The position numbers and the translations under genes are program-made. The notes under the pieces are model-generated. The model made no database searches, had not been told where the DNA came from, and saw only the letters and a program-made list of their open reading frames with translations. From Dehalococcoidia bacterium (GTDB lineage Bacteria > Chloroflexota > Dehalococcoidia > Lucifugimonadales > VXLM01), in contig CBDFHR010000009.1 in NCBI GenBank assembly GCA_965247555.1, forward strand, positions 1,876,045-1,940,044: a DNA stretch of 64,000 bases, read 5' to 3'. Shown here in pieces: positions 1 through 64,000 of this stretch; positions within the stretch are counted from its first letter, which is position 1; each line of letters opens with the position of its first letter.

Positions 1-2
1 AG

Positions 3-269
3 CATCGCGGGTTCGCATCGGGGATGCTGGAGACGTCGCGGGAGTTCGGGCACGCCTTCGGGGCGATGGCGGCGGCGGCGGCGCTGGGCATCGCAATACC
101 GGCGGGGGTCGAACTGCTGCCGTTCGAGTCTTCGCGGGTCTTCTTCCTGGAGGGGTTTGAACTGTCGACGCTCGTGGTGGTGGGGATACTTCTCTTCGGG
201 GCGCTGCTCGTGTACTTCCAGAGGCCCTCGCGCGCAACGCCGGGGGTTGAGCCCGCATCGGACGGGTAG
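3..269 (+). CDS. 3' end of an unidentified membrane-protein gene (open to left window edge)
   Basis: Frame 3 is open from the window edge to TAG 267-269. Hydrophobic stretches are present (AMAAAAALGIAIPAG, TLVVVGILLFGALLVYF). No family recognised. Confidence 0.25.
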   Translation, partial: HRGFASGMLETSREFGHAFGAMAAAAALGIAIPAGVELLPFESSRVFFLEGFELSTLVVVGILLFGALLVYFQRPSRATPGVEPASDG

Positions 270-327
270 TCCGGCAGGCGTGTCGAGGTGGCCGGCCGGG
301 GTGGGTTTTCCGGTCGGATAGGGTGGG

Positions 328-349
328 ATTCACCGCGGAGAGCGCGGAG
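328..349. repeat. Dispersed short repeat (A-element, reverse orientation)
   Basis: ATTCACCGCGGAGAGCGCGGAG is the reverse complement of a near-match to CTC(C/A)GCGCCCTCTGCGGTGAAT at 24201-24222 and 29331-29352. Confidence 0.6.
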
Positions 350-430
350 GACGCAGAGAAGGAGACTATTGTGCGCCGTCCTTTTCGAGGCCGTGCCAGT
401 TACGGGGCCCATCAAGGATGACAAGGATTT

Positions 431-468
431 TGGATTCCTCATTCCGCTCCGCTACGTTCGGAATGACA
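431..468. repeat. Dispersed repeat, GAATGAC-type half element (G-element)
   Basis: TGGATTCCTCATTCCGCTCCGCTACGTTCGGAATGACAGG resembles copies at 2178-2206, 36541-36573 and 40917-40953. Confidence 0.6.
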
Positions 469-507
469 GGTGTTGAGGTCGCCAAAAGCAGGGATGTCGG
501 GGAACGT

Positions 508-1677
508 CTAGTTTGGTGCGCGGGCGCGGCGGGATTTTTGGTGTTTGCGTTTTGCTTGGCGTTGGAGTTCGCGGCGTTGGCGGCGGGATAGGTTCCGGGT
601 GCTAGGATCTGGGTGCTGGGGTGCGCCCCCTCTCTGTGTCTCTCCCCCGGCGGGGGAGAGATTGGGAAGGGGAGTCTCTCCGTCGGCGGGGGAGAGATCG
701 GAGGCAGGTTTGAAACCTGCCCCTACCGGTGTTGGGTCGGTTGAGGAGAGATCGAGGTCGGCGTCCTCAGGGAGCTCGTGATCGTCGGGAGTGGGGGAGG
801 AGCCCCCTCTCTGTGTCTCTCCCCCGGCGGGGGAGAGATCGGGATGGGAAGTCTCTCCCTCAGTGGGGGAGAGATCGGGATGGGAAGGTCCTCCGTCGGC
901 GGGGGAGAGATCGGGAAGGGGAGTCTCTCCGTCGGTGGGGGAGAGATTGGGATAGGAAGGTCCTCCGTCGGCGGGGGAGAGATCGGGAAGGGGAGTCTCT
1001 CCGTCGGCGGGGGAGAGATTGGGATAGGAAGGTCCTCCGTCGGTGGGGGAGAGATCGGAGTAGGATGGTTCTCCGTCGGTGGGGGAGAGATCGGAGTGGG
1101 ATGGTTTTCCCTCAGTGGGGGAGAGATTGGAGATGTCGGGTTGGGGCGCGGGGTGTCGCTCGCCCACCGCGGTCTGTCGTTTGAGGTCTTCGAGTTCCCG
1201 GCGGAGGTCGGCAAGGGACGTTTGGTCGTCGTGGGATGTGGTTGGCTGGGGGTCGTGGTCGCAGTCGTGGTTTCGCGGGGCGCTGCTGCGACGGGCGGGG
1301 CCGTACTTTTCGGGCATCTGGGCGCGAAGGAGCATGGCCAGCAGCATTGGAGAGGATTCGGGCTCCCGGACGCTCTCGAGGAGCATCACTTCGACCTCGT
1401 CGGTGAACTCGAGAAGGGCTACTTCCATTCTGCGGTTGAAGCCGAGGATGTTGTCGGTCTGCCACCGTTGGGCGGTGTAGATGGTGACACCCGCCATCCG
1501 GGCGGCCTTGCTGACGGCATGGGTCAGGGCGTACTGGTAGAGGTAGACGGTCTGATTTCTCCAGACGTCGCAGTGCTGAGGGGTGAATTCCTTGAAGCTG
1601 ATGCCGAGGACGCTTTCGAGCTCGATGGCGTCGAAGGGGGAGGCGATTCCGAGGGATTCGAGGAATTTGGATGGCAT
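508..1677 (-). CDS. HTH-containing protein (phage terminase-small-subunit-like N-domain) with a Pro-rich 12-aa repeat tail
   Basis: The N-terminal ~130 aa look globular, with an HTH-like stretch (AVSKAARMAGVTIYTAQRWQ) and MLLAMLLRAQMPEKYG, a pattern seen in small terminase/HTH proteins. The C-terminal half is DLSP(T/A)(D/E)GE..-type 12-aa repeats encoded by the 36-bp DNA array. The coding status of the tail is uncertain. Confidence 0.5.
   Translation of the reverse strand: MPSKFLESLGIASPFDAIELESVLGISFKEFTPQHCDVWRNQTVYLYQYALTHAVSKAARMAGVTIYTAQRWQTDNILGFNRRMEVALLEFTDEVEVMLLESVREPESSPMLLAMLLRAQMPEKYGPARRSSAPRNHDCDHDPQPTTSHDDQTSLADLRRELEDLKRQTAVGERHPAPQPDISNLSPTEGKPSHSDLSPTDGEPSYSDLSPTDGGPSYPNLSPADGETPLPDLSPADGGPSYPNLSPTDGETPLPDLSPADGGPSHPDLSPTEGETSHPDLSPAGGETQRGGSSPTPDDHELPEDADLDLSSTDPTPVGAGFKPASDLSPADGETPLPNLSPAGGETQRGGAPQHPDPSTRNLSRRQRRELQRQAKRKHQKSRRARAPN
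626..701. repeat. P-element (palindrome TCTCTCCCCCGGCGGGGGAGAGA) plus one 36-bp unit
   Basis: CCCCCTCTCTGTGTCTCTCCCCCGGCGGGGGAGAGATTGGG is followed by a second GGGGAGAGATCGG unit. The same core occurs at 803-840, 1831-1868, 2262-2277 and 36501-36538. Confidence 0.85.
703..721. repeat. Short hairpin repeat GGCAGGTTTGAAACCTGCC
   Basis: Perfect 7-bp stem GGCAGGT/ACCTGCC with a 5-nt loop. It translates as the GAGFKPA-type peptide typical of REP-like elements read through by ORF callers. Confidence 0.6.
803..1132. repeat. Tandem array of about nine 36-bp hairpin-forming units (P-element derived)
   Basis: Units start GGGGGAGAGAT(C/T)GG and end (T/C)CTC(C/T)C(C/G)TC(A/G)G(C/T). Two alternating subtypes (..AAGGGGAGTCTCTCC.. 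and ..ATAGGAAGGTCCTCC..) give a 72-bp higher-order period. Each junction forms TCTCTCC-N8-GGAGAGA. Confidence 0.9.
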
Positions 1678-1793
1678 AGGGGGTTCTGGGTGGTAGGTGC
1701 TGGGTTCTGGATGGAAAGTAGAACGTAGTAAGTATTGCGTAGGGGTTATGTTAGACCATGTGTTCTTGTGGTGTCAAGTCGGGGGTGAGGATT

Positions 1794-1983
1794 GTAACTG
1801 TTCAGTTTCCGTGCGTTGAATTGCGAAGACCCCCCTCTCTGTGTCTCTCCCCCGGCGGAGGAGAGATTGGGATAGGATGTCTCTCCGTCGGCGGGGGAGA
1901 GATTGGGATAGGATGTCTCTCCGTCGGCGGGGGCTGACAGGGATAGGAAGTCTCTCCGTCGGCGGGGGCTGACAGGGGTAGGC
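1794..1983. repeat. P-element with conserved 5' arm plus 3-4 tandem 36-bp units
   Basis: GTAACTGTTCAGTTTCCGTGCGTTGAATTGCGAAGACCCCCCTCTCTGTGTCTCTCC matches 36464-36520 almost base for base. It is followed by repeated GGGGAGAGATTGGGATAGGATGTCTCTCCGTCGGC units. Confidence 0.85.
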
Positions 1984-2033
1984 ATTTGACTATCGCCCCA
2001 CTCTCCATCGATGAGAAAGCAACTCAGTCACTG

Positions 2034-2206
2034 TCATTCTGAGCACAGCGGAGCGGAGTCGAAGAATCTAAAATGTCTATCACAACGTAAAGCCGACCTG
2101 GAGAGTTCTCACGCTGTTTTCCACTATTGGTCATAACATAGACGTGGCACTGGCTGACCGGTCTTGTGGTGATGGACTTTAGAATCCTCGCTGCGCTCGG
2201 AATGAC
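2034..2206. repeat. MITE-like unit bounded by inverted G-elements
   Basis: TGTCATTCTGAGCACAGCGGAGCGGAGTCGAAGAATCTAAAA (2034-2075) and TTTAGAATCCTCGCTGCGCTCGGAATGACA (2178-2207) are imperfect inverted repeats around ~100 bp. They are nested inside the outer inverted repeats CTGACAGGGGTAGGCA (1968-1983) / TGCCTACCCCTGTCAG (2244-2259). Confidence 0.7.
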
Positions 2207-2534
2207 AGGGAGGCGGGGCTGGATCATAGCTACAATTCCGTTTTGCCTACCCCTGTCAGCCCGGCGGGGGAGAGATTGTTGCGAGCTTTCGGATCGTGTG
2301 GATTCACGGCAGGGCGTGCGGAGGGGGGAGGCGAGGGGATTACGCGTTGACAGGGTGGGGTGTCGGAACTGCGCTCCGAACTCACTATTCTGAGCGGCGA
2401 GAGAGGATATATGGACTGTATTGGCGTAGACGAACGGCTTGGGGCGCCGTGCGTGATCAATGCGTGGGGGTGTCGGCGGAGCTTGGCGGATGGGTTCAGA
2501 GCGAGCCGGTGACGAGGGCGATGGAGGAGGCGAA

Positions 2535-3533
2535 CTAGAACAGGGGCTGCTTGACAGCCGCCGGAACCGTCGTCACCCGCCGGTCGACCGTCAGATCGAA
2601 GTCCTGCTCAAACATCGCGCCGATCGAATCGCCCGTATGGATTCGGCCAATCGCTTCGCCGAGCAGCGGTGCAACGGATATGATCTCAAGACCGGGGAAC
2701 CGCTTTTCCCCAGGTATTGGCAGAGTATCGGTGACGACGAACTCCGTGATACCGCTCCCAGCGAGACGCTCATGGGCATCGCCCGCGAAGACGGCGTGGG
2801 TGGCCCCACAGTACACGCTAGTCGCCCCTTGGGCATTCAGGACCTTGAACGCCTCGACGACCGTGCCGCCCGTGCCGATCTCGTCGTCTATGATGACCGC
2901 CGTCTTACCGCGGACATCTCCGACGAGACTGATCGCCTCCGCCTTCTCGTCGTTCCCCTGGCGCTCCTTGTCGATGAGCGCGATGGGCGCATCGAGGACG
3001 TTCGCGACTTCGCGCGCGCGCTTTGCGCTGCCTGGATCGGTGGCCGTCACCACCACGTTCTCGAGGTCCTTTTCCTTGAATCGCTTGGCAAGCATCCGTA
3101 TCGCCGACAGCTCGTCCAGCGGGATGTTGAAGAACCCCTGTATCTGCCCGGCGTGGAGGTCGATGGTCAGGACCCGGTCCGCCCCCGCAACGGTCGTAAA
3201 GTCGGCCAACAGGCGGGCCGTGATGGCCACCCGCGGCTGGTCCTTCTTGTCCGTCCGCCCGTAGGCGTAGTACGGAATAACGACCGTGATCCGGGCCGCC
3301 GACGCCCGTCGGGCCGCGTCTATCATGATCCAAAGCTCCATCCAATGCTCGTCCACGGGCTGCGAGATAGGCTGGATGAGAAACACGTCCTTCTGTCGAA
3401 TATTCTCCAGGAACTTGACGAAGGTGTTGTCGTTGCTGAACTTGAAGACCTCGCACTCGCCGAGCTTGACGCCCAGATACCCCGCTATGTCCTGGGCCAG
3501 TTGCGGGTGAGCATTGCCCGTGAATATCTTCAT
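2535..3533 (-). CDS. prs: Ribose-phosphate pyrophosphokinase (PRPP synthetase)
   Basis: MKIFTGNAHPQLAQDIA N-terminus, DLHAGQIQGFF and the PRPP loop AVIIDDEIGTGGT. I chose the ATG at 3533 (332 aa). The ORF-track start at 3812 adds 93 non-homologous residues. Confidence 0.93.
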   Translation of the reverse strand: MKIFTGNAHPQLAQDIAGYLGVKLGECEVFKFSNDNTFVKFLENIRQKDVFLIQPISQPVDEHWMELWIMIDAARRASAARITVVIPYYAYGRTDKKDQPRVAITARLLADFTTVAGADRVLTIDLHAGQIQGFFNIPLDELSAIRMLAKRFKEKDLENVVVTATDPGSAKRAREVANVLDAPIALIDKERQGNDEKAEAISLVGDVRGKTAVIIDDEIGTGGTVVEAFKVLNAQGATSVYCGATHAVFAGDAHERLAGSGITEFVVTDTLPIPGEKRFPGLEIISVAPLLGEAIGRIHTGDSIGAMFEQDFDLTVDRRVTTVPAAVKQPLF

Positions 3534-3756
3534 CTCGTCGTAAAAGAGATGGATCGTCTCCTCGCGGCCTCCGTTGCGCTGCTTTGTGATCGGTAGGGAA
3601 CTATTCGTCGAGGAGTGCGAGTCGTTCTGCACGAATCCCCCTATCGCAGTCGGTGGAGTCTCAGGTGCCCGGGTGTGGCGCGTCGAGGCGACCGCATTAT
3701 AGCATAGCCGCGCCCCGCCGCCATCATCAAGCGAACGAATTTCGCGAGGATGTGTC

Positions 3757-4332
3757 ATGATCGACTCACAGCGTCTCAATACTGAAAACCGCCTACGGAA
3801 CGCCGTGCGCATAGTTGTGATGGGGACGACGGGGGCGGGGAAGACGACGCTTGCTCGGCAGGTTGCGGAGGCGTTCGACGTGCCTCATGTCGAGTTGGAC
3901 TACTACCGGTTTCGCCCGAACTGGGTTGAGGTGCCCAACGACGAGTTCAGAGAACGGGTGAGGCACGTCCTGCAGGGCGAAAGATGGGTAGCGGACGGGA
4001 ACTACGGTCTCGCTCGGGACGTCATCTGGCCTAGGGCCACCATGCTGGTGTATCTGGACTACCCGATATACGTGGTGATGTGGAGGCTGTTTTGGAGGAC
4101 GATAGGCCGTGGAGTCCTTCGCAAGGAGCTGTGGCACGGTAACAAGGAGAAGCTGTGGTGGCATTTCTTTAGTCGGCAGTCGCTGTTTCTGTGGGCGCTG
4201 AAGACGCATTGGAGGCGGCGGCGGCAGATACCGTCACAGTTGGCGCGGCCGGAGCATGGTCATCTGGAGTTGGTACACCTGCGCACGTCGAAGGCGGCGC
4301 GGGAGTGGATGAGGGGGCTAGTGGAGAGATGA
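3757..4332 (+). CDS. P-loop NTPase, adenylate-kinase/topology-modulation-protein-like
   Basis: Walker A GTTGAGKTT sits near the N-terminus and the size is ~190 aa. The true start may be the GTG near 3805 (VRIVVMG). Confidence 0.6.
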   Translation: MIDSQRLNTENRLRNAVRIVVMGTTGAGKTTLARQVAEAFDVPHVELDYYRFRPNWVEVPNDEFRERVRHVLQGERWVADGNYGLARDVIWPRATMLVYLDYPIYVVMWRLFWRTIGRGVLRKELWHGNKEKLWWHFFSRQSLFLWALKTHWRRRRQIPSQLARPEHGHLELVHLRTSKAAREWMRGLVER

Positions 4333-4435
4333 TGCGGGTCGTTCGAGAGGGCAGCTCACAGAGGAAGTCGAACTCAGTAGAACGCCAATAGGGGGATGCA
4401 GCGTCGCTTCCAAACGTAACCGGCGTTCACCGACC

Positions 4436-5287
4436 CTAGCCAACCATCCGGTCGATGAGCCGGTCAAACATCCGATCGCTGACCAGTCTGCGTAGGAGGA
4501 GTACCGGCCTGGCGTACTGGCCGGCGGCGTAGCGTGTCTTGGGGCGCCTGGACCGGAGCGCCTTGAGGATTGTGTCGGCGATGACCGACGGCGGAGACCC
4601 GACCGAGCCGTAGCTCATCATGCCGTCTACCAGCTTATTGGCGATAGCGGAATAGGCGGAACTGCCGGAACGCTCCAGCAGCGGCCCGACCGCGACATTG
4701 ACAAAGTCCGTACGGATGATTCCAGGCTCGATGACGATGACGTCGATGCCAAAGCGCTTCAGCTCGAACCGCAAACAGTCCGACCATCCTTCGAGTGCGT
4801 GCTTCGTAGCGTTGTACCAGGACCCGAGGGGTGTACAGACCTTCCCGCCGATGGAGGAGATGTTCACAATCTTTCCCGCGCCTTGCTCTCGCATATAGGG
4901 AAGGACGAGCTGGGTCAGCCGCGCCGCGCCGAACAGGTTGACCTCGAACTGGTAGCGCGCTTCGTCGAGCGGCGTGTCCTCCATCGCGCCGTAGGAACCG
5001 AAGCCGGCGTTGTTGATGAGGATGTCCGTGCCTCCCTGTTCCTCATTGATACGCTCGACGCCCGCAACGACATCTTCTTCTATGGTGACGTCCATCTTGA
5101 GTGCAATGACGCCCATATCTTCGAGGTCTCGCATCCGCTCGATCCGGCGCGCCGCGGCATAGACGGTGCAGCCGTGCTCGAGCAGCTTCTTCGCAGTCGC
5201 CTTGCCTATGCCGGACGAGGCGCCGGTAATCAATACGGTCTGCCCAGCCACACCTCCGGCCTCATGTTGGTTCGGAATGGTCATCAT
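4436..5287 (-). CDS. Short-chain dehydrogenase/reductase (SDR)
   Basis: TGASSGIGKA cofactor motif, NNAG, and catalytic S..YNATK. Confidence 0.9.
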   Translation of the reverse strand: MMTIPNQHEAGGVAGQTVLITGASSGIGKATAKKLLEHGCTVYAAARRIERMRDLEDMGVIALKMDVTIEEDVVAGVERINEEQGGTDILINNAGFGSYGAMEDTPLDEARYQFEVNLFGAARLTQLVLPYMREQGAGKIVNISSIGGKVCTPLGSWYNATKHALEGWSDCLRFELKRFGIDVIVIEPGIIRTDFVNVAVGPLLERSGSSAYSAIANKLVDGMMSYGSVGSPPSVIADTILKALRSRRPKTRYAAGQYARPVLLLRRLVSDRMFDRLIDRMVG

Positions 5288-5505
5288 AGAATCTCCCCGG
5301 TTGGTTCACCCCATCGTAGACCATGGCTGCGCCAATTCACCATGAAGTCACGCCGAAAACTATGCAAAGCGCGCCACGAGACTGCCCCGGCTCTAGCAGA
5401 GGCGGTCGAGTTCGGAATGCCAACGGTATCCAAATCAGGGATCCGGGTAATGCGGAGGCCGGCATCGGTCAGCCTCGATCCCCTGGCGACCGGTTCTCCT
5501 TCTGA

Positions 5506-5895
5506 GCCTGTCGGTTTCCTTTATCCGTTGACCTCCCGGACATGGACCTCGACCGGATGCGCATGAGCCAGGCATTGGGAAACGTCCTGAGCAACGCCAT
5601 TCATTGCACCGAGGCCTGCGGGAGTATTGTGCTCAAGTCGGTGTTGGAACGCGACGCGACGTTGGCTATCTCGATTATCGATGACGGGATCGGTGTCGAT
5701 GCCGTAGACCTTCCGTACGTCTTCGATCGCTTCTACCGTACCGACCAGTCAAGTAGTCGTGGGATAGGGGGCACAGGTCTGGGATTGGCCATCACGCGAG
5801 CTATAATCGAGGCACATGGCGGTACGATTGCCGTAACAAGTGACGGGCTTGGACGGGGCGTGTCCGTGACCATTCGCCTTCCCCTGAACACGTGA
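5506..5895 (+). pseudogene. 3' fragment of a sensor histidine kinase gene (HATPase_c only)
   Basis: N-box ALGNVLSNAIHCT, G1 DDGIGV and G2 GGTGLGLAI are present. The frame opens only after TGA 5503-5505, so the HisKA/sensor parts are absent. Confidence 0.75.
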
Positions 5896-6156
5896 GCGTT
5901 ATCCTCCCCGGCCTTGAACTCCGCCGAAGGAACGGCGACCACAGCGGCCGAGGAGTTATGAATACAGTACGCTCAGGCCGGAAAAAGTGAAGCTGGGGGC
6001 ACTCGGATTTAGCTATAAATCGGCACTGTATTGAGACAACTCCCCACATGCGTTACCACAATATCGACGGCTTCCAGAGTAGGATGCGGTAGGCCAGGGG
6101 AGACGAACCCGCCGGCCAGCTCGAGGGCAGGACAGTTCCCGGTGTGTCACGTCTAA

Positions 6157-7003
6157 GAGGGTGTTTGCAAAGTCTCAGATATGGATTAGACTTAGTTTAT
6201 GAAAAGGAAGCCATACCCCAGCGACTTGACTGATGACCAGTGGAATATCCTCGCACCGTTGCTTCCATCTGCCAAGCCAGGCGGAAGGCCACGTACGGTT
6301 GATATACGGGAGGTGATCAACGGCGTCCTCTATGTTCTACGGACAGGTTGTCCATGGCGGATGCTCCCACATGACTTTCCGCCGTGGCAGACAGTGTACC
6401 AATACTTCCGCAAGTGGAAGAACGAGGGCATCTGGGAGCAAGTCCATGAGGCCCTTCGTCCTGAAGTCCGCCGAGCTGAAGGGAGGGAGTGGACTCCCAG
6501 TGCAGCTATCATAGACAGCCAGTCGGTCAAGACGACGGAAGAAGGGGGCCTCGTGGCTTTGACGCTGGTAAGAAGGTGATGGGACGCAAGCGTCACATCG
6601 TCGTGGATACCATAGGGATGCTGTTGGCTATCGTGGTTCACCCTGCTGACATCCAAGACAGGGACGGGGCAAGGCTGGTTATGGACAAGCTGAAAGGACG
6701 GTTTCCCCGCCTGCGATTGATTTGGGCGGACGCAGGATACGCCGGGCAGTTGGTAGATTGGATTCAGGCCTCTGCGGGCTATGTCCTGCAAGTTGTGAGG
6801 CGTCCGCGTGGCAGTCATCAGTTTGCCGTGTTGCCACGACGATGGGTAGTTGAGCGAACGCTGGCGTGGATCGGGCGGTGTCGTAGGTTGAGTAAGGACT
6901 ACGAAGCCCTCCCTGAAACGTCGGAAGCTTGGGTGCATATCGCAATGGTCCATCTCATGCTCAGACGCCTAGCTTCGTCATGACACACTTTGCAAACACC
7001 CTC
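6157..7003 (+). mobile_element. IS5-family (IS1031-like) insertion sequence, copy 1
   Basis: Terminal inverted repeats GAGGGTGTTTGCAAAGT (6157-) / ACTTTGCAAACACCCTC (-7003). The flanking triplets TAA (6154-6156) and TTA (7004-7006) do not match each other. Confidence 0.9.
6199..6983 (+). CDS. IS5-family DDE transposase, two overlapping frames (frameshift needed near 6540-6580)
   Basis: OrfA is MKRKPYPSDLTDDQW...[14 protein letters not shown]. OrfB continues ..[39 protein letters not shown]. The layout is typical for IS5/IS1031-IS427 elements. Confidence 0.9.
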
Positions 7004-7196
7004 TTAACCAGACCGACCCGGACGTGCGACTTTCACCGCATCCGGCTCTCTAGTGTCTAGTGGGTCGGTAGTGTCGAGGTTGTCGGTGTACTACCGAGAC
7101 GCATCGTAGCTTTGGTGTATGTGTCACAGGTCAAGACAACGGTCTTGACAGCGCTGGTGCGGTTGCATAGGCTTTCCGTTGAGAGGATGAACGCCA

Positions 7197-7625
7197 GTGG
7201 CACTCTTCGACTTTTTCGATGAGCCCAAACGTTCGCGACCAAAGTTCTCCGATAGGGAGAAGGATGCGCTGTACAAGGAGCAAGGTGGGAAGTGTAAGGG
7301 TTGTGGGAAGAAGTTCCCCAAGCAGAATCTGACAGTCGACCATATAGTCCCTCTCTCCAAAGGTGGAGGCGAACGCCTCAACAACCTTCAGGCGCTTTGC
7401 GGACACTGCAACAGTGTCAAGGGCGACGGGACTATGGCGCAACTCAGAAAGAAGTTGCGCCAAAAAGGCGTAGTCAAATCCTCGTCACGAAAGACTGGGA
7501 CTGCGGCGAAGACCACAAGGTCGGCGCGTAAGCCCAAGTCCAAAACCCGGTCGACTCCCAAGAAGAGGCGAACGCGCAAGCGTGACCCCGTTGAGGAGTA
7601 CTTTGGTGACCTCTTCGGACCCTAG
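7197..7625 (+). CDS. HNH endonuclease with Lys/Arg-rich C-terminal tail
   Basis: CKGCGKK ... DHIVPLSKGGG ... NLQALCGHCNSVKG is an HNH beta-beta-alpha-metal motif. It is followed by a ~50-aa basic tail (KSSSRKTGTAAKTTRSARKPKSKTRSTPKKRRTRKR). Confidence 0.85.
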   Translation: MALFDFFDEPKRSRPKFSDREKDALYKEQGGKCKGCGKKFPKQNLTVDHIVPLSKGGGERLNNLQALCGHCNSVKGDGTMAQLRKKLRQKGVVKSSSRKTGTAAKTTRSARKPKSKTRSTPKKRRTRKRDPVEEYFGDLFGP

Positions 7626-7641
7626 TTAAGCCTGTAGTACC

Positions 7642-7761
7642 TTAAGCTGTTGATGCGTGTTGCGTCAGCGGTCGCCCGTGGTGGATGTCCATGTGACACG
7701 TCCGGCAGACCACGAGGGTCTTGCGTCGCCGCGTCGCCATGATTTGTACCCACGGGGACTT
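7642..7761 (-). pseudogene. C-terminal remnant of a group II intron reverse transcriptase/maturase
   Basis: KSPWVQIMATRRRKTLVVCRTCHMDIHHGR matches the conserved C-terminal zinc-finger/En-like tail of intron-encoded proteins. No RT domain or ribozyme domains are recognisable nearby. Confidence 0.6.
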
Positions 7762-8340
7762 GGCACCTCGGCCTTTCACGTTCAGGTCGCCGAGGGCGCG
7801 CCCTTCGACATGTCGGTCACCCTCTCCGTCCAGGTGGACAGTCTTTCGACCAGCATGATCGTCAGTGTTGCCGGAGGCGCTCTTGAGAGCTCGCCCATCG
7901 CCATCCCGCTGGAAGGCGACGGCGACGTAACCGTCAGCGTTCAGGCGGCGAGCTTCCTGGAATGAACGCATATCGGCATCCAGACCGGCCTCGGCGAGAG
8001 CCTGACCCTTTCTCCCGACGAATCGGAGGTGACGAACACCCCGGCCACCGGCGCGCCGATCGTCAGCGGAACTGTCCAGGTGGGCCAGACCCTCACGGCG
8101 GACACGTCCGGAATAGCCGATACGGACGGCCTGACCAATGTGACCTACAGCTACCAGTGGATTTCCAACGATGGGACCAGGGATACCGACATCGCCGACG
8201 CCACTGCCTCCACCTACGTTGTCGCCTCCGGCGAAGTCGGCAAGACCATCAAGTTCCGAGTGACCTTCACCGACGACGCGGGCAACGCAGAGTCGCTGAC
8301 CAGTGAGGCTACGGAGGCGGTGGTGCTGGACGGCTTATAA
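7762..8340 (+). pseudogene. Fragment of a repeat-containing surface/adhesin-like gene with an in-frame stop
   Basis: The frame-1 ORFs 7657-7965 and 8029-8340 are co-linear, separated by TGA 7963-7965. Ig-like repeat text is present (GAPIVSGTVQVGQTLTADTSGIADTDGLTNVTYSYQW...GKTIKFRVTFTDDAGN). There is no start or signal peptide. Confidence 0.5.
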
Positions 8341-8617
8341 CGGCCGCCACCGTCGAGCCGGACGGAGCTGACCGTCTCAGGTCCGAGCGGGAAACACCGG
8401 AGGCGTCTGGCGTGCCCAAGAAAGGGGCAACGATAAGGGCCCGCATTCTTGGATGGACGGTCGGCTCTGAATCGCAAGAGAGGCCGCATACACGGACATG
8501 CGGCGCGGCTGGTACAGAGAAGGGGGCCGCATGGGCGGAGAGGGGGCGGTCGCGGGCGATCCCCCGGACTCGCGCCCGTTGGAGATAGTCAGGCAGTCCT
8601 CTCGAAGGACGGGCTCG

Positions 8618-9055
8618 ATGCTACGACAGCGCACTCATCACAGCAGAATCACCTACGTCTTCCCAGACGACTTCCCGCACCGACTTGAGCGGTTCAAAGA
8701 GGAGTCCGGCCTGTCATGGGCGGAGGTCGCCCGCCGTCCGGGGATCTCTCCCCTCAACATGAGACGCTGGAAGGCTGGGGTGCGGCCCAATCTGCGGCAT
8801 CAGGTCGCGCTGCTGGAGCTGGCCGACCAACTGGACCTCGGCCACCTGCTGACCGACTGGAGACGCGGCATGGGACGGCCGGCCCGTCCGGGAGCAACTG
8901 AGGCTCTGCGAGGGTTCGCAGGCCCACCGCGCCACCCCGGCGCAAGAACCCAAGGGAGAAGACGGCACGTCGGTGAAGCGGCGGATCAGGGACTGGAACG
9001 CAAAAGGGCCGCATACATGGGCGCAGAGGGGGAGGACGCCGGACTGCATAGTTAG
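8618..9055 (+). CDS. Small HTH DNA-binding protein (XRE-like); the 3' half is probably read-through
   Basis: The HTH-like core is FKEESGLSWAEVARRPGISPLNMRRWKAGVRPNLRHQVALLELADQLDLGHLL. ATG 8618 was chosen. Residues after ~85 are low-complexity. Confidence 0.45.
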   Translation: MLRQRTHHSRITYVFPDDFPHRLERFKEESGLSWAEVARRPGISPLNMRRWKAGVRPNLRHQVALLELADQLDLGHLLTDWRRGMGRPARPGATEALRGFAGPPRHPGARTQGRRRHVGEAADQGLERKRAAYMGAEGEDAGLHS

Positions 9056-9130
9056 ACCCGGTGAGCTAATCCGGATGCTGTACTATGGGGACAACTGGGA
9101 GTCAAGCATATAATTCCTCTTAGATTTGGC

Positions 9131-10087
9131 TCACCAACGTCTCTCCACATAAGCCTGCCACGCATCCCTCGACGAGTACCGCGGCCTGAATCCCATCTCG
9201 CGCTGAATCTTCTCCGTGCTTGCGACCCAAGGGTATCGGATCATGTCGAGACCCATCGCCGGCGAGTCCGATTGCAGCCTGAGCGACCACGTGAGCTGCG
9301 TGAGAGGGTGGAGCAGCCATGCAGGCATCGATAGGACGCGCCTGCCGCGCGCGGATGCCATCTCGTGCCAGCCCATCGACCCTGCTCCCGCCAGGTTATA
9401 CAGTCCCTCGGCGTTCCCCAACACTGCCAGAGTCAGGCAGCGGACCATATCCTCTTCGTGAATAAGCTGCATCGGTGGATTCGCGCCGGAGATGGCGACG
9501 AGGAACGGCTTACTGAAAGCGCCGGCGATGAAGTTGTTGGCGTTTGCTCCCATGATCGGGCAACATCTCAAGATGCACACGGCCGCCCCGGGCAAAGCCG
9601 AGGTGTACTCGTCTAGGAGTCGCTCCGACACCAGCTTGTCCTCGCTGTACTGGAAACCTCCCACGGGACGGGCGGGCATTTCCTCGGTTAACGCTTGTGG
9701 ATTGTCCGGGTGCGCGCCGTACACGCTCGTGCTGCTCAGATAGACTATCCGCCGGACACCGCCGCGACGGCAGGCGTCAATGGTGTTGCGGGTGCCGTCC
9801 ACGTTGACGCGCCGGTTTGCCTCTCGATTCCGGCCCTGCCGCAACACATACGCCAGGTGCACTACCGTGTCCACCTCGTGCTCCGCGAACAGCGCCGGAA
9901 ACGGCTCGGACACGTCCTGCCGCACGAATGACACTTTGCTGCCGAGGTCCCGATTCGGCTCCCTCACGTCGACCGCGACGATACTGCCCACGTCCTCGCG
10001 CTGCACGAGTTGACGAATCAGCACCGTCCCGACGTATCCCGATGCCCCTGTCACGCCGATGCGGCGTGATTTCTCATCCATCCGCAA
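9131..10087 (-). CDS. NAD-dependent epimerase/dehydratase (extended SDR)
   Basis: VTGASGYVGTVL Rossmann motif and YSEDK catalytic motif. It overlaps the upstream gene by 14 nt. Confidence 0.88.
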   Translation of the reverse strand: MRMDEKSRRIGVTGASGYVGTVLIRQLVQREDVGSIVAVDVREPNRDLGSKVSFVRQDVSEPFPALFAEHEVDTVVHLAYVLRQGRNREANRRVNVDGTRNTIDACRRGGVRRIVYLSSTSVYGAHPDNPQALTEEMPARPVGGFQYSEDKLVSERLLDEYTSALPGAAVCILRCCPIMGANANNFIAGAFSKPFLVAISGANPPMQLIHEEDMVRCLTLAVLGNAEGLYNLAGAGSMGWHEMASARGRRVLSMPAWLLHPLTQLTWSLRLQSDSPAMGLDMIRYPWVASTEKIQREMGFRPRYSSRDAWQAYVERRW

Positions 10088-10445
10088 CTTCGTCGGTGAA
10101 GTCGAACCTCATGGTGCCAAGTCCAGGAACGTCGAAACCCATTTCTACAGTGTGGACGCCGGGATCCAGAACTGCGCCGTCGGTCCAAATGGTGATCGTC
10201 TTGTTGACCTCTAGGGTGAAGGTTTTGTCCGGGGATACGTCGCTGAAGGGGGTCTCCTTGCCGTCGATAATGAAGTAGCTCCGTTCGGCCGGGATTTCTT
10301 CTCCGTCAAGCTTTAGCGGCCACACCTTCTGCGAGTAGCCGGAGCCGAGGCTGTTCCTGAATTCGAATTCGAAGCCTCCCGCAGCGTTCTTCAAGCTGCC
10401 CTTCACGTACAGACGACGAAGGAGAAATCCGGGTACGGAAACCAT
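10074..10445 (-). CDS. Hypothetical protein (123 aa) within the sugar operon
   Basis: Non-repetitive, beta-rich-looking sequence that is translationally coupled to the epimerase gene. No family recognised. Confidence 0.55.
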   Translation of the reverse strand: MVSVPGFLLRRLYVKGSLKNAAGGFEFEFRNSLGSGYSQKVWPLKLDGEEIPAERSYFIIDGKETPFSDVSPDKTFTLEVNKTITIWTDGAVLDPGVHTVEMGFDVPGLGTMRFDFTDEVADG

Positions 10446-10484
10446 GTGCCAGTCCTCGATAACGTGGAGTCGGTTACTATGAGT

Positions 10485-11144
10485 CTAGCGCATTTTCTCG
10501 CGTCGGGCAGCCCTTCGCATCTCGAATATGGCGGCCTCGGAAGCCACCACTTCGTCGGGTAGGGTAGTGGGGCTCCCCAGAATGGAGGAAAGAACGAAAA
10601 TCTGGGCGACCCGCTCGGTCAGAATCGACGCCTTCAACGCGGCTTCTGGATCTCTCCCCACCGCGACCGCACCATGGTTGCGGATCAGGGCGGCGTCACG
10701 ATTGCCGAGTGCGTCGCATACCCGTTCGGCCACTGTTTCCGATGCCGGAGGCGCGTACTCCGACACTCTCACCGCACCGCCCAGATTTACCACCATCTCG
10801 TCGACAATCGGAGGTATCGCCAGACCCGCAGCCGCGACCGCGCTCGAATACACTGCATGCGTGTGTACGATGCCCCCGACGTCCGGGCGAGCCGCGTAGA
10901 TGGCGACGTGAAGCAACGACTCGGACGACGGCATCAAGTCCCCCTCCACGGGATTCAGATCGCCGTCCACAACCACGATATCGTCCGCCGTCATTCCCTC
11001 GTAGCTCTTGCCCATGGGGGTAATCGCCATGAGACCGTCCGACAGCCGCGCGCTCACATTCCCGCTCGTTCCTGAGACGAGATCGAGTTCCGCCATCCTC
11101 CTGGCGACCTCGGCTACCTGCTGCTTAGCTACTTCCAAGCTCAT
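10485..11144 (-). CDS. Class II aldolase/adducin-family protein (fuculose-/ribulose-phosphate aldolase/epimerase-like)
   Basis: GTSGNVSARL and HTHAVYSSAVAA (metal-binding His cluster); 219 aa. Confidence 0.88.
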   Translation of the reverse strand: MSLEVAKQQVAEVARRMAELDLVSGTSGNVSARLSDGLMAITPMGKSYEGMTADDIVVVDGDLNPVEGDLMPSSESLLHVAIYAARPDVGGIVHTHAVYSSAVAAAGLAIPPIVDEMVVNLGGAVRVSEYAPPASETVAERVCDALGNRDAALIRNHGAVAVGRDPEAALKASILTERVAQIFVLSSILGSPTTLPDEVVASEAAIFEMRRAARREKMR

Positions 11145-11153
11145 GCTATCGTC

Positions 11154-12656
11154 CTACATCGCCGCCGATTCCAAATGCATCGCCATTTCCGTCCAGCGTT
11201 GATAGTGATCGTCATACTCCGCCGACTCTACAGATTTCGGCTCAAGTGTCCTCGTTGCCGCAGTCGCCTCCGCCAAATCCAGAAGCGAATCGTGACCGTC
11301 CAATGCCGCCGCTGCCGTCACATACGCTCCCGCAGCCGTCACGTTCGGGAATGAGGCCACTTTGACCGGACGTCCCAGTACGTTCGGCAGCATTTCCACC
11401 CATGAAGACGTGGCTATCATACCGCCGCCGATCGCTATATTGGACGCGTGGACGCCGCCCAGGTCTTCCAGTTGTTCCAGATTCGCCCTCATCGCAAACG
11501 CTATGGACTCAAGGGCCGCCCTCGTCAGGTGGCCACGCCCGACGCCGCTGAACGTCATGGGCACGGGGAAGATGAAACCGCCGGCCCGCATACCGATTTT
11601 GCTCATGTCCATCCGTGACGCCCCCAAGAAAGCCAAGACGCCGTCCGATCCCACCGGCGCGTCACCGGCTGCCGTGTCCATTCTCGCGAACGGCCTGGCC
11701 TCTCCTGCCCACATAGTATCGGCAAGCCAGCGGTACGAGTTTCCCGCATCGCCGCACGTGCTCTCCAGACTCCACAGCGCCTCATCGACGTAGCAGCCGG
11801 TCCAGATCCGACGTCCCCCGTCGAACACTGGCGTGTCCGTCAGCATGAGAAGAGGTATGCTCCATCCGGCTACGATCCCTACTTGTTCCGCACGCGCAAC
11901 GCCAAGTCCCAGTAGGCCGCACTGAGTGTCCGCCGGCGAAAGTACGACGGGAACGCCGGCCGGAATGCCGGTTCTATCCGCGACTTCAGGTCGGACCAGT
12001 CCAATAGCTGTGCCCGCACTCTCAATGGGGACGCTGCCAATCGACCAGACCCCGAGTTCTTCGAATAGGTCCGTACACCATCGTCGTTCGCGGATATCGA
12101 GCAGCCCCGCCTCAGCCGCCAGCGTGGCCTCGCTGACAAGCTCTCCCGACAGCTTCCACCTCAGCCAGTCCGCCAGCGTGACAACCCGGTCGATTTTGTC
12201 GTATATGTCCGATTTGTGCTGCATGAACCAGCGCAGCTTGGCGGCCGTAAACAAAAAGGACGGCAGCCTCCCCGTAACACCGAAGACCCGTTCGACCATC
12301 GCATCGTCGATGGCCGCGCCCTCGAAGACCGCCCGAAGGTCGGTATTCGGACCTGCGTAAAGGACGCGATCATCCTTGTCAAGGAACACGACTCCCTGCC
12401 GCTGACTCGTGACCGTGATCGCCGCAATCCGGCGGTACTCCACCTTGCTTTCACCCACACACTCCGCGATGAGCCTTGCCGTCGAATCCCAGACACCATC
12501 CGCATCCAGCTCTCGCGCATATGGCGACGGCACACCGAGGTCAACGTAGCTCCAAGGGGTGGATCCTTGCACCAACACCTTGCCATTCGAGTCGAATACA
12601 AGGCACTGAATCCGGGTCGAACCCGCGTCCACGACGACTATGGCTCTGTCGCTCAC
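11154..12656 (-). CDS. FGGY-family carbohydrate kinase
   Basis: VVVDAGSTRIQCLVFD phosphate-1 motif, 500 aa, and a C-terminal IAIGGGMI..S.W motif. Confidence 0.88.
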   Translation of the reverse strand: MSDRAIVVVDAGSTRIQCLVFDSNGKVLVQGSTPWSYVDLGVPSPYARELDADGVWDSTARLIAECVGESKVEYRRIAAITVTSQRQGVVFLDKDDRVLYAGPNTDLRAVFEGAAIDDAMVERVFGVTGRLPSFLFTAAKLRWFMQHKSDIYDKIDRVVTLADWLRWKLSGELVSEATLAAEAGLLDIRERRWCTDLFEELGVWSIGSVPIESAGTAIGLVRPEVADRTGIPAGVPVVLSPADTQCGLLGLGVARAEQVGIVAGWSIPLLMLTDTPVFDGGRRIWTGCYVDEALWSLESTCGDAGNSYRWLADTMWAGEARPFARMDTAAGDAPVGSDGVLAFLGASRMDMSKIGMRAGGFIFPVPMTFSGVGRGHLTRAALESIAFAMRANLEQLEDLGGVHASNIAIGGGMIATSSWVEMLPNVLGRPVKVASFPNVTAAGAYVTAAAALDGHDSLLDLAEATAATRTLEPKSVESAEYDDHYQRWTEMAMHLESAAM

Positions 12657-13714
12657 CGAGTCTCCAAAACATCCGGATTAACGATGTTCAACGGTCTCTC
12701 CCCATCCAGGAACTGCAGAATATCGTCGGCCATCATCCTGGAGTAGCGCTCGATCGTCTCTTCAGTAGCTCCGCCCAAGTGGGGTGTCAGAATAATGTTG
12801 TCCAGCCCCAGCAGCGGATGATTGGGAGCGATAGGATGAGTCTCAAAGACATCCAGCGCCGCCCCGGCGATGCTCTTGCTTTTGAGCGCGGCCACAAGGC
12901 CGTCTCGATCCACGATTCTCGCGTCAGAGAGGTTCACCAGATACGCCGTTCGCTTCATCAGCGCGAGCTTGTGGGAGTCAATCAGCCGCTCGGTCTCGCT
13001 CGTAAGCGGCGCGTGTAGGGCTACAAAGTCCGAGCTTGCGAGTACCTCATCCACGTCCTTTAGACAGACCCCCTGTGGTGGATCGACTACGTAAGGATCG
13101 AACGCGATGCACTCCATGCCGATCGCCCCCGCCATCTCAGCCAGCCGTCGTCCGATGGCGCCGAGTCCCACGATGCCAAGCGTCCTGCCCGCAAGTTCCA
13201 CTCCCCGCAACTCAACATACGGCCCGACGGGATTGAGCCATCGACCCTCCATGACGTAGCTGTGGCTTTCCGGGATGCGCCTCGCCAGGGCGAGCATCAG
13301 CCCCAGCGCGTGTTCCGCAACGGCCTGTGCGTTCCTTCCCGGCGTGTTGACGACGACGACGCCGTTGGCCGTGGCAGCCTCGATATCGACGTGGTTCGTG
13401 GCCGCCCTGCAAATCCCCACGAACTTGAGGTCCGGGACAGCCTCGAACACCTCTTGAAAAACGAAGTCCAACTCAATCACCAAGACGGAAGCTCCCAGGC
13501 CGTTCAGCTTCCCCACCAACTCGTCCGGGTCGTGCAGCCGCCGCGAGTCCATCCAGCTTACATACTCGATATGGAGCTTGCCTGCCAAACGCTGCAGCTC
13601 TCGCTTGGCAAAGGGCGCGAGGATCAGGGCTTGAGGTTGGCCGCTCGGTTCAAGTGCTCTTATCACGTTCGATGTAACTTCCAAAATCGGGTTGGGGAGA
13701 ACCTTCGAAGGCAA
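12653..13714 (-). CDS. D-isomer-specific 2-hydroxyacid dehydrogenase (PGDH-like)
   Basis: GRTLGIVGLGAIGRRLA NAD motif and LTPHLGGAT catalytic His region. There is an ATGA overlap with the kinase gene. Confidence 0.9.
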   Translation of the reverse strand: MPSKVLPNPILEVTSNVIRALEPSGQPQALILAPFAKRELQRLAGKLHIEYVSWMDSRRLHDPDELVGKLNGLGASVLVIELDFVFQEVFEAVPDLKFVGICRAATNHVDIEAATANGVVVVNTPGRNAQAVAEHALGLMLALARRIPESHSYVMEGRWLNPVGPYVELRGVELAGRTLGIVGLGAIGRRLAEMAGAIGMECIAFDPYVVDPPQGVCLKDVDEVLASSDFVALHAPLTSETERLIDSHKLALMKRTAYLVNLSDARIVDRDGLVAALKSKSIAGAALDVFETHPIAPNHPLLGLDNIILTPHLGGATEETIERYSRMMADDILQFLDGERPLNIVNPDVLETR

Positions 13715-13886
13715 GGCTGGTCTTCAGACAGCAATTCGGTAGACTCAATGTGGTGTCATATGATTCGGAAGCATAAACCGCATCAATAGGATAGCATTGT
13801 GGGTATCCGCTAAACTCTCGCTTCGATTTAGACAGAATGCTCCGAGCCACCCACAGGCCTTGTGTGGTCTTCCTGACGGAAGGTTG

Positions 13887-14312
13887 TCACAGCGGATTGC
13901 GCCAGCGCAGGCCTGGAAAGCGGCTGAAGTCCGTGTCGTTGGAGTGGACTTCAGCCTGATATTCCATGGCGACCGCGGCTATATGCGAGTCGGTCACCAG
14001 GTTTGCCCCGACTCCTGCCGCGAGGAGATTCCGACGGAAATGGACCAAGTGGTCGGCTCCGGGGTTGATTGGCATGACGTGCGGGAACCGAAACCACTCG
14101 GAAACGTAATCGACCGCTTGCGCCGGGGTTACGGGACTGACGAGCACCCTGGGGTGAGTCATCAACCGCACGAAACCTGCTGACACGACCCATGGAACCC
14201 CGATTCTCTCTGAACCGTTGATAAGACCTTCCCACCAACGTCTAGCCGAGTCGTAGAAAGGAGCCCCGTCATTGTGGGCATAGACGAGCAGGTTGACGTC
14301 CGGGACTATCAA
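13887..14312 (-). CDS. vapC: PIN-domain toxin (VapC family)
   Basis: MIVPDVNLLVYA (Asp5), TDSHIAAVA and SNDTDF acidic residues. There is a 4-nt overlap with the upstream antitoxin gene. Confidence 0.88.
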   Translation of the reverse strand: MIVPDVNLLVYAHNDGAPFYDSARRWWEGLINGSERIGVPWVVSAGFVRLMTHPRVLVSPVTPAQAVDYVSEWFRFPHVMPINPGADHLVHFRRNLLAAGVGANLVTDSHIAAVAMEYQAEVHSNDTDFSRFPGLRWRNPL

Positions 14313-14572
14313 ATCGCGCTCGGCGCGCCACCGAAGGTCTCGGCTTCAAGTTGGTCGTTAATTTGATTCAGCTTCGTCGGATCGATTCCCGGAGCTAGTG
14401 CGCTGTGGTTGGGAACGATTCGATATTCGGGAGTCGGGATATCTCCTACGTCGGGCGACATTCCGCGTCGCAGGGTGTCGTTTACCACCTGCTTGAATGT
14501 CCTATCCTGAAGCCGCGCCTGTTCTCGCAGTCGTTCGATTATGTCATCGTCTAATGTCAGCGTTGTTCTCAT
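14309..14572 (-). CDS. VapB-like antitoxin (87 aa)
   Basis: MRTTLTLDDDIIERLREQA.. is a typical N-terminus for this antitoxin class. ATG 14572 was chosen. The longer ORF-track start at 14815 adds non-homologous sequence. Confidence 0.8.
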   Translation of the reverse strand: MRTTLTLDDDIIERLREQARLQDRTFKQVVNDTLRRGMSPDVGDIPTPEYRIVPNHSALAPGIDPTKLNQINDQLEAETFGGAPSAI

Positions 14573-14855
14573 TGAGGCATCATAGTGCGTATTTATTGTG
14601 ATGTCAAGATGTGTGACTCGAGATCCATCCGTTCGGTTCTCAGTTTCCTCAATCCTTGACACCACCTCAGCAGAGAGTGATAGCCTTGAGTCCGCAATGA
14701 AGACAAGAACCGTCCTCGCCCGCTTCCTCACCGCCATGACCGGCCATATGGACACAGCCTCGGGGAGGACGTAACCGTCGATCACATCTCGCACAACCGG
14801 CAAGGGCCTTCCCACAACGGGGAGGCCCTTTCTTTAGTTCAGAGGAGCATCGCCA

Positions 14856-15629
14856 GTGAGTGATTGTCCTATCGACCAAACTTTCATCCGCGAGTCGTGG
14901 GAAGACCATGACCATATCAGAGACTATGTCGATGCGGTGGCGAACGTCGGTCTGTGGGAGTCGGAGCGAAGGCTGATCTCCAAGTACATTCCGCAGCAGG
15001 CCCCGATACTCGACATAGGCTGCGGAGCCGGACGCACGACGTTCGGCCTGTACGAGGCCGGCTATCGCAACATCATAGGCTGCGACCTGTCCGCCTCGAT
15101 GATCGACGCCGCCCGCCGCATCGCTCGTGAGCGCGACCTCCCCATCCCGTTCGACATCGTCGACGCCACGTCCATGCCCTATGAAGACGAACGCTTGGAG
15201 GGGGCATTGTTCTCAGGCCAGGGCCTTATGTGCATCCCCGGTCATGAACGCAAGCTGAATGCCCTGCGCGAGGTGCGACGTGTGCTCCGACCGGGCGGAC
15301 ACTTCATCTTTACGACGCACGACCGCGACTCGCCGGCCTTCGCTGACTTCTGGCGCGAGGAGAGAGCGAGGTGGGATCGAGGGGAACACGACCCGCGCCT
15401 CGCCCAGTTCGGCGACAGGCTGATAATCGACTCTTGCCGCCTCACCTACCTTCACTTTCCATCCCGGGCCGAGGTCAGTCGTCTCATCGCCGATGCCGGC
15501 ATGATACCCGTCGAAGATAGACTGCGTTCAGAGGTAGCCGTAGACTCGGAAGCCGCGCGAAAATTCAACTCGGACTGCATGATGTGGGTCGCCCGCCGCC
15601 CGGAGGATGATAACGAGGTCGCTAACTGA
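14856..15629 (+). CDS. Class I SAM-dependent methyltransferase
   Basis: Motif I ILDIGCGAGRTT. GTG start, with AGAGGAG 9 nt upstream. Confidence 0.85.
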   Translation: MSDCPIDQTFIRESWEDHDHIRDYVDAVANVGLWESERRLISKYIPQQAPILDIGCGAGRTTFGLYEAGYRNIIGCDLSASMIDAARRIARERDLPIPFDIVDATSMPYEDERLEGALFSGQGLMCIPGHERKLNALREVRRVLRPGGHFIFTTHDRDSPAFADFWREERARWDRGEHDPRLAQFGDRLIIDSCRLTYLHFPSRAEVSRLIADAGMIPVEDRLRSEVAVDSEAARKFNSDCMMWVARRPEDDNEVAN

Positions 15630-15781
15630 GTCGGTACACCAACGAGCGGAACCAACTGAACACCGCGAGATTGACGCCTTGTCCTTCGCTGCACCTGCGG
15701 TCGCTTGCCTTGATTAGCACCATCCAGTGAACGTATCATGGCCGCAATCAGCACCGAGGCGACAAAAATCGATACACTTCT

Positions 15782-16993
15782 GTGATCCTACTACGCAACC
15801 ACTTCACGACAGTGCCGGCCCTTGCCGTAACCGGGCTGCTATTGCTGGCCTTCGTCGTCGTCACCATCCGGACCGCCACAGCCCAGACTACCACCCTTCC
15901 CACATGCGCCACCGGGACCGCCGTCCCCGATCCCGACAACAACCCCGGCCTCGTCTCCGACTGCGAGGCGCTGCTAGAGGCGCAAGACACCCTCGCCGGG
16001 ACCGCCGCCTTGCAAGGAATCGCTCCGCCGGCAACGGTTATTCCAACCGGCACGTCCCCACCTCCCACTCCCACGCCGGCCGTGTCGTCAGAACCACCAA
16101 ATGCAGACGACGAAGCCCAGGCCGGCGGCCTGTTCTCCGAGGTCGAGGGCGACCCGCCGCTCAGCACCGACGTTGAGATTCTCGCCAGCCGCTTGGTGGG
16201 GATCGACTTCGGACAGATCGTTCAGATCACGAATCCACCTATTGACCCCAAAGACTCCGTTACAGGGACTCCCCCGACACCTCATACGCTTGTGCTGAAC
16301 CTGTTTGACGATGTCGTCTTCACCGGCATCGTCGAGCACGTCGAGCCGACCGCGTCTGGTCATGCATTGTGGGGTAGCCTCCAGGGTGAGGAGTTGGGGA
16401 CCATGACCCTGGTGGTGAACGGCAAGATCGTGGTCGGCACAGTGAGAACGCCCGATGCAGTCTACTCCATCAGGACCGCCGGCGATGGCAAATATGTCAT
16501 TCGTCAGATCGACGAGTCCTCTTTGCCACCGTTGGGTGAGCCACTCGACGTTCCATCATCCCCACGAGACGCTCCTTCCCAAGCAGGTGACATCCCTCCG
16601 GACGACGGCTCAGTGATAGACGTGATGGTGGTGTACACGCCCTTGGCCAAGCATCGCGAAGGTGGCAGAGCGGCCATTGAGGCTCTGATCGATCTCTTCG
16701 TCACGGAGACGAATCAGGCATACACCAACAGCGGGGTGATTCATCGGATCAGGTTGGTGCTGAGGAAAGAGGTGGACTACGTCGAGGATGAGGACTCCGG
16801 TATTGATCTTGGTAGGCTACGAGACGATTCGGATGGGTACATGGATCATGTCCACGGGCTGCGCGATGCGTACGCGGCAGACCTCGTTCATATTGTGGTA
16901 GGCAGAGGCAACGTGGGCGGTTTAGCGCCGGCTGTTGGCGGGGACGAGTCGTTCGGTTTTGCCCTCACTAACGGCCCCAGAGGAGAGGCCTGA
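15782..16993 (+). CDS. N-terminal part of a secreted zinc metalloprotease-LRR protein (frame 2; disrupted)
   Basis: Signal peptide (LAVTGLLLLAFVVVTIRTATAQ), a Cys-capped CEALLEAQDTLAG motif, then the start of a reprolysin-like domain. It ends at TGA 16991-16993, just before the HExxH motif, which lies in frame 1. Confidence 0.8.
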   Translation: MILLRNHFTTVPALAVTGLLLLAFVVVTIRTATAQTTTLPTCATGTAVPDPDNNPGLVSDCEALLEAQDTLAGTAALQGIAPPATVIPTGTSPPPTPTPAVSSEPPNADDEAQAGGLFSEVEGDPPLSTDVEILASRLVGIDFGQIVQITNPPIDPKDSVTGTPPTPHTLVLNLFDDVVFTGIVEHVEPTASGHALWGSLQGEELGTMTLVVNGKIVVGTVRTPDAVYSIRTAGDGKYVIRQIDESSLPPLGEPLDVPSSPRDAPSQAGDIPPDDGSVIDVMVVYTPLAKHREGGRAAIEALIDLFVTETNQAYTNSGVIHRIRLVLRKEVDYVEDEDSGIDLGRLRDDSDGYMDHVHGLRDAYAADLVHIVVGRGNVGGLAPAVGGDESFGFALTNGPRGEA

Positions 16994-26824: not shown

Positions 26825-27205
26825 ATGCTCGTTCTCATCGCAGTCCTCTTGGCCCTCATACCGGCCGCGGCCATTCTCTACCCCTTCGTATTCAGGAGAG
26901 GTATATCCACCGTCTTCCGGGATGAGACCTCCACCTACTCGGAGCTGACCCGCCGCTGGGAGGCGGCCATCGCCGGCCTCAAGAACACCGAGTTGGAGCA
27001 CGCCATCGGCAACCTGACGCAGGAGGACTACCACGACTTGCGTGAACAGTACATGCTTGAGGCCGCGAACATCATGAAGGCGATGGAGTTGGAGGATCAA
27101 CAGGAAGAGGAGCTTCTCGCCAACGTGGCAATGGAGGTCAGAGCAGTACGCGAACGGATTACCGACCCCTCACCTGAAGTCGATGAACGGACGGACGATG
27201 AATAG
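26825..27205 (+). CDS. Small single-pass membrane protein downstream of ccmF
   Basis: N-terminal TM helix (LVLIAVLLALIPAAAILYPFVF), then an acidic helical tail with GNLTQEDYHDLREQY. Confidence 0.55.
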   Translation: MLVLIAVLLALIPAAAILYPFVFRRGISTVFRDETSTYSELTRRWEAAIAGLKNTELEHAIGNLTQEDYHDLREQYMLEAANIMKAMELEDQQEEELLANVAMEVRAVRERITDPSPEVDERTDDE

Positions 27206-28397
27206 GGGCGGGTGGATAGGATTCGCGGTCTTGCTCGCAGCGGTCCTCTTCGCCACGGGGACACATCCGGTTGCCGCGCAAGAGGCAGTACAAGTCCGTG
27301 AAGTCACGGGCAAGATCATCAATGGCACGGCCAAGTCGCTTCCGCCATTCGGACTTACGGTTACACTCCACCGTCAAACGGCGAGCACCTACGAGGAATC
27401 GACTACCACCACTGATACCGAGGGCAACTTCCGCTTCGAGAACGTCCCCCTTGATCCCGAGGCCCTCTACGGAGTGACAATACGCTATCAAGGGGTCGTG
27501 TACGGGACCGACATCGACCTTCGCCCTGAGTCACCGACACCTGTCACGGTGACCATCTACGAGACTTCCGACGACCAGTCTCTCCTCTCCGTGTCGAGTT
27601 CCTCGCTGCTCATCCCCCAGGTCGACAAAATCGCCCGCGAAGTGTACGCCTTGGAGATCGTCAACGTGGTGAACGCGAGCGACCGGACCTACGTGCCCGG
27701 GGCCGAACCGATGAATCTCCTCCGGTTCGGGCTCCCGCCCGGAGCGAAGGGTCTCCAGATCGACACCTCCCTCGTCGGAGCCGACGCGATCCAGGTCGAT
27801 AGGGGATTCGCCGTCCCGGCCAACATCCCGCCCGGCGAGCACGAGGTCATGTTCGCCTACCACTTCGGCTACGACGGAGAGTCCGTCGCGTACGACAAGT
27901 CCTATCTGTACGGCGCGGAAAAGGTCAGGATCCTCGTTCCCTACGAGATCGGCGACCTGTCGAGCGCCGATTTCGGAGCGCCCGGCGACGTGCAGATCGG
28001 CGACAAGCACTACCAGCTCATCGAGGTAACCGACGTGGCCCGACAGTCCCGCGCCACATTGGAGATATCTTCGCTTCCTCAGGCAACCCTTTGGGACAGA
28101 GCGCAGGCCACGGCATCCGACGTTTCCTATGAATTGGTTGCCCCGGCGCTTCTCGGTCTGCTCATGGTGTCCCTCATCGCGATCGCGCTGGCGCGTCGAG
28201 GCATGTTGTTCGCCGGTGGGACTCCCAGTGCAGGTGTTCAGGAAGATAGCGCCAACCGTGCAGCCATCATAGCCCAGATCGCCGACCTCGAACGGGCCCT
28301 GGAACAGGGCAAACTCCGTGAGGCCGACTACTTCGCCAAGCGCCAGGCCCTACTCGACCGGCTTGCCGCCCCGACTGTTTCAACCTCTACGGAGTAG
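27183..28397 (+). CDS. Secreted, C-terminally anchored protein with carboxypeptidase-regulatory-like N-domain
   Basis: Signal peptide, then GKIINGT...TDTEGNFRFENVPLD (CarboxypepD_reg-like). A late TM helix is followed by a tail with GKLREADYFAKRQALLDRL. Confidence 0.6.
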   Translation: MNGRTMNRGGWIGFAVLLAAVLFATGTHPVAAQEAVQVREVTGKIINGTAKSLPPFGLTVTLHRQTASTYEESTTTTDTEGNFRFENVPLDPEALYGVTIRYQGVVYGTDIDLRPESPTPVTVTIYETSDDQSLLSVSSSSLLIPQVDKIAREVYALEIVNVVNASDRTYVPGAEPMNLLRFGLPPGAKGLQIDTSLVGADAIQVDRGFAVPANIPPGEHEVMFAYHFGYDGESVAYDKSYLYGAEKVRILVPYEIGDLSSADFGAPGDVQIGDKHYQLIEVTDVARQSRATLEISSLPQATLWDRAQATASDVSYELVAPALLGLLMVSLIAIALARRGMLFAGGTPSAGVQEDSANRAAIIAQIADLERALEQGKLREADYFAKRQALLDRLAAPTVSTSTE

Positions 28398-28423
28398 CGC
28401 GCAAGACAGAAACCTCACCCGTC

Positions 28424-28476
28424 ATTCCGGCGGAGGAACGTCACCCCGTACTCGATACGGGGCCGGAATCCAGGAA
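28424..28476. repeat. Composite REP-like element (G-arms enclosing Y-hairpin)
   Basis: GTCATTCCGGCGGAGGAACGTCACCCCGTACTCGATACGGGGCCGGAATCCAGG. The outer stem is ATTCCGGC/GCCGGAAT and the inner stem is CCCCGTA/TACGGGG. Confidence 0.8.
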
Positions 28477-28551
28477 GTTCGATCAGCGAGAATACAGTGG
28501 CATAAGGACGAATTGGTGTAGTGAGGCCGTCCGGTGGAATGTACCTCCGGA

Positions 28552-29130
28552 TCAGACCTCGTCCATTTCTAGGCGTTCCTCTGCACCGTACTCGGTTGAG
28601 AGCATACCCATCACCACCGAATCGAAGCGCGCGCCTTCATGTGGCCTGCTCTTGCGCAGCGTCCCCTCGTGCGTGAATCCCAGCCGCTCGAACATCCCTC
28701 TGGCCGCCGTGTTGTACTCGGGCACGTCCGCCCACACGCGAAACAGTCCCCACACCCTAAAGCACAGATCGAGCCCTGCCCTCATGGTCGCCGTGCCGTA
28801 CCCCTTGTGCCACATGTCCTTTCGGCCGATCAGAATCGAGATCTGACCGTCTCCAGACATCTCTTCGATAGCCACGTGAAACTCGCCGATATGCTGGTCG
28901 TCTTCCGTGTAGACCGACAGGATGTGATGAGTGGGGTCTTCGAAGATCGCGACCCACTCGGCCTCCCCAACGTCGGCGATCTCAGTCGGGTTGTAACCCA
29001 AATGAGTCGGATTGCCGTAGGAGTACCGCCCGAACCAGCTCTCCGCCACCTCATCGTCTTCGAGCCAGCTCTTCAGGCGAGCGACATCCTGCCTCGTCAC
29101 GAATCGCAGGGCAATGGACTGTTGACGCAT
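28552..29130 (-). CDS. GNAT-family N-acetyltransferase
   Basis: ..WHKGYGTATMRAGLD.. acetyl-CoA loop and ..NTAARGMFERLGFTHEG... ATG 29130 was chosen (GGGGGTGAG upstream). Confidence 0.85.
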   Translation of the reverse strand: MRQQSIALRFVTRQDVARLKSWLEDDEVAESWFGRYSYGNPTHLGYNPTEIADVGEAEWVAIFEDPTHHILSVYTEDDQHIGEFHVAIEEMSGDGQISILIGRKDMWHKGYGTATMRAGLDLCFRVWGLFRVWADVPEYNTAARGMFERLGFTHEGTLRKSRPHEGARFDSVVMGMLSTEYGAEERLEMDEV

Positions 29131-29262
29131 GATCTCACCCCCAGAGCAGGTATTATGCCACGCCAAAGGGATTGCGTGTTGCGTGCTGCCTTGTGCCTAT
29201 CCTAATTCGCCATAGCAATGCTGGAATCCTTCTGTCCACACCTACGCCAGTCATCCCCACCG

Positions 29263-29352
29263 TCATTCCCGCGAAGGAACGTCACCCCGTACTCGATACG
29301 GGGCGGGAATCCAGAAGCCTCCCTGCGATCTCAGCGCCCTCTGCGGTGAATA
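29263..29352. repeat. Composite REP-like element (G-arms + Y-hairpin + A-element)
   Basis: GTCATTCCCGCGAAGGAACGTCACCCCGTACTCGATACGGGGCGGGAATCCAG...GATCTCAGCGCCCTCTGCGGTGAAT. It has the same orientation as the 28424 copy. Confidence 0.8.
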
Positions 29353-29405
29353 GCCCCGCCCATCTCATTGCTCGTTGCGAGTAGCGTGGTCCCTCCCGTA
29401 CACAC

Positions 29406-30653
29406 TCAACCCTCTCGCGTTTCCTTGCCCCACACGCGAACGGTACCGTACACGCCGTCGTACCCCGGTTCTATACAAATATCTCCCCGCCGCACTCGGT
29501 CGATTCCCTCCGCAGTCCTCTCATCGGAAGCTGACTCGATCTCCGCAATCGGCGCATCCATGAGTACCGATAGTTCGGTTCCTAGGCTCTCGATCAGCCG
29601 CTCGTACACTCTGGCAACCGTTTTCGTCCTTACCCCGACGCCGAGACTCTCCGAAAGGATTTCGCGTAGGGGAACCATGGACTTGAATGGCGGACGACCA
29701 GTTTCCCCATGGACCAGTCCGTCATCGCCGATCCACGTATCCACCTTCCTGCCGCCCAGTTGCTCGACACGGTACGACACTCCCACCGTCATCCTGCGCC
29801 CGCACGATGGGCAGACATCTCCCTGCTCCCGCACTTCCTCCGGGCTCATCTTGATATGACAAGCGCGGTGCCCCGATTGGTGGTACTTACCCTCCTCCGG
29901 GTAGAACTCGACCGTGTATGCAATGTTCTGACGCCGCATCGCCCGGACGAGGCCGTCGTACGTCATCTCCCCATTCACCACGGTCAGCTCACGTCCCAGG
30001 TTAGGGGCAGAGTGAGCGTCCGAAAACGACATGATCGACACGTTGTCGAGCGAAGGCACCCTCCAGTTCATGGCGGGATCGCTCGACAGCCCCGTCTCGA
30101 TAGCCGGAATCTCGCCGGCGTCGCTGCCGAAGCACTCCTCCAGTGAGTCGTAGCCCGACTTCGAGCCGTACAGCCCGAACCAAGGCGTCCACAGATGGGC
30201 CGGAATCAGGAAGCACCTCTCGTCGATGCTCTTGATGAGCGCAAGTAGGTCGCGCGGGAGCAGGCCGAGCGCCGGTCGTCCGTCCCCGTCGAGCTTGCCG
30301 AATCGGCTGAGCGCGGCATTTATGCGCTCGACTGCCGCGAAATCCGGGGCAAAGACGAGCACGTGCACGCGGCGGCCCCGCCCGCCCTGCCTTCCGTGGC
30401 ACTCCACTTCGGTACCTAGAATGAACGACACTCCGCCGTACCCGAACAGCCCCGTGCCTGCGTCGTTGAGCTTGAGACGAGACTCCTCGAACCAGTCGGG
30501 GTGCGTGAAGTCGGCGCTGGCGAGAAGGTCTATGCCCTTGATCTTCGCGTACCGAGCGAGGCTGTCGAAATCAAGGTCCCGACTTGTGGCGTATGCGTAC
30601 CGCGAGTGGACGTGCAGGTCGGCGGCGTAGCTCATGGCAGGATTGTACCGCAC
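29406..30653 (-). CDS. Endonuclease Q-like PHP-domain protein with zinc ribbon
   Basis: ADLHVHSRYAYATS, IPAHLWTPW, FSDAHS..NLGRE, GKYH, CPSCGRRM and a C-terminal EPGYDGVYGTVRVW follow the order of motifs I recall for archaeal/bacterial EndoQ. Confidence 0.7.
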   Translation of the reverse strand: MRYNPAMSYAADLHVHSRYAYATSRDLDFDSLARYAKIKGIDLLASADFTHPDWFEESRLKLNDAGTGLFGYGGVSFILGTEVECHGRQGGRGRRVHVLVFAPDFAAVERINAALSRFGKLDGDGRPALGLLPRDLLALIKSIDERCFLIPAHLWTPWFGLYGSKSGYDSLEECFGSDAGEIPAIETGLSSDPAMNWRVPSLDNVSIMSFSDAHSAPNLGRELTVVNGEMTYDGLVRAMRRQNIAYTVEFYPEEGKYHQSGHRACHIKMSPEEVREQGDVCPSCGRRMTVGVSYRVEQLGGRKVDTWIGDDGLVHGETGRPPFKSMVPLREILSESLGVGVRTKTVARVYERLIESLGTELSVLMDAPIAEIESASDERTAEGIDRVRRGDICIEPGYDGVYGTVRVWGKETREG

Positions 30654-30713
30654 GCGACATCAAAGCCAGACAGCGCGAAGGGTGGGCACAGTGAAGGGGA
30701 CGTGTCTGAAGAC

Positions 30714-31376
30714 TTACCGCTCGTCGATGGATATCGTGCGGATTCGGTCGCCCGGTTCGCGCGCCGAACCGGGGTCGCGCGGACTGATCGCGAAGACGTG
30801 CTCCATACCCCCGACGACGCGCCCAAAGACCGGGTGGCACGACTCGCTCGAGCAGTCCTTGGCAGAGCCGTCCGGGTTCAGACCATCGAGTAAAGGCGTG
30901 GGAACGAAGGCGATGAAGAACTGGCTGCCGTTCGTGCCTCGACCGCCCTGAACCCCCGCATTGGCCATCGAGAGCACCCCGGGTCCATCGTGTCGCAGGT
31001 CGTGGTGGAACTCATTGTCGACACGATATCCGGGACCGCCTCGACCCGTTCCTGTCGGATCTCCCGTCTGGGCCATGAACCCCTCGATCACCCGGTGGAA
31101 GGTGACGCCGTCGTAGTAGCCCTGTCGGGCCAGGAAGACGAAGTTGTTCACCATCATCGGGGCCTTGTCGGCGAATAGCTCCACTTCAACCTTGCCGTCG
31201 TCCTTCTCCAACTCGATGGTTGCGGTGTATTGCTTGTCCGAGTCGATTTCCATCGTGGGCGGCGAGTCCCATTGCATATCAGGCTTTTCCTCACAGGCTG
31301 CCGAGGCCGCGACCAAGCAAAGCGCCGCCACTACCAAGAGCCGGCGGAGAATGATAGTCGAAAGGGTAGGGCACAC
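30714..31376 (-). CDS. Secreted cyclophilin-type peptidyl-prolyl cis-trans isomerase
   Basis: [32 protein letters not shown] and GSQFFI, with an N-terminal signal/lipobox (LVAASAAC). Confidence 0.92.
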
Positions 31377-31443
31377 TGGTCGTACTTCGGCGTAGGATTA
31401 CTGAATTAAAACAAATCCGGCGGATGGAGTCTAGCGTCGCTAA

Positions 31444-31713
31444 CTAACGGTACACGCTGTCGCGTCTTCCAACTCTGAGTACCAGGATACGTAGAGCACT
31501 GTCTTGAATATCGCATATCACACGATGGTCGCCTACTCGATAGCGCCAGTATCCACTGAAGCGACCACCCTCCATCTTGCGCGCCTTGGAGCGCGGATTG
31601 CCCAAAGGCGCTATTCGCTGCTCCATGTAGTCCACAATCCGCTGAGCTGTATTTCTGTCGAGTTTTCGTAGCCGAACGCTCGCCATGCGAGAGTAATCAA
31701 TCGTCCAGGCCAA
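31444..31713 (-). CDS. relE: RelE/ParE-superfamily toxin
   Basis: The 89-aa sequence ..GYWRYRVGDHRVICDIQDSALRILVLRVGRRDSVY is the canonical RelE/StbE C-terminal pattern. Confidence 0.88.
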   Translation of the reverse strand: MAWTIDYSRMASVRLRKLDRNTAQRIVDYMEQRIAPLGNPRSKARKMEGGRFSGYWRYRVGDHRVICDIQDSALRILVLRVGRRDSVYR

Positions 31714-32509
31714 GCTCTTTCCTTACTTCGGCGGACGAATACACTCGTTCTTGACCGTCGCGGATTCGCCTGTCGACGTTCACCGCAATAGAGTAGTCCA
31801 GCACGTCCTCGACTGTCTCCGCCGTATCGCTTTCTACCGACGGATAGCGGGATGTACGGTCGAACGCCTCCGGCTTGTCCATCATCAGGTCGGCCAGCGC
31901 GGGGACGATGAAGGCCAGTATCTCTGTCCCGTCCTCAACCTGGCTCCGATTTACATACCGATTCCACGTCGCCTCGCCGCGAAATAGCTGATTGCGGACG
32001 ACGCACAGACGCTCGAACGCGGCAGCCAGCGGTTCGACCGCGTCCCCGTCCTCGAGCCGAACGCTCACCCGCCGCACGTCGCTGAACAGAAGTTCCTGCC
32101 ATTCGTCGTCGGAATCAGAAATCCCGTTGTAGTAGTCCCAGAACGGCTCGAATATGTAGGGGTTGGCAACGACTTCCAGGATCGTATCGGCGAGATCGCC
32201 CAAGACTTCGTCCCGGATCGTATTCATCGCGTCCGCAGCCGTCGCTTTCTCGAAGAATTTTCTGAAATTTGCCCTTTGAGCCCGCCCTTCGCGGGTCCAC
32301 TCCGCGTAGACGGCCTCGAACGCGATCCAATAGAACATGAACGCCGCGTCCGGGTCATCTTCTTCCTGCCGCGCCCGCTCCAGCCAACTCAAGACACGGA
32401 GCGCCCTCGTCCGCATGTCCGTCGAGAGCGTGTCTTCTATCGAGTCGTGTTTTGCCATGAGCGAATCGAGAGTGAAACGGTCGTCGGGGGAAAGGAGTAT
32501 GTCAACCAT
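31697..32509 (-). CDS. 270-aa protein in the antitoxin position of relE (helical N-domain + antitoxin-like tail)
   Basis: It overlaps relE by 17 nt. The C-terminal ~35 aa (DYSIAVNVDRRIRDGQERVYSSAEVRKELGLDD) resemble toxin-binding tails of RelB-type antitoxins. The N-domain is unassigned and contains VVRNQLFRG. Confidence 0.6.
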   Translation of the reverse strand: MVDILLSPDDRFTLDSLMAKHDSIEDTLSTDMRTRALRVLSWLERARQEEDDPDAAFMFYWIAFEAVYAEWTREGRAQRANFRKFFEKATAADAMNTIRDEVLGDLADTILEVVANPYIFEPFWDYYNGISDSDDEWQELLFSDVRRVSVRLEDGDAVEPLAAAFERLCVVRNQLFRGEATWNRYVNRSQVEDGTEILAFIVPALADLMMDKPEAFDRTSRYPSVESDTAETVEDVLDYSIAVNVDRRIRDGQERVYSSAEVRKELGLDD

Positions 32510-32646
32510 GAGCCATCGCTCCCTCAGTTATGTGTGATTGGACGGTCTTCCTACGACAGAACAGCATGCATCACCGTCATCAGATATCCATGATTCGTTC
32601 AGTGTGGTAACACGATCGAGAACCTCTGCTCTCAGCCGGAAGCCCT

Positions 32647-33077
32647 TCACTTCATACTCTTGAGTTCTTTCTTTATCATCTTTTCGATGCGCCTATCGTC
32701 ATCGCCTTTGAACATTCCTATCAGTCCGATCGTCGCCATGATGACTCCGGCGACCACCATGATCATTCCGCCGTACCGTATTATCCATAGCACGATCCAA
32801 AGATCGAGCAGGAAACTCATGAACACGCCCATGACGGCTACGACGATGCCAAGGAGAAGCAGCGCCAACCCCCCACCTTCTCCAATACGCCTCCGTAGAC
32901 CGCGGCTGCACCACCGACGACGGCGACGATTATTCCGACGGCTATGAGCAGGGTTGCTGCCAGGTCGAACAATAACGCAACGGACAGGCCAGCCACCGCA
33001 AGTACGATGCCGAAAATCATCATCCCGCCCATCGTTCCGACCTCCTGCGTGAAGTGCTTCAATCCCGTAATGTACAC
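32647..33077 (-). pseudogene. Small polytopic membrane protein split over two frames
   Basis: MGGMMIFGIVLAVAGLSVALLFDLAATLLIAVGIIVAVVGG.. (ORF 32838-33077) continues as ..LLLLGIVVAVMGVFMSFLLDLWIVLW..KKELKSMK (ORF 32647-) after a frame change near 32870. This is either a frameshift or a sequencing error. Confidence 0.45.
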
Positions 33078-33109
33078 GAACGCCCGCCAAATTTCTGGCG
33101 GGCGTTCGT
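33076..33109 (-). terminator. Strong hairpin just 3' of the tRNA (possible terminator)
   Basis: Perfect 14-bp stem ACGAACGCCCGCCA / TGGCGGGCGTTCGT with a 6-nt loop. There is no clear U-tract on the minus strand. Confidence 0.45.
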
Positions 33110-33118
33110 TATGCGTTC

Positions 33119-33193
<75 letters not shown>

Positions 33194-33234
33194 GCGTTAT
33201 TGTAACCGAATCCTGAATAAACGTGTCGTAATGT

Positions 33235-36235
<3,001 letters not shown>

Positions 36236-36463
36236 ACATTACGACTCGTTTATTTGGATAAAGCAAGTGCCTCTATCCTCATGCGCCCTCCCAATAGGGA
36301 GCCGCTTGAAGACAAGACATACTCGCAGGATTCGGTTGTTAAGGTGCTTTGCGCTCTCCGCCGACTGACGGCGCGCAGACTCTTGCGAAAGTTGTTCCTT
36401 CACCAGAGTCGAGAAACCATTCTACCGAACCTCCCACCCAGAGTCAATGCTTTAATTGATAAA

Positions 36464-36573
36464 GTAACTGTTCAGTCTCCGTGAGTTGCATTGCGAAGAC
36501 CCCCTCTCTGTGTCTCTCCCCCGGCGGGGGAGAGATTGTAGATTCTTCGTTGCTTCGCTCCTCAGAATGACAG
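36464..36573. repeat. P-element with 5' arm followed by a G-element half, inside the 23S leader
   Basis: GTAACTGTTCAGTCTCCGTGAGTTGCATTGCGAAGACCCCCTCTCTGTGTCTCTCCCCCGGCGGGGGAGAGATTG, then GATTCTTCGTTGCTTCGCTCCTCAGAATGACAG. It is bracketed by GTAACTGTTCAG (36464) / CTGAACAGTTAC (36606). Confidence 0.85.
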
Positions 36574-36626
36574 TAGGAGGACAATTCCTACATGTCTCAC
36601 CGACTCTGAACAGTTACTCGACAAAG

Positions 36627-36770
36627 AATCTGTATCAGTTTAGTCGGTCGGGTGGTTGAGTCGGAGCTAAGCTCACGCCCCGGGTCATGGACTCCCGCCA
36701 TAGCGGGAGTGACGAGTGGGATGTAAGACCATCCTCAAAAACTGACCGACCGAATAAACTGATACAGGTT
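36627..36770. repeat. 22-bp inverted repeat pair enclosing ~95 bp in the 23S leader
   Basis: CTGTATCAGTTTAGTCGGTCGG (36629-) pairs with CCGACCGAATAAACTGATACAG (-36767), with one mismatch. The interior holds the hairpin ACTCCCGC-CATA-GCGGGAGT. Confidence 0.7.
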
Positions 36771-37057
36771 CATTGATAAGTCGACCAGTCACCAAGGGCG
36801 TCTGTGTCCGGACAGGACGAGCATCCGGTCGAGCTCTCAAGAACCCCAATTGTCACTCCGCCCGGAGTGATCCGATAGTCGACCGCGACCGCGAAGCGCC
36901 GTATTGCCGTAGACTCCCAATTGGGCCCGCAGGTATAATATCCCCAATGTACTCGCGATACGTCAATGTGCCGTCGCCCCTTTCGTACATAGCCGACTTC
37001 CTTCTCAACCACCCACCTCTCGTGAACGCACTGTACTGTCTAACGAGGTCATAGCTC

Positions 37058-37615
37058 GTGGACAACGTTCGCAGGCTGTACGCGTCGCTCCTCTTTGCCG
37101 CCGGACTGGCGGTGGTCGTCGCCTCCTTCCCCGCTGACGTTCAGGCCAATGGGCGAGTCACAAACTTTCAGAAGAAGTTGGCCGGGCCCTACGAGGTAGG
37201 TCTCGGCACCATACCTCCCAGCCCCTCCGTCGGCAATCTGCACCTGGCCCTTACGGTCACCGACCCCGCCACAAAGTCTCCCGTCCTCGACGCGAAGGTC
37301 GAGCTTCAGGGAACCGGCCCCGACTCAACGAAGATCGAGATCGGCCCGACAGTCGCCACCAACAGCACGCTGGACCCAGCGTACTACGAGGTGAACACCT
37401 CCGTCGGGCGCGAGGGCATGTGGCTGTTCACGACGACAATCACCGACGCCGACGGCGAGCATTCGGCGGACTTTCAGGTGGAGGTCAAGAATTCCAGCCC
37501 GATTACCGGCATACTGACGCTGGTCGTGCTCGTTGCCTTCCTTATTATCTTCGGGCTTTCCATCCGCGCGTCACTCGGCGGAAAACGCAGGCGACGAAAG
37601 AAGCGGGCCGCCTGA
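37058..37615 (+). CDS. Secreted, C-terminally anchored protein (YtkA/FixH-like) of the copper cluster
   Basis: Signal peptide, Ig-like body, C-terminal TM helix and an RRRRKKR stop-transfer. It sits immediately upstream of copCD. Confidence 0.5.
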   Translation: MDNVRRLYASLLFAAGLAVVVASFPADVQANGRVTNFQKKLAGPYEVGLGTIPPSPSVGNLHLALTVTDPATKSPVLDAKVELQGTGPDSTKIEIGPTVATNSTLDPAYYEVNTSVGREGMWLFTTTITDADGEHSADFQVEVKNSSPITGILTLVVLVAFLIIFGLSIRASLGGKRRRRKKRAA

Positions 37616-37626
37616 TAGGGATTTCG

Positions 37627-39897
37627 ATGTCATTGCCGGATACGACAAGAAACTCACTCGCTTGGAAGGGAGTTGCCCTCGCCCTCGTATTCGCGGCGCT
37701 CGTCTTGTCCCGGCCCGACTCAGCTTCCGCGCACGCGAACCTTGCCGACGCCGACCCGGCTCCGAACTCGGTACTTGACACGCCTCCGTCGCGGATCACC
37801 ATCTGGTTTACGGAGCCTCTCGAACCCTCTTTCAGCGCCATTGAAGTTCTCGACTCCCGGGGAAGCCGCTTAGACAACGACGACAGCGCTGTCGACCCCC
37901 GCAATCCCACGGTCATGTACGTCACCTTGCAGGACGACCTGCCCAATGGCACGTACACGGTCGCCTGGCGAAACCTCTCCACGGTCGACGGACACACGAT
38001 TCGCGGCACGTTCTTCTATTCGGTTGGCGAGCCACTGTCGGCTCAGGCGTCCGATCTTCCGAGCGAACCTGCCCTACAGTCGCCCGCCGAGCCGTTCATG
38101 CGATGGGCCGTACTCCTCGGTGGCCTGTCGGTGCTCGGCGTCCTCATGCTGTGGCTCGTCGTCCTTCGGCCTCCGTTGTCGTCCATGAGTGACACCGAAG
38201 ATCTCTTGGCGAGGGTGCGCGCCAGGACGGACAAAATAGCCATTGCCGGCATCGTTGTGGCACTGTTCGGATCAATCGGGCATCTGCTGGTGCAGGCGTC
38301 ATCCGTCCACGAGGTGTCGATCCTCGATACCCTTGGAGAACCGATTCGATTCGTCGTAACGCAGACCGAGTGGGGCACGGGATGGCTCCGGCGCACCTCC
38401 CTTCTCATCGGCGCGCTCGGTCCGATATTGGCGCTGCTGCGACTTCGCAGTGCCCCTTCCCCACGCCGCGATACCGCTCTCTGGATATCGGCCTTCTTCG
38501 TGACGGCGCTCGCCATGGCGACCCTCAGCACGACCAGCCACGGCGCGGCAACCCCCGGAATCGAACTGGCCGCCACAGTGACCGACTACATCCACCTCCT
38601 CGCAGCGGCCTTTTGGGTAGGTGGCCTGTTTGGACTCGCGCTGATTCTCCCCGTCGTCTTCTCCCATTCCCCTGAGGGGAATGCCCGTCCGGTCATCCTT
38701 GCCGTCCTGCCGCGATTTTCCCTTGTGGCGGGACTGAGCGTCGTTGCACTCGTCGTCACGGGCCTCTACAGCGCTTGGGCGCACGTCACCGTCATCCCCG
38801 CGCTCGTCGTCCCGTATGGGCAGGTGCTCGTGGTGAAGACCGCGCTGGTCGGTGTGCTCTTGGTCTTCGGTGCCACTAACCTCCTGTGGCTGACTCCCGC
38901 CATTCGCGCAGACCGCAAGGCCGCTTCTCTACTCCGCCGAACGGTCACCGCCGAGGCAGCGGTCGGAGTCCTCGTCATTCTCGCGGCAGCCTACCTCACG
39001 AGCTTGGAGCCCGCCCGACAAGTCGCCTCTCGGCAGGGCATCGGCGTGCCGCAAAGCCTGTCGTTTGAGGACACCGCGGAAGGGGCCACCATCGATGTCG
39101 AAATCGAACCAGGACAGGTTGGCACGAATACGGTGACCGTCACACTCACCGACCGCCTCGGCGACCGAATTACGAACTCCTCAGGGGTGGACGTACGTCT
39201 GACCTACCTCGACGCCGACCTAGGAGAAGGTCTGCTGTCGACCGAGCGAAGTGGGGAAGGCGAGTATCTTGCCACCGAAGTCCCGATCAACATCGTCGGT
39301 CCTTACCAGGTGGAGGTGGCCGTCCGTCGTCCCGACACCTTCGACGCTCGTACGGCGTTTCGCTTCGAGGTCGTCTCCGGTGGAGGTGTCAGCAGTTCCG
39401 CTATCTTCCCTTCGGAGGACACAGGTCGACTACTATTCGGCGTCGAGCTTGCCGTGTTGGGCTTCATGTTCCTCGCGGTCGGTATTCCCCTTGGAGGCTG
39501 GTACTCGCGTCGCGGATTGGCCGTCATGACCCCCGGCCTCATCGTGTTCATGATCGGAGCGGGTGTCGTCTTTACCGCGCAGTTCGGGGAAACCGGAACT
39601 TCGGGAGACCGGAATCCATTCCCACCCAACCCTGAGTCGCTCGCCATAGGCAGCAGGGTCTACACCGAGACTTGTGCCTCCTGTCACGGCGCTCAGGGAC
39701 GGGGCGACGGCCCTGTTGCCGCCGGTCTCGACCCCCCGCCTGCCAATCTCATCGTCCACGTGCCGCTCCATCCCGACAGGACGCTCTTCGACTTCATCCA
39801 CGACGGCATCGCGGGCACGTCGATGGTCGGTCTCGCCGATAGGTACACCGGCGATGAGATCTGGCATGTAATCAACTACATCAAGACGTTAGAATAG
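37627..39897 (+). CDS. CopC-CopD fusion protein with extra periplasmic domain and C-terminal cytochrome c
   Basis: CopC-like AHANLADADPAPNSVLDTPPSRITIWFTEPLE...TVAWRNLSTVDGHT, about 8 TM helices (CopD-like), a YtkA-like segment and CASCHG heme-binding motif. ATG 37627 was chosen over the ORF-track start at 37420. Confidence 0.8.
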   Translation: MSLPDTTRNSLAWKGVALALVFAALVLSRPDSASAHANLADADPAPNSVLDTPPSRITIWFTEPLEPSFSAIEVLDSRGSRLDNDDSAVDPRNPTVMYVTLQDDLPNGTYTVAWRNLSTVDGHTIRGTFFYSVGEPLSAQASDLPSEPALQSPAEPFMRWAVLLGGLSVLGVLMLWLVVLRPPLSSMSDTEDLLARVRARTDKIAIAGIVVALFGSIGHLLVQASSVHEVSILDTLGEPIRFVVTQTEWGTGWLRRTSLLIGALGPILALLRLRSAPSPRRDTALWISAFFVTALAMATLSTTSHGAATPGIELAATVTDYIHLLAAAFWVGGLFGLALILPVVFSHSPEGNARPVILAVLPRFSLVAGLSVVALVVTGLYSAWAHVTVIPALVVPYGQVLVVKTALVGVLLVFGATNLLWLTPAIRADRKAASLLRRTVTAEAAVGVLVILAAAYLTSLEPARQVASRQGIGVPQSLSFEDTAEGATIDVEIEPGQVGTNTVTVTLTDRLGDRITNSSGVDVRLTYLDADLGEGLLSTERSGEGEYLATEVPINIVGPYQVEVAVRRPDTFDARTAFRFEVVSGGGVSSSAIFPSEDTGRLLFGVELAVLGFMFLAVGIPLGGWYSRRGLAVMTPGLIVFMIGAGVVFTAQFGETGTSGDRNPFPPNPESLAIGSRVYTETCASCHGAQGRGDGPVAAGLDPPPANLIVHVPLHPDRTLFDFIHDGIAGTSMVGLADRYTGDEIWHVINYIKTLE

Positions 39898-40030
39898 GAA
39901 GAGACATGTTCCGGTTGCTTCGAGGATCGTAGATTGCAGGTTCAGAGCACGCCATGCGACTCTAGGCCAAAAGGCATATTTGAGGGTTTGACGACATGCC
40001 GAAATAAGCCTGTTAGGTTGTGTTGACATT

Positions 40031-40791
40031 TCATCTTAGCCATATGAGCGCACCGACGAAATGGAGGAACCCGAGGTATCTGTTCGCCAACTTGTCGAAC
40101 CGGGAGAAGATGCGGCGGAAGTGCTTGATCTTGCCAATGAAGCATTCGACAAGATGACGCTCCCGGTAGAGATACTCGTCGTATGAGTGGGCCGCCTTCC
40201 GGTTGGAGCGAGGAGGTATCACCGGAACTGCACCGCTCCTAATGATCGACTCGATGAACTGGTTGGAGTCGTATGCTCGGTCTGCGACCACATACTCACT
40301 ATCGAGTCCGTCTATGAGTTCCTCAGCTTGAGTGATATCGTGCTCCTGCCCTCCGGTCAACCTGAATCTCAACGGGTTGCCGAGGCCGTCGACACCGACA
40401 TGGACCTTTGTAGTGAACCCACCTCGGCTGCGACCGAGGGCTTGAGATAGTTGCCCACCGTTTTTTTGGGAGCGCCCGCAGCGGAATGGTGGGCCCGGAC
40501 TACGGTACTGTCGATGATCAGGTACTCCATGTCAGGGTCATCGATGAAATGCTGATGCATTCGTTCCCATATTCCGCCCTCACACCATCGGGCAAACCGC
40601 TTGTAGACGCTGTTCCATTTCCCGTACTCGGAAGGCAGTAGCCTCCACGGCGCACCAGACCTGCTCATCCAGATGATGGCCTCGATGAACCGCTTACAGT
40701 CGGACTCCTGTCCGACATACAAGTCTGGCTGACTACGAAGGAACTCCAATACCCGCGACCATTGTTCTGGAGATAGTTTAATTGTTGACAT
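40031..40791 (-). CDS. IS5-family DDE transposase with programmed -1 frameshift
   Basis: OrfA ends ..VVRAHHSAAGAPKK. There is an A7 run on the coding strand (T7 at 40461-40467). Shifting frame gives ..GRSRGGFTTKVHVGVDGLGNPLRFRLTGGQEHD..VADRAYDS..RERHLVECFIGKIKHFRRI. Confidence 0.88.
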
Positions 40792-40823
40792 ATACCCAGT
40801 ATAATATAAATGTCAACACTACC
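40036..40823 (-). mobile_element. IS5-family (IS427-like) insertion sequence
   Basis: Termini GGTTGTGTTGACATTTCA (40036-) / AAATGTCAACACTACC (-40823), flanked by TTAG and CTAG. Confidence 0.88.
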
Positions 40824-40825
40824 TA

Positions 40826-40968
40826 GGTAGTGTTGACATTTCACGTTATTCCGCTTTTCCTTGTCATTGCGAGTGAAGCGTGGAATCTAAAAGTTTGTGC
40901 TTGCGCGATGATTTTAGATTCTTCACTCCGCTCTGCTACGTTCAGAATGACAGAATGTCAACACTACC
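40826..40968. mobile_element. MITE derived from the adjacent IS (same termini), carrying an internal G-element pair
   Basis: GGTAGTGTTGACATTTCA ... AGAATGTCAACACTACC, flanked by CTAG on both sides. The interior holds GTCATTGCGAGTGAAGCGTGGAATCTAAAA / TTTTAGATTCTTCACTCCGCTCTGCTACGTTCAGAATGAC. Confidence 0.8.
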
Positions 40969-40999
40969 TAGTACAAGTCCATGAAAAGATCGGCACCTA

Positions 41000-42013
41000 T
41001 CAAACAACTCGACCTTGAGAACCGAGAGTAGTGTCTGCCCCTTTACCACGTAAACGGGGAACTTCTCTGATTCCCGAACCGTCGGGAAACATGTGGGATT
41101 GGCGGTGACCGTACTCTTGTCCAGAGCCGTTACCGCCAAGTCGTGCAAGTGGCTCCTTTGTCATGGGGGGATTAAAGTTTGTGACCAAGATCTCTTGATT
41201 TATGGTACGCTTTCGACCCACTCGTTGCTCGGCCTCACTGGTCTTCATGCCTGACGAGGATTGAATCGGCGTAATAGCGTATCCATCAAATAGGTCTCTA
41301 ATGTCTTGAGTATCATATGAGGAGAGTATCCAGAGTCCCTTGGTTCTTCTAAGGTGTTCAGCGATGGAGCGGTGATCGCGCTCGCCGCGCATGTTGAACT
41401 TGTAATTGACACCATTGCCAAGATAAGGAGGGTCAAGATACATCACAGTAGTAGGGCTATCGTATCGCTCCACACAGACTCGCCAGTCTAAATTCTCGAT
41501 TAAGACCGTGCGAAGACGTTCGTGGACAGGCAAGATGCGTTTGTGCAACGTTTTCAAGGCTCCTATGAGTCGGTTTCCATGTCCACCATCTCGGATGCTT
41601 GTTTGGAAGCGAGGATATCTGGCTTCACCACCCCAACCGGCCATAATTAGGTAGTAGAACCTATGGGCTCGTTGAATGTCATTGAGAGTTAGCGGATCCA
41701 AAGAAGCTAATCTGTTGAACTCGGCACGAGATACCAATTCCCATTCAAACGATGCGATTAGCTCGTCGGGTTTCTCCCTAACTACACGAAAGAAGGTTGT
41801 TAATTCCTCATCAACGTCGTTCAGAACCTCCACTTGGCTCTTGGGCTTGCCGAACAGCACCCAGGCGGCACCAGCGAATGGTTCAACGTAGCACGTGTGA
41901 GGCGGGATCATAGGAATGATGAACTTACGTAGACGCGACTTACCTCCAACCCACTTGATTGGGCTGTTAAGCATTCCATTGTGGACTTTGCTACCTTGAG
42001 AGGTCATCTCCAA
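41000..42013 (-). CDS. D12-class N6-adenine DNA methyltransferase (Dam-like)
   Basis: IKWVGGKSRL, motif I EPFAGAAWV and motif IV LDPPY. The last ~60 aa are low-complexity. Confidence 0.88.
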   Translation of the reverse strand: MEMTSQGSKVHNGMLNSPIKWVGGKSRLRKFIIPMIPPHTCYVEPFAGAAWVLFGKPKSQVEVLNDVDEELTTFFRVVREKPDELIASFEWELVSRAEFNRLASLDPLTLNDIQRAHRFYYLIMAGWGGEARYPRFQTSIRDGGHGNRLIGALKTLHKRILPVHERLRTVLIENLDWRVCVERYDSPTTVMYLDPPYLGNGVNYKFNMRGERDHRSIAEHLRRTKGLWILSSYDTQDIRDLFDGYAITPIQSSSGMKTSEAEQRVGRKRTINQEILVTNFNPPMTKEPLARLGGNGSGQEYGHRQSHMFPDGSGIREVPRLRGKGADTTLGSQGRVV

Positions 42014-42032
42014 CTTCCTCTACAACTCAAGA

Positions 42033-42049
42033 TGTCTCTAATAGAGACA
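42033..42049. promoter_or_regulatory. Perfect 17-bp palindrome in the divergent MTase/HTH-nuclease intergenic region (candidate operator)
   Basis: TGTCTCTA-A-TAGAGACA lies 20 bp from the MTase start codon. It is upstream of both candidate starts (42057, 42093) of the HTH protein. Confidence 0.5.
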
Positions 42050-42056
42050 CTTTAGC

Positions 42057-43175
42057 ATGACTGACTGTTCATGTCAAGCGTCAAGGATACAAATGCGGCG
42101 GTTCGGTGAAAAGCTCAGATTGTTACGGACTGAACATGGTATGACTTTGAAGAGTCTAGCCATGTCGCTAGGCTACAAGGCTCATGGGCACATCAGCGAA
42201 ATTGAGGCTGGTAAAAAGATTCCCACAACAGGCTTTGTCCTTGCAGTGGCAAAGTTATTCAGCGTGTCCGTCGACAGCCTGCTCATGGACGGTGTAGAGA
42301 TCAATCTGTCCCACCCGTTGAGAGAAGAAGGCGCGATAGGGGTGGGAGTCCCCTTTGCAGATAGACTGCCGACCAACAACGAGGTTGAGCGATTCCGATT
42401 GATCTTTAGCACATATCAAGATGGAACGGGCATGCTTGCCTCCGAAGATGGTAGAACGCTTCCGGGGTGGCGCGACTTTGAGAGGTCAATAGCTTTAGCA
42501 TTTGGTGGCATCGCCTCTGAGAGTAAAGATGTCTTCGACATCAGACTAACCGATGCTGGGCAGAGCGGAGTTTATTACGGCATCTCATGCAAGATGCGTA
42601 GGGAACTCTCCGGCGTTGCTCGCCACGGACGAGTAACTATAGAGCTATCGGACTCAGCACGCAAGTTCTGGAATCACTTGATGACCAAGGGGATACATCA
42701 AGCGAACTACAAACAGCATCCGTCGGACGTTGGTCGCGCTTTGATCGAATTGGTATCCGAATGGCATGATGCTGCCAGTATCGATCAAGGTGGCGATGTT
42801 GAATTATCGAAAAGTTGCTATCTGATCCTTTCTTGGGATTCAGCGGGATGGTATCAATTGCATCAATTTCCTTTGTCTCTGCCGAATCCGAATCAGCTAA
42901 AGTGGTCTTTCCCTGCATACAAGAGAAGTGGCAAAGTTTCTGTCGGCAATCATCTCAATGGCGATGATGCAAGTGGTCGTATTTTTGAGTGGTACGGGGA
43001 ATCGGGAGGACAGTTGAAGTACTATCCCCTTGCGGTGGGCGCAACCTGGGAATCTGTCCAATTCAAACTGGAACCTCTGCCGACTGATCGGGAGCACGGT
43101 GTTCTCCACAAAGTTCAGAGTTACTTCCCTGACCAATGGGCGGCGGTTTTAGAAGCTAGAAGATCGTTGGACTAA
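42057..43175 (+). CDS. XRE-type HTH fused to a Mrr-like (PD-(D/E)xK-type) domain; candidate restriction/defence nuclease
   Basis: The N-terminus FGEKLRLLRTEHGMTLKSLAMSLGY..GHISEIEAGKKIPT is HTH_3-like. The C-domain has WRDFERSIALAFGG..SKDVFDIRL...YYGISCKMRRE (D ... (S)xK arrangement). The likely true start is ATG 42093. Confidence 0.6.
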   Translation: MTDCSCQASRIQMRRFGEKLRLLRTEHGMTLKSLAMSLGYKAHGHISEIEAGKKIPTTGFVLAVAKLFSVSVDSLLMDGVEINLSHPLREEGAIGVGVPFADRLPTNNEVERFRLIFSTYQDGTGMLASEDGRTLPGWRDFERSIALAFGGIASESKDVFDIRLTDAGQSGVYYGISCKMRRELSGVARHGRVTIELSDSARKFWNHLMTKGIHQANYKQHPSDVGRALIELVSEWHDAASIDQGGDVELSKSCYLILSWDSAGWYQLHQFPLSLPNPNQLKWSFPAYKRSGKVSVGNHLNGDDASGRIFEWYGESGGQLKYYPLAVGATWESVQFKLEPLPTDREHGVLHKVQSYFPDQWAAVLEARRSLD

Positions 43176-43228
43176 GCTAAGGAGCTATACCGATCAGGAA
43201 CCTAGCCCCTATAGCGACCATCGTTGTC

Positions 43229-44728
43229 GTGGCCGCGGTTTTCGCGGCATCGCCGGTGTACGCGCACGGGTTCGATGAGAGGTACGACCTCCCGCTTCCT
43301 CTCAACATGTTCATGATCGGGGCCGCCGCGACGGTCGCCGCCTCGTTCGTCGTCATCGGTCTATTCGTCAATAAGCGACAGGGCGAGTTTCGGTACCCCC
43401 GATACAACCTGCTCTCCGTACCGATGCTTGGCGCAGTCCTGCGGAGTGGGGTATTCACTGGCGCTGTCAAGGTCCTCGGCGTTGCCGTCTTTCTGCTCCT
43501 AATCGCCACAAGCCTGTTCGGCGTCAACAAGCCGGTCGAGAACCTCTCGCCCACCTTCGTCTGGATCATCTGGTGGGTCGGAATGGGCTACATTTGCGCG
43601 CTGCTCGGCAACTTCTGGATGCTCGTGAACCCGTGGAGAACCATGTTCGAGTGGGTCGAGGGATTCGTCGGAGGCGACGGCGAAGAGGACGAGGGGCTGA
43701 TTGACTACCCGGAGAGTTTGGGAGTCTGGCCTGCCGTCATACTGTTCTTCGTATTCGCGTGGCTGGAGAATGTCTACAACGGTGCGCAGGCCCCCTTCAA
43801 GCTCGGTCTGTTTGTCCTCGTGTACTCTGCCATCACATGGGCCGGTATGCTCGTTTTCGGCAAGCACGTGTGGCTACGTTCCGGCGAGGCCTTCTCCGTG
43901 CTGTTCAGCCTGTTCGCGCGCTTTTCGCCAACCGAGATCGGGACTTCGACCGACGGCCTCTGTGATGCGTGCGGCGCATGCGCCGATGAGACGGAATCGT
44001 GCGTCGACTGCCTGGAGTGCTTCCAGCGTGCCGATCCCGATGAGCGCCAATTCAACCTCCGCCCCTTCGCCGTCGGTCTCGGCACTCGCGGCGTCGTCTC
44101 AGCCTCGATGGCCGTCTTCGTCATCCTCACCCTTGCCACGGTCACCTTCGACGGCGTCTCCGAAACTAGCGCCTGGGCGAACCTGCAAGAAGAGCTCCTT
44201 CCCGCCATTTCCCCGCTGCCCGTGGACACCTTCGGCACCATCGATACACTTGGCCTGCTCGTGATCCCCGCCCTGTTCCTCACGGTCTTTCTCGGCTTCT
44301 CTTGGGTGCTTCGATTGTTCGAGGGGACTACCGACTCGCCCGTCTTCGACGTTGCCAAGGTCTTCGTTCTGTCATTGGTTCCCATTGCCCTTGCCTACAA
44401 CATTGCCCACTTTATCTCGTACTTGGTTTTATCAGGACAAGCGATCATTCCGCTCCTTTCCGACCCGTTTGGTTTCGGCTGGGACCTGTTCGGCACTGCC
44501 GAGGATCGAATCAATGTCAACATAATCACCGTTGGATTCGTCTGGTGGGTCTCGATCGTCGCCATCGTCCTGGGACACATCCTCTCCGTATACATCGCCC
44601 ACATCATCTCGCTCCGTCGGATGCCGACTTCCGCGCTGGCCGTCAGGAGCCAGTACCCGATGCTCGCTCTGATGATCGTCTACACGGCGACGAGTCTCTG
44701 GATCATTGCCCAGCCCATCGCCAACTGA
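43229..44728 (+). CDS. Polytopic membrane protein with Cys-rich loop; 5' end apparently truncated
   Basis: More than 10 TM helices and the loop GLCDACGACADETESCVDCLECF. The frame is open back to TAA 43178-43180, encoding a signal-like ..LAPIATIVVVAAVFAASPVYAHG with no ATG. GTG 43229 is the first conventional start. Confidence 0.65.
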   Translation: MAAVFAASPVYAHGFDERYDLPLPLNMFMIGAAATVAASFVVIGLFVNKRQGEFRYPRYNLLSVPMLGAVLRSGVFTGAVKVLGVAVFLLLIATSLFGVNKPVENLSPTFVWIIWWVGMGYICALLGNFWMLVNPWRTMFEWVEGFVGGDGEEDEGLIDYPESLGVWPAVILFFVFAWLENVYNGAQAPFKLGLFVLVYSAITWAGMLVFGKHVWLRSGEAFSVLFSLFARFSPTEIGTSTDGLCDACGACADETESCVDCLECFQRADPDERQFNLRPFAVGLGTRGVVSASMAVFVILTLATVTFDGVSETSAWANLQEELLPAISPLPVDTFGTIDTLGLLVIPALFLTVFLGFSWVLRLFEGTTDSPVFDVAKVFVLSLVPIALAYNIAHFISYLVLSGQAIIPLLSDPFGFGWDLFGTAEDRINVNIITVGFVWWVSIVAIVLGHILSVYIAHIISLRRMPTSALAVRSQYPMLALMIVYTATSLWIIAQPIAN

Positions 44729-44774
44729 GAACTCTTCCGTCGCATAGCCCGGTAGCGAATTCACGGAACCTGAT

Positions 44775-47199
44775 TCAATTTAGTAGGAGAGGAGGTCGGA
44801 TGAGGTTGCGGAGGGAGTGTGCCCACGGTCGGTAGCTGTGGGGGCCGCTCAATGCTGGTACGGATACTTCAGCCCAGTCGCTCACCCGTGTCTTGGACAC
44901 GGCTTCATGCCGCTGGTGTGTGGACAGGTCATCAGGTTCACGTCGATCACAACGACGCCGACTGCGACAGAGCTCTGACAGTTCGCCGTTCCGATCCAAC
45001 TGGATCACCTTGACCATACGGTGCGCTCCCCGTATGGTCCAACTCATACCCGCTTCTTCATGCGGTTCGCAATGAGCTTGTCTCCGTTGCTCTCCATGGT
45101 TCCCAAGGCTCCGCGCGTCCGGGGGAGCGTTGGGCACCCGGTTGCGCCAGTCCATTCCAGTACTCACGTTGGACTCGACGTACTCTCTGTCTCTGTGTGC
45201 CATCTTGGTCTGTGCGGGTGGTGCTGAGGACATCGCCTGCCGGGCAGCCGTCGTTGATCCTACACGTATGCCATCGTAGACAGAAGTTCCGATCCGTCTG
45301 CCATAGCCTCGCCCACACGCGCGAGATGAGGTGGGAGCCGTCCAACTGGAAGATAGCGTTGCCGAACTCCTCTGTGCCACTGCGTATCCAGTTGGCTCCG
45401 TCACCGCCCACAACGAACAGCTTCACCCCCTCCAGAGCGTACTGCTTACCCCACTCAAGACTCGCGCCCTTCCAGAACGGCATCTGTTCTGATGCGTGTC
45501 CATACACTCGCTTGCCCACCAGTTCGTACCGATCATCTCCCACATTTCGCCAGCCTCGATACGCTATACCGCTCTTGACCTCGTAATGAGGCTGCTCTTC
45601 GCGTTGCAGGTGGACCCACACCCCATCCGCCTCGGTATAGAGGACATCTGTCTGCTGTTGTCCATCGCATACATCCTCTCCACGCTCGAAGCACGCTTCC
45701 CACCGACTGGGCTCATCATCGATCGCTCTGTGTCCAACATCCCGCAGCAGTCGATACACCGTCGATGTGGACAGTACCCCCGCCGTCAGTGCGCTCACCA
45801 TCTCGTCCGCCATCCGAAAGGGCACCGCACTGGCTATAGACACGCTGCTTTCTGTTAGCGTCGGACTCGCCTGTCGATGGGACTCCCAGCTAATACCATT
45901 TCACTTGGATGGGGCCATAAAGGATGCTGGGAGGCGTTGGACGTTATCTTCGATCCAGTCCCATGCTGCGAGTGAACGCACGCGCTCAGGATCAGATGCC
46001 AATTCACTCAGGTAGGCGTTCACTGCCTTCACCTTCTCCTCTATGCTCCCGTATATCCTGCCCTCCACCCACCGACGGACCTCCTCGAACACCCGCTCAG
46101 CAGGATTCAACTCAGGACTGTACGGAGGCTGCACTATCGTCGGCAGTCCAACGCTCCGCACCACCTCGCTCCGGTGACCACGCGCTCCATCCCACACCAG
46201 CGCTTCTATGTCCGAGTGATGCTTGAATCCATTGACGGCCTCCGCTATCGACTCGGACTTCATCGACTCGATCCACCTCCACAGCAGCCTCCCCCTCCGA
46301 ACGTCTACTACCACAAACACGTATATCCATCGGTACACCAACTGCACTCGCTGACGCACCTTCACTCCACGACGACCCCATACCCTCCGAACCGTCCCCC
46401 GCAAACCCACTCGCATCTCATCGGCAAAGCCAAGAACCGTCTCAGAACTCACCCCCGCTCCGGCAAGGGCTCGACTCAGGCCCCTACCCGATCGGAGTCG
46501 GGCACATGCTTTTTCCACACCCTCTGCACATCAAGGTCTGCCTTCTCGTGAAATGCGCGAGGCACCTTCGGCGAACATCCCAACCTCTTGAGCAGACTGT
46601 ACACTCCGCCCGGCTTGTAGCTCACTTCATACTCGGACTCTATCCAATCTCTGATCTCGCCCGCCGTCTTGAAGCGCCCCTTCGACATCTCCTGTGCCAA
46701 TCCCCGTTCTTCCTCTGTGCTCAGATAACGCGGCGTGCCCCTGCCTCCCTTCTTATGAGAGAGCACCTCCTGCACACCTCCCTGTCTATACCAGCCCACC
46801 CATGACTGTACCGTCCGATAATGGACCCCTACCACCGAGGCCACTTCTGAGAGCTGCCGTCCTGAACGCAGTAGCCACAGTCCATGCAGCCGAGTACGCA
46901 GTGTACCGTCCCGCTCTGCAAGATATGCTGCCTTCAGAGCCTCCGGTGTATCCTCTGTGCGCCAATCCACTCGAAACGGTCGACCGATCATCTGATGCCC
47001 TCCAACTCCATGAGTTGGTATCAGCATCCACAAAGTGGCAGGACGCTTCTAGCTGCTTTATGGCCTTATTGTTCGCAAATGGTATAAGATGCTCATCTAA
47101 CGCAATCCTGCTCTGGCCATCCTGATCACGATATATCCGGCGTCTGATCACCACTTCCCCAAATCGAGTCACCATCGTCCGCTCACGAGACCCCAACAC
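44775..47199 (-). pseudogene. ISLre2-family transposase gene, frameshifted and split by an IS630 insertion
   Basis: N-terminal piece 47199->~47050 (TRFGEVVIRRRIYRDQDGQSRIALDEHL). Middle piece 45843->45058 (YTEADGVWVHLQ, EVKSGIAY, VGGDGANWI, FQLDGSHL). C-terminal piece in another frame (LGNHGEQRR..EEAGMSWTIRGAHRMVKVIQLDRNGEL). Confidence 0.65.
45901..47033 (-). mobile_element. IS630-family element (two-frame transposase) inserted in the ISLre2 gene
   Basis: OrfA holds HTH/winged-helix text (LSEVASVVGVHYRTVQSWVGWYRQGG..SLLKRLGCSPKVPR). OrfB is the DDE part (FADEM..WDGARGH..PPYSPELNPAERVFEE). Element ends were not resolved. Confidence 0.8.
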
Positions 47200-47212
47200 C
47201 GTCCAACCCTTA

Positions 47213-48096
47213 GAGGGTGTGTGAGAAGTTCAAATTAGGTTGGTGCTAAGCGTCGGAGCATTAGATGAATCATAGCTATGTGGATCCAGGCCTCCGTTGT
47301 ATCGGACAGAGCTTCGTAGTCCCCGTATCAAGTACGGGGCAGGCTCTTGCTCAGCCGACGGCACCTGCTGAGCCACGCGAATGTTCGTTCAACCACCCAT
47401 CTTCGCGGCAGCACCTGAAAGTGGTGGCTGTCCCTGGGGCGCTTGACAATCTCGAGCGCCCAGCCTGTCAGGGCCCAGACCCACTCGATCAGCTTTCCAG
47501 CATAGCCAGCGTCAGCCCAAATCAATCGCAGGCGGGGAAACCGTCCTTTCAGCTTGTCCATAACCAGCCTTGCCCCGTCCCTGTCTTGGATGTCAGCAGG
47601 GTGAACCACGATAGCCAACAGCATCCCTATGGTATCCACGGCGATGTGACGCTTGCGTCCCATCACCTTCTTACCAGCGTCAAAGCCACGAGGCCCCCTT
47701 CTTCCGTCGTCTTGACCGACTGGCTGTCTATGCTGTCTATGATAGCTGCACTGGGAGTCCACTCCCTCCCTTCAGCTCGGCGGACTTCAGGACGAAGGGC
47801 CTCATGGACTTGCTCCCAGATGCCCTCATTCTTCCACTTGCGGAAGTATTGGTACACTGTCTGCCACGGCGGAAAGTCATGTGGGAGCATCCGTCATGGA
47901 CAACCTGTCCGTAGAACATAGAGGACGCCGTTGATCACCTCCCGCATATCAACCGTACGTGGCCTTCCGCCTGGCTTGGCAGATGGAAGCAACGGTGCGA
48001 GGATATTCTACTGGTCATCAGTCAAGTCGCTGGGGTATGGCTTCCTTTTCATAAACTAAGTCTCTAATCCATATCTGAGACTTTGCACACACCCTC
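47213..48096 (-). mobile_element. IS5-family (IS1031-like) copy 2: chimera of copy-1-type 5' part and copy-3-type 3' part
   Basis: TTA/TTA flanks. 47213-~47510 is the reverse complement of the copy 3 right end, including the 24-bp hairpin insert at 47322-47345. ~47511-48096 matches copy 1, plus a 9-bp duplication (IIDSIDSQ). Confidence 0.85.
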
Positions 48097-48163
48097 TTAG
48101 AGAAAGGGTCCGGCATGATGCACCGGACCCTTCGACATTACCACAGATTCATGCAGCTGGCGG

Positions 48164-50566
48164 CTAACGACTTCCGATGCGGTTCTCGCTGGCGTATCGC
48201 TGTGACCTGTTGCCGGGATTGTGTAGGTTGTCGAGACCGTCCTCAAAGTAGTAGGCCTCAAGGCTGAGCCCGTGCAGGTCCGGCACGTGAGTCTTGGGGA
48301 CGTTCCTGAAGTTGTTTCTCTTGAGCATAACGCCCCGCAGGTTGCCGGTAAGACCGACGACGTTAATGTAATATTTCTCCTCCGAGCTAATGCGGTACAT
48401 TTCCTTGCCCAACTCGACTCGCCTGGGATCCACGACCTGCCACCAAGGGGGCAATTTGGTGCCCTCAAGCCACAACTCATACATGCCGCGCAGATTGCCC
48501 GAGGGATCGGCGGCGTAGTTGTCGGGCGGGGCTATGGGAAGGAATGAACTGTCCGGGCCGGGCCCCATTCCTTCCTCGCCGTTCGTCTCGACCCACTTGC
48601 CGATCTCGGGACCGAGCATGTTGTTCCGTCGCGTCGGCGTCAGCTCAGGACGTCCATCCCAGGGATTCGCCTTTTCGGGGTGGAAGTTCAACTCGAAATA
48701 AGCATCGCCGGCGATCACGGCCGTCTGCGGGTTCGGAACCTCCCTCCAGTCCAACCTGATGCCCAGTTCCAACAGCTGGCCCTGCCATACCTCCGCGACG
48801 CTCACGTAGTTCGCGTTGACCTCCATGAACAGCTTGAAGTTGCCGGTGTCGCCGTCGATATCGCCCTTCCGGTTCCGCATACCGTCTCCGTCGGTATCGA
48901 CGATGCCCAAGTCGTCCAGTATCTTGTTAGCTCGCCCAACGTCGTGGAGCGCGTCGAGCGTGAGGTATTCGTCGCCGGGATACCAGGGTATGGACTGGTG
49001 CGGCACCCAGTTGCCCGGCTGTCCGAGCCCCAAGAAGACCGTCTGATTGATCGCGTTTCTGTCCATGCCGAGCGAAAGCGCTCGTCGGAAGTCCTGAGTC
49101 CTCAGCCACCGCCCGATCTCAGGGTCTTTGTTGAACGTCTGGCTCAGGGCGAAGGTCGCGTCGCAGCCACACGGGTCGGTCCACCAGTAGAGGCTGTAGT
49201 CGCCGCGTTCCATATTCGCGATGTACAGGGGCACTTCGGCCAGCCGGAAGATGTTGGTATAGGCGTCGGTCTCTCCGACCATGGACCGGAACACCGCCAC
49301 ATCGCGGCTCTCGGTCTTGAACTCCGTCATCTCATCTACGTAGGGAAGCTGGTTCCCCTCCGGATCGACTGCGGCAGAGTAGGGGTTCCGGATGTAGTGA
49401 CGGATGTCCGGGGTCCTCTCGGCCAAGTACAATGGGTTGGCCGTTGGGAACCCCATGCCCGGCACCTGGTTATTGGGATTGGTACCCTCGCCGTTGGCCA
49501 TCTTCGTGAAGAGCTCCTGCCACGTGCTCAACTCGTTGTCGGCGTCGATCTTCGCTTGAAGCTCTTTAGGGTCGGCGAACTTGACATGGAACTGCTTTAG
49601 GTAGTGCTCGGGCGCATACCAGCACCAGAACCAGCATACCCTGGAGTTTCGTATCGACGACTTGTTCTCGTGGAAGACGAAGTTCGGCGAGTCGAAGGAC
49701 AGGGTGAACGAGAAGTCGTCAATGCCGCCAAACTCCACCTCCTTGCCAGTGACGGGGTCCTTGGCCCACGACGCGAACTGGTAGCCTATCTTGTCGTAGC
49801 CGCCCCAGTTGAGGTCCTGCCACGCGAACCGAAAGTCCTCGGACGTAAGGTCATCTCCGTCGTTCCACTTCATTCCGCGGCGCAGATGCACCGTGTAGAC
49901 GCGACCGTCCTCGCTGATCGTTATTGACTTGCAAGCCTCGGGCAGCCATTGAACGCCGTCCGCGTCACGAGACATGCATAGCCCACGTCCTCCGTAATAC
50001 AGGCCGCTAAACCCGCTCGTGGTGATCCTCCACGTGCCGCCGTACTCCCCGATCTCATCCGGGGGCGGAATGATCTGAACGTCCTCCGCCACAGGCAGCC
50101 GCTGCTCGATGGGCGGGATCGTCCCTTCCCTCACCATCTGCGCGAGCATCGGCGCTTCCTTGAACTTGGACGGGATCGGACCGTCCCACTTGTAGGAATA
50201 ATACTCGCCTGGGCCCGGCATCATGGGCATGTACTCGTACTCTTCCATCGCCATGCTCTGGTCGGGGCCTTGCCGCTCAGTGGGAGCGGACGCGGCGGCA
50301 ACAGAGGCGGACGGGAGGGCAGCAGGCTCTGGCAGTTGCGGTCCTCTCGCCGGCGCTGCTTGTGCCGGCTGTTGCTGGACCTGGGACGGGGCCTCAGGAA
50401 CTTGAGCATCCGACGGGTACTCCGCCGGAGCTGCAGGGGCCGCTGCTCTCGCCGCGGCGGGCGCCTGCGGATCTTCTGGCTCCTCGGCTGCGCAGGCCAG
50501 TAAGGCCACTGTCATTACTGCCGCAATAGCGATTGCTAATTTCGTGGACGTTATGAGGGTATTCAT
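48164..50566 (-). CDS. Large ABC-transporter substrate-binding lipoprotein (family 5, peptide/oligosaccharide type)
   Basis: Signal plus LLAC|AAEE lipobox, an Ala/Pro-rich linker, and 800 aa with family-5-like blocks (..RRALSLGMDRNAINQTVFLGLGQP..). Confidence 0.8.
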   Translation of the reverse strand: MNTLITSTKLAIAIAAVMTVALLACAAEEPEDPQAPAAARAAAPAAPAEYPSDAQVPEAPSQVQQQPAQAAPARGPQLPEPAALPSASVAAASAPTERQGPDQSMAMEEYEYMPMMPGPGEYYSYKWDGPIPSKFKEAPMLAQMVREGTIPPIEQRLPVAEDVQIIPPPDEIGEYGGTWRITTSGFSGLYYGGRGLCMSRDADGVQWLPEACKSITISEDGRVYTVHLRRGMKWNDGDDLTSEDFRFAWQDLNWGGYDKIGYQFASWAKDPVTGKEVEFGGIDDFSFTLSFDSPNFVFHENKSSIRNSRVCWFWCWYAPEHYLKQFHVKFADPKELQAKIDADNELSTWQELFTKMANGEGTNPNNQVPGMGFPTANPLYLAERTPDIRHYIRNPYSAAVDPEGNQLPYVDEMTEFKTESRDVAVFRSMVGETDAYTNIFRLAEVPLYIANMERGDYSLYWWTDPCGCDATFALSQTFNKDPEIGRWLRTQDFRRALSLGMDRNAINQTVFLGLGQPGNWVPHQSIPWYPGDEYLTLDALHDVGRANKILDDLGIVDTDGDGMRNRKGDIDGDTGNFKLFMEVNANYVSVAEVWQGQLLELGIRLDWREVPNPQTAVIAGDAYFELNFHPEKANPWDGRPELTPTRRNNMLGPEIGKWVETNGEEGMGPGPDSSFLPIAPPDNYAADPSGNLRGMYELWLEGTKLPPWWQVVDPRRVELGKEMYRISSEEKYYINVVGLTGNLRGVMLKRNNFRNVPKTHVPDLHGLSLEAYYFEDGLDNLHNPGNRSQRYASENRIGSR

Positions 50567-50897
50567 AAGACAGTCTCCTTAAACTTATTCAGTAACCGGA
50601 CCCTGTCGACGTTCCGCATTTCTCATCCCTATCCTGACCCACTTCGACATTCCTGCAACCGCCAGTTTTACACTCCGCTGCGTGGTAGGAATCAGACCCA
50701 GGGCGGCCGCTAATTATCGAGAGAACTTCCTGCTAGTGGCTTTAGGCGCCTCCATAACCTCCAAATCGCTGTTGGTGATATTATGGTCGCGTACGTCTGT
50801 GATTGTCAAATCCGTCTCCACCTTGACAATGCTCGTGCGAATACGCGCAATCTCTGGGTGGGAGAGAACGAAAAGCACGTTGCCAGGGCCGTTTCTT

Positions 50898-50943
50898 GTA
50901 TACTCTGGGGAAACAGGTGCGTATACTCTGGGGAAACAGGCGC
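50898..50943 (+). repeat. Two tandem 23-bp direct repeats upstream of the esterase gene
   Basis: GTATACTCTGGGGAAACAGGTGC / GTATACTCTGGGGAAACAGGCGC. Each contains TATACT. Confidence 0.7.
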
Positions 50944-50996
50944 GGCGGGTCTATTGAAGGGAAAGAATTCGGGTCCACTGCAACGGAGCCGGCACA

Positions 50997-52028
50997 GTGA
51001 CACGATCGAAGGAGACATGGCTCAAGCGCCGCGAGGAGCTTCAGGATGCCTACGTGCGCTGCATGGGGGGCTACCCGGAGCGCGGCGACCTCGTAGCCGA
51101 GATAATCCGCGATGAACGGACCGACGAGTTCGCGGCTCAGTGGGTACGCTTCTCCAGCGAACCGGGTGAGCGCGTGCCGGGGCTGTTCGTTAGGCCCTTG
51201 TGCTCCGCAGGTCGACTGCCGGTAATCGTCGTGATACCAGGGGGGCATCGGACGAAGGACTTTGCGCTCTTCGGTCACGAGCAGTGGCCGTTTCCCTTCG
51301 ACGTCGAGTCGCCGCATCATCGCTTCCCCGTTGAGACGATTGGCAATTTCGAGCCGCTTCCGTTTACCCTGCTGCTGAAGCACGGGTTCGCGCTGATGAG
51401 TCTCGACGCCCGCACGTTCGGCGCGCGTGCAGGGTGGCGACCGGAGGATCGAAACGCCGACCGCAGGGCATTCAACAAAGCGTCCTGGGACGACATGCAC
51501 GCGCTGATGCGGCGCGCGACGATCGACGGAAGAAGTGTGGCGGGAATGGAGACCTGGGACATCGTCCGCGCCGTCGATTATCTCGCAACCAGGGACGACG
51601 TCGACGCGGATCGCATCGGGTGCGCCGGTTGGTCGATGGGCGGCAACCTCTCGTGGATGACCGCCATCGTCGAACCGAGAATCAAGGCCGTGTGCACGGT
51701 CAGCTGCATGATTACCTACGAAGCCGCGTTGGATCACCGGCGGGACGCGGCGCCGTATGCGTGGATTCCGGGCATCAGAAAATACACGTCCCGACAGGAA
51801 CTTTTCAGTACGCTCGCTCCTCGTCCATTGCTTTGTTTCGAGGGAGACGCCGACATGCCGGGAGAAGGGTATCAGCCGATGTTAGACGCGGCCCGTGCGA
51901 AGTACGACCTGTTGGGGGCCGGAGACCGTATGCGCGTGGAGATGTATTCCGGCGGTCACCACACCTGCCTGCGAGAAGAGTCGACGTACGACGAGATTGG
52001 CCGGTGGTTCGCCAAGTGGCTGAGGTAG
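50997..52028 (+). CDS. Alpha/beta hydrolase (acetyl-xylan-esterase / dienelactone-hydrolase-like)
   Basis: Nucleophile elbow GCAGWSMGGN, with a later D and H (..GDADMPG.., ..YSGGHH..). Confidence 0.8.
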   Translation: MTRSKETWLKRREELQDAYVRCMGGYPERGDLVAEIIRDERTDEFAAQWVRFSSEPGERVPGLFVRPLCSAGRLPVIVVIPGGHRTKDFALFGHEQWPFPFDVESPHHRFPVETIGNFEPLPFTLLLKHGFALMSLDARTFGARAGWRPEDRNADRRAFNKASWDDMHALMRRATIDGRSVAGMETWDIVRAVDYLATRDDVDADRIGCAGWSMGGNLSWMTAIVEPRIKAVCTVSCMITYEAALDHRRDAAPYAWIPGIRKYTSRQELFSTLAPRPLLCFEGDADMPGEGYQPMLDAARAKYDLLGAGDRMRVEMYSGGHHTCLREESTYDEIGRWFAKWLR

Positions 52029-52096
52029 ACGCGGGCAGCCGATGACGTGCCGCCCACGAACCACCCCACCGTTCCAGAGTCGCGAAGGAGGCTGAA

Positions 52097-53578
52097 ATGC
52101 CGAAGACCACGAAGGTGCTACTCTTCGACGACACGTTCCTGCTCGTGAAGCATAACCTGGCACGTCACATTGGTCAGCCGACCCTTGTGCCGGAGGGAAC
52201 GTTTCAAGACCCGAACATGGACGTTAGCTTTAGCTATCCCAGTGTTTTTCCGAGCCCCGACGGGAGAGGGTGGCGATGTCTGTACCAGGGTCTCACATTC
52301 AATCCACCTCCGCAGGCAGGCGGACATTTCGCGGCGCTCGTCGCTGACAGCGAGGACGGGATAACGTGGCGAACGCCGGACCTGACCAAGCGCGTGCCGC
52401 TCGTGGATCGACGGTTTCCGAATCAGGTCGAGCCTGCCCCGTGGGACCTCTTCGGCGAATGGGGCCCCTCCTTCTTCGACGCTTATGCCGAGGATCCCGA
52501 CGAGCGGATCAAGGGGTTTGTGTGCAAGGGAGCAGGCCCCGGCCTCAAGGACTCGTGGATCGTAACGTCGCCGGACGGGTTGACGTGGCGTGACATGCAC
52601 CACGCCGGCGAGGTTAAGCGCGAGGGCAGGCTCGGAACCCAGGACACCCGCGTGCGGTGGCATCCGTACGGCAGCGACCCCACCGTGAGCGCCTTCTGGA
52701 ACCGTAGGCGGAACTCCTACGTTCTGCCGATTCGTCCGAACAACGGAGACCGCCGGATCGCTCTTATGGAAACCTCCGACTGGAAAGAGTTTTCCAATAT
52801 TGAGCTTGCCGTCTGGCCCGACGATTTGGACCCCGATCTTGCCGAGATATACGGGATGCCGACGTTTCCTTATGGCGACGTGTTCGTCGGGCTGCTCTGG
52901 GTCTACCGGGTACCGCCGGAGGCAGGTGGGTACCTGAAGAGCATCGGGGGACGCATAGACTGCCAACTTGCCTACAGCTACGACGGCTGGCACTTCAATC
53001 GCGGCCTGCGCGACACCTTCATAGCCACCGCGGCGCCGGGGGAATACGGCGCGGGCTGCATCCTGCCGACCAGCATGGTCGTGACGGAGAGCGAGATACG
53101 GTTCTATTCGTGCGCGAATCGGCTGGAGCACAGTGTATGGAGCGACGAGCTGGGCATCAAGCAGGGCGCGATGCTGATGCACAGGCTGCGCGTCGATGGG
53201 TTCGTGTACCTTCAGGCCGGAGGGGGGCCTTCGTATCTCAGGACGCGGTCCATGCTCGTCGAGGGCGAGCGACTGTTCTTCAACGTCCAGGCGCCGGACG
53301 GGTATCTGAAGGTTGAGATCGCCGAGGCCGGAGGGCCGGTCATTGATGGATTCAGCTTTGACGACTGCGCTCCCTGCCGGGTGGACAGCTTGCGCTGGGA
53401 ACCTGTGTGGAGCGATGGACGACGCTTCGGGGAATTGAAGGGCAAGGCAGTGGAACTGAGGCTGAAGATGGAAAACGGGAGACTGTATTCCTTCAGCGGC
53501 GACTTCCGGAAGCTGACCGCCAAGGAGGGGATGCGCTTCATTACCGCCGGAACCCCGCCCGACCCCAAGAACTGGTAG
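52097..53578 (+). CDS. Hypothetical protein, possibly beta-propeller glycoside-hydrolase-like
   Basis: 493 aa, non-repetitive, with recurring ..DG.TWR.. strands. It is co-directional with the esterase and sialidase-like genes. No family assigned. Confidence 0.5.
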   Translation: MPKTTKVLLFDDTFLLVKHNLARHIGQPTLVPEGTFQDPNMDVSFSYPSVFPSPDGRGWRCLYQGLTFNPPPQAGGHFAALVADSEDGITWRTPDLTKRVPLVDRRFPNQVEPAPWDLFGEWGPSFFDAYAEDPDERIKGFVCKGAGPGLKDSWIVTSPDGLTWRDMHHAGEVKREGRLGTQDTRVRWHPYGSDPTVSAFWNRRRNSYVLPIRPNNGDRRIALMETSDWKEFSNIELAVWPDDLDPDLAEIYGMPTFPYGDVFVGLLWVYRVPPEAGGYLKSIGGRIDCQLAYSYDGWHFNRGLRDTFIATAAPGEYGAGCILPTSMVVTESEIRFYSCANRLEHSVWSDELGIKQGAMLMHRLRVDGFVYLQAGGGPSYLRTRSMLVEGERLFFNVQAPDGYLKVEIAEAGGPVIDGFSFDDCAPCRVDSLRWEPVWSDGRRFGELKGKAVELRLKMENGRLYSFSGDFRKLTAKEGMRFITAGTPPDPKNW

Positions 53579-53654
53579 ACGGTTCACCGAGTCCCGCGTG
53601 TAACGGAAATAGCCGTGTGCCGAGAACGGTGCGGATAGTGATGGGAGGAACGTC

Positions 53655-54950
53655 ATGACCAACGTGCCAATGACACGACCCGATGGCCTTATTGCCTCTC
53701 ACGAGTATGACCACCCGGAGGGCGCAGGCAACATGTGGGCGGCATTCGTCGAGCTTCGAGACGGACGCATCATGCAGCTGGCCGATTCCCACTTCAGCAC
53801 GTCCGGCGACGGCGGGGTCACCTGGTCCGACACGTACGGGGTCTGCGACGCCGACGGCGACCTCGTGCGCGGATCGGGCCTCGTCAGGCTTTCTGACGAC
53901 CGGATACTGCTGAGGGGTTCGGAGCAGGACCGAGAGGGCCGTGTGAAGCTGTGGACATCCAAAGACGAGGGAGAGACGTGGCAAGTGCTTTCTCGCCCCC
54001 GTCTTCCGGGTGGTGGCAAGACCATCATCAGGACGTCTTCCGGGCGCTTGATCCTCGCGTCAACTCGTTCTGTGGGCCAGCGCGGCGGCCCGGAACCTGA
54101 CGACTGGCCCAAACCCGGAAAGCTCGTGCATGGTCAATGGGTAAAGACCAGCGCCCACTACTACGACCCAAGCCTCTCGTGCGCTTTCGTCTACTACTCC
54201 GACGACGAGGGCCGCACGTGGCATGAGAACAGAGACGGCGGACTCCTAGTTATGCTCGACTGGAACGGGATATTCAGCTTCACGAACGAGCCGAGCGTCA
54301 CGGAGGTCGCGCCCGGCAAGCTGCTCATGTTCATGCGCACCGGCCTCGGCCGGCTCTTTCTGTCCTGGTCACATGACTCAGGCGAGACCTGGACCCGCCC
54401 TGCCGCGACCTCGCTCGCCTCTTCGACCGCTCCCCCTCAGATCAAGACTTTCTCGAACGGTCATCTCCTCTGTGTCTGGAATCAGCAAAGCGAAGAGGAG
54501 GTCCAACAAGGGTACCTGCGCACAAGGCTATCGTCCGCGGTGAGCCGCAACGGAGGAAGTCTCTGGGAATTCTTCCAGAACGTCGAGTCGATCCACGAAG
54601 AGACCCGGGTCGTACCCGGCCCGGTGCAACTGGCCCGGCCGGCCGAGTATCACTTCGGACCGGAGGTTCCCGCGCCGGAACTGGACGACGAGAACGTCAC
54701 GCCTGCCGACGCGCTCGGCACCTGGACGTACCCGTCGGTGACGGTTTTCATCGACCGCGTGTTCGTCGCCTATCGATACACCCTCTACCGCGAGCATCCG
54801 GAGTACGCTCAACTGGTGGGGAGCAGCAAGAATCAAGATGCGTACGGATTCATCCTCAAACTGAAGGTGTTCCCGCTCAGTTGGTTCTACGGCGGCAAGA
54901 AGCCGGCCGACCCGTTAAACCGGTACCCGTTCACCTCAGTCCAAATATAG
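53655..54950 (+). CDS. BNR/Asp-box repeat protein (sialidase/exo-alpha-sialidase-like)
   Basis: Five Asp-box-like motifs: SGDGGVTWS, SKDEGETWQ, SDDEGRTWH, SHDSGETWT and SRNGGSLWE. Confidence 0.82.
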   Translation: MTNVPMTRPDGLIASHEYDHPEGAGNMWAAFVELRDGRIMQLADSHFSTSGDGGVTWSDTYGVCDADGDLVRGSGLVRLSDDRILLRGSEQDREGRVKLWTSKDEGETWQVLSRPRLPGGGKTIIRTSSGRLILASTRSVGQRGGPEPDDWPKPGKLVHGQWVKTSAHYYDPSLSCAFVYYSDDEGRTWHENRDGGLLVMLDWNGIFSFTNEPSVTEVAPGKLLMFMRTGLGRLFLSWSHDSGETWTRPAATSLASSTAPPQIKTFSNGHLLCVWNQQSEEEVQQGYLRTRLSSAVSRNGGSLWEFFQNVESIHEETRVVPGPVQLARPAEYHFGPEVPAPELDDENVTPADALGTWTYPSVTVFIDRVFVAYRYTLYREHPEYAQLVGSSKNQDAYGFILKLKVFPLSWFYGGKKPADPLNRYPFTSVQI

Positions 54951-55000
54951 CCTCCCTCTCCGAGGGCAGTTCCGGCTGTGGGTCAACTACTGAGGTAGTA

Positions 55001-55449
55001 TGCCACGGGCGGTGATGTTGGCGAATCCCAGTGCGGGGGGATTTCAGCAGTCGGATAGGGCTGACGAGTTGGTTCCCGTGGATCACCTAGCCAGATTCGT
55101 AGCTGAGCTTGGCGTAGAGATAGACGGAAGGCTACTGGGAGAGACGCCTACCGTCTTCGATTGCGGTTGAGCGGGTGTCTGTATGGCTACATGGCCGGGG
55201 TGCGCTCCCGTCGTAGGTTGGAGGCGGCGTGGCGGGATTAGGTGCCGTACGTGTGCGGTTCTACAAGGGTGACCGCGAGGGGTTGGGAAAGCTATTCCCG
55301 CGGGTGCGGGAGGCGATGGCGCCGAAAATGGTGGGCCTGCAGGTACTGTACTGCGAACTTCCGCTGGAACGGTCTCGATATAGATGGAGACGGGAGTCGC
55401 TCCAGCCACACATACTAATGCCCCGTGAGCCCTCAGCTTGCCGGGGGTG
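55001..55449 (+). pseudogene. Degraded N-terminal part of an IS1182/IS5-superfamily transposase (InsH-N/DUF772-like), cut by IS copy 3
   Basis: ELVPVDHLARFVAELGVEIDG.., then in other frames ..CLYGYMAGVRSRRRLEAAWRD.. and ..RFYKGDREGLGKLFPRV... It ends at the IS boundary. Confidence 0.5.
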
Positions 55450-55452
55450 TTA

Positions 55453-56325
55453 GAGGGTGTGTGAGAAGTCTTGGACATGTATTAGAATGGAGGTATGAAA
55501 CGCAAACCATACCCCAGCGACCTGACCGACGAACAGTGGGATGTTCTGGCTTCCCTACTCCCATCAGCCAAGACCGGGGGAAGGCCACGTACTGTAGACC
55601 TACGGGAGGTCGTCAACGGCATTGTGTACGTTCTGCGCAACGGCTGCACGTGGCGAGCCATGCCGCATGACCTCCCGCCTTGGGGCACCGTGTGGTGGTA
55701 TTTTCGGGAATGGAGACAGGATGGTACATGGGAACGAGTCCATGAGGCCCTGCGGCCCAAAGTTCGGAAGGCCGAAGGCAGCAACCCAACACCTAGCGCG
55801 GCCATCATAGACAGCCAGTCTGTTAAGACGACGGAAAAAGGGGGCCTCGTGGCTATGACGCTGGCAAGAAGGTCAACGGTCGAAAGCGACACATCATTGT
55901 AGATACCATGGGGTTGCTGCTGGCGGTGGTGGTGCATCCTGCCAATATCCAGGATAGAGATGGAGCGAAGCTGGTCATCGATAAATTGATAGGGCGGTTT
56001 CCCCGCATGAGGTTGGTCTGGGCCGATGCTGGCTATGCTGGAAAGCTGATCGAGTGGGTCTGGGCCCTGACAGGCTGGGCGCTCGAGATTGTCAAGCGCC
56101 CCAGGGACAGCCACCACTTTCAGGTGCTGCCGCGAAGATGGGTGGTTGAACGAACATTCGCGTGGCTCAGCAGGTGCCGTCGGCTGAGCAAGAGCCTGCC
56201 CCGTACTTGATACGGGGACTACGAAGCTCTGTCCGATACAACGGAGGCCTGGATCCACATAGCTATGATTCATCTAATGCTCCGACGCTAAGCACCAACC
56301 TAATTTGAACTTCTCACACACCCTC
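55453..56325 (+). mobile_element. IS5-family (IS1031-like) insertion sequence, copy 3
   Basis: Perfect inverted repeats GAGGGTGTGTGAGAAGT / ACTTCTCACACACCCTC and a 3-bp direct repeat TTA (55450-52 / 56326-28). OrfA spans 55495-55902 with a GGAAAAAGGGGG slippery region. OrfB runs to 56210, where an in-frame 24-bp insert (56192-56215) introduces TGA. Confidence 0.9.
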
Positions 56326-56485
56326 TTAGAGAGAAGGCTCTCACTTGTATACGGCCAGGTCCGCAACCTGTAAGCGATGGGGGCTGTGCACCGGCATCAA
56401 GTCCCCCGCCCACGAGTATCGGAGTATCTTGTATCGGTGTGTACTGCGAATGGTTCGTTGGGTCATCCCGATATGGGTGGATTCC

Positions 56486-56962
56486 CTAGGATGAGTGCTC
56501 TGGATCTGGGTCTGGCGCTTCACCGAAGAGGTAGTGGGCTCCGGCGCCGGCTCCGGCGGCTCGGTCGCCAGGATTGAAGATACCGCAGTTTTCAAGCGAG
56601 AGACAGCCGCAGCCGATGCATCCGGACAGTCTATCCCTCAGCGCCTCGAGCTCAGCGATGCGGTTGTCCAGCGAACCGCGCCACGTCTCGGATAGGCGCT
56701 CCCAGTCGTAGCGGTTCGGGGTCCGCGATTGAGGGAGCGCGTTCAGCGTGCTTCGTATTTCCTCTAGGGTGAGTCCGAGAATCTGAGCGGCGCGAATGAC
56801 CGCAACACGCCGCAGAGTCTCCCGGGCATACTGACGCTGGCCGCCCGACGTTCTCTCCGAAGCGATCAGCCCGCGCTCCTCATAGTAGCGGAGCGTAGAT
56901 GTCCGAACACCGCTTCGAGACGCCATCTCCCCGATCGTGTGCCTGTTCGGCTGCGCTCGCAT
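56486..56962 (-). CDS. soxR: Redox-sensitive MerR-family regulator SoxR
   Basis: HTH IGEMASRSGVRTSTLRYYEERGLI and [2Fe-2S] cluster motif CIGCGCLSLENCGIFN. ATG 56962 is preceded by GGAGGA. Confidence 0.92.
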   Translation of the reverse strand: MRAQPNRHTIGEMASRSGVRTSTLRYYEERGLIASERTSGGQRQYARETLRRVAVIRAAQILGLTLEEIRSTLNALPQSRTPNRYDWERLSETWRGSLDNRIAELEALRDRLSGCIGCGCLSLENCGIFNPGDRAAGAGAGAHYLFGEAPDPDPEHSS

Positions 56963-56981
56963 CACTCCTCCATGAAAAGGG

Positions 56982-57012
56982 TTGACTTCAAGTATACTTG
57001 AAGTTGTAGAGT
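56982..57012 (+). promoter_or_regulatory. SoxR-box promoter: TTGACT - 19-bp spacer with 20-bp perfect palindrome - TAGAGT
   Basis: ACTTCAAGTATACTTGAAGT (56985-57004) is a perfect palindrome overlapping the -35 element. The 19-bp spacer is the MerR-family hallmark, and the sequence resembles the soxS operator CCTCAAGTTAACTTGAGG. It faces the transketolase genes. Confidence 0.8.
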
Positions 57013-57018
57013 CGTTCC

Positions 57019-57741
57019 ATGAGACCAGTGAAACTCCATCCAAATCAACCTACGCTGGCGCCGATGATGTCGTACGAGGACCTGCCCGGCCTCAGAACGT
57101 TAATGACCGGCGATGAGAAGCACGAACTCGCCTCCGAGTCCACGCTGGACGTGTTATGGGTACTGTATGACCGGGTTCTCAATGTGGACCCGCAAGCTCC
57201 GGACGATCCGGGTCGCGACCGTTTTCTGCTCTCCAAGGGTCACGGCCCGATGGCCTACTATGCCGTTCTGGCGGCGAAGGGGTTTATTCCGATTGACGCC
57301 CTCCCCACGTTCGGACGGTACGACTCGATTCTTGGCCAGCACCCTGATCGTGCCCTCATAGCGGGCGTGGAACTCTCCAGTGGATCGCTCGGACACGGCC
57401 TGCCCATCGCCGTAGGTGTGGCAGCGGCGTTGGACCTGAAGGGCGATGTCGGACCGAGGGTCTTCTGCCTTGTCGGTGATGCGGAACTGGACGAGGGCAG
57501 CAACCACGAGGCGATAGCCGTCGCTGGTCGGCTTGGATTGTCCAGGTTGACGGTCTGTGTCATCGACAATCGTTCGGCAACCCACGGCTGGCCAGGCGGC
57601 ATAGAGAGGCGCTTCAAACTCGGGGGCTGGTCTGCGGTAACCGTCGACGGCCGCGATCACGATGCTATCGAGGACGCCTTCTCGGTGGCCCACCAGGGCC
57701 GCCCGCACGTCGTCGTGGCCGAGGTAGAGAGGAAGAGCTAG
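57019..57741 (+). CDS. Transketolase, N-terminal (TPP-binding) subunit
   Basis: LLSKGHGPMAYYAVLA, GSLGHGLPIAVG and GDAELDEGSNHEA. The alternative start is 57064. Confidence 0.88.
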   Translation: MRPVKLHPNQPTLAPMMSYEDLPGLRTLMTGDEKHELASESTLDVLWVLYDRVLNVDPQAPDDPGRDRFLLSKGHGPMAYYAVLAAKGFIPIDALPTFGRYDSILGQHPDRALIAGVELSSGSLGHGLPIAVGVAAALDLKGDVGPRVFCLVGDAELDEGSNHEAIAVAGRLGLSRLTVCVIDNRSATHGWPGGIERRFKLGGWSAVTVDGRDHDAIEDAFSVAHQGRPHVVVAEVERKS

Positions 57742-57746
57742 ACCGA

Positions 57747-58863
57747 ATGCCTACTATGCGGGACCGCTTCATCAATGTCTCCGGAGAATTGCTGGACGAT
57801 CGGCCGGACTTGACCGTCGTCCTCGCCGACATCAGCTTTTCGCAATTCATGGAAGCCGGTGTGATAGAACGTCACCCCGGACGAGTTTTCAACGTCGGGA
57901 TCAGGGAGCAGCTGCTAGTAGGCTTCGCCTCGTACAGCGAGGACAGCCTGTGCGTGTTGAGGTTGTCCATCACCAGCACGATTCGCCGGGCTCTCAATGG
58001 ACGCTCCCTGACCTCGACTCGACGCTTCCCTTCCAGGGGCGCGAACAGCATGAACAGACTGCTCACTCCATTGCGCTCGTATTCGTAGTCGTAGGCCGAC
58101 ACCGCGCCGGGCGCTGTGGGACGGGGCACTCGCGCCGGGCTCTCAGGGGCCGATTGTCCACACCTATGCGCCGTTTCTGGTCGAGCGTCCGTTCGAGCAG
58201 GTCAAGCTCGACTTCGGCCACCAAAGGTTGGGTGCGGTCTTCGTCTCCGTGGGTGCATCGTACGACGCCGCCGCATCGGGGAGAACGCACCATGCGCCGG
58301 AGGACGTCGCACTCATGTCGACGCTGCCGGGATGGAGCGTGCATGTGCCCGGTCACCCGGACGAGGCCGAAGCAATCATACGTTCGGCGGCTGCCGGAAC
58401 GGGACTCGACTACATCCGTCTCGGTGCGTCGGTCAACCCCAAAGCCATCGCCTATTCGAGCGGTCTTACTCTGCTCCGGCGCGGATCTGACAGAGCCGTG
58501 GCTGTCATCGCCGTCGGTCCGAGTCTGGACCCTGTCCTCGAAGCCACGGCCGACCTCGATGCGACGGTCCTCTACGCATCGACCATAAGACCGTTCGATG
58601 CGGCCACGCTGCGGAGAGTCGTGGCCTCGCCCGCCGTCGTTCTTGTCGAGCCTTATCTAGCCGGGACCTCCTCGGCTGAGGTCTCGGAGGCCCTCAAGGA
58701 TGTCCCACACCGCCTGCTTGCGCTCGGCGTCGCCCGTCGAGAGCACCGGCGCTACGGCAGCAGGCTGGAACATGATCGTGCGTACGGGCTCGACGCCGCA
58801 GGCATCCGCCGCAGCATAACCGACTTCCTCGCATTGGCAGCATTCCTTCGTGGGCGACTCTAA
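57747..58863 (+). pseudogene. Transketolase C-terminal subunit gene, interrupted by ~190 bp of foreign sequence
   Basis: MRDRFINVSGELL..HPGRVFNVGIREQLLVGFAS stops making sense at ~57932. It resumes in another frame at ~58126 (ALAPGSQGPIVHTYAPFLVERPFEQVKLD...). Confidence 0.8.
57931..58125 (-). mobile_element. Internal fragment of an IS630-family transposase gene (no ends)
   Basis: YDYEYERNGVSSLFMLFAPLEGKRRVEVRER..RIVLVMDNLNTHRLSSLYEA; it is itself internally deleted. Confidence 0.7.
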
Positions 58864-59232
58864 GATCAACCCGTGCAACAGGGATCACGCACCCAGGTTT
58901 CTATGGTCGGAAACCTTGGAGAAAGCCAAACAGTGCAATCATTATTACCGCACCCGAAACCCGATGTGAATACTTTTGGCGTCCAACCGCCCAAATCGTT
59001 CACTTTAGTTACAGGAAACTTCAACAAAAGTTCACAGGAGTTCAGGCGCCGACCGCTGTACCCCGAATCTTCCCAGGCCAATAGCCGCCTTGGGTAGACA
59101 AGCGCGCCGGCTTGGTCCACCGCGCCAGAAGTCTGGTTCGGCTGAATAGGTGACTCGCGTTGCCGACGATGCGATAATTGTGGACAACATCGACCCCGAT
59201 GATTCAATCCTGACCCCGGCGAGGAGGCCACA

Positions 59233-59730
59233 GTGACGACGACCGACGAGGTACTGGAGAGTAACGCTCGATACGCGGAGAGCTTTGACAAGGGCAGCTT
59301 GCCCCTGCCGCCGGCGCGCGGCCTGGCGGTTGTGGCGTGCATGGACGCACGCCTCGATACCCACAAACTGCTGGGTCTCGACGAAGGGGACGCGCACGTG
59401 ATACGCAATGCGGGTGGCGTGGTCAGCGACGACGTGATTCGCTCCCTTGTGATTTCTCAGCGCCTGCTGGGCACACGCGAGATAGTGCTAATCCACCACA
59501 CAGACTGCGGCATGCTGACCTTCCGAGACGACGACGTCAAGGACACAATCGAGGCCGATACGGGGCTTCGGCCGGCGTTCGCGCTGGAAGCGTTCGGAGA
59601 CTTGGAACAGGATGTGCGACAGTCGATTTCACGCATCCAGGCCAACCCTTTCATCCCCCTGAAGGACCAGGTTCGGGGCTTCGTATACGATTGCGCCACC
59701 GGCCGGCTTAACGAGGTCGCCCCCGCCTGA
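59233..59730 (+). CDS. Beta-class carbonic anhydrase
   Basis: VVACMDARLD (Cys-x-Asp-x-Arg) and IHHTDCGM (His-x-x-Cys); 165 aa. Confidence 0.9.
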   Translation: MTTTDEVLESNARYAESFDKGSLPLPPARGLAVVACMDARLDTHKLLGLDEGDAHVIRNAGGVVSDDVIRSLVISQRLLGTREIVLIHHTDCGMLTFRDDDVKDTIEADTGLRPAFALEAFGDLEQDVRQSISRIQANPFIPLKDQVRGFVYDCATGRLNEVAPA

Positions 59731-59960
59731 ATCCGGCGGGGCGGCATGTACCCCACCCCGGCCCATCTGGATTCCTGTGTCGGGGGCACGGGGTCATCCT
59801 CTGCTTGCGCAGGAACGACGGCGTGGGGGTGACGGTGTTGGGGGCGTGCGGTTCATTTTGCTAGCAGTGACGGTTGTGCAAAGGAACGGACAAGAGCTCG
59901 CAGATAGAGGTTGTGTTGGGATATGCTAGGCGGACATGCAGTGCTGGAGGACTATTGCTC

Positions 59961-60227
59961 ATGCAGGTGTATTGGCGTGAAGTGAGGAAGGGACAGAGGC
60001 TCATCCTGACGATGGATGACGGCCAGGAGCAGGAGGTAGGCGGGGTGAGGGCGACCAAGAGGGGCTTCGACGCCTTCGCCCAGACCTTCGGCTACGACCC
60101 CGGGCGGGCCCAAAAGGGCATGGCGTCCATGGAGGAGGCCAAGGGGTTCGTGGAGGGCTTTCGGCCCTGGGAGCTGCACGGCGCGATGGGCGTGACGGTG
60201 GACGACGAAGTGCGCCCGCAGGTCTAG
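59961..60227 (+). CDS. Hypothetical protein (88 aa)
   Basis: ATG 59961 (MQVYWREVRKGQRLILTMDDG..). G+C-rich, like the next gene. No family recognised. Confidence 0.35.
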   Translation: MQVYWREVRKGQRLILTMDDGQEQEVGGVRATKRGFDAFAQTFGYDPGRAQKGMASMEEAKGFVEGFRPWELHGAMGVTVDDEVRPQV

Positions 60228-60237
60228 TAGTCCGGGC

Positions 60238-60654
60238 ATGATCGGCTTCCTGGGCGGAACGGGACCTGAGGGTCGGGGCCTGGCCCTGCGGCTGGCCCTG
60301 GCGGGAGAGGATGTGATCATCGGCTCCCGTGACGGCTCCCGGGCCGCGGCGGCGGCCGAGGAGGTGGCCGGACTCGCGCCCGGCGCGGTCGTCGAGGGCG
60401 CCCTGAACGAGGAGACCGCAGCGCGGGCCGACGTCGTGTTCATAGCTGTGCCCTACTCCGTGCAGAGGCCCACTATCGAGCCCCTGGCCGGGCATCTCGC
60501 GGGCAAGGTCGTCGTGGGGGTCACTGTACCGGTCCGGTTCAGCAAGGGCGCAGCGTCGATCCAGCCGGTGCCCGACGGGTCCGCCGCGCTCGAGATCCAG
60601 GCCCTGCTTCCGAAGTCGATGGTGGTAGCGGCCTTCCAGACCATCAGCGCTTAG
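60238..60654 (+). pseudogene. NADPH-dependent F420 reductase (NpdG-like), 3'-truncated
   Basis: GFLGGTGPEGRGLALRLALAGEDVIIGSR Rossmann start and ..VVAAFQTISA, then a stop. Family members are about 80 residues longer. Composition changes abruptly after 60654. Confidence 0.65.
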
Positions 60655-60919
60655 AGCGCCTTTCGACCGAGTTCGACCGAATGTACTCCAGGGTGGGATG
60701 TCAAATGTACTTCTGACAAGTCGTGTCTTGGATCCACTAGGACTATGTCTGTTATAGACCTCTGCAGCAAACCAAGGTGCTTGAGTGTCTACCAATTTGG
60801 TTGAGTCATCGAGGTCTGCGTAGAGGACTGTGCCATCTAGCCCCCGATGGGCTATTTCCAGCGGTAGTGAAGCCGTGGCGCTGGCTAGCGTCATCTTTGC
60901 TGGAATTCCCTGTCAACAC

Positions 60920-61120
60920 TCAAACCGTCTCGAACTGCAACGCCGAGAGATTCAGGTTGGACGAGCGCTTGGAGAGATGGAGCATCTCTACCCCTACCAC
61001 TTCGTTCGATTCGTTGTAGTCGAGCACGACGCCGGGCGAAACCTCCTCGGACTCGACTATGGGGGAGTCGTCGAGGCGCAGGTAGAGCGCGTCCGCTTCC
61101 TTGTCCACGTTTAGCTTCAT
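60920..61120 (-). CDS. DUF2283-family small protein
   Basis: MKLNVDKEADALYLRLDDSPIVESEEVSPGVVLDYNESNEVVGVEMLHLS is the canonical DUF2283 pattern. Confidence 0.8.
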   Translation of the reverse strand: MKLNVDKEADALYLRLDDSPIVESEEVSPGVVLDYNESNEVVGVEMLHLSKRSSNLNLSALQFETV

Positions 61121-61221
61121 AGCTCACCTCTCATGCTACGATCAAAGAATACGCTCACCACGCGCCAGGGGGCAACGCGGGTGTTGACGGCAACGCGCAG
61201 TACGCCGTCGTAATGTAAGTT

Positions 61222-61491
61222 TCACGCATATTCGTATACTTGCATGGGAACGGACTTCGCTGCACTGCTTTGTCCATGGACCATAAGTCGCACCCTCTCC
61301 GTAGTTTCACGGCTGAAGGATCGCTCTCCACATCGCTGGCATACCGTAGACGGCACCCGACCGACTAGAACATAGCGACCGTCAACCTTGAATACCTCCT
61401 CCACGAACTCAATATGGCTCTCCTCCGCGTTGCAGACGTTACAGGCGATGCGTTCGAACACTTCTACCTCCTCCTTCTGTAATCTTCCCAC
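61222..61491 (-). CDS. YgiT-type zinc-finger protein (MqsA-N-like; putative antitoxin)
   Basis: Two CxxC pairs (CNVCN.., CQRCGE) and ..VLVGRVPSTVCQRCGERSFS... It overlaps the DUF4258 gene by 28 nt. Confidence 0.75.
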   Translation of the reverse strand: MGRLQKEEVEVFERIACNVCNAEESHIEFVEEVFKVDGRYVLVGRVPSTVCQRCGERSFSRETTERVRLMVHGQSSAAKSVPMQVYEYA

Positions 61492-61712
61492 TCATCTCCA
61501 CTTGGTTCATATAGCGTAACAATTCTGACTTTGGGTGACTCGGAGACGGATGCCTGAACGTGGAGTGGTCGCCCCGTTTCAGTGAAGCCCAATATTAGCC
61601 AAGTCGGTCCGTACTTGTCCTCCGGATACTCCTCGACAATGACGGCGCCAGCGCCCGCCTCTCTAATCTCCCGTTCGCTGATGTCTCTATTCCACCGCAC
61701 GCCTGAAAGCAT
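61464..61712 (-). CDS. DUF4258-family protein (putative toxin)
   Basis: ..ISEREIREAGAGAVIVEEYPEDKYGPTWLILGFTETGRPLHVQASV....VRIVTLYEP...W matches the DUF4258 pattern. Confidence 0.75.
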   Translation of the reverse strand: MLSGVRWNRDISEREIREAGAGAVIVEEYPEDKYGPTWLILGFTETGRPLHVQASVSESPKVRIVTLYEPSGDEWEDYRRRR

Positions 61713-61818
61713 GATGGGAGAAATCGAACTCGCCCTCCATGAGTTGGCGTCGGACCAGCTCCAGCGTCTTCACTGCCCCTCCTGCCCGATTCTCTCCTTG
61801 ATGACGTATTCCACAGTT

Positions 61819-62205
61819 CTAATCCGGCGAGTAACGGCAGTCCGACCATCTGTCTCCGCAAGGCTCGATATTCACCGCGAAGTCCGTTCTCGGCACTCCG
61901 TCGAATGTTACGGTATCGCCGACCTGCTTGACCGTACGCATCGCGGATGCCAGACTGCGATATCTTTGGGGGATCACGCGTTCACCTCCATCCGGAGTGC
62001 GAAGATACACATGATAGTGTTCCGACGCCGGTAAGTGACGCACAACCACTTCAACGGACTCCCCTACTGGAAGCTCCTGGTCCACGATTTCGATTTTGCC
62101 CCCGGGCAGCACCGTTGCTCTTATGTGCTGTGCCTTTTGCATGGTTCGTGTCTCCTTTGACAACGTGGGCAGCAAGTAGCGCGACTCCCGTAGAGGAATA
62201 GCCAC
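61819..62205 (-). CDS. Hypothetical protein (start possibly ATG 62142)
   Basis: MQKAQHIRATVLPGGKIEIVDQELPVGESVEVVVRH resembles small swapped-hairpin/AbrB-like antitoxin N-termini. The remainder is unassigned. Confidence 0.35.
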   Translation of the reverse strand: MAIPLRESRYLLPTLSKETRTMQKAQHIRATVLPGGKIEIVDQELPVGESVEVVVRHLPASEHYHVYLRTPDGGERVIPQRYRSLASAMRTVKQVGDTVTFDGVPRTDFAVNIEPCGDRWSDCRYSPD

Positions 62206-62275
62206 CCCTCACGCCCCATGCGGTACTTGAGGTCGTAGTTGATGGTAAAGTCCAGCCCCGCTACCAAAATATCAG

Positions 62276-62812
62276 TCAACGCCAGTTTCCCCATTGTGGT
62301 GAGCGCCTGATGACTTCCGCAACATATTTCCTACGATCCTCGTATTCGGGGTCTCCACCGAAATTCTCACTGTCAAGCACATCGACCAAACGCACCGCCA
62401 CCTCCGCAATCACTAATAGATTGTAGATTGCCTCCACTGGAAGCGGAGAATTGAGATCTTCGGCTCTCATTCGGAACGCTTCCCACACTCGTGCCTCAGC
62501 TTCTACGCGATCTTCCAGATGAGTCATAGCCCGAATCAGCGCGCCGTATTCGACGAAGGTCGCTCCGACCGTCCGAAATGTTTTGGTGCAGTACAGCGCC
62601 AGTTCTTCGAACCTTTGAAAGACATAGTACAGGGAGCCGTAGGAATCAATACCACAGGGGTACTCTTCTAGGATGCGACTCCGCTCAAGCACGAATTCAC
62701 GAGCTTCCTCGTAAGTTGGTAGCTTATGCTGTTCACCGTATTCACTGTACCGATATGGGTGCTCACGCCATTGTTGCACAGTATCAATGACCGCGTTTTT
62801 CGCCAAGCTCAT
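62276..62812 (-). CDS. Hypothetical helical protein (~178 aa from ATG 62812)
   Basis: The ORF-track start at 62914 would overlap a transposase remnant on the other strand. The sequence is non-repetitive. No family recognised. Confidence 0.4.
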   Translation of the reverse strand: MSLAKNAVIDTVQQWREHPYRYSEYGEQHKLPTYEEAREFVLERSRILEEYPCGIDSYGSLYYVFQRFEELALYCTKTFRTVGATFVEYGALIRAMTHLEDRVEAEARVWEAFRMRAEDLNSPLPVEAIYNLLVIAEVAVRLVDVLDSENFGGDPEYEDRRKYVAEVIRRSPQWGNWR

Positions 62813-62831
62813 AAGGCGGTCAATTGACCAC

Positions 62832-62963
62832 TTGGGAGGAGTGCTGCGTCGCATGGCGCTGAACATGCTCAAGCGTGAGACCACATCACAAGGGGGTGTG
62901 GCCGCCAAGCGCAAGCGCGCCGGATGGGACGAAGATTACCTACTCTTGGTACTGGCTCAGTGA
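62832..62963 (+). pseudogene. C-terminal remnant of an ISAs1-family transposase
   Basis: ..VLRRMALNMLKRETTSQGGVAAKRKRAGWDEDYLLLVLAQ* matches the characteristic ISAs1-type C-terminus. Confidence 0.55.
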
Positions 62964-63229
62964 AATGCGATTGCCCTGAGTGTTTAGTACAATACACAGC
63001 ACGCACAGTAAGGAGAAGGCAATGGGAGAAGAGGGATACACCCCTGACAATTACGCGCGGCAAGTAGAGTTTAGCGAAGCCTACCGCCTCAATGCCGAAC
63101 GCCTTGACCCGAATCCACCGAAGGAGGGCCTTGGGGACAGCCCTTGAAGAAGCGAGAGGGTGCCCCCATGAATCTGGGATAATGGTTTTGTAACAGCAAA
63201 CCGGCCCCAGAACAAGGAGCACCCAATAG

Positions 63230-64000
63230 ATGCTACCACGCAACCACCCCGACCGCATTCGTGTCTCTTTCGACGACCACCGGCTGGTGGCCAATGCCGG
63301 GCTGCTCCTTCCGGCCACCCTCGCCCATCACCTGGGCCTGCGGGAACTCGTCGACCATCACCTCGACCTGGGCGTCGCGCCGGGGCGGGCCAACACGGGG
63401 GACAAGATGCTGACGCTGGTCGCTTCCGCGCTGGCGGGCGGCGACTGCATCGACGACGCCGATGCGCTGCGCGCCGGTGGGACGGTCGGTGTTCTAGGCT
63501 GCGTGGTCAAGGCGCCATCCACCCTGGGGACCTTCCTGCGCAGCTTCCGGTGGGGGCATGTCCGTCAACTCGACCGCGTGAGCCGCCAGTTGTTGGCCCG
63601 GGCCTGGGCCGCTGGGGCCGGACCCGGCGACTCGCCCCTGACCATCGACTTGGACTCGACCATCTGCGAGACCTATGGACTGGCCAAGGAGGGAGCGCGC
63701 CACCACGGCTATACCGGCGCCCGCGGCTATCACCCGCTGCTGGCCATTGCCGCCGGCACCGGCGAGGTGCTGATGTCCCGGCTGCGCGAGGGCCGGGCCA
63801 ACACCGCCCGTGGCGCCGCCCACTTCCTGCGTGAGACGGTGGGGCGGGTGCGCTACGGCGGGGCCAGGGGACAACTCACGGTGCGGGCCGACAGCGGCTT
63901 CTACGCCCATAGCGTGGTATCCGTCTGCTGCAAGCTGGACGTGCGCTTCTCCATCACCATCCGCCAGCACAAAAGCCTGCGGAACCTGATCGAGGCCATA
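63230..64000 (+). CDS. IS1380-family transposase (5' part; runs off the right window edge)
   Basis: MLPRNHPDRIRVSFDDHRLVANAGLLLPATLAHHLGL..GDKMLTLVASALAGGDCIDDADALR..LDSTICETYG..GYHPLLA..RADSGFY. It is open to position 64000 and very G+C-rich. Confidence 0.85.
   Translation, partial: MLPRNHPDRIRVSFDDHRLVANAGLLLPATLAHHLGLRELVDHHLDLGVAPGRANTGDKMLTLVASALAGGDCIDDADALRAGGTVGVLGCVVKAPSTLGTFLRSFRWGHVRQLDRVSRQLLARAWAAGAGPGDSPLTIDLDSTICETYGLAKEGARHHGYTGARGYHPLLAIAAGTGEVLMSRLREGRANTARGAAHFLRETVGRVRYGGARGQLTVRADSGFYAHSVVSVCCKLDVRFSITIRQHKSLRNLIEAI

Follow-up and report, generated by a model that had tools for sequence, protein, structure and literature searches.

A RelBE-family module whose antitoxin probably carries an inactivated HEPN domain in place of its DNA-binding head

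Type II antitoxins are usually built from two parts, a DNA-binding head and a disordered tail that binds the toxin. In the canonical RelBE pair, the C-terminal segment of RelB wraps around RelE and blocks it. HEPN-superfamily domains, which are commonly dimeric, occur in a different two-gene toxin-antitoxin system, HEPN-MNT (HepT-MntA), in which the toxin is the HEPN protein and the antitoxin that neutralises it is the MNT nucleotidyltransferase. Non-catalytic HEPN domains also exist, for example in the MtlR family (Anantharaman et al. 2013, PMC3710099). A further related design is that of the PanA (Panacea-domain) antitoxins, which combine an accessory globular domain with a separate linear neutralising element (Ernits et al. 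2023, PMC10440598).

Here, we analyse a two-gene locus in a 64,000-nucleotide stretch of DNA from a Dehalococcoidia bacterium (hereafter the window). The locus is probably a RelBE-family type II toxin-antitoxin module with a remodelled antitoxin, in which an inactivated HEPN domain replaces the ribbon-helix-helix head. A preliminary description of the locus had singled out a RelE-type gene overlapped by a much longer upstream ORF; both ORFs are present in the ORF list, and their shared segment is given with the other features in Table 1.

Table 1. Position of the module's features in the window and basis of each assignment
Feature	Position	Strand	Remarks
relE-type toxin gene	31444..31713	minus	89 aa, TTG start; ORF list
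Putative fused antitoxin gene, HEPN-family N-domain with RelB C-terminal tail	31697..32509	minus	270 aa, ATG start; ORF list
Residues 1-226, putative HEPN-superfamily domain with degenerate catalytic set (N65E, H177R)	31832..32509	minus	family profile, RefSeq naming, sub-threshold Pfam
Residues 172-178, RNQLFRG, degenerate Rx4H (family consensus RNQLxHG)	31976..31996	minus	codon read and family alignment
Residues 227-270, short linker and RelB-derived predicted toxin-binding tail	31700..31831	minus	NF048017 match, L089 RelB alignment
Overlap of antitoxin stop region and toxin TTG start, 17 nt	31697..31713	minus	sequence read
AAGGA Shine-Dalgarno-like element, just upstream of the 17-nt overlap	31720-31724	minus	sequence read

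The 89-aa product matches the Pfam model ParE_toxin (PF05016) with an E value of 7e-14 and 52.6 bits against a cutoff of 23, toxin residues 6-87 aligning with profile positions 2-88 of 89, and it reaches 27.0 bits on TIGR02385 (RelE_StbE), slightly below the cutoff of 27.9. In a search of PDB sequences, entry 2khe, which we take to be the RelE of Thermus thermophilus, aligned over the full length of the toxin (residues 1-89, E 8e-21), and 9g12, annotated 'Toxin RelE', was matched weakly (E 0.009). At the C-terminus, VGRRDSVYR lines up with vghardvyr in 2khe and iarrsasyr in 9g12; by analogy with E. coli RelE, its basic residue and Tyr are presumably the catalytic Arg and Tyr. The protein would act as a RelE-type, ribosome-dependent mRNA endonuclease. 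Its N-terminal AWTI[DE]Y and TTG start are conserved across 10 related loci. As a side observation, gene callers often miss the RelE ORF at the fused loci.

The antitoxin gene lies directly upstream of relE in a shared operon, an arrangement kept in 10 loci, and the 17-nt overlap is identical in all of them (L001-L005 and L088-L092). The TTG start of the toxin is preceded by AGTAAGGAAAGAGC, an element located within the last part of the upstream gene; this placement indicates that relE would be translationally coupled to the antitoxin gene. A scan for promoters and terminators around the module gave signal at background level.

Which part of the 270-aa protein is the antitoxin? The preliminary description had seen antitoxin likeness in the tail only, and indeed residues 231-270 are the sole part that matches an antitoxin model, NCBIfam NF048017 (antitoxin_RelB_like). 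The match covers positions 31-70 of this 70-position profile with an E value of 5e-6; with only half of the model present, its 26.6 bits stay below the cutoff of 50 set for the complete model. AlphaFold2 secondary structure places two helices in the tail, at residues 228-250 and 259-265. A useful reference comes from the related locus L089, where a canonical 73-aa RelB is encoded two genes upstream of that locus's own fused gene. This RelB scores 87.9 bits on NF048017, over the cutoff of 50, bears a ribbon-helix-helix head (matches to RHH_1 and DUF6290), and precedes a RelE that shares 59% identity with the window RelE. The window tail is 51% identical over 37 aa to its C-terminal half (residues 37-73). 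By these alignments, residues from about 228 to 270 share ancestry with the part of a canonical RelB of about 70 aa that binds the toxin, its C-terminal half. A search of PDB sequences with the L089 RelB gave no match.

The other half of RelB is missing. Pfam and NCBIfam find no ribbon-helix-helix domain in the 270-aa protein, NF048017 positions 1-30 are unmatched, and the N-terminal half of relB was found in no frame at the window locus. A separate canonical antitoxin ORF, the possibility that the preliminary description had raised against a fused antitoxin, was looked for at this locus in other frames and nearby, and none was found. From the homology of the tail and its strict co-occurrence with RelE, we infer that the tail binds RelE directly and thereby neutralises it.

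Neither Pfam nor PADLOC has a model that matches the 270-aa product, and its matches among PDB sequences are limited to annexin repeats, weak and spurious. When 1.84 billion representative proteins were searched with a profile built from the N-domain alone, 2244 representatives were recovered at E<=1e-3, of which 1514 also passed E<=1e-10. Nearly all are stand-alone proteins of 215-245 aa that end where the domain ends; most N-terminal extensions in longer members are heterogeneous and look like mis-called starts. Window residues 1-226 align with the stand-alone family over the full length at 30-40% identity, and the family's RefSeq plasmid members are named 'HEPN domain-containing protein'. 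In an alignment of 68 members R172 and G178 are invariant and N173, Q174 and H177 reach at least 90%; the family motif, RNQLxHG, is a nearly invariant Rx4H. The nearest Pfam models are both matched below threshold, HEPN_RiboL-PSP (PF18735) by 20 of the 68 members, the best with an E value of 3.6e-5 (17.7-22.2 bits against a cutoff of 28.4 in three individually listed members), and HEPN_Apea (PF18739) by 3 of 68; the PADLOC models Csx1, CARF_HEPN and ApeA are matched weakly by some.

The family profile found in the PDB only a weak match, confined to the motif region, to the ApeA structure 9hxl (E 0.75). The AlphaFold2 model of the 270-aa protein is all-helical (mean pLDDT 85, pTM 0.77), in line with the helical N-domain containing FMFYWIAFEAVYAEW and VVRNQLFRGEATW that had been noted before and in which both strings are indeed present. 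Foldseek searches of PDB and BFVD with the full-length model returned nothing at E<=0.001, the top matches, all above that value, being generic helical bundles and ABC transporters. The assignment is based on the sequence motif, the sub-threshold profile matches and the RefSeq naming, which are consistent, with weak model support, with the N-domain belonging to the HEPN superfamily as a separate family outside any curated Pfam family. For the family of 2244 representative clusters, no Pfam, NCBIfam or PADLOC model passes its threshold. The family's RNQLxHG motif, its RefSeq naming and the 20 sub-threshold matches to HEPN_RiboL-PSP support the earlier proposal that an antitoxin tail is joined to a degenerate HEPN-like domain. 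The parent family also occurs on conjugative plasmids, adjoining WYL regulators and RecB-like nucleases, and its alphaproteobacterial members are tightly linked to a WYL regulator.

The fate of the catalytic residues was followed by aligning stand-alone and fused sequences to the family HMM and counting those that keep the family residue. R172 is kept in 151 of 152 stand-alone representatives and in 30 of 40 fused ones, N173 in 145 of 152 and 19 of 40, and H177 in 146 of 152 and 14 of 40; N65 is kept in 141 of 152 stand-alone proteins and in none of the 39 fused ones that cover it, and Y68 in 141 of 152 and 18 of 39. The stand-alone parent proteins look catalytically competent. In the fused clade, 10 members have Ser or His in place of R172, and 26 have Arg, Gly, Leu or Gln in place of H177. 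All the other positions conserved in the family are 90-100% kept in the same clade: R35, R38, S41, W42, D54, F57, W61, D93, N116, W124 and W137, and likewise R167, Q174, G178, T181, W182, N187, R188, Q190, P203 and P223. Such a pattern is the signature of an apparent transition from enzyme to non-catalytic protein in which the structure or a binding surface is still needed. Judging from their pattern of loss, N65 and Y68 would line the active site.

In the window copy the motif codons are CGC AAT CAG CTA TTT CGC GGC, which read RNQLFRG, that is Rx4R, and the Arg at the catalytic His position that the preliminary description had pointed out is confirmed by comparison with the family motif. The R177 codon, CGC, is one transition away from the His codon CAC. 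Together with N65E, this substitution suggests that the RNase activity of the N-domain has been lost in the window copy. An Rx4R motif could in principle support altered chemistry, and four fused proteins (P0003, P0014, P0017 and P0021) keep R, N and H with N65 lost in all four; fused relatives of this kind may retain activity.

Selection on the module was estimated by comparing the window with its three close relatives L003-L005, at unsaturated dS values of 0.3-0.8. The HEPN domain has a dN/dS ratio of 0.11-0.19 and the tail one of 0.10-0.23; in RelE the ratio reaches 0.30-0.33. The HEPN domain is under strong purifying selection, and the module is not decaying in the window lineage.

A protein search with the 270-aa product found 42 relatives, 39 of them with HEPN domain and tail. 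The fused relatives are mostly 262-282 aa long and 52-95% identical, fall into about 40 clusters from many assemblies and, where the source is named, all come from Chloroflexota/Dehalococcoidia. One of them has a truncated tail (P0038, 246 aa) and another is without the N-terminal part (P0039, 182 aa); the remaining three relatives, 218-227 aa long, end where the tail would start. Each of the 10 intact fused loci examined (L001-L005 and L088-L092) has the RelE ORF with a TTG start and the 17-nt overlap. At L087, the locus of P0038 with its truncated tail, there is no RelE gene, and a HicAB pair is found instead, on the opposite strand. Neither the tail nor this RelE was found at any of the stand-alone HEPN loci (77 genome, 4 plasmid and 80 metagenome loci), and a metagenome scan returned stand-alone relatives only, at most 42% identical and all lacking a C-terminal extension. 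What the window shows is a genuine, conserved fusion and not a sequencing error. Looking up the homologues, as the preliminary description had suggested, thus gave a twofold answer, an N-domain that stands alone in a family of 2244 representatives and a tail-bearing clade that is paired with RelE in 10 of 10 intact loci examined. Separately, L088 and L089 contain divergent RelE copies.

How did the two parts come together? The junction coincides precisely with the point where the stand-alone proteins end, ...YPVVE* in these corresponding to ...YPSVESDTAE... or ...YPSVESDTAETVEDV... in fused ones. A deletion between the end of the HEPN gene and a point midway through relB, with loss of the ribbon-helix-helix head, fits this position well, and the fusion probably arose by loss of the HEPN gene's stop codon. 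A lost stop codon had been offered earlier as an alternative to a genuine fusion; as an artefact it does not stand, given the about 40 clusters and the purifying selection, while as the historical event behind the fusion it is made probable by the junction position.

The module lies downstream of the 23S rRNA gene (33234-36234) and tRNA-Met (33119-33193), all on the same strand. After tRNA-Met comes a perfect 14-bp hairpin (33076-33109) and then two small membrane ORFs; the module's other side has cyclophilin, PHP-domain and GNAT genes. Apart from the hairpin, repeats in this region appear to be chance occurrences. In Dehalococcoidia the content of the slot between 23S/tRNA-Met and a CoA-transferase gene varies: L007 has two tandem stand-alone HEPN genes, L002 the fused gene with RelE, L087 the HEPN gene with HicAB, and L088 and L089 a composite array. 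Amid these changes the HEPN gene is the constant presence, and the fusion probably originated in this slot. No relatives were found in the scan of viral contigs or in phage records.

The most likely explanation for these features is the following. A member of the widespread stand-alone HEPN family would have lost its stop codon and been joined to the middle of relB, so that the antitoxin would keep the RelB C-terminal segment alone, with a complete HEPN domain of about 225 residues replacing the DNA-binding and dimerisation head. After the fusion, the catalytic set would have been freed from selection and the rest of the domain strongly purified, yielding a non-catalytic module. Since HEPN domains are commonly dimers, a dimerising scaffold is the simplest role for this domain; it would most likely stabilise the antitoxin and show two tails to two RelE molecules (2:2), perhaps with an added role in RNA binding or trigger sensing. 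Dimerisation and sensing are both suggested here by analogy. RelE would be freed once the antitoxin is degraded or displaced. Canonical transcriptional autoregulation by the antitoxin would not be expected, because the HEPN domain replaces the ribbon-helix-helix head.

Could the HEPN domain still be an active RNase? The 270-aa protein would then be at once a toxin and the antitoxin of RelE, and binding between tail and RelE would hold each nuclease in check. The parent family is indeed toxin- or effector-like, with its near-invariant Rx4H, its presence on conjugative plasmids and its WYL regulator and RecB-like nuclease neighbours; moreover, R, N and H are retained in four fused members, and the HEPN domain is strongly conserved. 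It is difficult, however, to see how an active enzyme would tolerate the loss of N65 in 39 of 39 fused proteins and changes of R172 in 10 and of H177 in 26 while other conserved positions are kept, and the window itself has Arg for His and Glu for N65. We consider such mutual control of two toxins decidedly improbable. The three-function toxin-antitoxin or defence module imagined in the preliminary description found no support either, and the loss of catalytic residues speaks against a second nuclease in the window copy.

Two further alternatives were weighed. Perhaps the inactivated HEPN domain senses a ligand, RNA or a phage protein and releases or activates RelE upon infection, in the manner of Panacea-domain antitoxins and CapRel. 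Strong purifying selection on a non-catalytic domain would fit such a sensor, as would the surface motifs TWNRYVNRSQ and RxxRxLSW, which are present in all fused members; a sensory role has been proposed for accessory domains of antitoxins (PMC10440598), and the variable slot by tRNA-Met also houses HicAB and other toxin-antitoxin genes in relatives. The flanks, however, consist of rRNA, tRNA, cyclophilin and a PHP-domain gene, and the window has no phage or defence-island context; PADLOC gave no match, the viral contigs and phage records yielded no relatives, and nothing points to a ligand. A defence sensor seems unlikely, if somewhat less so than mutual control of two toxins. As the other alternative, a HEPN gene and a short relB could have been merged by an error of sequencing or assembly or by recent stop loss, leaving a decaying pseudogene. 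A junction at the C-terminus of stand-alone members would fit such a merger, and the same slot is rearranged in relatives (the truncated tail of L087 with HicAB for RelE, and the divergent RelE of L088 and L089). Yet about 40 clusters, drawn from many independent assemblies and 52-95% identical, share the fusion in frame, dN/dS is 0.1-0.2 in both halves, and the N-terminal half of relB survives in no frame. Because the fusion is conserved and dN/dS is low, the artefact reading is rejected, with hardly any probability left to it, and the module is taken as non-decaying.

Beyond the preferred reading of a RelBE-family module with a remodelled antitoxin, a bolder scheme can be drawn. Three toxin-antitoxin fusions occur in the HEPN family: a MazE/AbrB-HEPN protein (P0104), a full RelB-HEPN protein (L088) and the HEPN-RelB tail protein of the window. 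Several of them lie in what would be a Dehalococcoidia hot spot downstream of 23S rRNA and tRNA-Met. The family might be a recombination hub that repeatedly swaps parts with toxin-antitoxin modules, and the dead HEPN an ex-toxin domain, domesticated into an antitoxin body and serving, instead of as a passive scaffold, as an RNA- or trigger-sensing gate on RelE. This is a speculative proposal, which we consider rather unlikely as a whole. A special function for the clade-restricted module is likewise hypothetical.

Both halves of the antitoxin are of known kinds, and their combination is without a curated model; no HEPN-RelB fusion was found described in the open-access literature searched, a limited corpus in which absence is not proof of novelty. 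A portable tail joined to a head from a nuclease or toxin superfamily, the head then becoming non-catalytic, would be a natural case of modular antitoxin evolution. It would also illustrate how a nuclease becomes a pseudo-enzyme and how an antitoxin can take in a domain from a toxin family. The module lets one ask what the globular domain of an antitoxin adds beyond neutralisation, be it stability, stoichiometry, regulation or sensing, and it brings to attention a large HEPN family that has no curated model.

How, then, does the locus compare with the systems outlined at the start? With RelBE it has in common a RelE-type toxin, an overlapping upstream antitoxin gene and about 40 RelB-homologous C-terminal residues, and in the related locus L089 a canonical RelB-RelE pair belonging to this subfamily lies two genes away; the difference is that RelB has a ribbon-helix-helix head and the window antitoxin a 225-residue HEPN domain instead. 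From the stand-alone HEPN family of about 220 aa (for example, WP_065267398.1 from a Leisingera plasmid) the window protein keeps almost every conserved position, among them those of RxxRxLSW, WIAF, NPYxFxPFW and TWxxxVNRSQ, but whereas that family has a WYL regulator as partner, the window protein has a RelE partner, a 44-residue RelB tail, H177R and N65E. HEPN-MNT is likewise a two-gene toxin-antitoxin system with a HEPN-superfamily domain; in the window, by contrast, the HEPN domain is on the antitoxin, its catalytic residues are lost, and no MNT gene lies beside the module, the neighbours being RelE, the small membrane ORFs, tRNA-Met and cyclophilin.

The PanA antitoxins offer a parallel in design, since they too combine a globular, non-neutralising N-domain with a short borrowed C-terminal element, which is Phd-C there and RelB-C here. 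Their Panacea/DUF4065 fold, however, is unrelated to the HEPN domain of the window, and the tail-bearing clade is seen with one toxin partner, with no evidence of hyperpromiscuity. In MtlR the HEPN fold outlives the loss of Rx4-6H residues and is put to regulatory or binding use, and the window HEPN domain is similarly without the catalytic His; MtlR nevertheless belongs to another HEPN family and, unlike the window protein, is neither fused to an antitoxin element nor paired with a toxin. The window protein thus has neither the head that marks a RelB nor the catalytic His that marks an active HEPN protein, yet its alignments with both families clearly point to descent from both.

In many Dehalococcoidia genomes, the slot just downstream of 23S rRNA and tRNA-Met is occupied, on the strand of these RNA genes, by members of the HEPN family, whether stand-alone genes or the fused type in which a degenerate HEPN domain carries a RelB-derived toxin-binding tail. 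The 23S genes of the genomes with a HEPN gene in this slot are only 84-88% identical to that of the window, and the contents of the slot differ from genome to genome. Either this position has long been conserved or it is a hot spot for integration. In the window, no 5S rRNA is reported between the 23S gene and tRNA-Met, and the tRNA-Met gene is directly followed, on the transcribed strand, by an inverted repeat whose 14-bp arms match perfectly around a 6-nt loop. This hairpin is likely a terminator or a processing hairpin of the rRNA-tRNA transcript, which it would keep apart from the genes downstream.

A stretch of lower GC (0.49-0.52) between tRNA-Met and the window's antitoxin gene holds a tandem pair of small ORFs, whose products have about two transmembrane segments each. 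Both are kept in two relatives with the intact fused module, L004 and L005 (65-78% amino-acid identity), even though the L004 copy of the first has an in-frame stop, and both are missing from L001 and L002, two further intact loci. A weak match to a holin family (E 0.016) was found for these ORFs.

Coordinates of the features discussed (L-numbers are genome or plasmid loci of relatives)
Feature	Location	Strand
Inverted repeat after tRNA-Met	window 33076-33109	
Both small membrane ORFs	window 32647-33090	minus
Small membrane ORF, first	window, within 32838-33077	minus
Small membrane ORF, second	window, C-terminal ~75 aa of ORF 32647-33090	minus
23S/tRNA-Met-linked HEPN genes	window 33076-36234; L001, L002, L004, L005, L007, L079, L081, L087-L089	
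RelE gene-call check	L001:4773-5039; L002:4794-5063; L003-L005	
Composite arrays	L089:1051-4066; L088:1385-4093	
WYL-HEPN examples	L017, L083, L084; e.g. L083:4002-5666	

How visible is the HEPN-RelB-tail/RelE module in public annotation? The stored gene calls leave out the RelE gene altogether in L001 and L002, and cut it to a later start in other fused loci (62 aa in L089, 74 aa in L091 and L092), presumably owing to its TTG start and the 17-nt overlap. Surveys of toxin-antitoxin systems that rely on annotation would therefore miss the module.

Two fused loci contain composite arrays. In L089, a canonical RelB and RelE are followed by a HEPN paralogue with an intact motif (RNQLAHG) and a C-terminal extension of about 60 aa, then by a RusA-like gene, the degenerate HEPN-RelB-tail gene and a divergent RelE. 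The RusA-like protein (167 aa) matches Pfam RusA under the cutoff (E 1e-3 to 4e-3), and in L090-L092, too, a RusA-like gene lies upstream of the fused gene. L088 lacks the first RelE, and there the entire RelB forms the in-frame N-terminal part of a 375-aa fusion with the HEPN paralogue. Another, independent tie between the HEPN family and antitoxin parts is P0104 (279 aa), a family member from the N-domain profile search, in which an N-terminal MazE/AbrB-type antitoxin DNA-binding domain (PF04014, E 4e-8, above cutoff) precedes a HEPN domain with the intact motif RNQLVHG.

Stand-alone HEPN genes have a different set of neighbors in alphaproteobacteria, where a WYL-domain gene lies directly upstream, oriented the same way and about 25 nt apart (roughly 36 of the 77 stand-alone loci), frequently on conjugative plasmids. 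Together with the divergent TM0106-family RecB-like nuclease and the AAA ATPase that flank them, these pairs form a conserved four-gene cluster. PADLOC has no model for this cluster, which has the look of a defence system or a mobile-element system.

Follow-up and report, generated by a model that had tools for sequence, protein, structure and literature searches.

Background

Natural fusions of a controller (C) protein to a restriction endonuclease (REase) have been described, and dual activity has been demonstrated, among orthologues of the PvuII restriction-modification (R-M) system, which include CR.NsoJS138I, CR.Mru1279I and cyanobacterial versions (Liang & Blumenthal 2013, PMC3850674). 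Such fusions are also cited in a 2025 review, which in addition describes a mode in which a C protein acts only at the methyltransferase (MTase) promoter, by exclusion of RNA polymerase (PMC12707154). Classes of C proteins with a single palindromic operator, including the C.EcoRV-type motif 7, have been reported (Sorokin et al. 2009, PMC2632904). In regulatory MTases of the SsoII/Ecl18kI/EcoRII type, an N-terminal helix-turn-helix (HTH) is located on the MTase and the MTase promoter is shut by steric exclusion (PMC2760811).

In this study, we analyzed a 64-kb stretch of DNA from a Dehalococcoidia bacterium (the window), in which positions 39904-43186 constitute a predicted compact Type II R-M cassette that is putatively of horizontal origin. 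Our reading of the whole, to which we assign a probability of about 0.8, is that a C protein is fused here to the REase and that its HTH would act on a palindrome at the MTase promoter. The earlier note on this DNA had proposed a restriction module linked to an MTase, in which a single polypeptide combines regulator and effector, and this is borne out by an uninterrupted open reading frame (ORF), a PADLOC REase match and a divergent MTase gene.

The locus resembles the PvuII-type fusions in several respects: an N-terminal Xre-type controller domain is fused to an REase (a Type IIP enzyme in the PvuII group), the MTase gene is divergent, and the operator is intergenic. In both families, fused and unfused orthologues coexist and the fusion appears to have arisen more than once. 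The linker of ~25 aa also resembles that of the cyanobacterial C-REase versions. In contrast, the cassette has a D12 N6-adenine MTase and the PvuII group an N4-cytosine one; a single 17-bp palindrome, located where MTase transcription is predicted to start, takes the place of double GACT/AGTC C-boxes; and the family is centered on Chloroflexota, Acidobacteriota and Armatimonadota, unlike the PvuII group. The nuclease has its own PADLOC model and appears to belong to a different lineage, being set apart by Pfam and PDB searches and not by a head-to-head comparison with R.PvuII.

A second comparison is with EcoRV, whose MTase is also Dam-like. By published description, C.EcoRV-type systems share divergent M and C-R genes and a palindromic C-box with the locus, but the nuclease here is not an EcoRV homologue (hhalign was null, with a probability of 1.4%, and the Pfam Endonuc-EcoRV model had no match in the fused ORF) and the window has its controller in fused form. 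MTases of the SsoII/Ecl18kI/EcoRII type share the presence of an R-M enzyme with its own N-terminal HTH and of an operator between divergent genes, binding to which is predicted here. The arrangement is a mirror image, with the HTH on the REase here and on the MTase there, and repression of the MTase would scale with REase concentration here, whereas those MTases repress themselves.

The locus is a well-documented further example of a C-REase fusion and not a new kind of defense system. It would represent a second REase family with natural controller-endonuclease fusions, apparently unrelated to the first, the PvuII group. With 15 fused and 62 split orthologues that share one conserved operator/promoter layout, a comparative test is possible, and the question raised in 2013, how fusion of regulator and nuclease affects the timing of restriction versus protection, becomes testable. 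Exact boundaries and empty sites also document a 2.3-kb R-M cassette within an operon-like gene string.

Results and discussion

The methyltransferase and the predicted fused controller-endonuclease

The MTase gene (41000-42007, minus strand) codes for a 335-aa protein that is, as described before, a D12-class N6-adenine DNA MTase. It matches PF02086 (1.4e-22) and the PADLOC MTase_II model PDLC03253 (1.6e-51), and its translation has motifs in the alpha-type order, FAGAAW (motif I) followed by DPPY (motif IV); the match to the TIGR00571 dam subfamily is below cutoff. The likely start is the ATG at 42007. An attempt to infer the recognition sequence of the cassette yielded none.

The divergent gene (plus strand) is an uninterrupted ORF. 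The open frame reported previously as a 372-aa HTH-fused ORF (42057-43175) exists and contains the HTH, but its start is revised: the gene likely begins at ATG 42093 (Met13), which has the ribosome-binding site AAGGA and agrees with gene calls and with the N-termini of homologues. The resulting 360-aa product (42093-43175) is called identically in two assemblies. With the two likely starts, the intergenic gap is 85 bp, and not 43-79 bp as first estimated.

The product consists of an Xre-type HTH (aa 1-~65), a disordered linker (~aa 70-95) and a nuclease domain (aa ~95-360). The HTH (HTH_31/HTH_3 match at aa 15-74 of the 372-aa ORF) has profile matches to C.BclI (4e-4) and C.AhdI (3e-3), with Foldseek TM scores of 0.7-0.8. 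The C-terminal domain is most likely a Type II REase, as predicted by a catalogued model, PADLOC REase_II PDLC03417 (E=9.6e-48, aa 100-363). In 29 sequences, residues E130, E143, K145, D149, S165-C-K167 and E184 (360-aa numbering) are invariant. The structure model of this domain is confident (pLDDT 90.8), and its best PDB fold neighbors are all PD-(D/E)xK nucleases (EcoRV, Hjc, ThaI), with weak matches (E~1e-2, TM~0.25). PDB sequence searches had matches solely in the HTH domain and none in the nuclease domain, and a Pfam search of the fused ORF returned HTH families only. Because the fold matches are weak and hhalign was null, the fold assignment draws its support from the PADLOC model, from the linkage to the MTase and from the acidic/Lys residues that are conserved.

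The earlier note had described the C-terminal domain as Mrr-like and not assignable to a named family, and the strings WRDFERSIALAFGG, DVFDI and YGISCK that it cited are present in the 372-aa ORF. A Type IV, Mrr-like nuclease that depends on methylation, or a defense effector outside R-M, with an unrelated or antagonistic Dam-like MTase beside it, would fit the D...(S)xK pattern, which resembles that of Mrr, as well as the occurrence of HTH-fused nucleases in other defense systems and weak PADLOC RmrA matches. However, the RmrA matches span the HTH only (aa 13-77), Pfam Mrr_cat is absent at E<=0.01, the domain matches the Type II REase HMM with E=1e-47, and strict co-inheritance with an orthologous MTase (79/80 loci) contradicts a nuclease directed at the product of this MTase. 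We consider such an identity highly improbable, and a catalogued Type II REase family replaces both earlier descriptions. Within the fused gene, an in-frame GTG at 42343 follows AGAAGG; a start at this codon may give a nuclease-only product, so that the fusion is perhaps not the sole active form.

The palindrome and the methyltransferase promoter

The perfect 17-bp palindrome noticed between the two genes was verified at 42033-42049 as TGTCTCTA-A-TAGAGACA (8+1+8) and is far beyond chance expectation. When up to 3 mismatches were allowed, TGTCTCTAnTAGAGACA was found in 80 of the 81 family loci with upstream DNA, and each of its positions shows 97-100% conservation in a comparison that spans Chloroflexota, Acidobacteriota and Armatimonadota. 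It is a conserved candidate operator (C-box) and the predicted binding site of the HTH.

The palindrome lies over the predicted start site of a sigma-70-type MTase promoter (42049-42077, minus strand; TTGACA - 17 nt - TAAAGT with a TG extension), whose -10 element terminates at the final base of the palindrome and which was the single promoter-like site in a scan of 40900-43400. Across the family, minus-strand TTGACA-N14-TGn-TAnnnT and the palindrome are conserved at fixed spacing: in 64 of 80 loci, TGTCAA occurs 22 nt past the palindrome, and the most frequent -10 hexamers belong to the TAnnnT type. The conservation of the palindrome across phyla and the abutting consensus extended -10 suggest that the fused protein most likely represses the MTase promoter.

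In the mechanism that we propose, the HTH domain would recognize the palindrome on the start site of this near-consensus extended -10 promoter. In a naive cell that the cassette has just entered, the strong promoter of the MTase would be active first, and the genome would be methylated. As the fused C-REase builds up, an HTH dimer would occupy the operator and RNA polymerase would be shut out of the MTase promoter, throttling the MTase; competition with the weaker promoter of the fused gene may also be relieved or modulated. The nuclease domain would then cut incoming unmethylated DNA. The gene architecture and linkage, the conserved operator and promoter, the insertion bounds, purifying selection and the occurrence of split next to fused orthologues are observed, whereas HTH binding to the palindrome, the direction of regulation and nuclease activity are parts of this scheme that we infer.

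The HTH could instead follow classical C logic only: its main role would be to activate and repress its own CR promoter, in the manner of PvuII, and the fact that the operator overlaps the MTase promoter would be incidental or secondary. Most characterized C proteins autoregulate PCR (PMC12707154; PMC2632904), and the operator is also located upstream of the CR start codon here. But the palindrome is single, with no PvuII-type double C-box (GACT..AGTC pairs) found, and together with the minus-strand MTase promoter it explains every conserved intergenic position; conserved plus-strand -35/-10 elements were not found. On these grounds we regard purely classical regulation as unlikely. The scanner detected no promoter of the fused gene in 40900-43400, and the sole plausible plus-strand -10 (TAGCAT, 42053-42058) would place the operator center near -24, so that auto-repression, and not activation, is predicted.

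A broader proposal, that the REase polypeptide itself represses the promoter of its cognate MTase via one operator on the start site and that repeated fusion, against a split majority whose operator geometry is identical, is selectively favored under some conditions, is tentative, and we hold it at somewhat below even chances. If true, MTase shut-off would be tied stoichiometrically to REase concentration. If the fusion is favored, a candidate reason is competitive dimerization that delays nuclease activity, an idea for which the family would be a natural test set of fused versus split systems.

Split and fused states in the family

Linkage of the homologues to D12 MTases, a point raised earlier, is nearly universal: of 80 family loci from several phyla, 79 have a divergent orthologous MTase next to the gene, and the exception is a locus without upstream DNA. 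Separate C and R genes are present in 62 of the 77 classifiable loci and fused genes in the other 15, the window being counted in both the 77 and the 15. In split loci, the HTH is a separate ORF of ~70-80 aa directly upstream of R and co-oriented with it, as in L030 (HTH, 5001-5213; R, 5215-6054), and this ORF corresponds to a predicted classical C gene. The fusion is the minority state of an ordinary C-protein R-M system. It is present in at least 4 clades, the C-R fusions being apparently repeated and independent. The earlier note implied that the fusion was new, as opposed to a controller that is normally separate; fusions were published in 2013 (PMC3850674), and the separate state is indeed the common one within this family.

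Recombination and selection

Between the window and locus L002, M shows 99.3% identity and the nuclease domain only 78%. R-M systems commonly lose their REase function, and this contrast might be taken to indicate that the fused restriction gene is inactivated or in decay, with the MTase effectively an orphan and the fusion a neutral loss of the C stop codon. The pattern is, however, that of recombination and not of relaxed constraint (dS of 0.02-0.045 versus 1.02). At a breakpoint at the junction of linker and nuclease domain (42380-42400), identity to L002 changes from 98-100% to 73-80%, and within the fused gene dS is 0.045 on one side and 1.02 on the other. dN/dS is 0.11-0.13 for the nuclease (versus L002 and L003) and 0.11 for the HTH plus linker (versus L003); both domains of the fused protein are under purifying selection. 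In addition, the family-invariant residues are all kept, and an intact fused ORF is found in the window and L002-L010 (10 Dehalococcoidia members, at 62-84% identity) as well as in 4 other clades. Decay is therefore very unlikely. Lineages have evidently exchanged the cassette through recombination, one breakpoint coinciding with a protein-domain boundary.

Insertion site, IS5-family element and MITE

The AT-richer islet claimed at ~40.0-43.2 kb is a true compositional break: between 39.9 and 43.2 kb, GC content drops from 0.62 to ~0.48. In 400-nt windows it is 0.61-0.65 at 37.0-39.8 kb, 0.46-0.54 at 39.8-43.2 kb, and again 0.60-0.63 beyond; L002 likewise shows a GC dip. The surroundings are a copC/copD-cytochrome c gene string, the next gene coding for a membrane protein. 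In five R-M-free relatives (L084-L088), blastn showed copCD and this next gene (at 43229) to be contiguous, i.e., empty sites. Together with the GC dip, these sites agree with the earlier view of a compositionally foreign islet inside the string.

The empty sites define the cassette bounds (39904-43186, or 2.33 kb without IS and MITE). Homology to them stops at 39903, 6 nt past the copCD stop codon, and is back at about 43187. The non-coding left arm (39904-40016) is 95.6% identical to L002, compared with 86% for the flank, and the right end comprises 43176-43186. Entry between copCD-cytochrome c and the membrane-protein gene would have occurred in an ancestor of this Dehalococcoidia/SAR202-like lineage. 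The cassette itself is without mobility genes.

A secondary insertion at TAG consists of an 806-bp IS5-family insertion sequence (40017-40822, minus strand). Its two ORFs (40369-40791 and 40031-40372) match a single IS5-family transposase, one over the N-terminal half and the other over the C-terminal half (NF033580, 1.5e-32 and 1e-30; Pfam DUF4096 and DDE_Tnp_1), and its 16-nt terminal inverted repeats are GGTTGTGTTGACATTT and AAATGTCAACACTACC. The abutting 143-bp MITE (40826-40968) has no ORF, termini identical to those of the IS, perfect 18-nt inverted repeats and TAG on both sides. Both elements lie within the low-GC stretch beside the MTase gene, as would be expected if one of them had delivered the islet, R-M genes included, in the manner of a composite transposon. 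Against this, L002 and L003 have the M/R pair at the identical position with no IS or MITE and with a single, unbroken TAG; the two elements are one-sided, within the left arm of the cassette; no further copy of the terminus motif exists in the 64-kb window; and contexts are unrelated in the other 77 family loci. The pairs in L002 and L003 refute IS-mediated delivery, which we give almost no credence, but not horizontal origin; of the horizontal delivery suggested earlier, the origin stands and the vehicle does not. Both elements are nevertheless real, as the earlier note had it, with transposase matches and inverted repeats: the layout TAG-IS-TAG-MITE-TAG, set against the single TAG of relatives, corresponds to TAG duplication relative to uninterrupted sites, and the terminus pattern is present in 4 copies in the window versus 0.02 expected by chance.

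Results

A divergent methyltransferase-nuclease pair

The D12-class N6-adenine methyltransferase (MTase) proposed in the earlier note was confirmed: a 335-aa protein encoded on the minus strand at 41000-42007 matches PF02086 (1.4e-22) and the PADLOC model MTase_II (1.6e-51). Orthologues show little conservation over the C-terminal ~50 aa. A terminator-like hairpin at 41008-41026 of the minus strand, a 7-bp stem and then TTGTTTGATA, overlaps the final eight MTase codons and may be the MTase terminator.

Divergent from this gene, also as described earlier, is a plus-strand ORF (open at 42057-43175) with an N-terminal Xre-type HTH at aa 15-74 (HTH_31 5e-09, HTH_3 4.6e-08). The start is likely ATG 42093 (Met13 of the ORF), judging from two assemblies' gene calls, homologue N-termini and an AAGGA ribosome-binding site; the predicted product is then 360 aa long and the intergenic region 85 bp, in place of the 43-79 bp previously estimated. 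In the linker, GTG 42343 is in frame and follows a purine-rich AGAAGG; relatives with separate genes start the restriction endonuclease (REase, R) at the corresponding point, and internal initiation at this codon could yield a nuclease-only product of the fused gene.

A search with the fused protein returned 1108 protein matches, and 199 loci were confirmed in a scan limited to one genome per species. Linkage was counted in the best 80 of these 199 loci, which occur mostly in Dehalococcoidia, Anaerolineae, Chloroflexia, Pyrinomonadaceae and other Acidobacteriota, and Armatimonadota, apart from a few in other groups. The earlier note had suggested checking homologues for adjacency to D12 MTases: in 79 of the 80 loci, an orthologue of the window MTase (59-93% identical) lies directly upstream in divergent orientation, and the sequence of the remaining locus begins at the REase gene, with no upstream DNA. 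Judged by this gene context, the MTase and the nuclease are a conserved two-gene module.

Identity of the nuclease domain

The C-terminal domain had been called Mrr-like and not assignable to a named family. Neither description was borne out. PADLOC PDLC03417, a Type II restriction enzyme model, matches aa 100-363 (E=9.6e-48, 251/262 model positions), which places the domain by sequence in a catalogued REase family of putative nucleases; such a match identifies a family catalogued by PADLOC and does not mean a characterised member. Mrr_cat had no match in the fused protein, and sequence and profile searches of Pfam, NCBIfam and PDB matched the HTH alone, with none in the nuclease domain. E130, E143, K145, D149, S165-C166-K167 and E184 (360-aa numbering) are invariant in a 29-sequence alignment.

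The full-length AlphaFold model (pLDDT 84.6) has a disordered linker at aa 73-83. Because the HTH domain swamped the fold search with this model, the nuclease domain was folded (pLDDT 90.8, pTM 0.84) and searched separately. Foldseek found no significant match to this domain in PDB (best E 1e-2, TM ~0.25); the weak top matches were all PD-(D/E)xK nucleases, i.e., EcoRV several times, Hjc resolvase and ThaI. Homology to EcoRV itself was rejected, as hhalign of the family profile against the PDB-verified EcoRV sequence gave a probability of 1.4%. The domain probably belongs to the PD-(D/E)xK enzymes, its motif being an S-x-K variant. By these comparisons, no close relative has been solved, and the domain is not Mrr-like and not homologous to EcoRV.

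To look for the recognition site, 0.84 Mb of host DNA was screened for depleted 6-bp palindromes. Depletion was generic (CTCGAG 0.29, TGGCCA and CTGCAG both 0.33), and no palindrome stood out as a unique candidate.

Fused and split states

Since tblastn HSPs cross in-frame stops, fused and split states were assigned with a motif-anchored, stop-to-stop test: from the invariant PGWRDFER, which fixed the frame, each sequence was followed upstream until an in-frame stop was reached. The test covered 81 loci (the 80 genome loci and L002, a relative with the pair at the same site) and the window. Fifteen are fused (the window, L002-L010, L013, L019, L022, L038 and L077), 47 are split with the HTH ORF in another frame, 15 are split by an in-frame stop separating the HTH from the nuclease, and five could be assigned to neither state.

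At split loci, the HTH is encoded by its own ~70-80-aa ORF immediately before the nuclease ORF. One such case is L030, with the HTH ORF at 5001-5213, closed by TAA, and the REase ORF at 5215-6054. By gene order, this is the canonical layout of controller-regulated Type II systems, with the MTase gene on one side and the controller (C) and REase genes divergent from it. The fused arrangement is the rarer form of an ordinary C-protein system. In a neighbour-joining tree of nuclease domains, with states taken from the motif-anchored test, fused members fall in at least four separate clades.

The C stop shares the R frame in 15 of the 62 split loci (24%), near the chance expectation of one third (L011, L012, L014-L017, L020, L025, L027, L031, L043, L052, L055, L056 and L072). 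At such loci a single point mutation or read-through event would yield a fusion. Some database proteins of ~270 aa appear to lack the HTH. At least one of them, P0061, proved to be a start-codon miscall of a fused ORF, and others, such as P0120 (from L030), are genuine split R genes.

A conserved putative operator over the predicted MTase promoter

The 17-bp palindrome reported between the two genes is present at 42033-42049 as 8+1+8 nt, TGTCTCTA-A-TAGAGACA. TGTCTC-N5-GAGACA (≤3 mismatches) occurs between the genes in 80 of the 81 loci with upstream DNA. In the aligned intergenic consensus, TGTCTCTAnTAGAGACA-ttnTAnCA-N14-TGTCAA, each position of the palindrome is conserved at 97-100%, and 64 of 80 loci have TGTCAA downstream of it at a distance of exactly 22 nt. 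Operator geometry is common to fused and split loci, the spacing in fused loci being 22 nt in the window, L003, L013, L019 and L038 and 23 nt in L077.

Read on the minus strand, TTGACA-N14-TGn-TAnnnT is a predicted extended -10 sigma-70 promoter directed toward the MTase gene. A promoter scanner applied to 40900-43400 returned one site only, on this strand (TTGACA-17-TAAAGT, 10/12 matches plus the TG extension), and detected no promoter for the fused gene in that interval. The scanned promoter ends at 42049, the last palindrome base, so the predicted MTase transcription start (~42040-42045) lies inside the operator. Together, the palindrome and the putative MTase promoter explain every conserved intergenic position. 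An HTH dimer bound to the operator would exclude RNA polymerase from the MTase promoter. We infer the nuclease activity and specificity, the binding of the HTH to the operator and the direction of regulation.

Comparison with known systems

C-REase fusions have been published before, and the window locus adds another instance of this architecture. Liang & Blumenthal (2013, PMC3850674) described five such fusions, PvuII orthologues from cyanobacteria, Meiothermus and Niabella, found CR.NsoJS138I to be active both as REase and as C protein, and considered both linker length and competitive dimerisation. A 2025 review (PMC12707154, section 13) restates these fusions and also describes a C protein whose sole site of action is the MTase promoter, where it keeps RNA polymerase off overlapping divergent promoters. 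Sorokin et al. (2009, PMC2632904) recognised, beside PvuII-type double boxes, C-box classes with a palindromic single operator (motifs 7, 8 and 10).

The window locus shares its architecture, and likely its logic, with known C-REase fusions and C-protein systems, but differs from PvuII-type fusions in nuclease family, operator type, phyla and MTase class (D12 N6A versus N4C in the PvuII group). Compared with SsoII/Ecl18kI regulatory methyltransferases (PMC2760811), it is a mirror image.

Insertion and mosaic history of the cassette

The AT-richer islet noted earlier was evident in a 400-nt sliding profile: GC falls from 0.61-0.65 over copCD to 0.46-0.54 at ~39.8-43.2 kb and returns to ~0.60 beyond. 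Also confirmed were an 806-bp IS5-family element (40017-40822), whose two ORFs correspond to the N- and C-terminal halves of a single transposase (NF033580, 1.5e-32 and 1e-30; Pfam DUF4096 and DDE_Tnp_1), and a 143-bp MITE (40826-40968) that shares its 16-18-nt termini; four copies of the terminus motif are present in the window versus 0.02 expected by chance.

Delivery of the islet by these elements was not borne out. L002 and L003, whose flanks are ~86% identical to the window, have the MTase and fused genes inserted at the identical point, copCD-cytochrome c on one side and the membrane-protein gene on the other; the GC dip is there too, but IS and MITE are absent. Their insertion site reads ...CCTGT-TAG-TACAAG..., with a single TAG; the window reads TAG-IS-TAG-MITE-TAG. 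By these alignments, the IS and MITE are later, independent insertions in the left arm and not the vehicle of the cassette.

Whether copCD and the next gene are contiguous in relatives had been raised as a check, and five empty sites were found. In these relatives (membrane protein 81-95% identical), p185, copCD (756 aa) and the 512/513-aa membrane protein are contiguous, with a 28-bp gap. Alignment to the empty sites sets the cassette boundaries at 39903/39904 and ~43186/43187; minus IS and MITE it is 2.33 kb long and has no mobility gene. The remaining 77 family loci have unrelated contexts. The sole plasmid relative is a 38%-identical 'hypothetical protein' of a Micrococcus plasmid in an uninformative context, and a search for phage relatives gave zero matches.

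The most similar flanks (97% nt) belong to an empty site, L084 (ERZ25069191 contig, 5972-6001), whereas L002 and L003 have the cassette with flanks of 86%. This pattern suggests that the cassette either spread among lineages by homologous recombination in its flanks or was precisely lost.

The cassette itself is mosaic. Over the stretch from the left arm to the end of the linker (39904 to ~42380), window and L002 are 98-100% identical; from ~42400 on, identity to L002 drops and the window is nearer L003. Identities to L002 and L003, respectively, are ~86% and ~85-86% for the flanks, 99.3% and 91.2% for the MTase gene, 98.8% and 76.7% for the intergenic region, 97.9% and 75.3% for HTH plus linker, and 78.1% and 86.7% for the nuclease domain; dS against L002 is 0.022 for the MTase gene, 0.045 for HTH plus linker and 1.02 for the nuclease domain. 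These values indicate a recombination breakpoint at the linker/nuclease junction. dN/dS is 0.11-0.13 for the nuclease domain (versus L002 and L003) and 0.11 for HTH plus linker (versus L003); both domains are under purifying selection, and the gene is thus not decaying. A second mosaic boundary is seen in the left flank, where 33001-36463 is 96.9% identical to L002 and 36804-40016 is 86.7% identical, the gap between being unaligned.

Neighbouring genes

At the start of the membrane-protein gene (43187-43229), the ancestral ATG, kept by L002 and the empty-site relatives, has become ATA in the window and L003. The next canonical start available in the window is GTG 43229, giving 499 aa versus 512-513, with the first 14 residues gone; loss of the ATG may be a polar consequence of cassette insertion. 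Synteny with relatives (ADH, AP endonuclease and others) stops at ~44787. Beyond this point, up to 47033, lie an ISLre2-family transposase fragment (45058-45843) and a two-ORF IS630-family transposase (45901-47033), which make the stretch IS-rich. In the near-identical contig L001 (98.6% nt), copCD-cytochrome c at 3581-5805 is called as two ORFs of 354 and 355 aa, reflecting either a frameshift or an assembly error.
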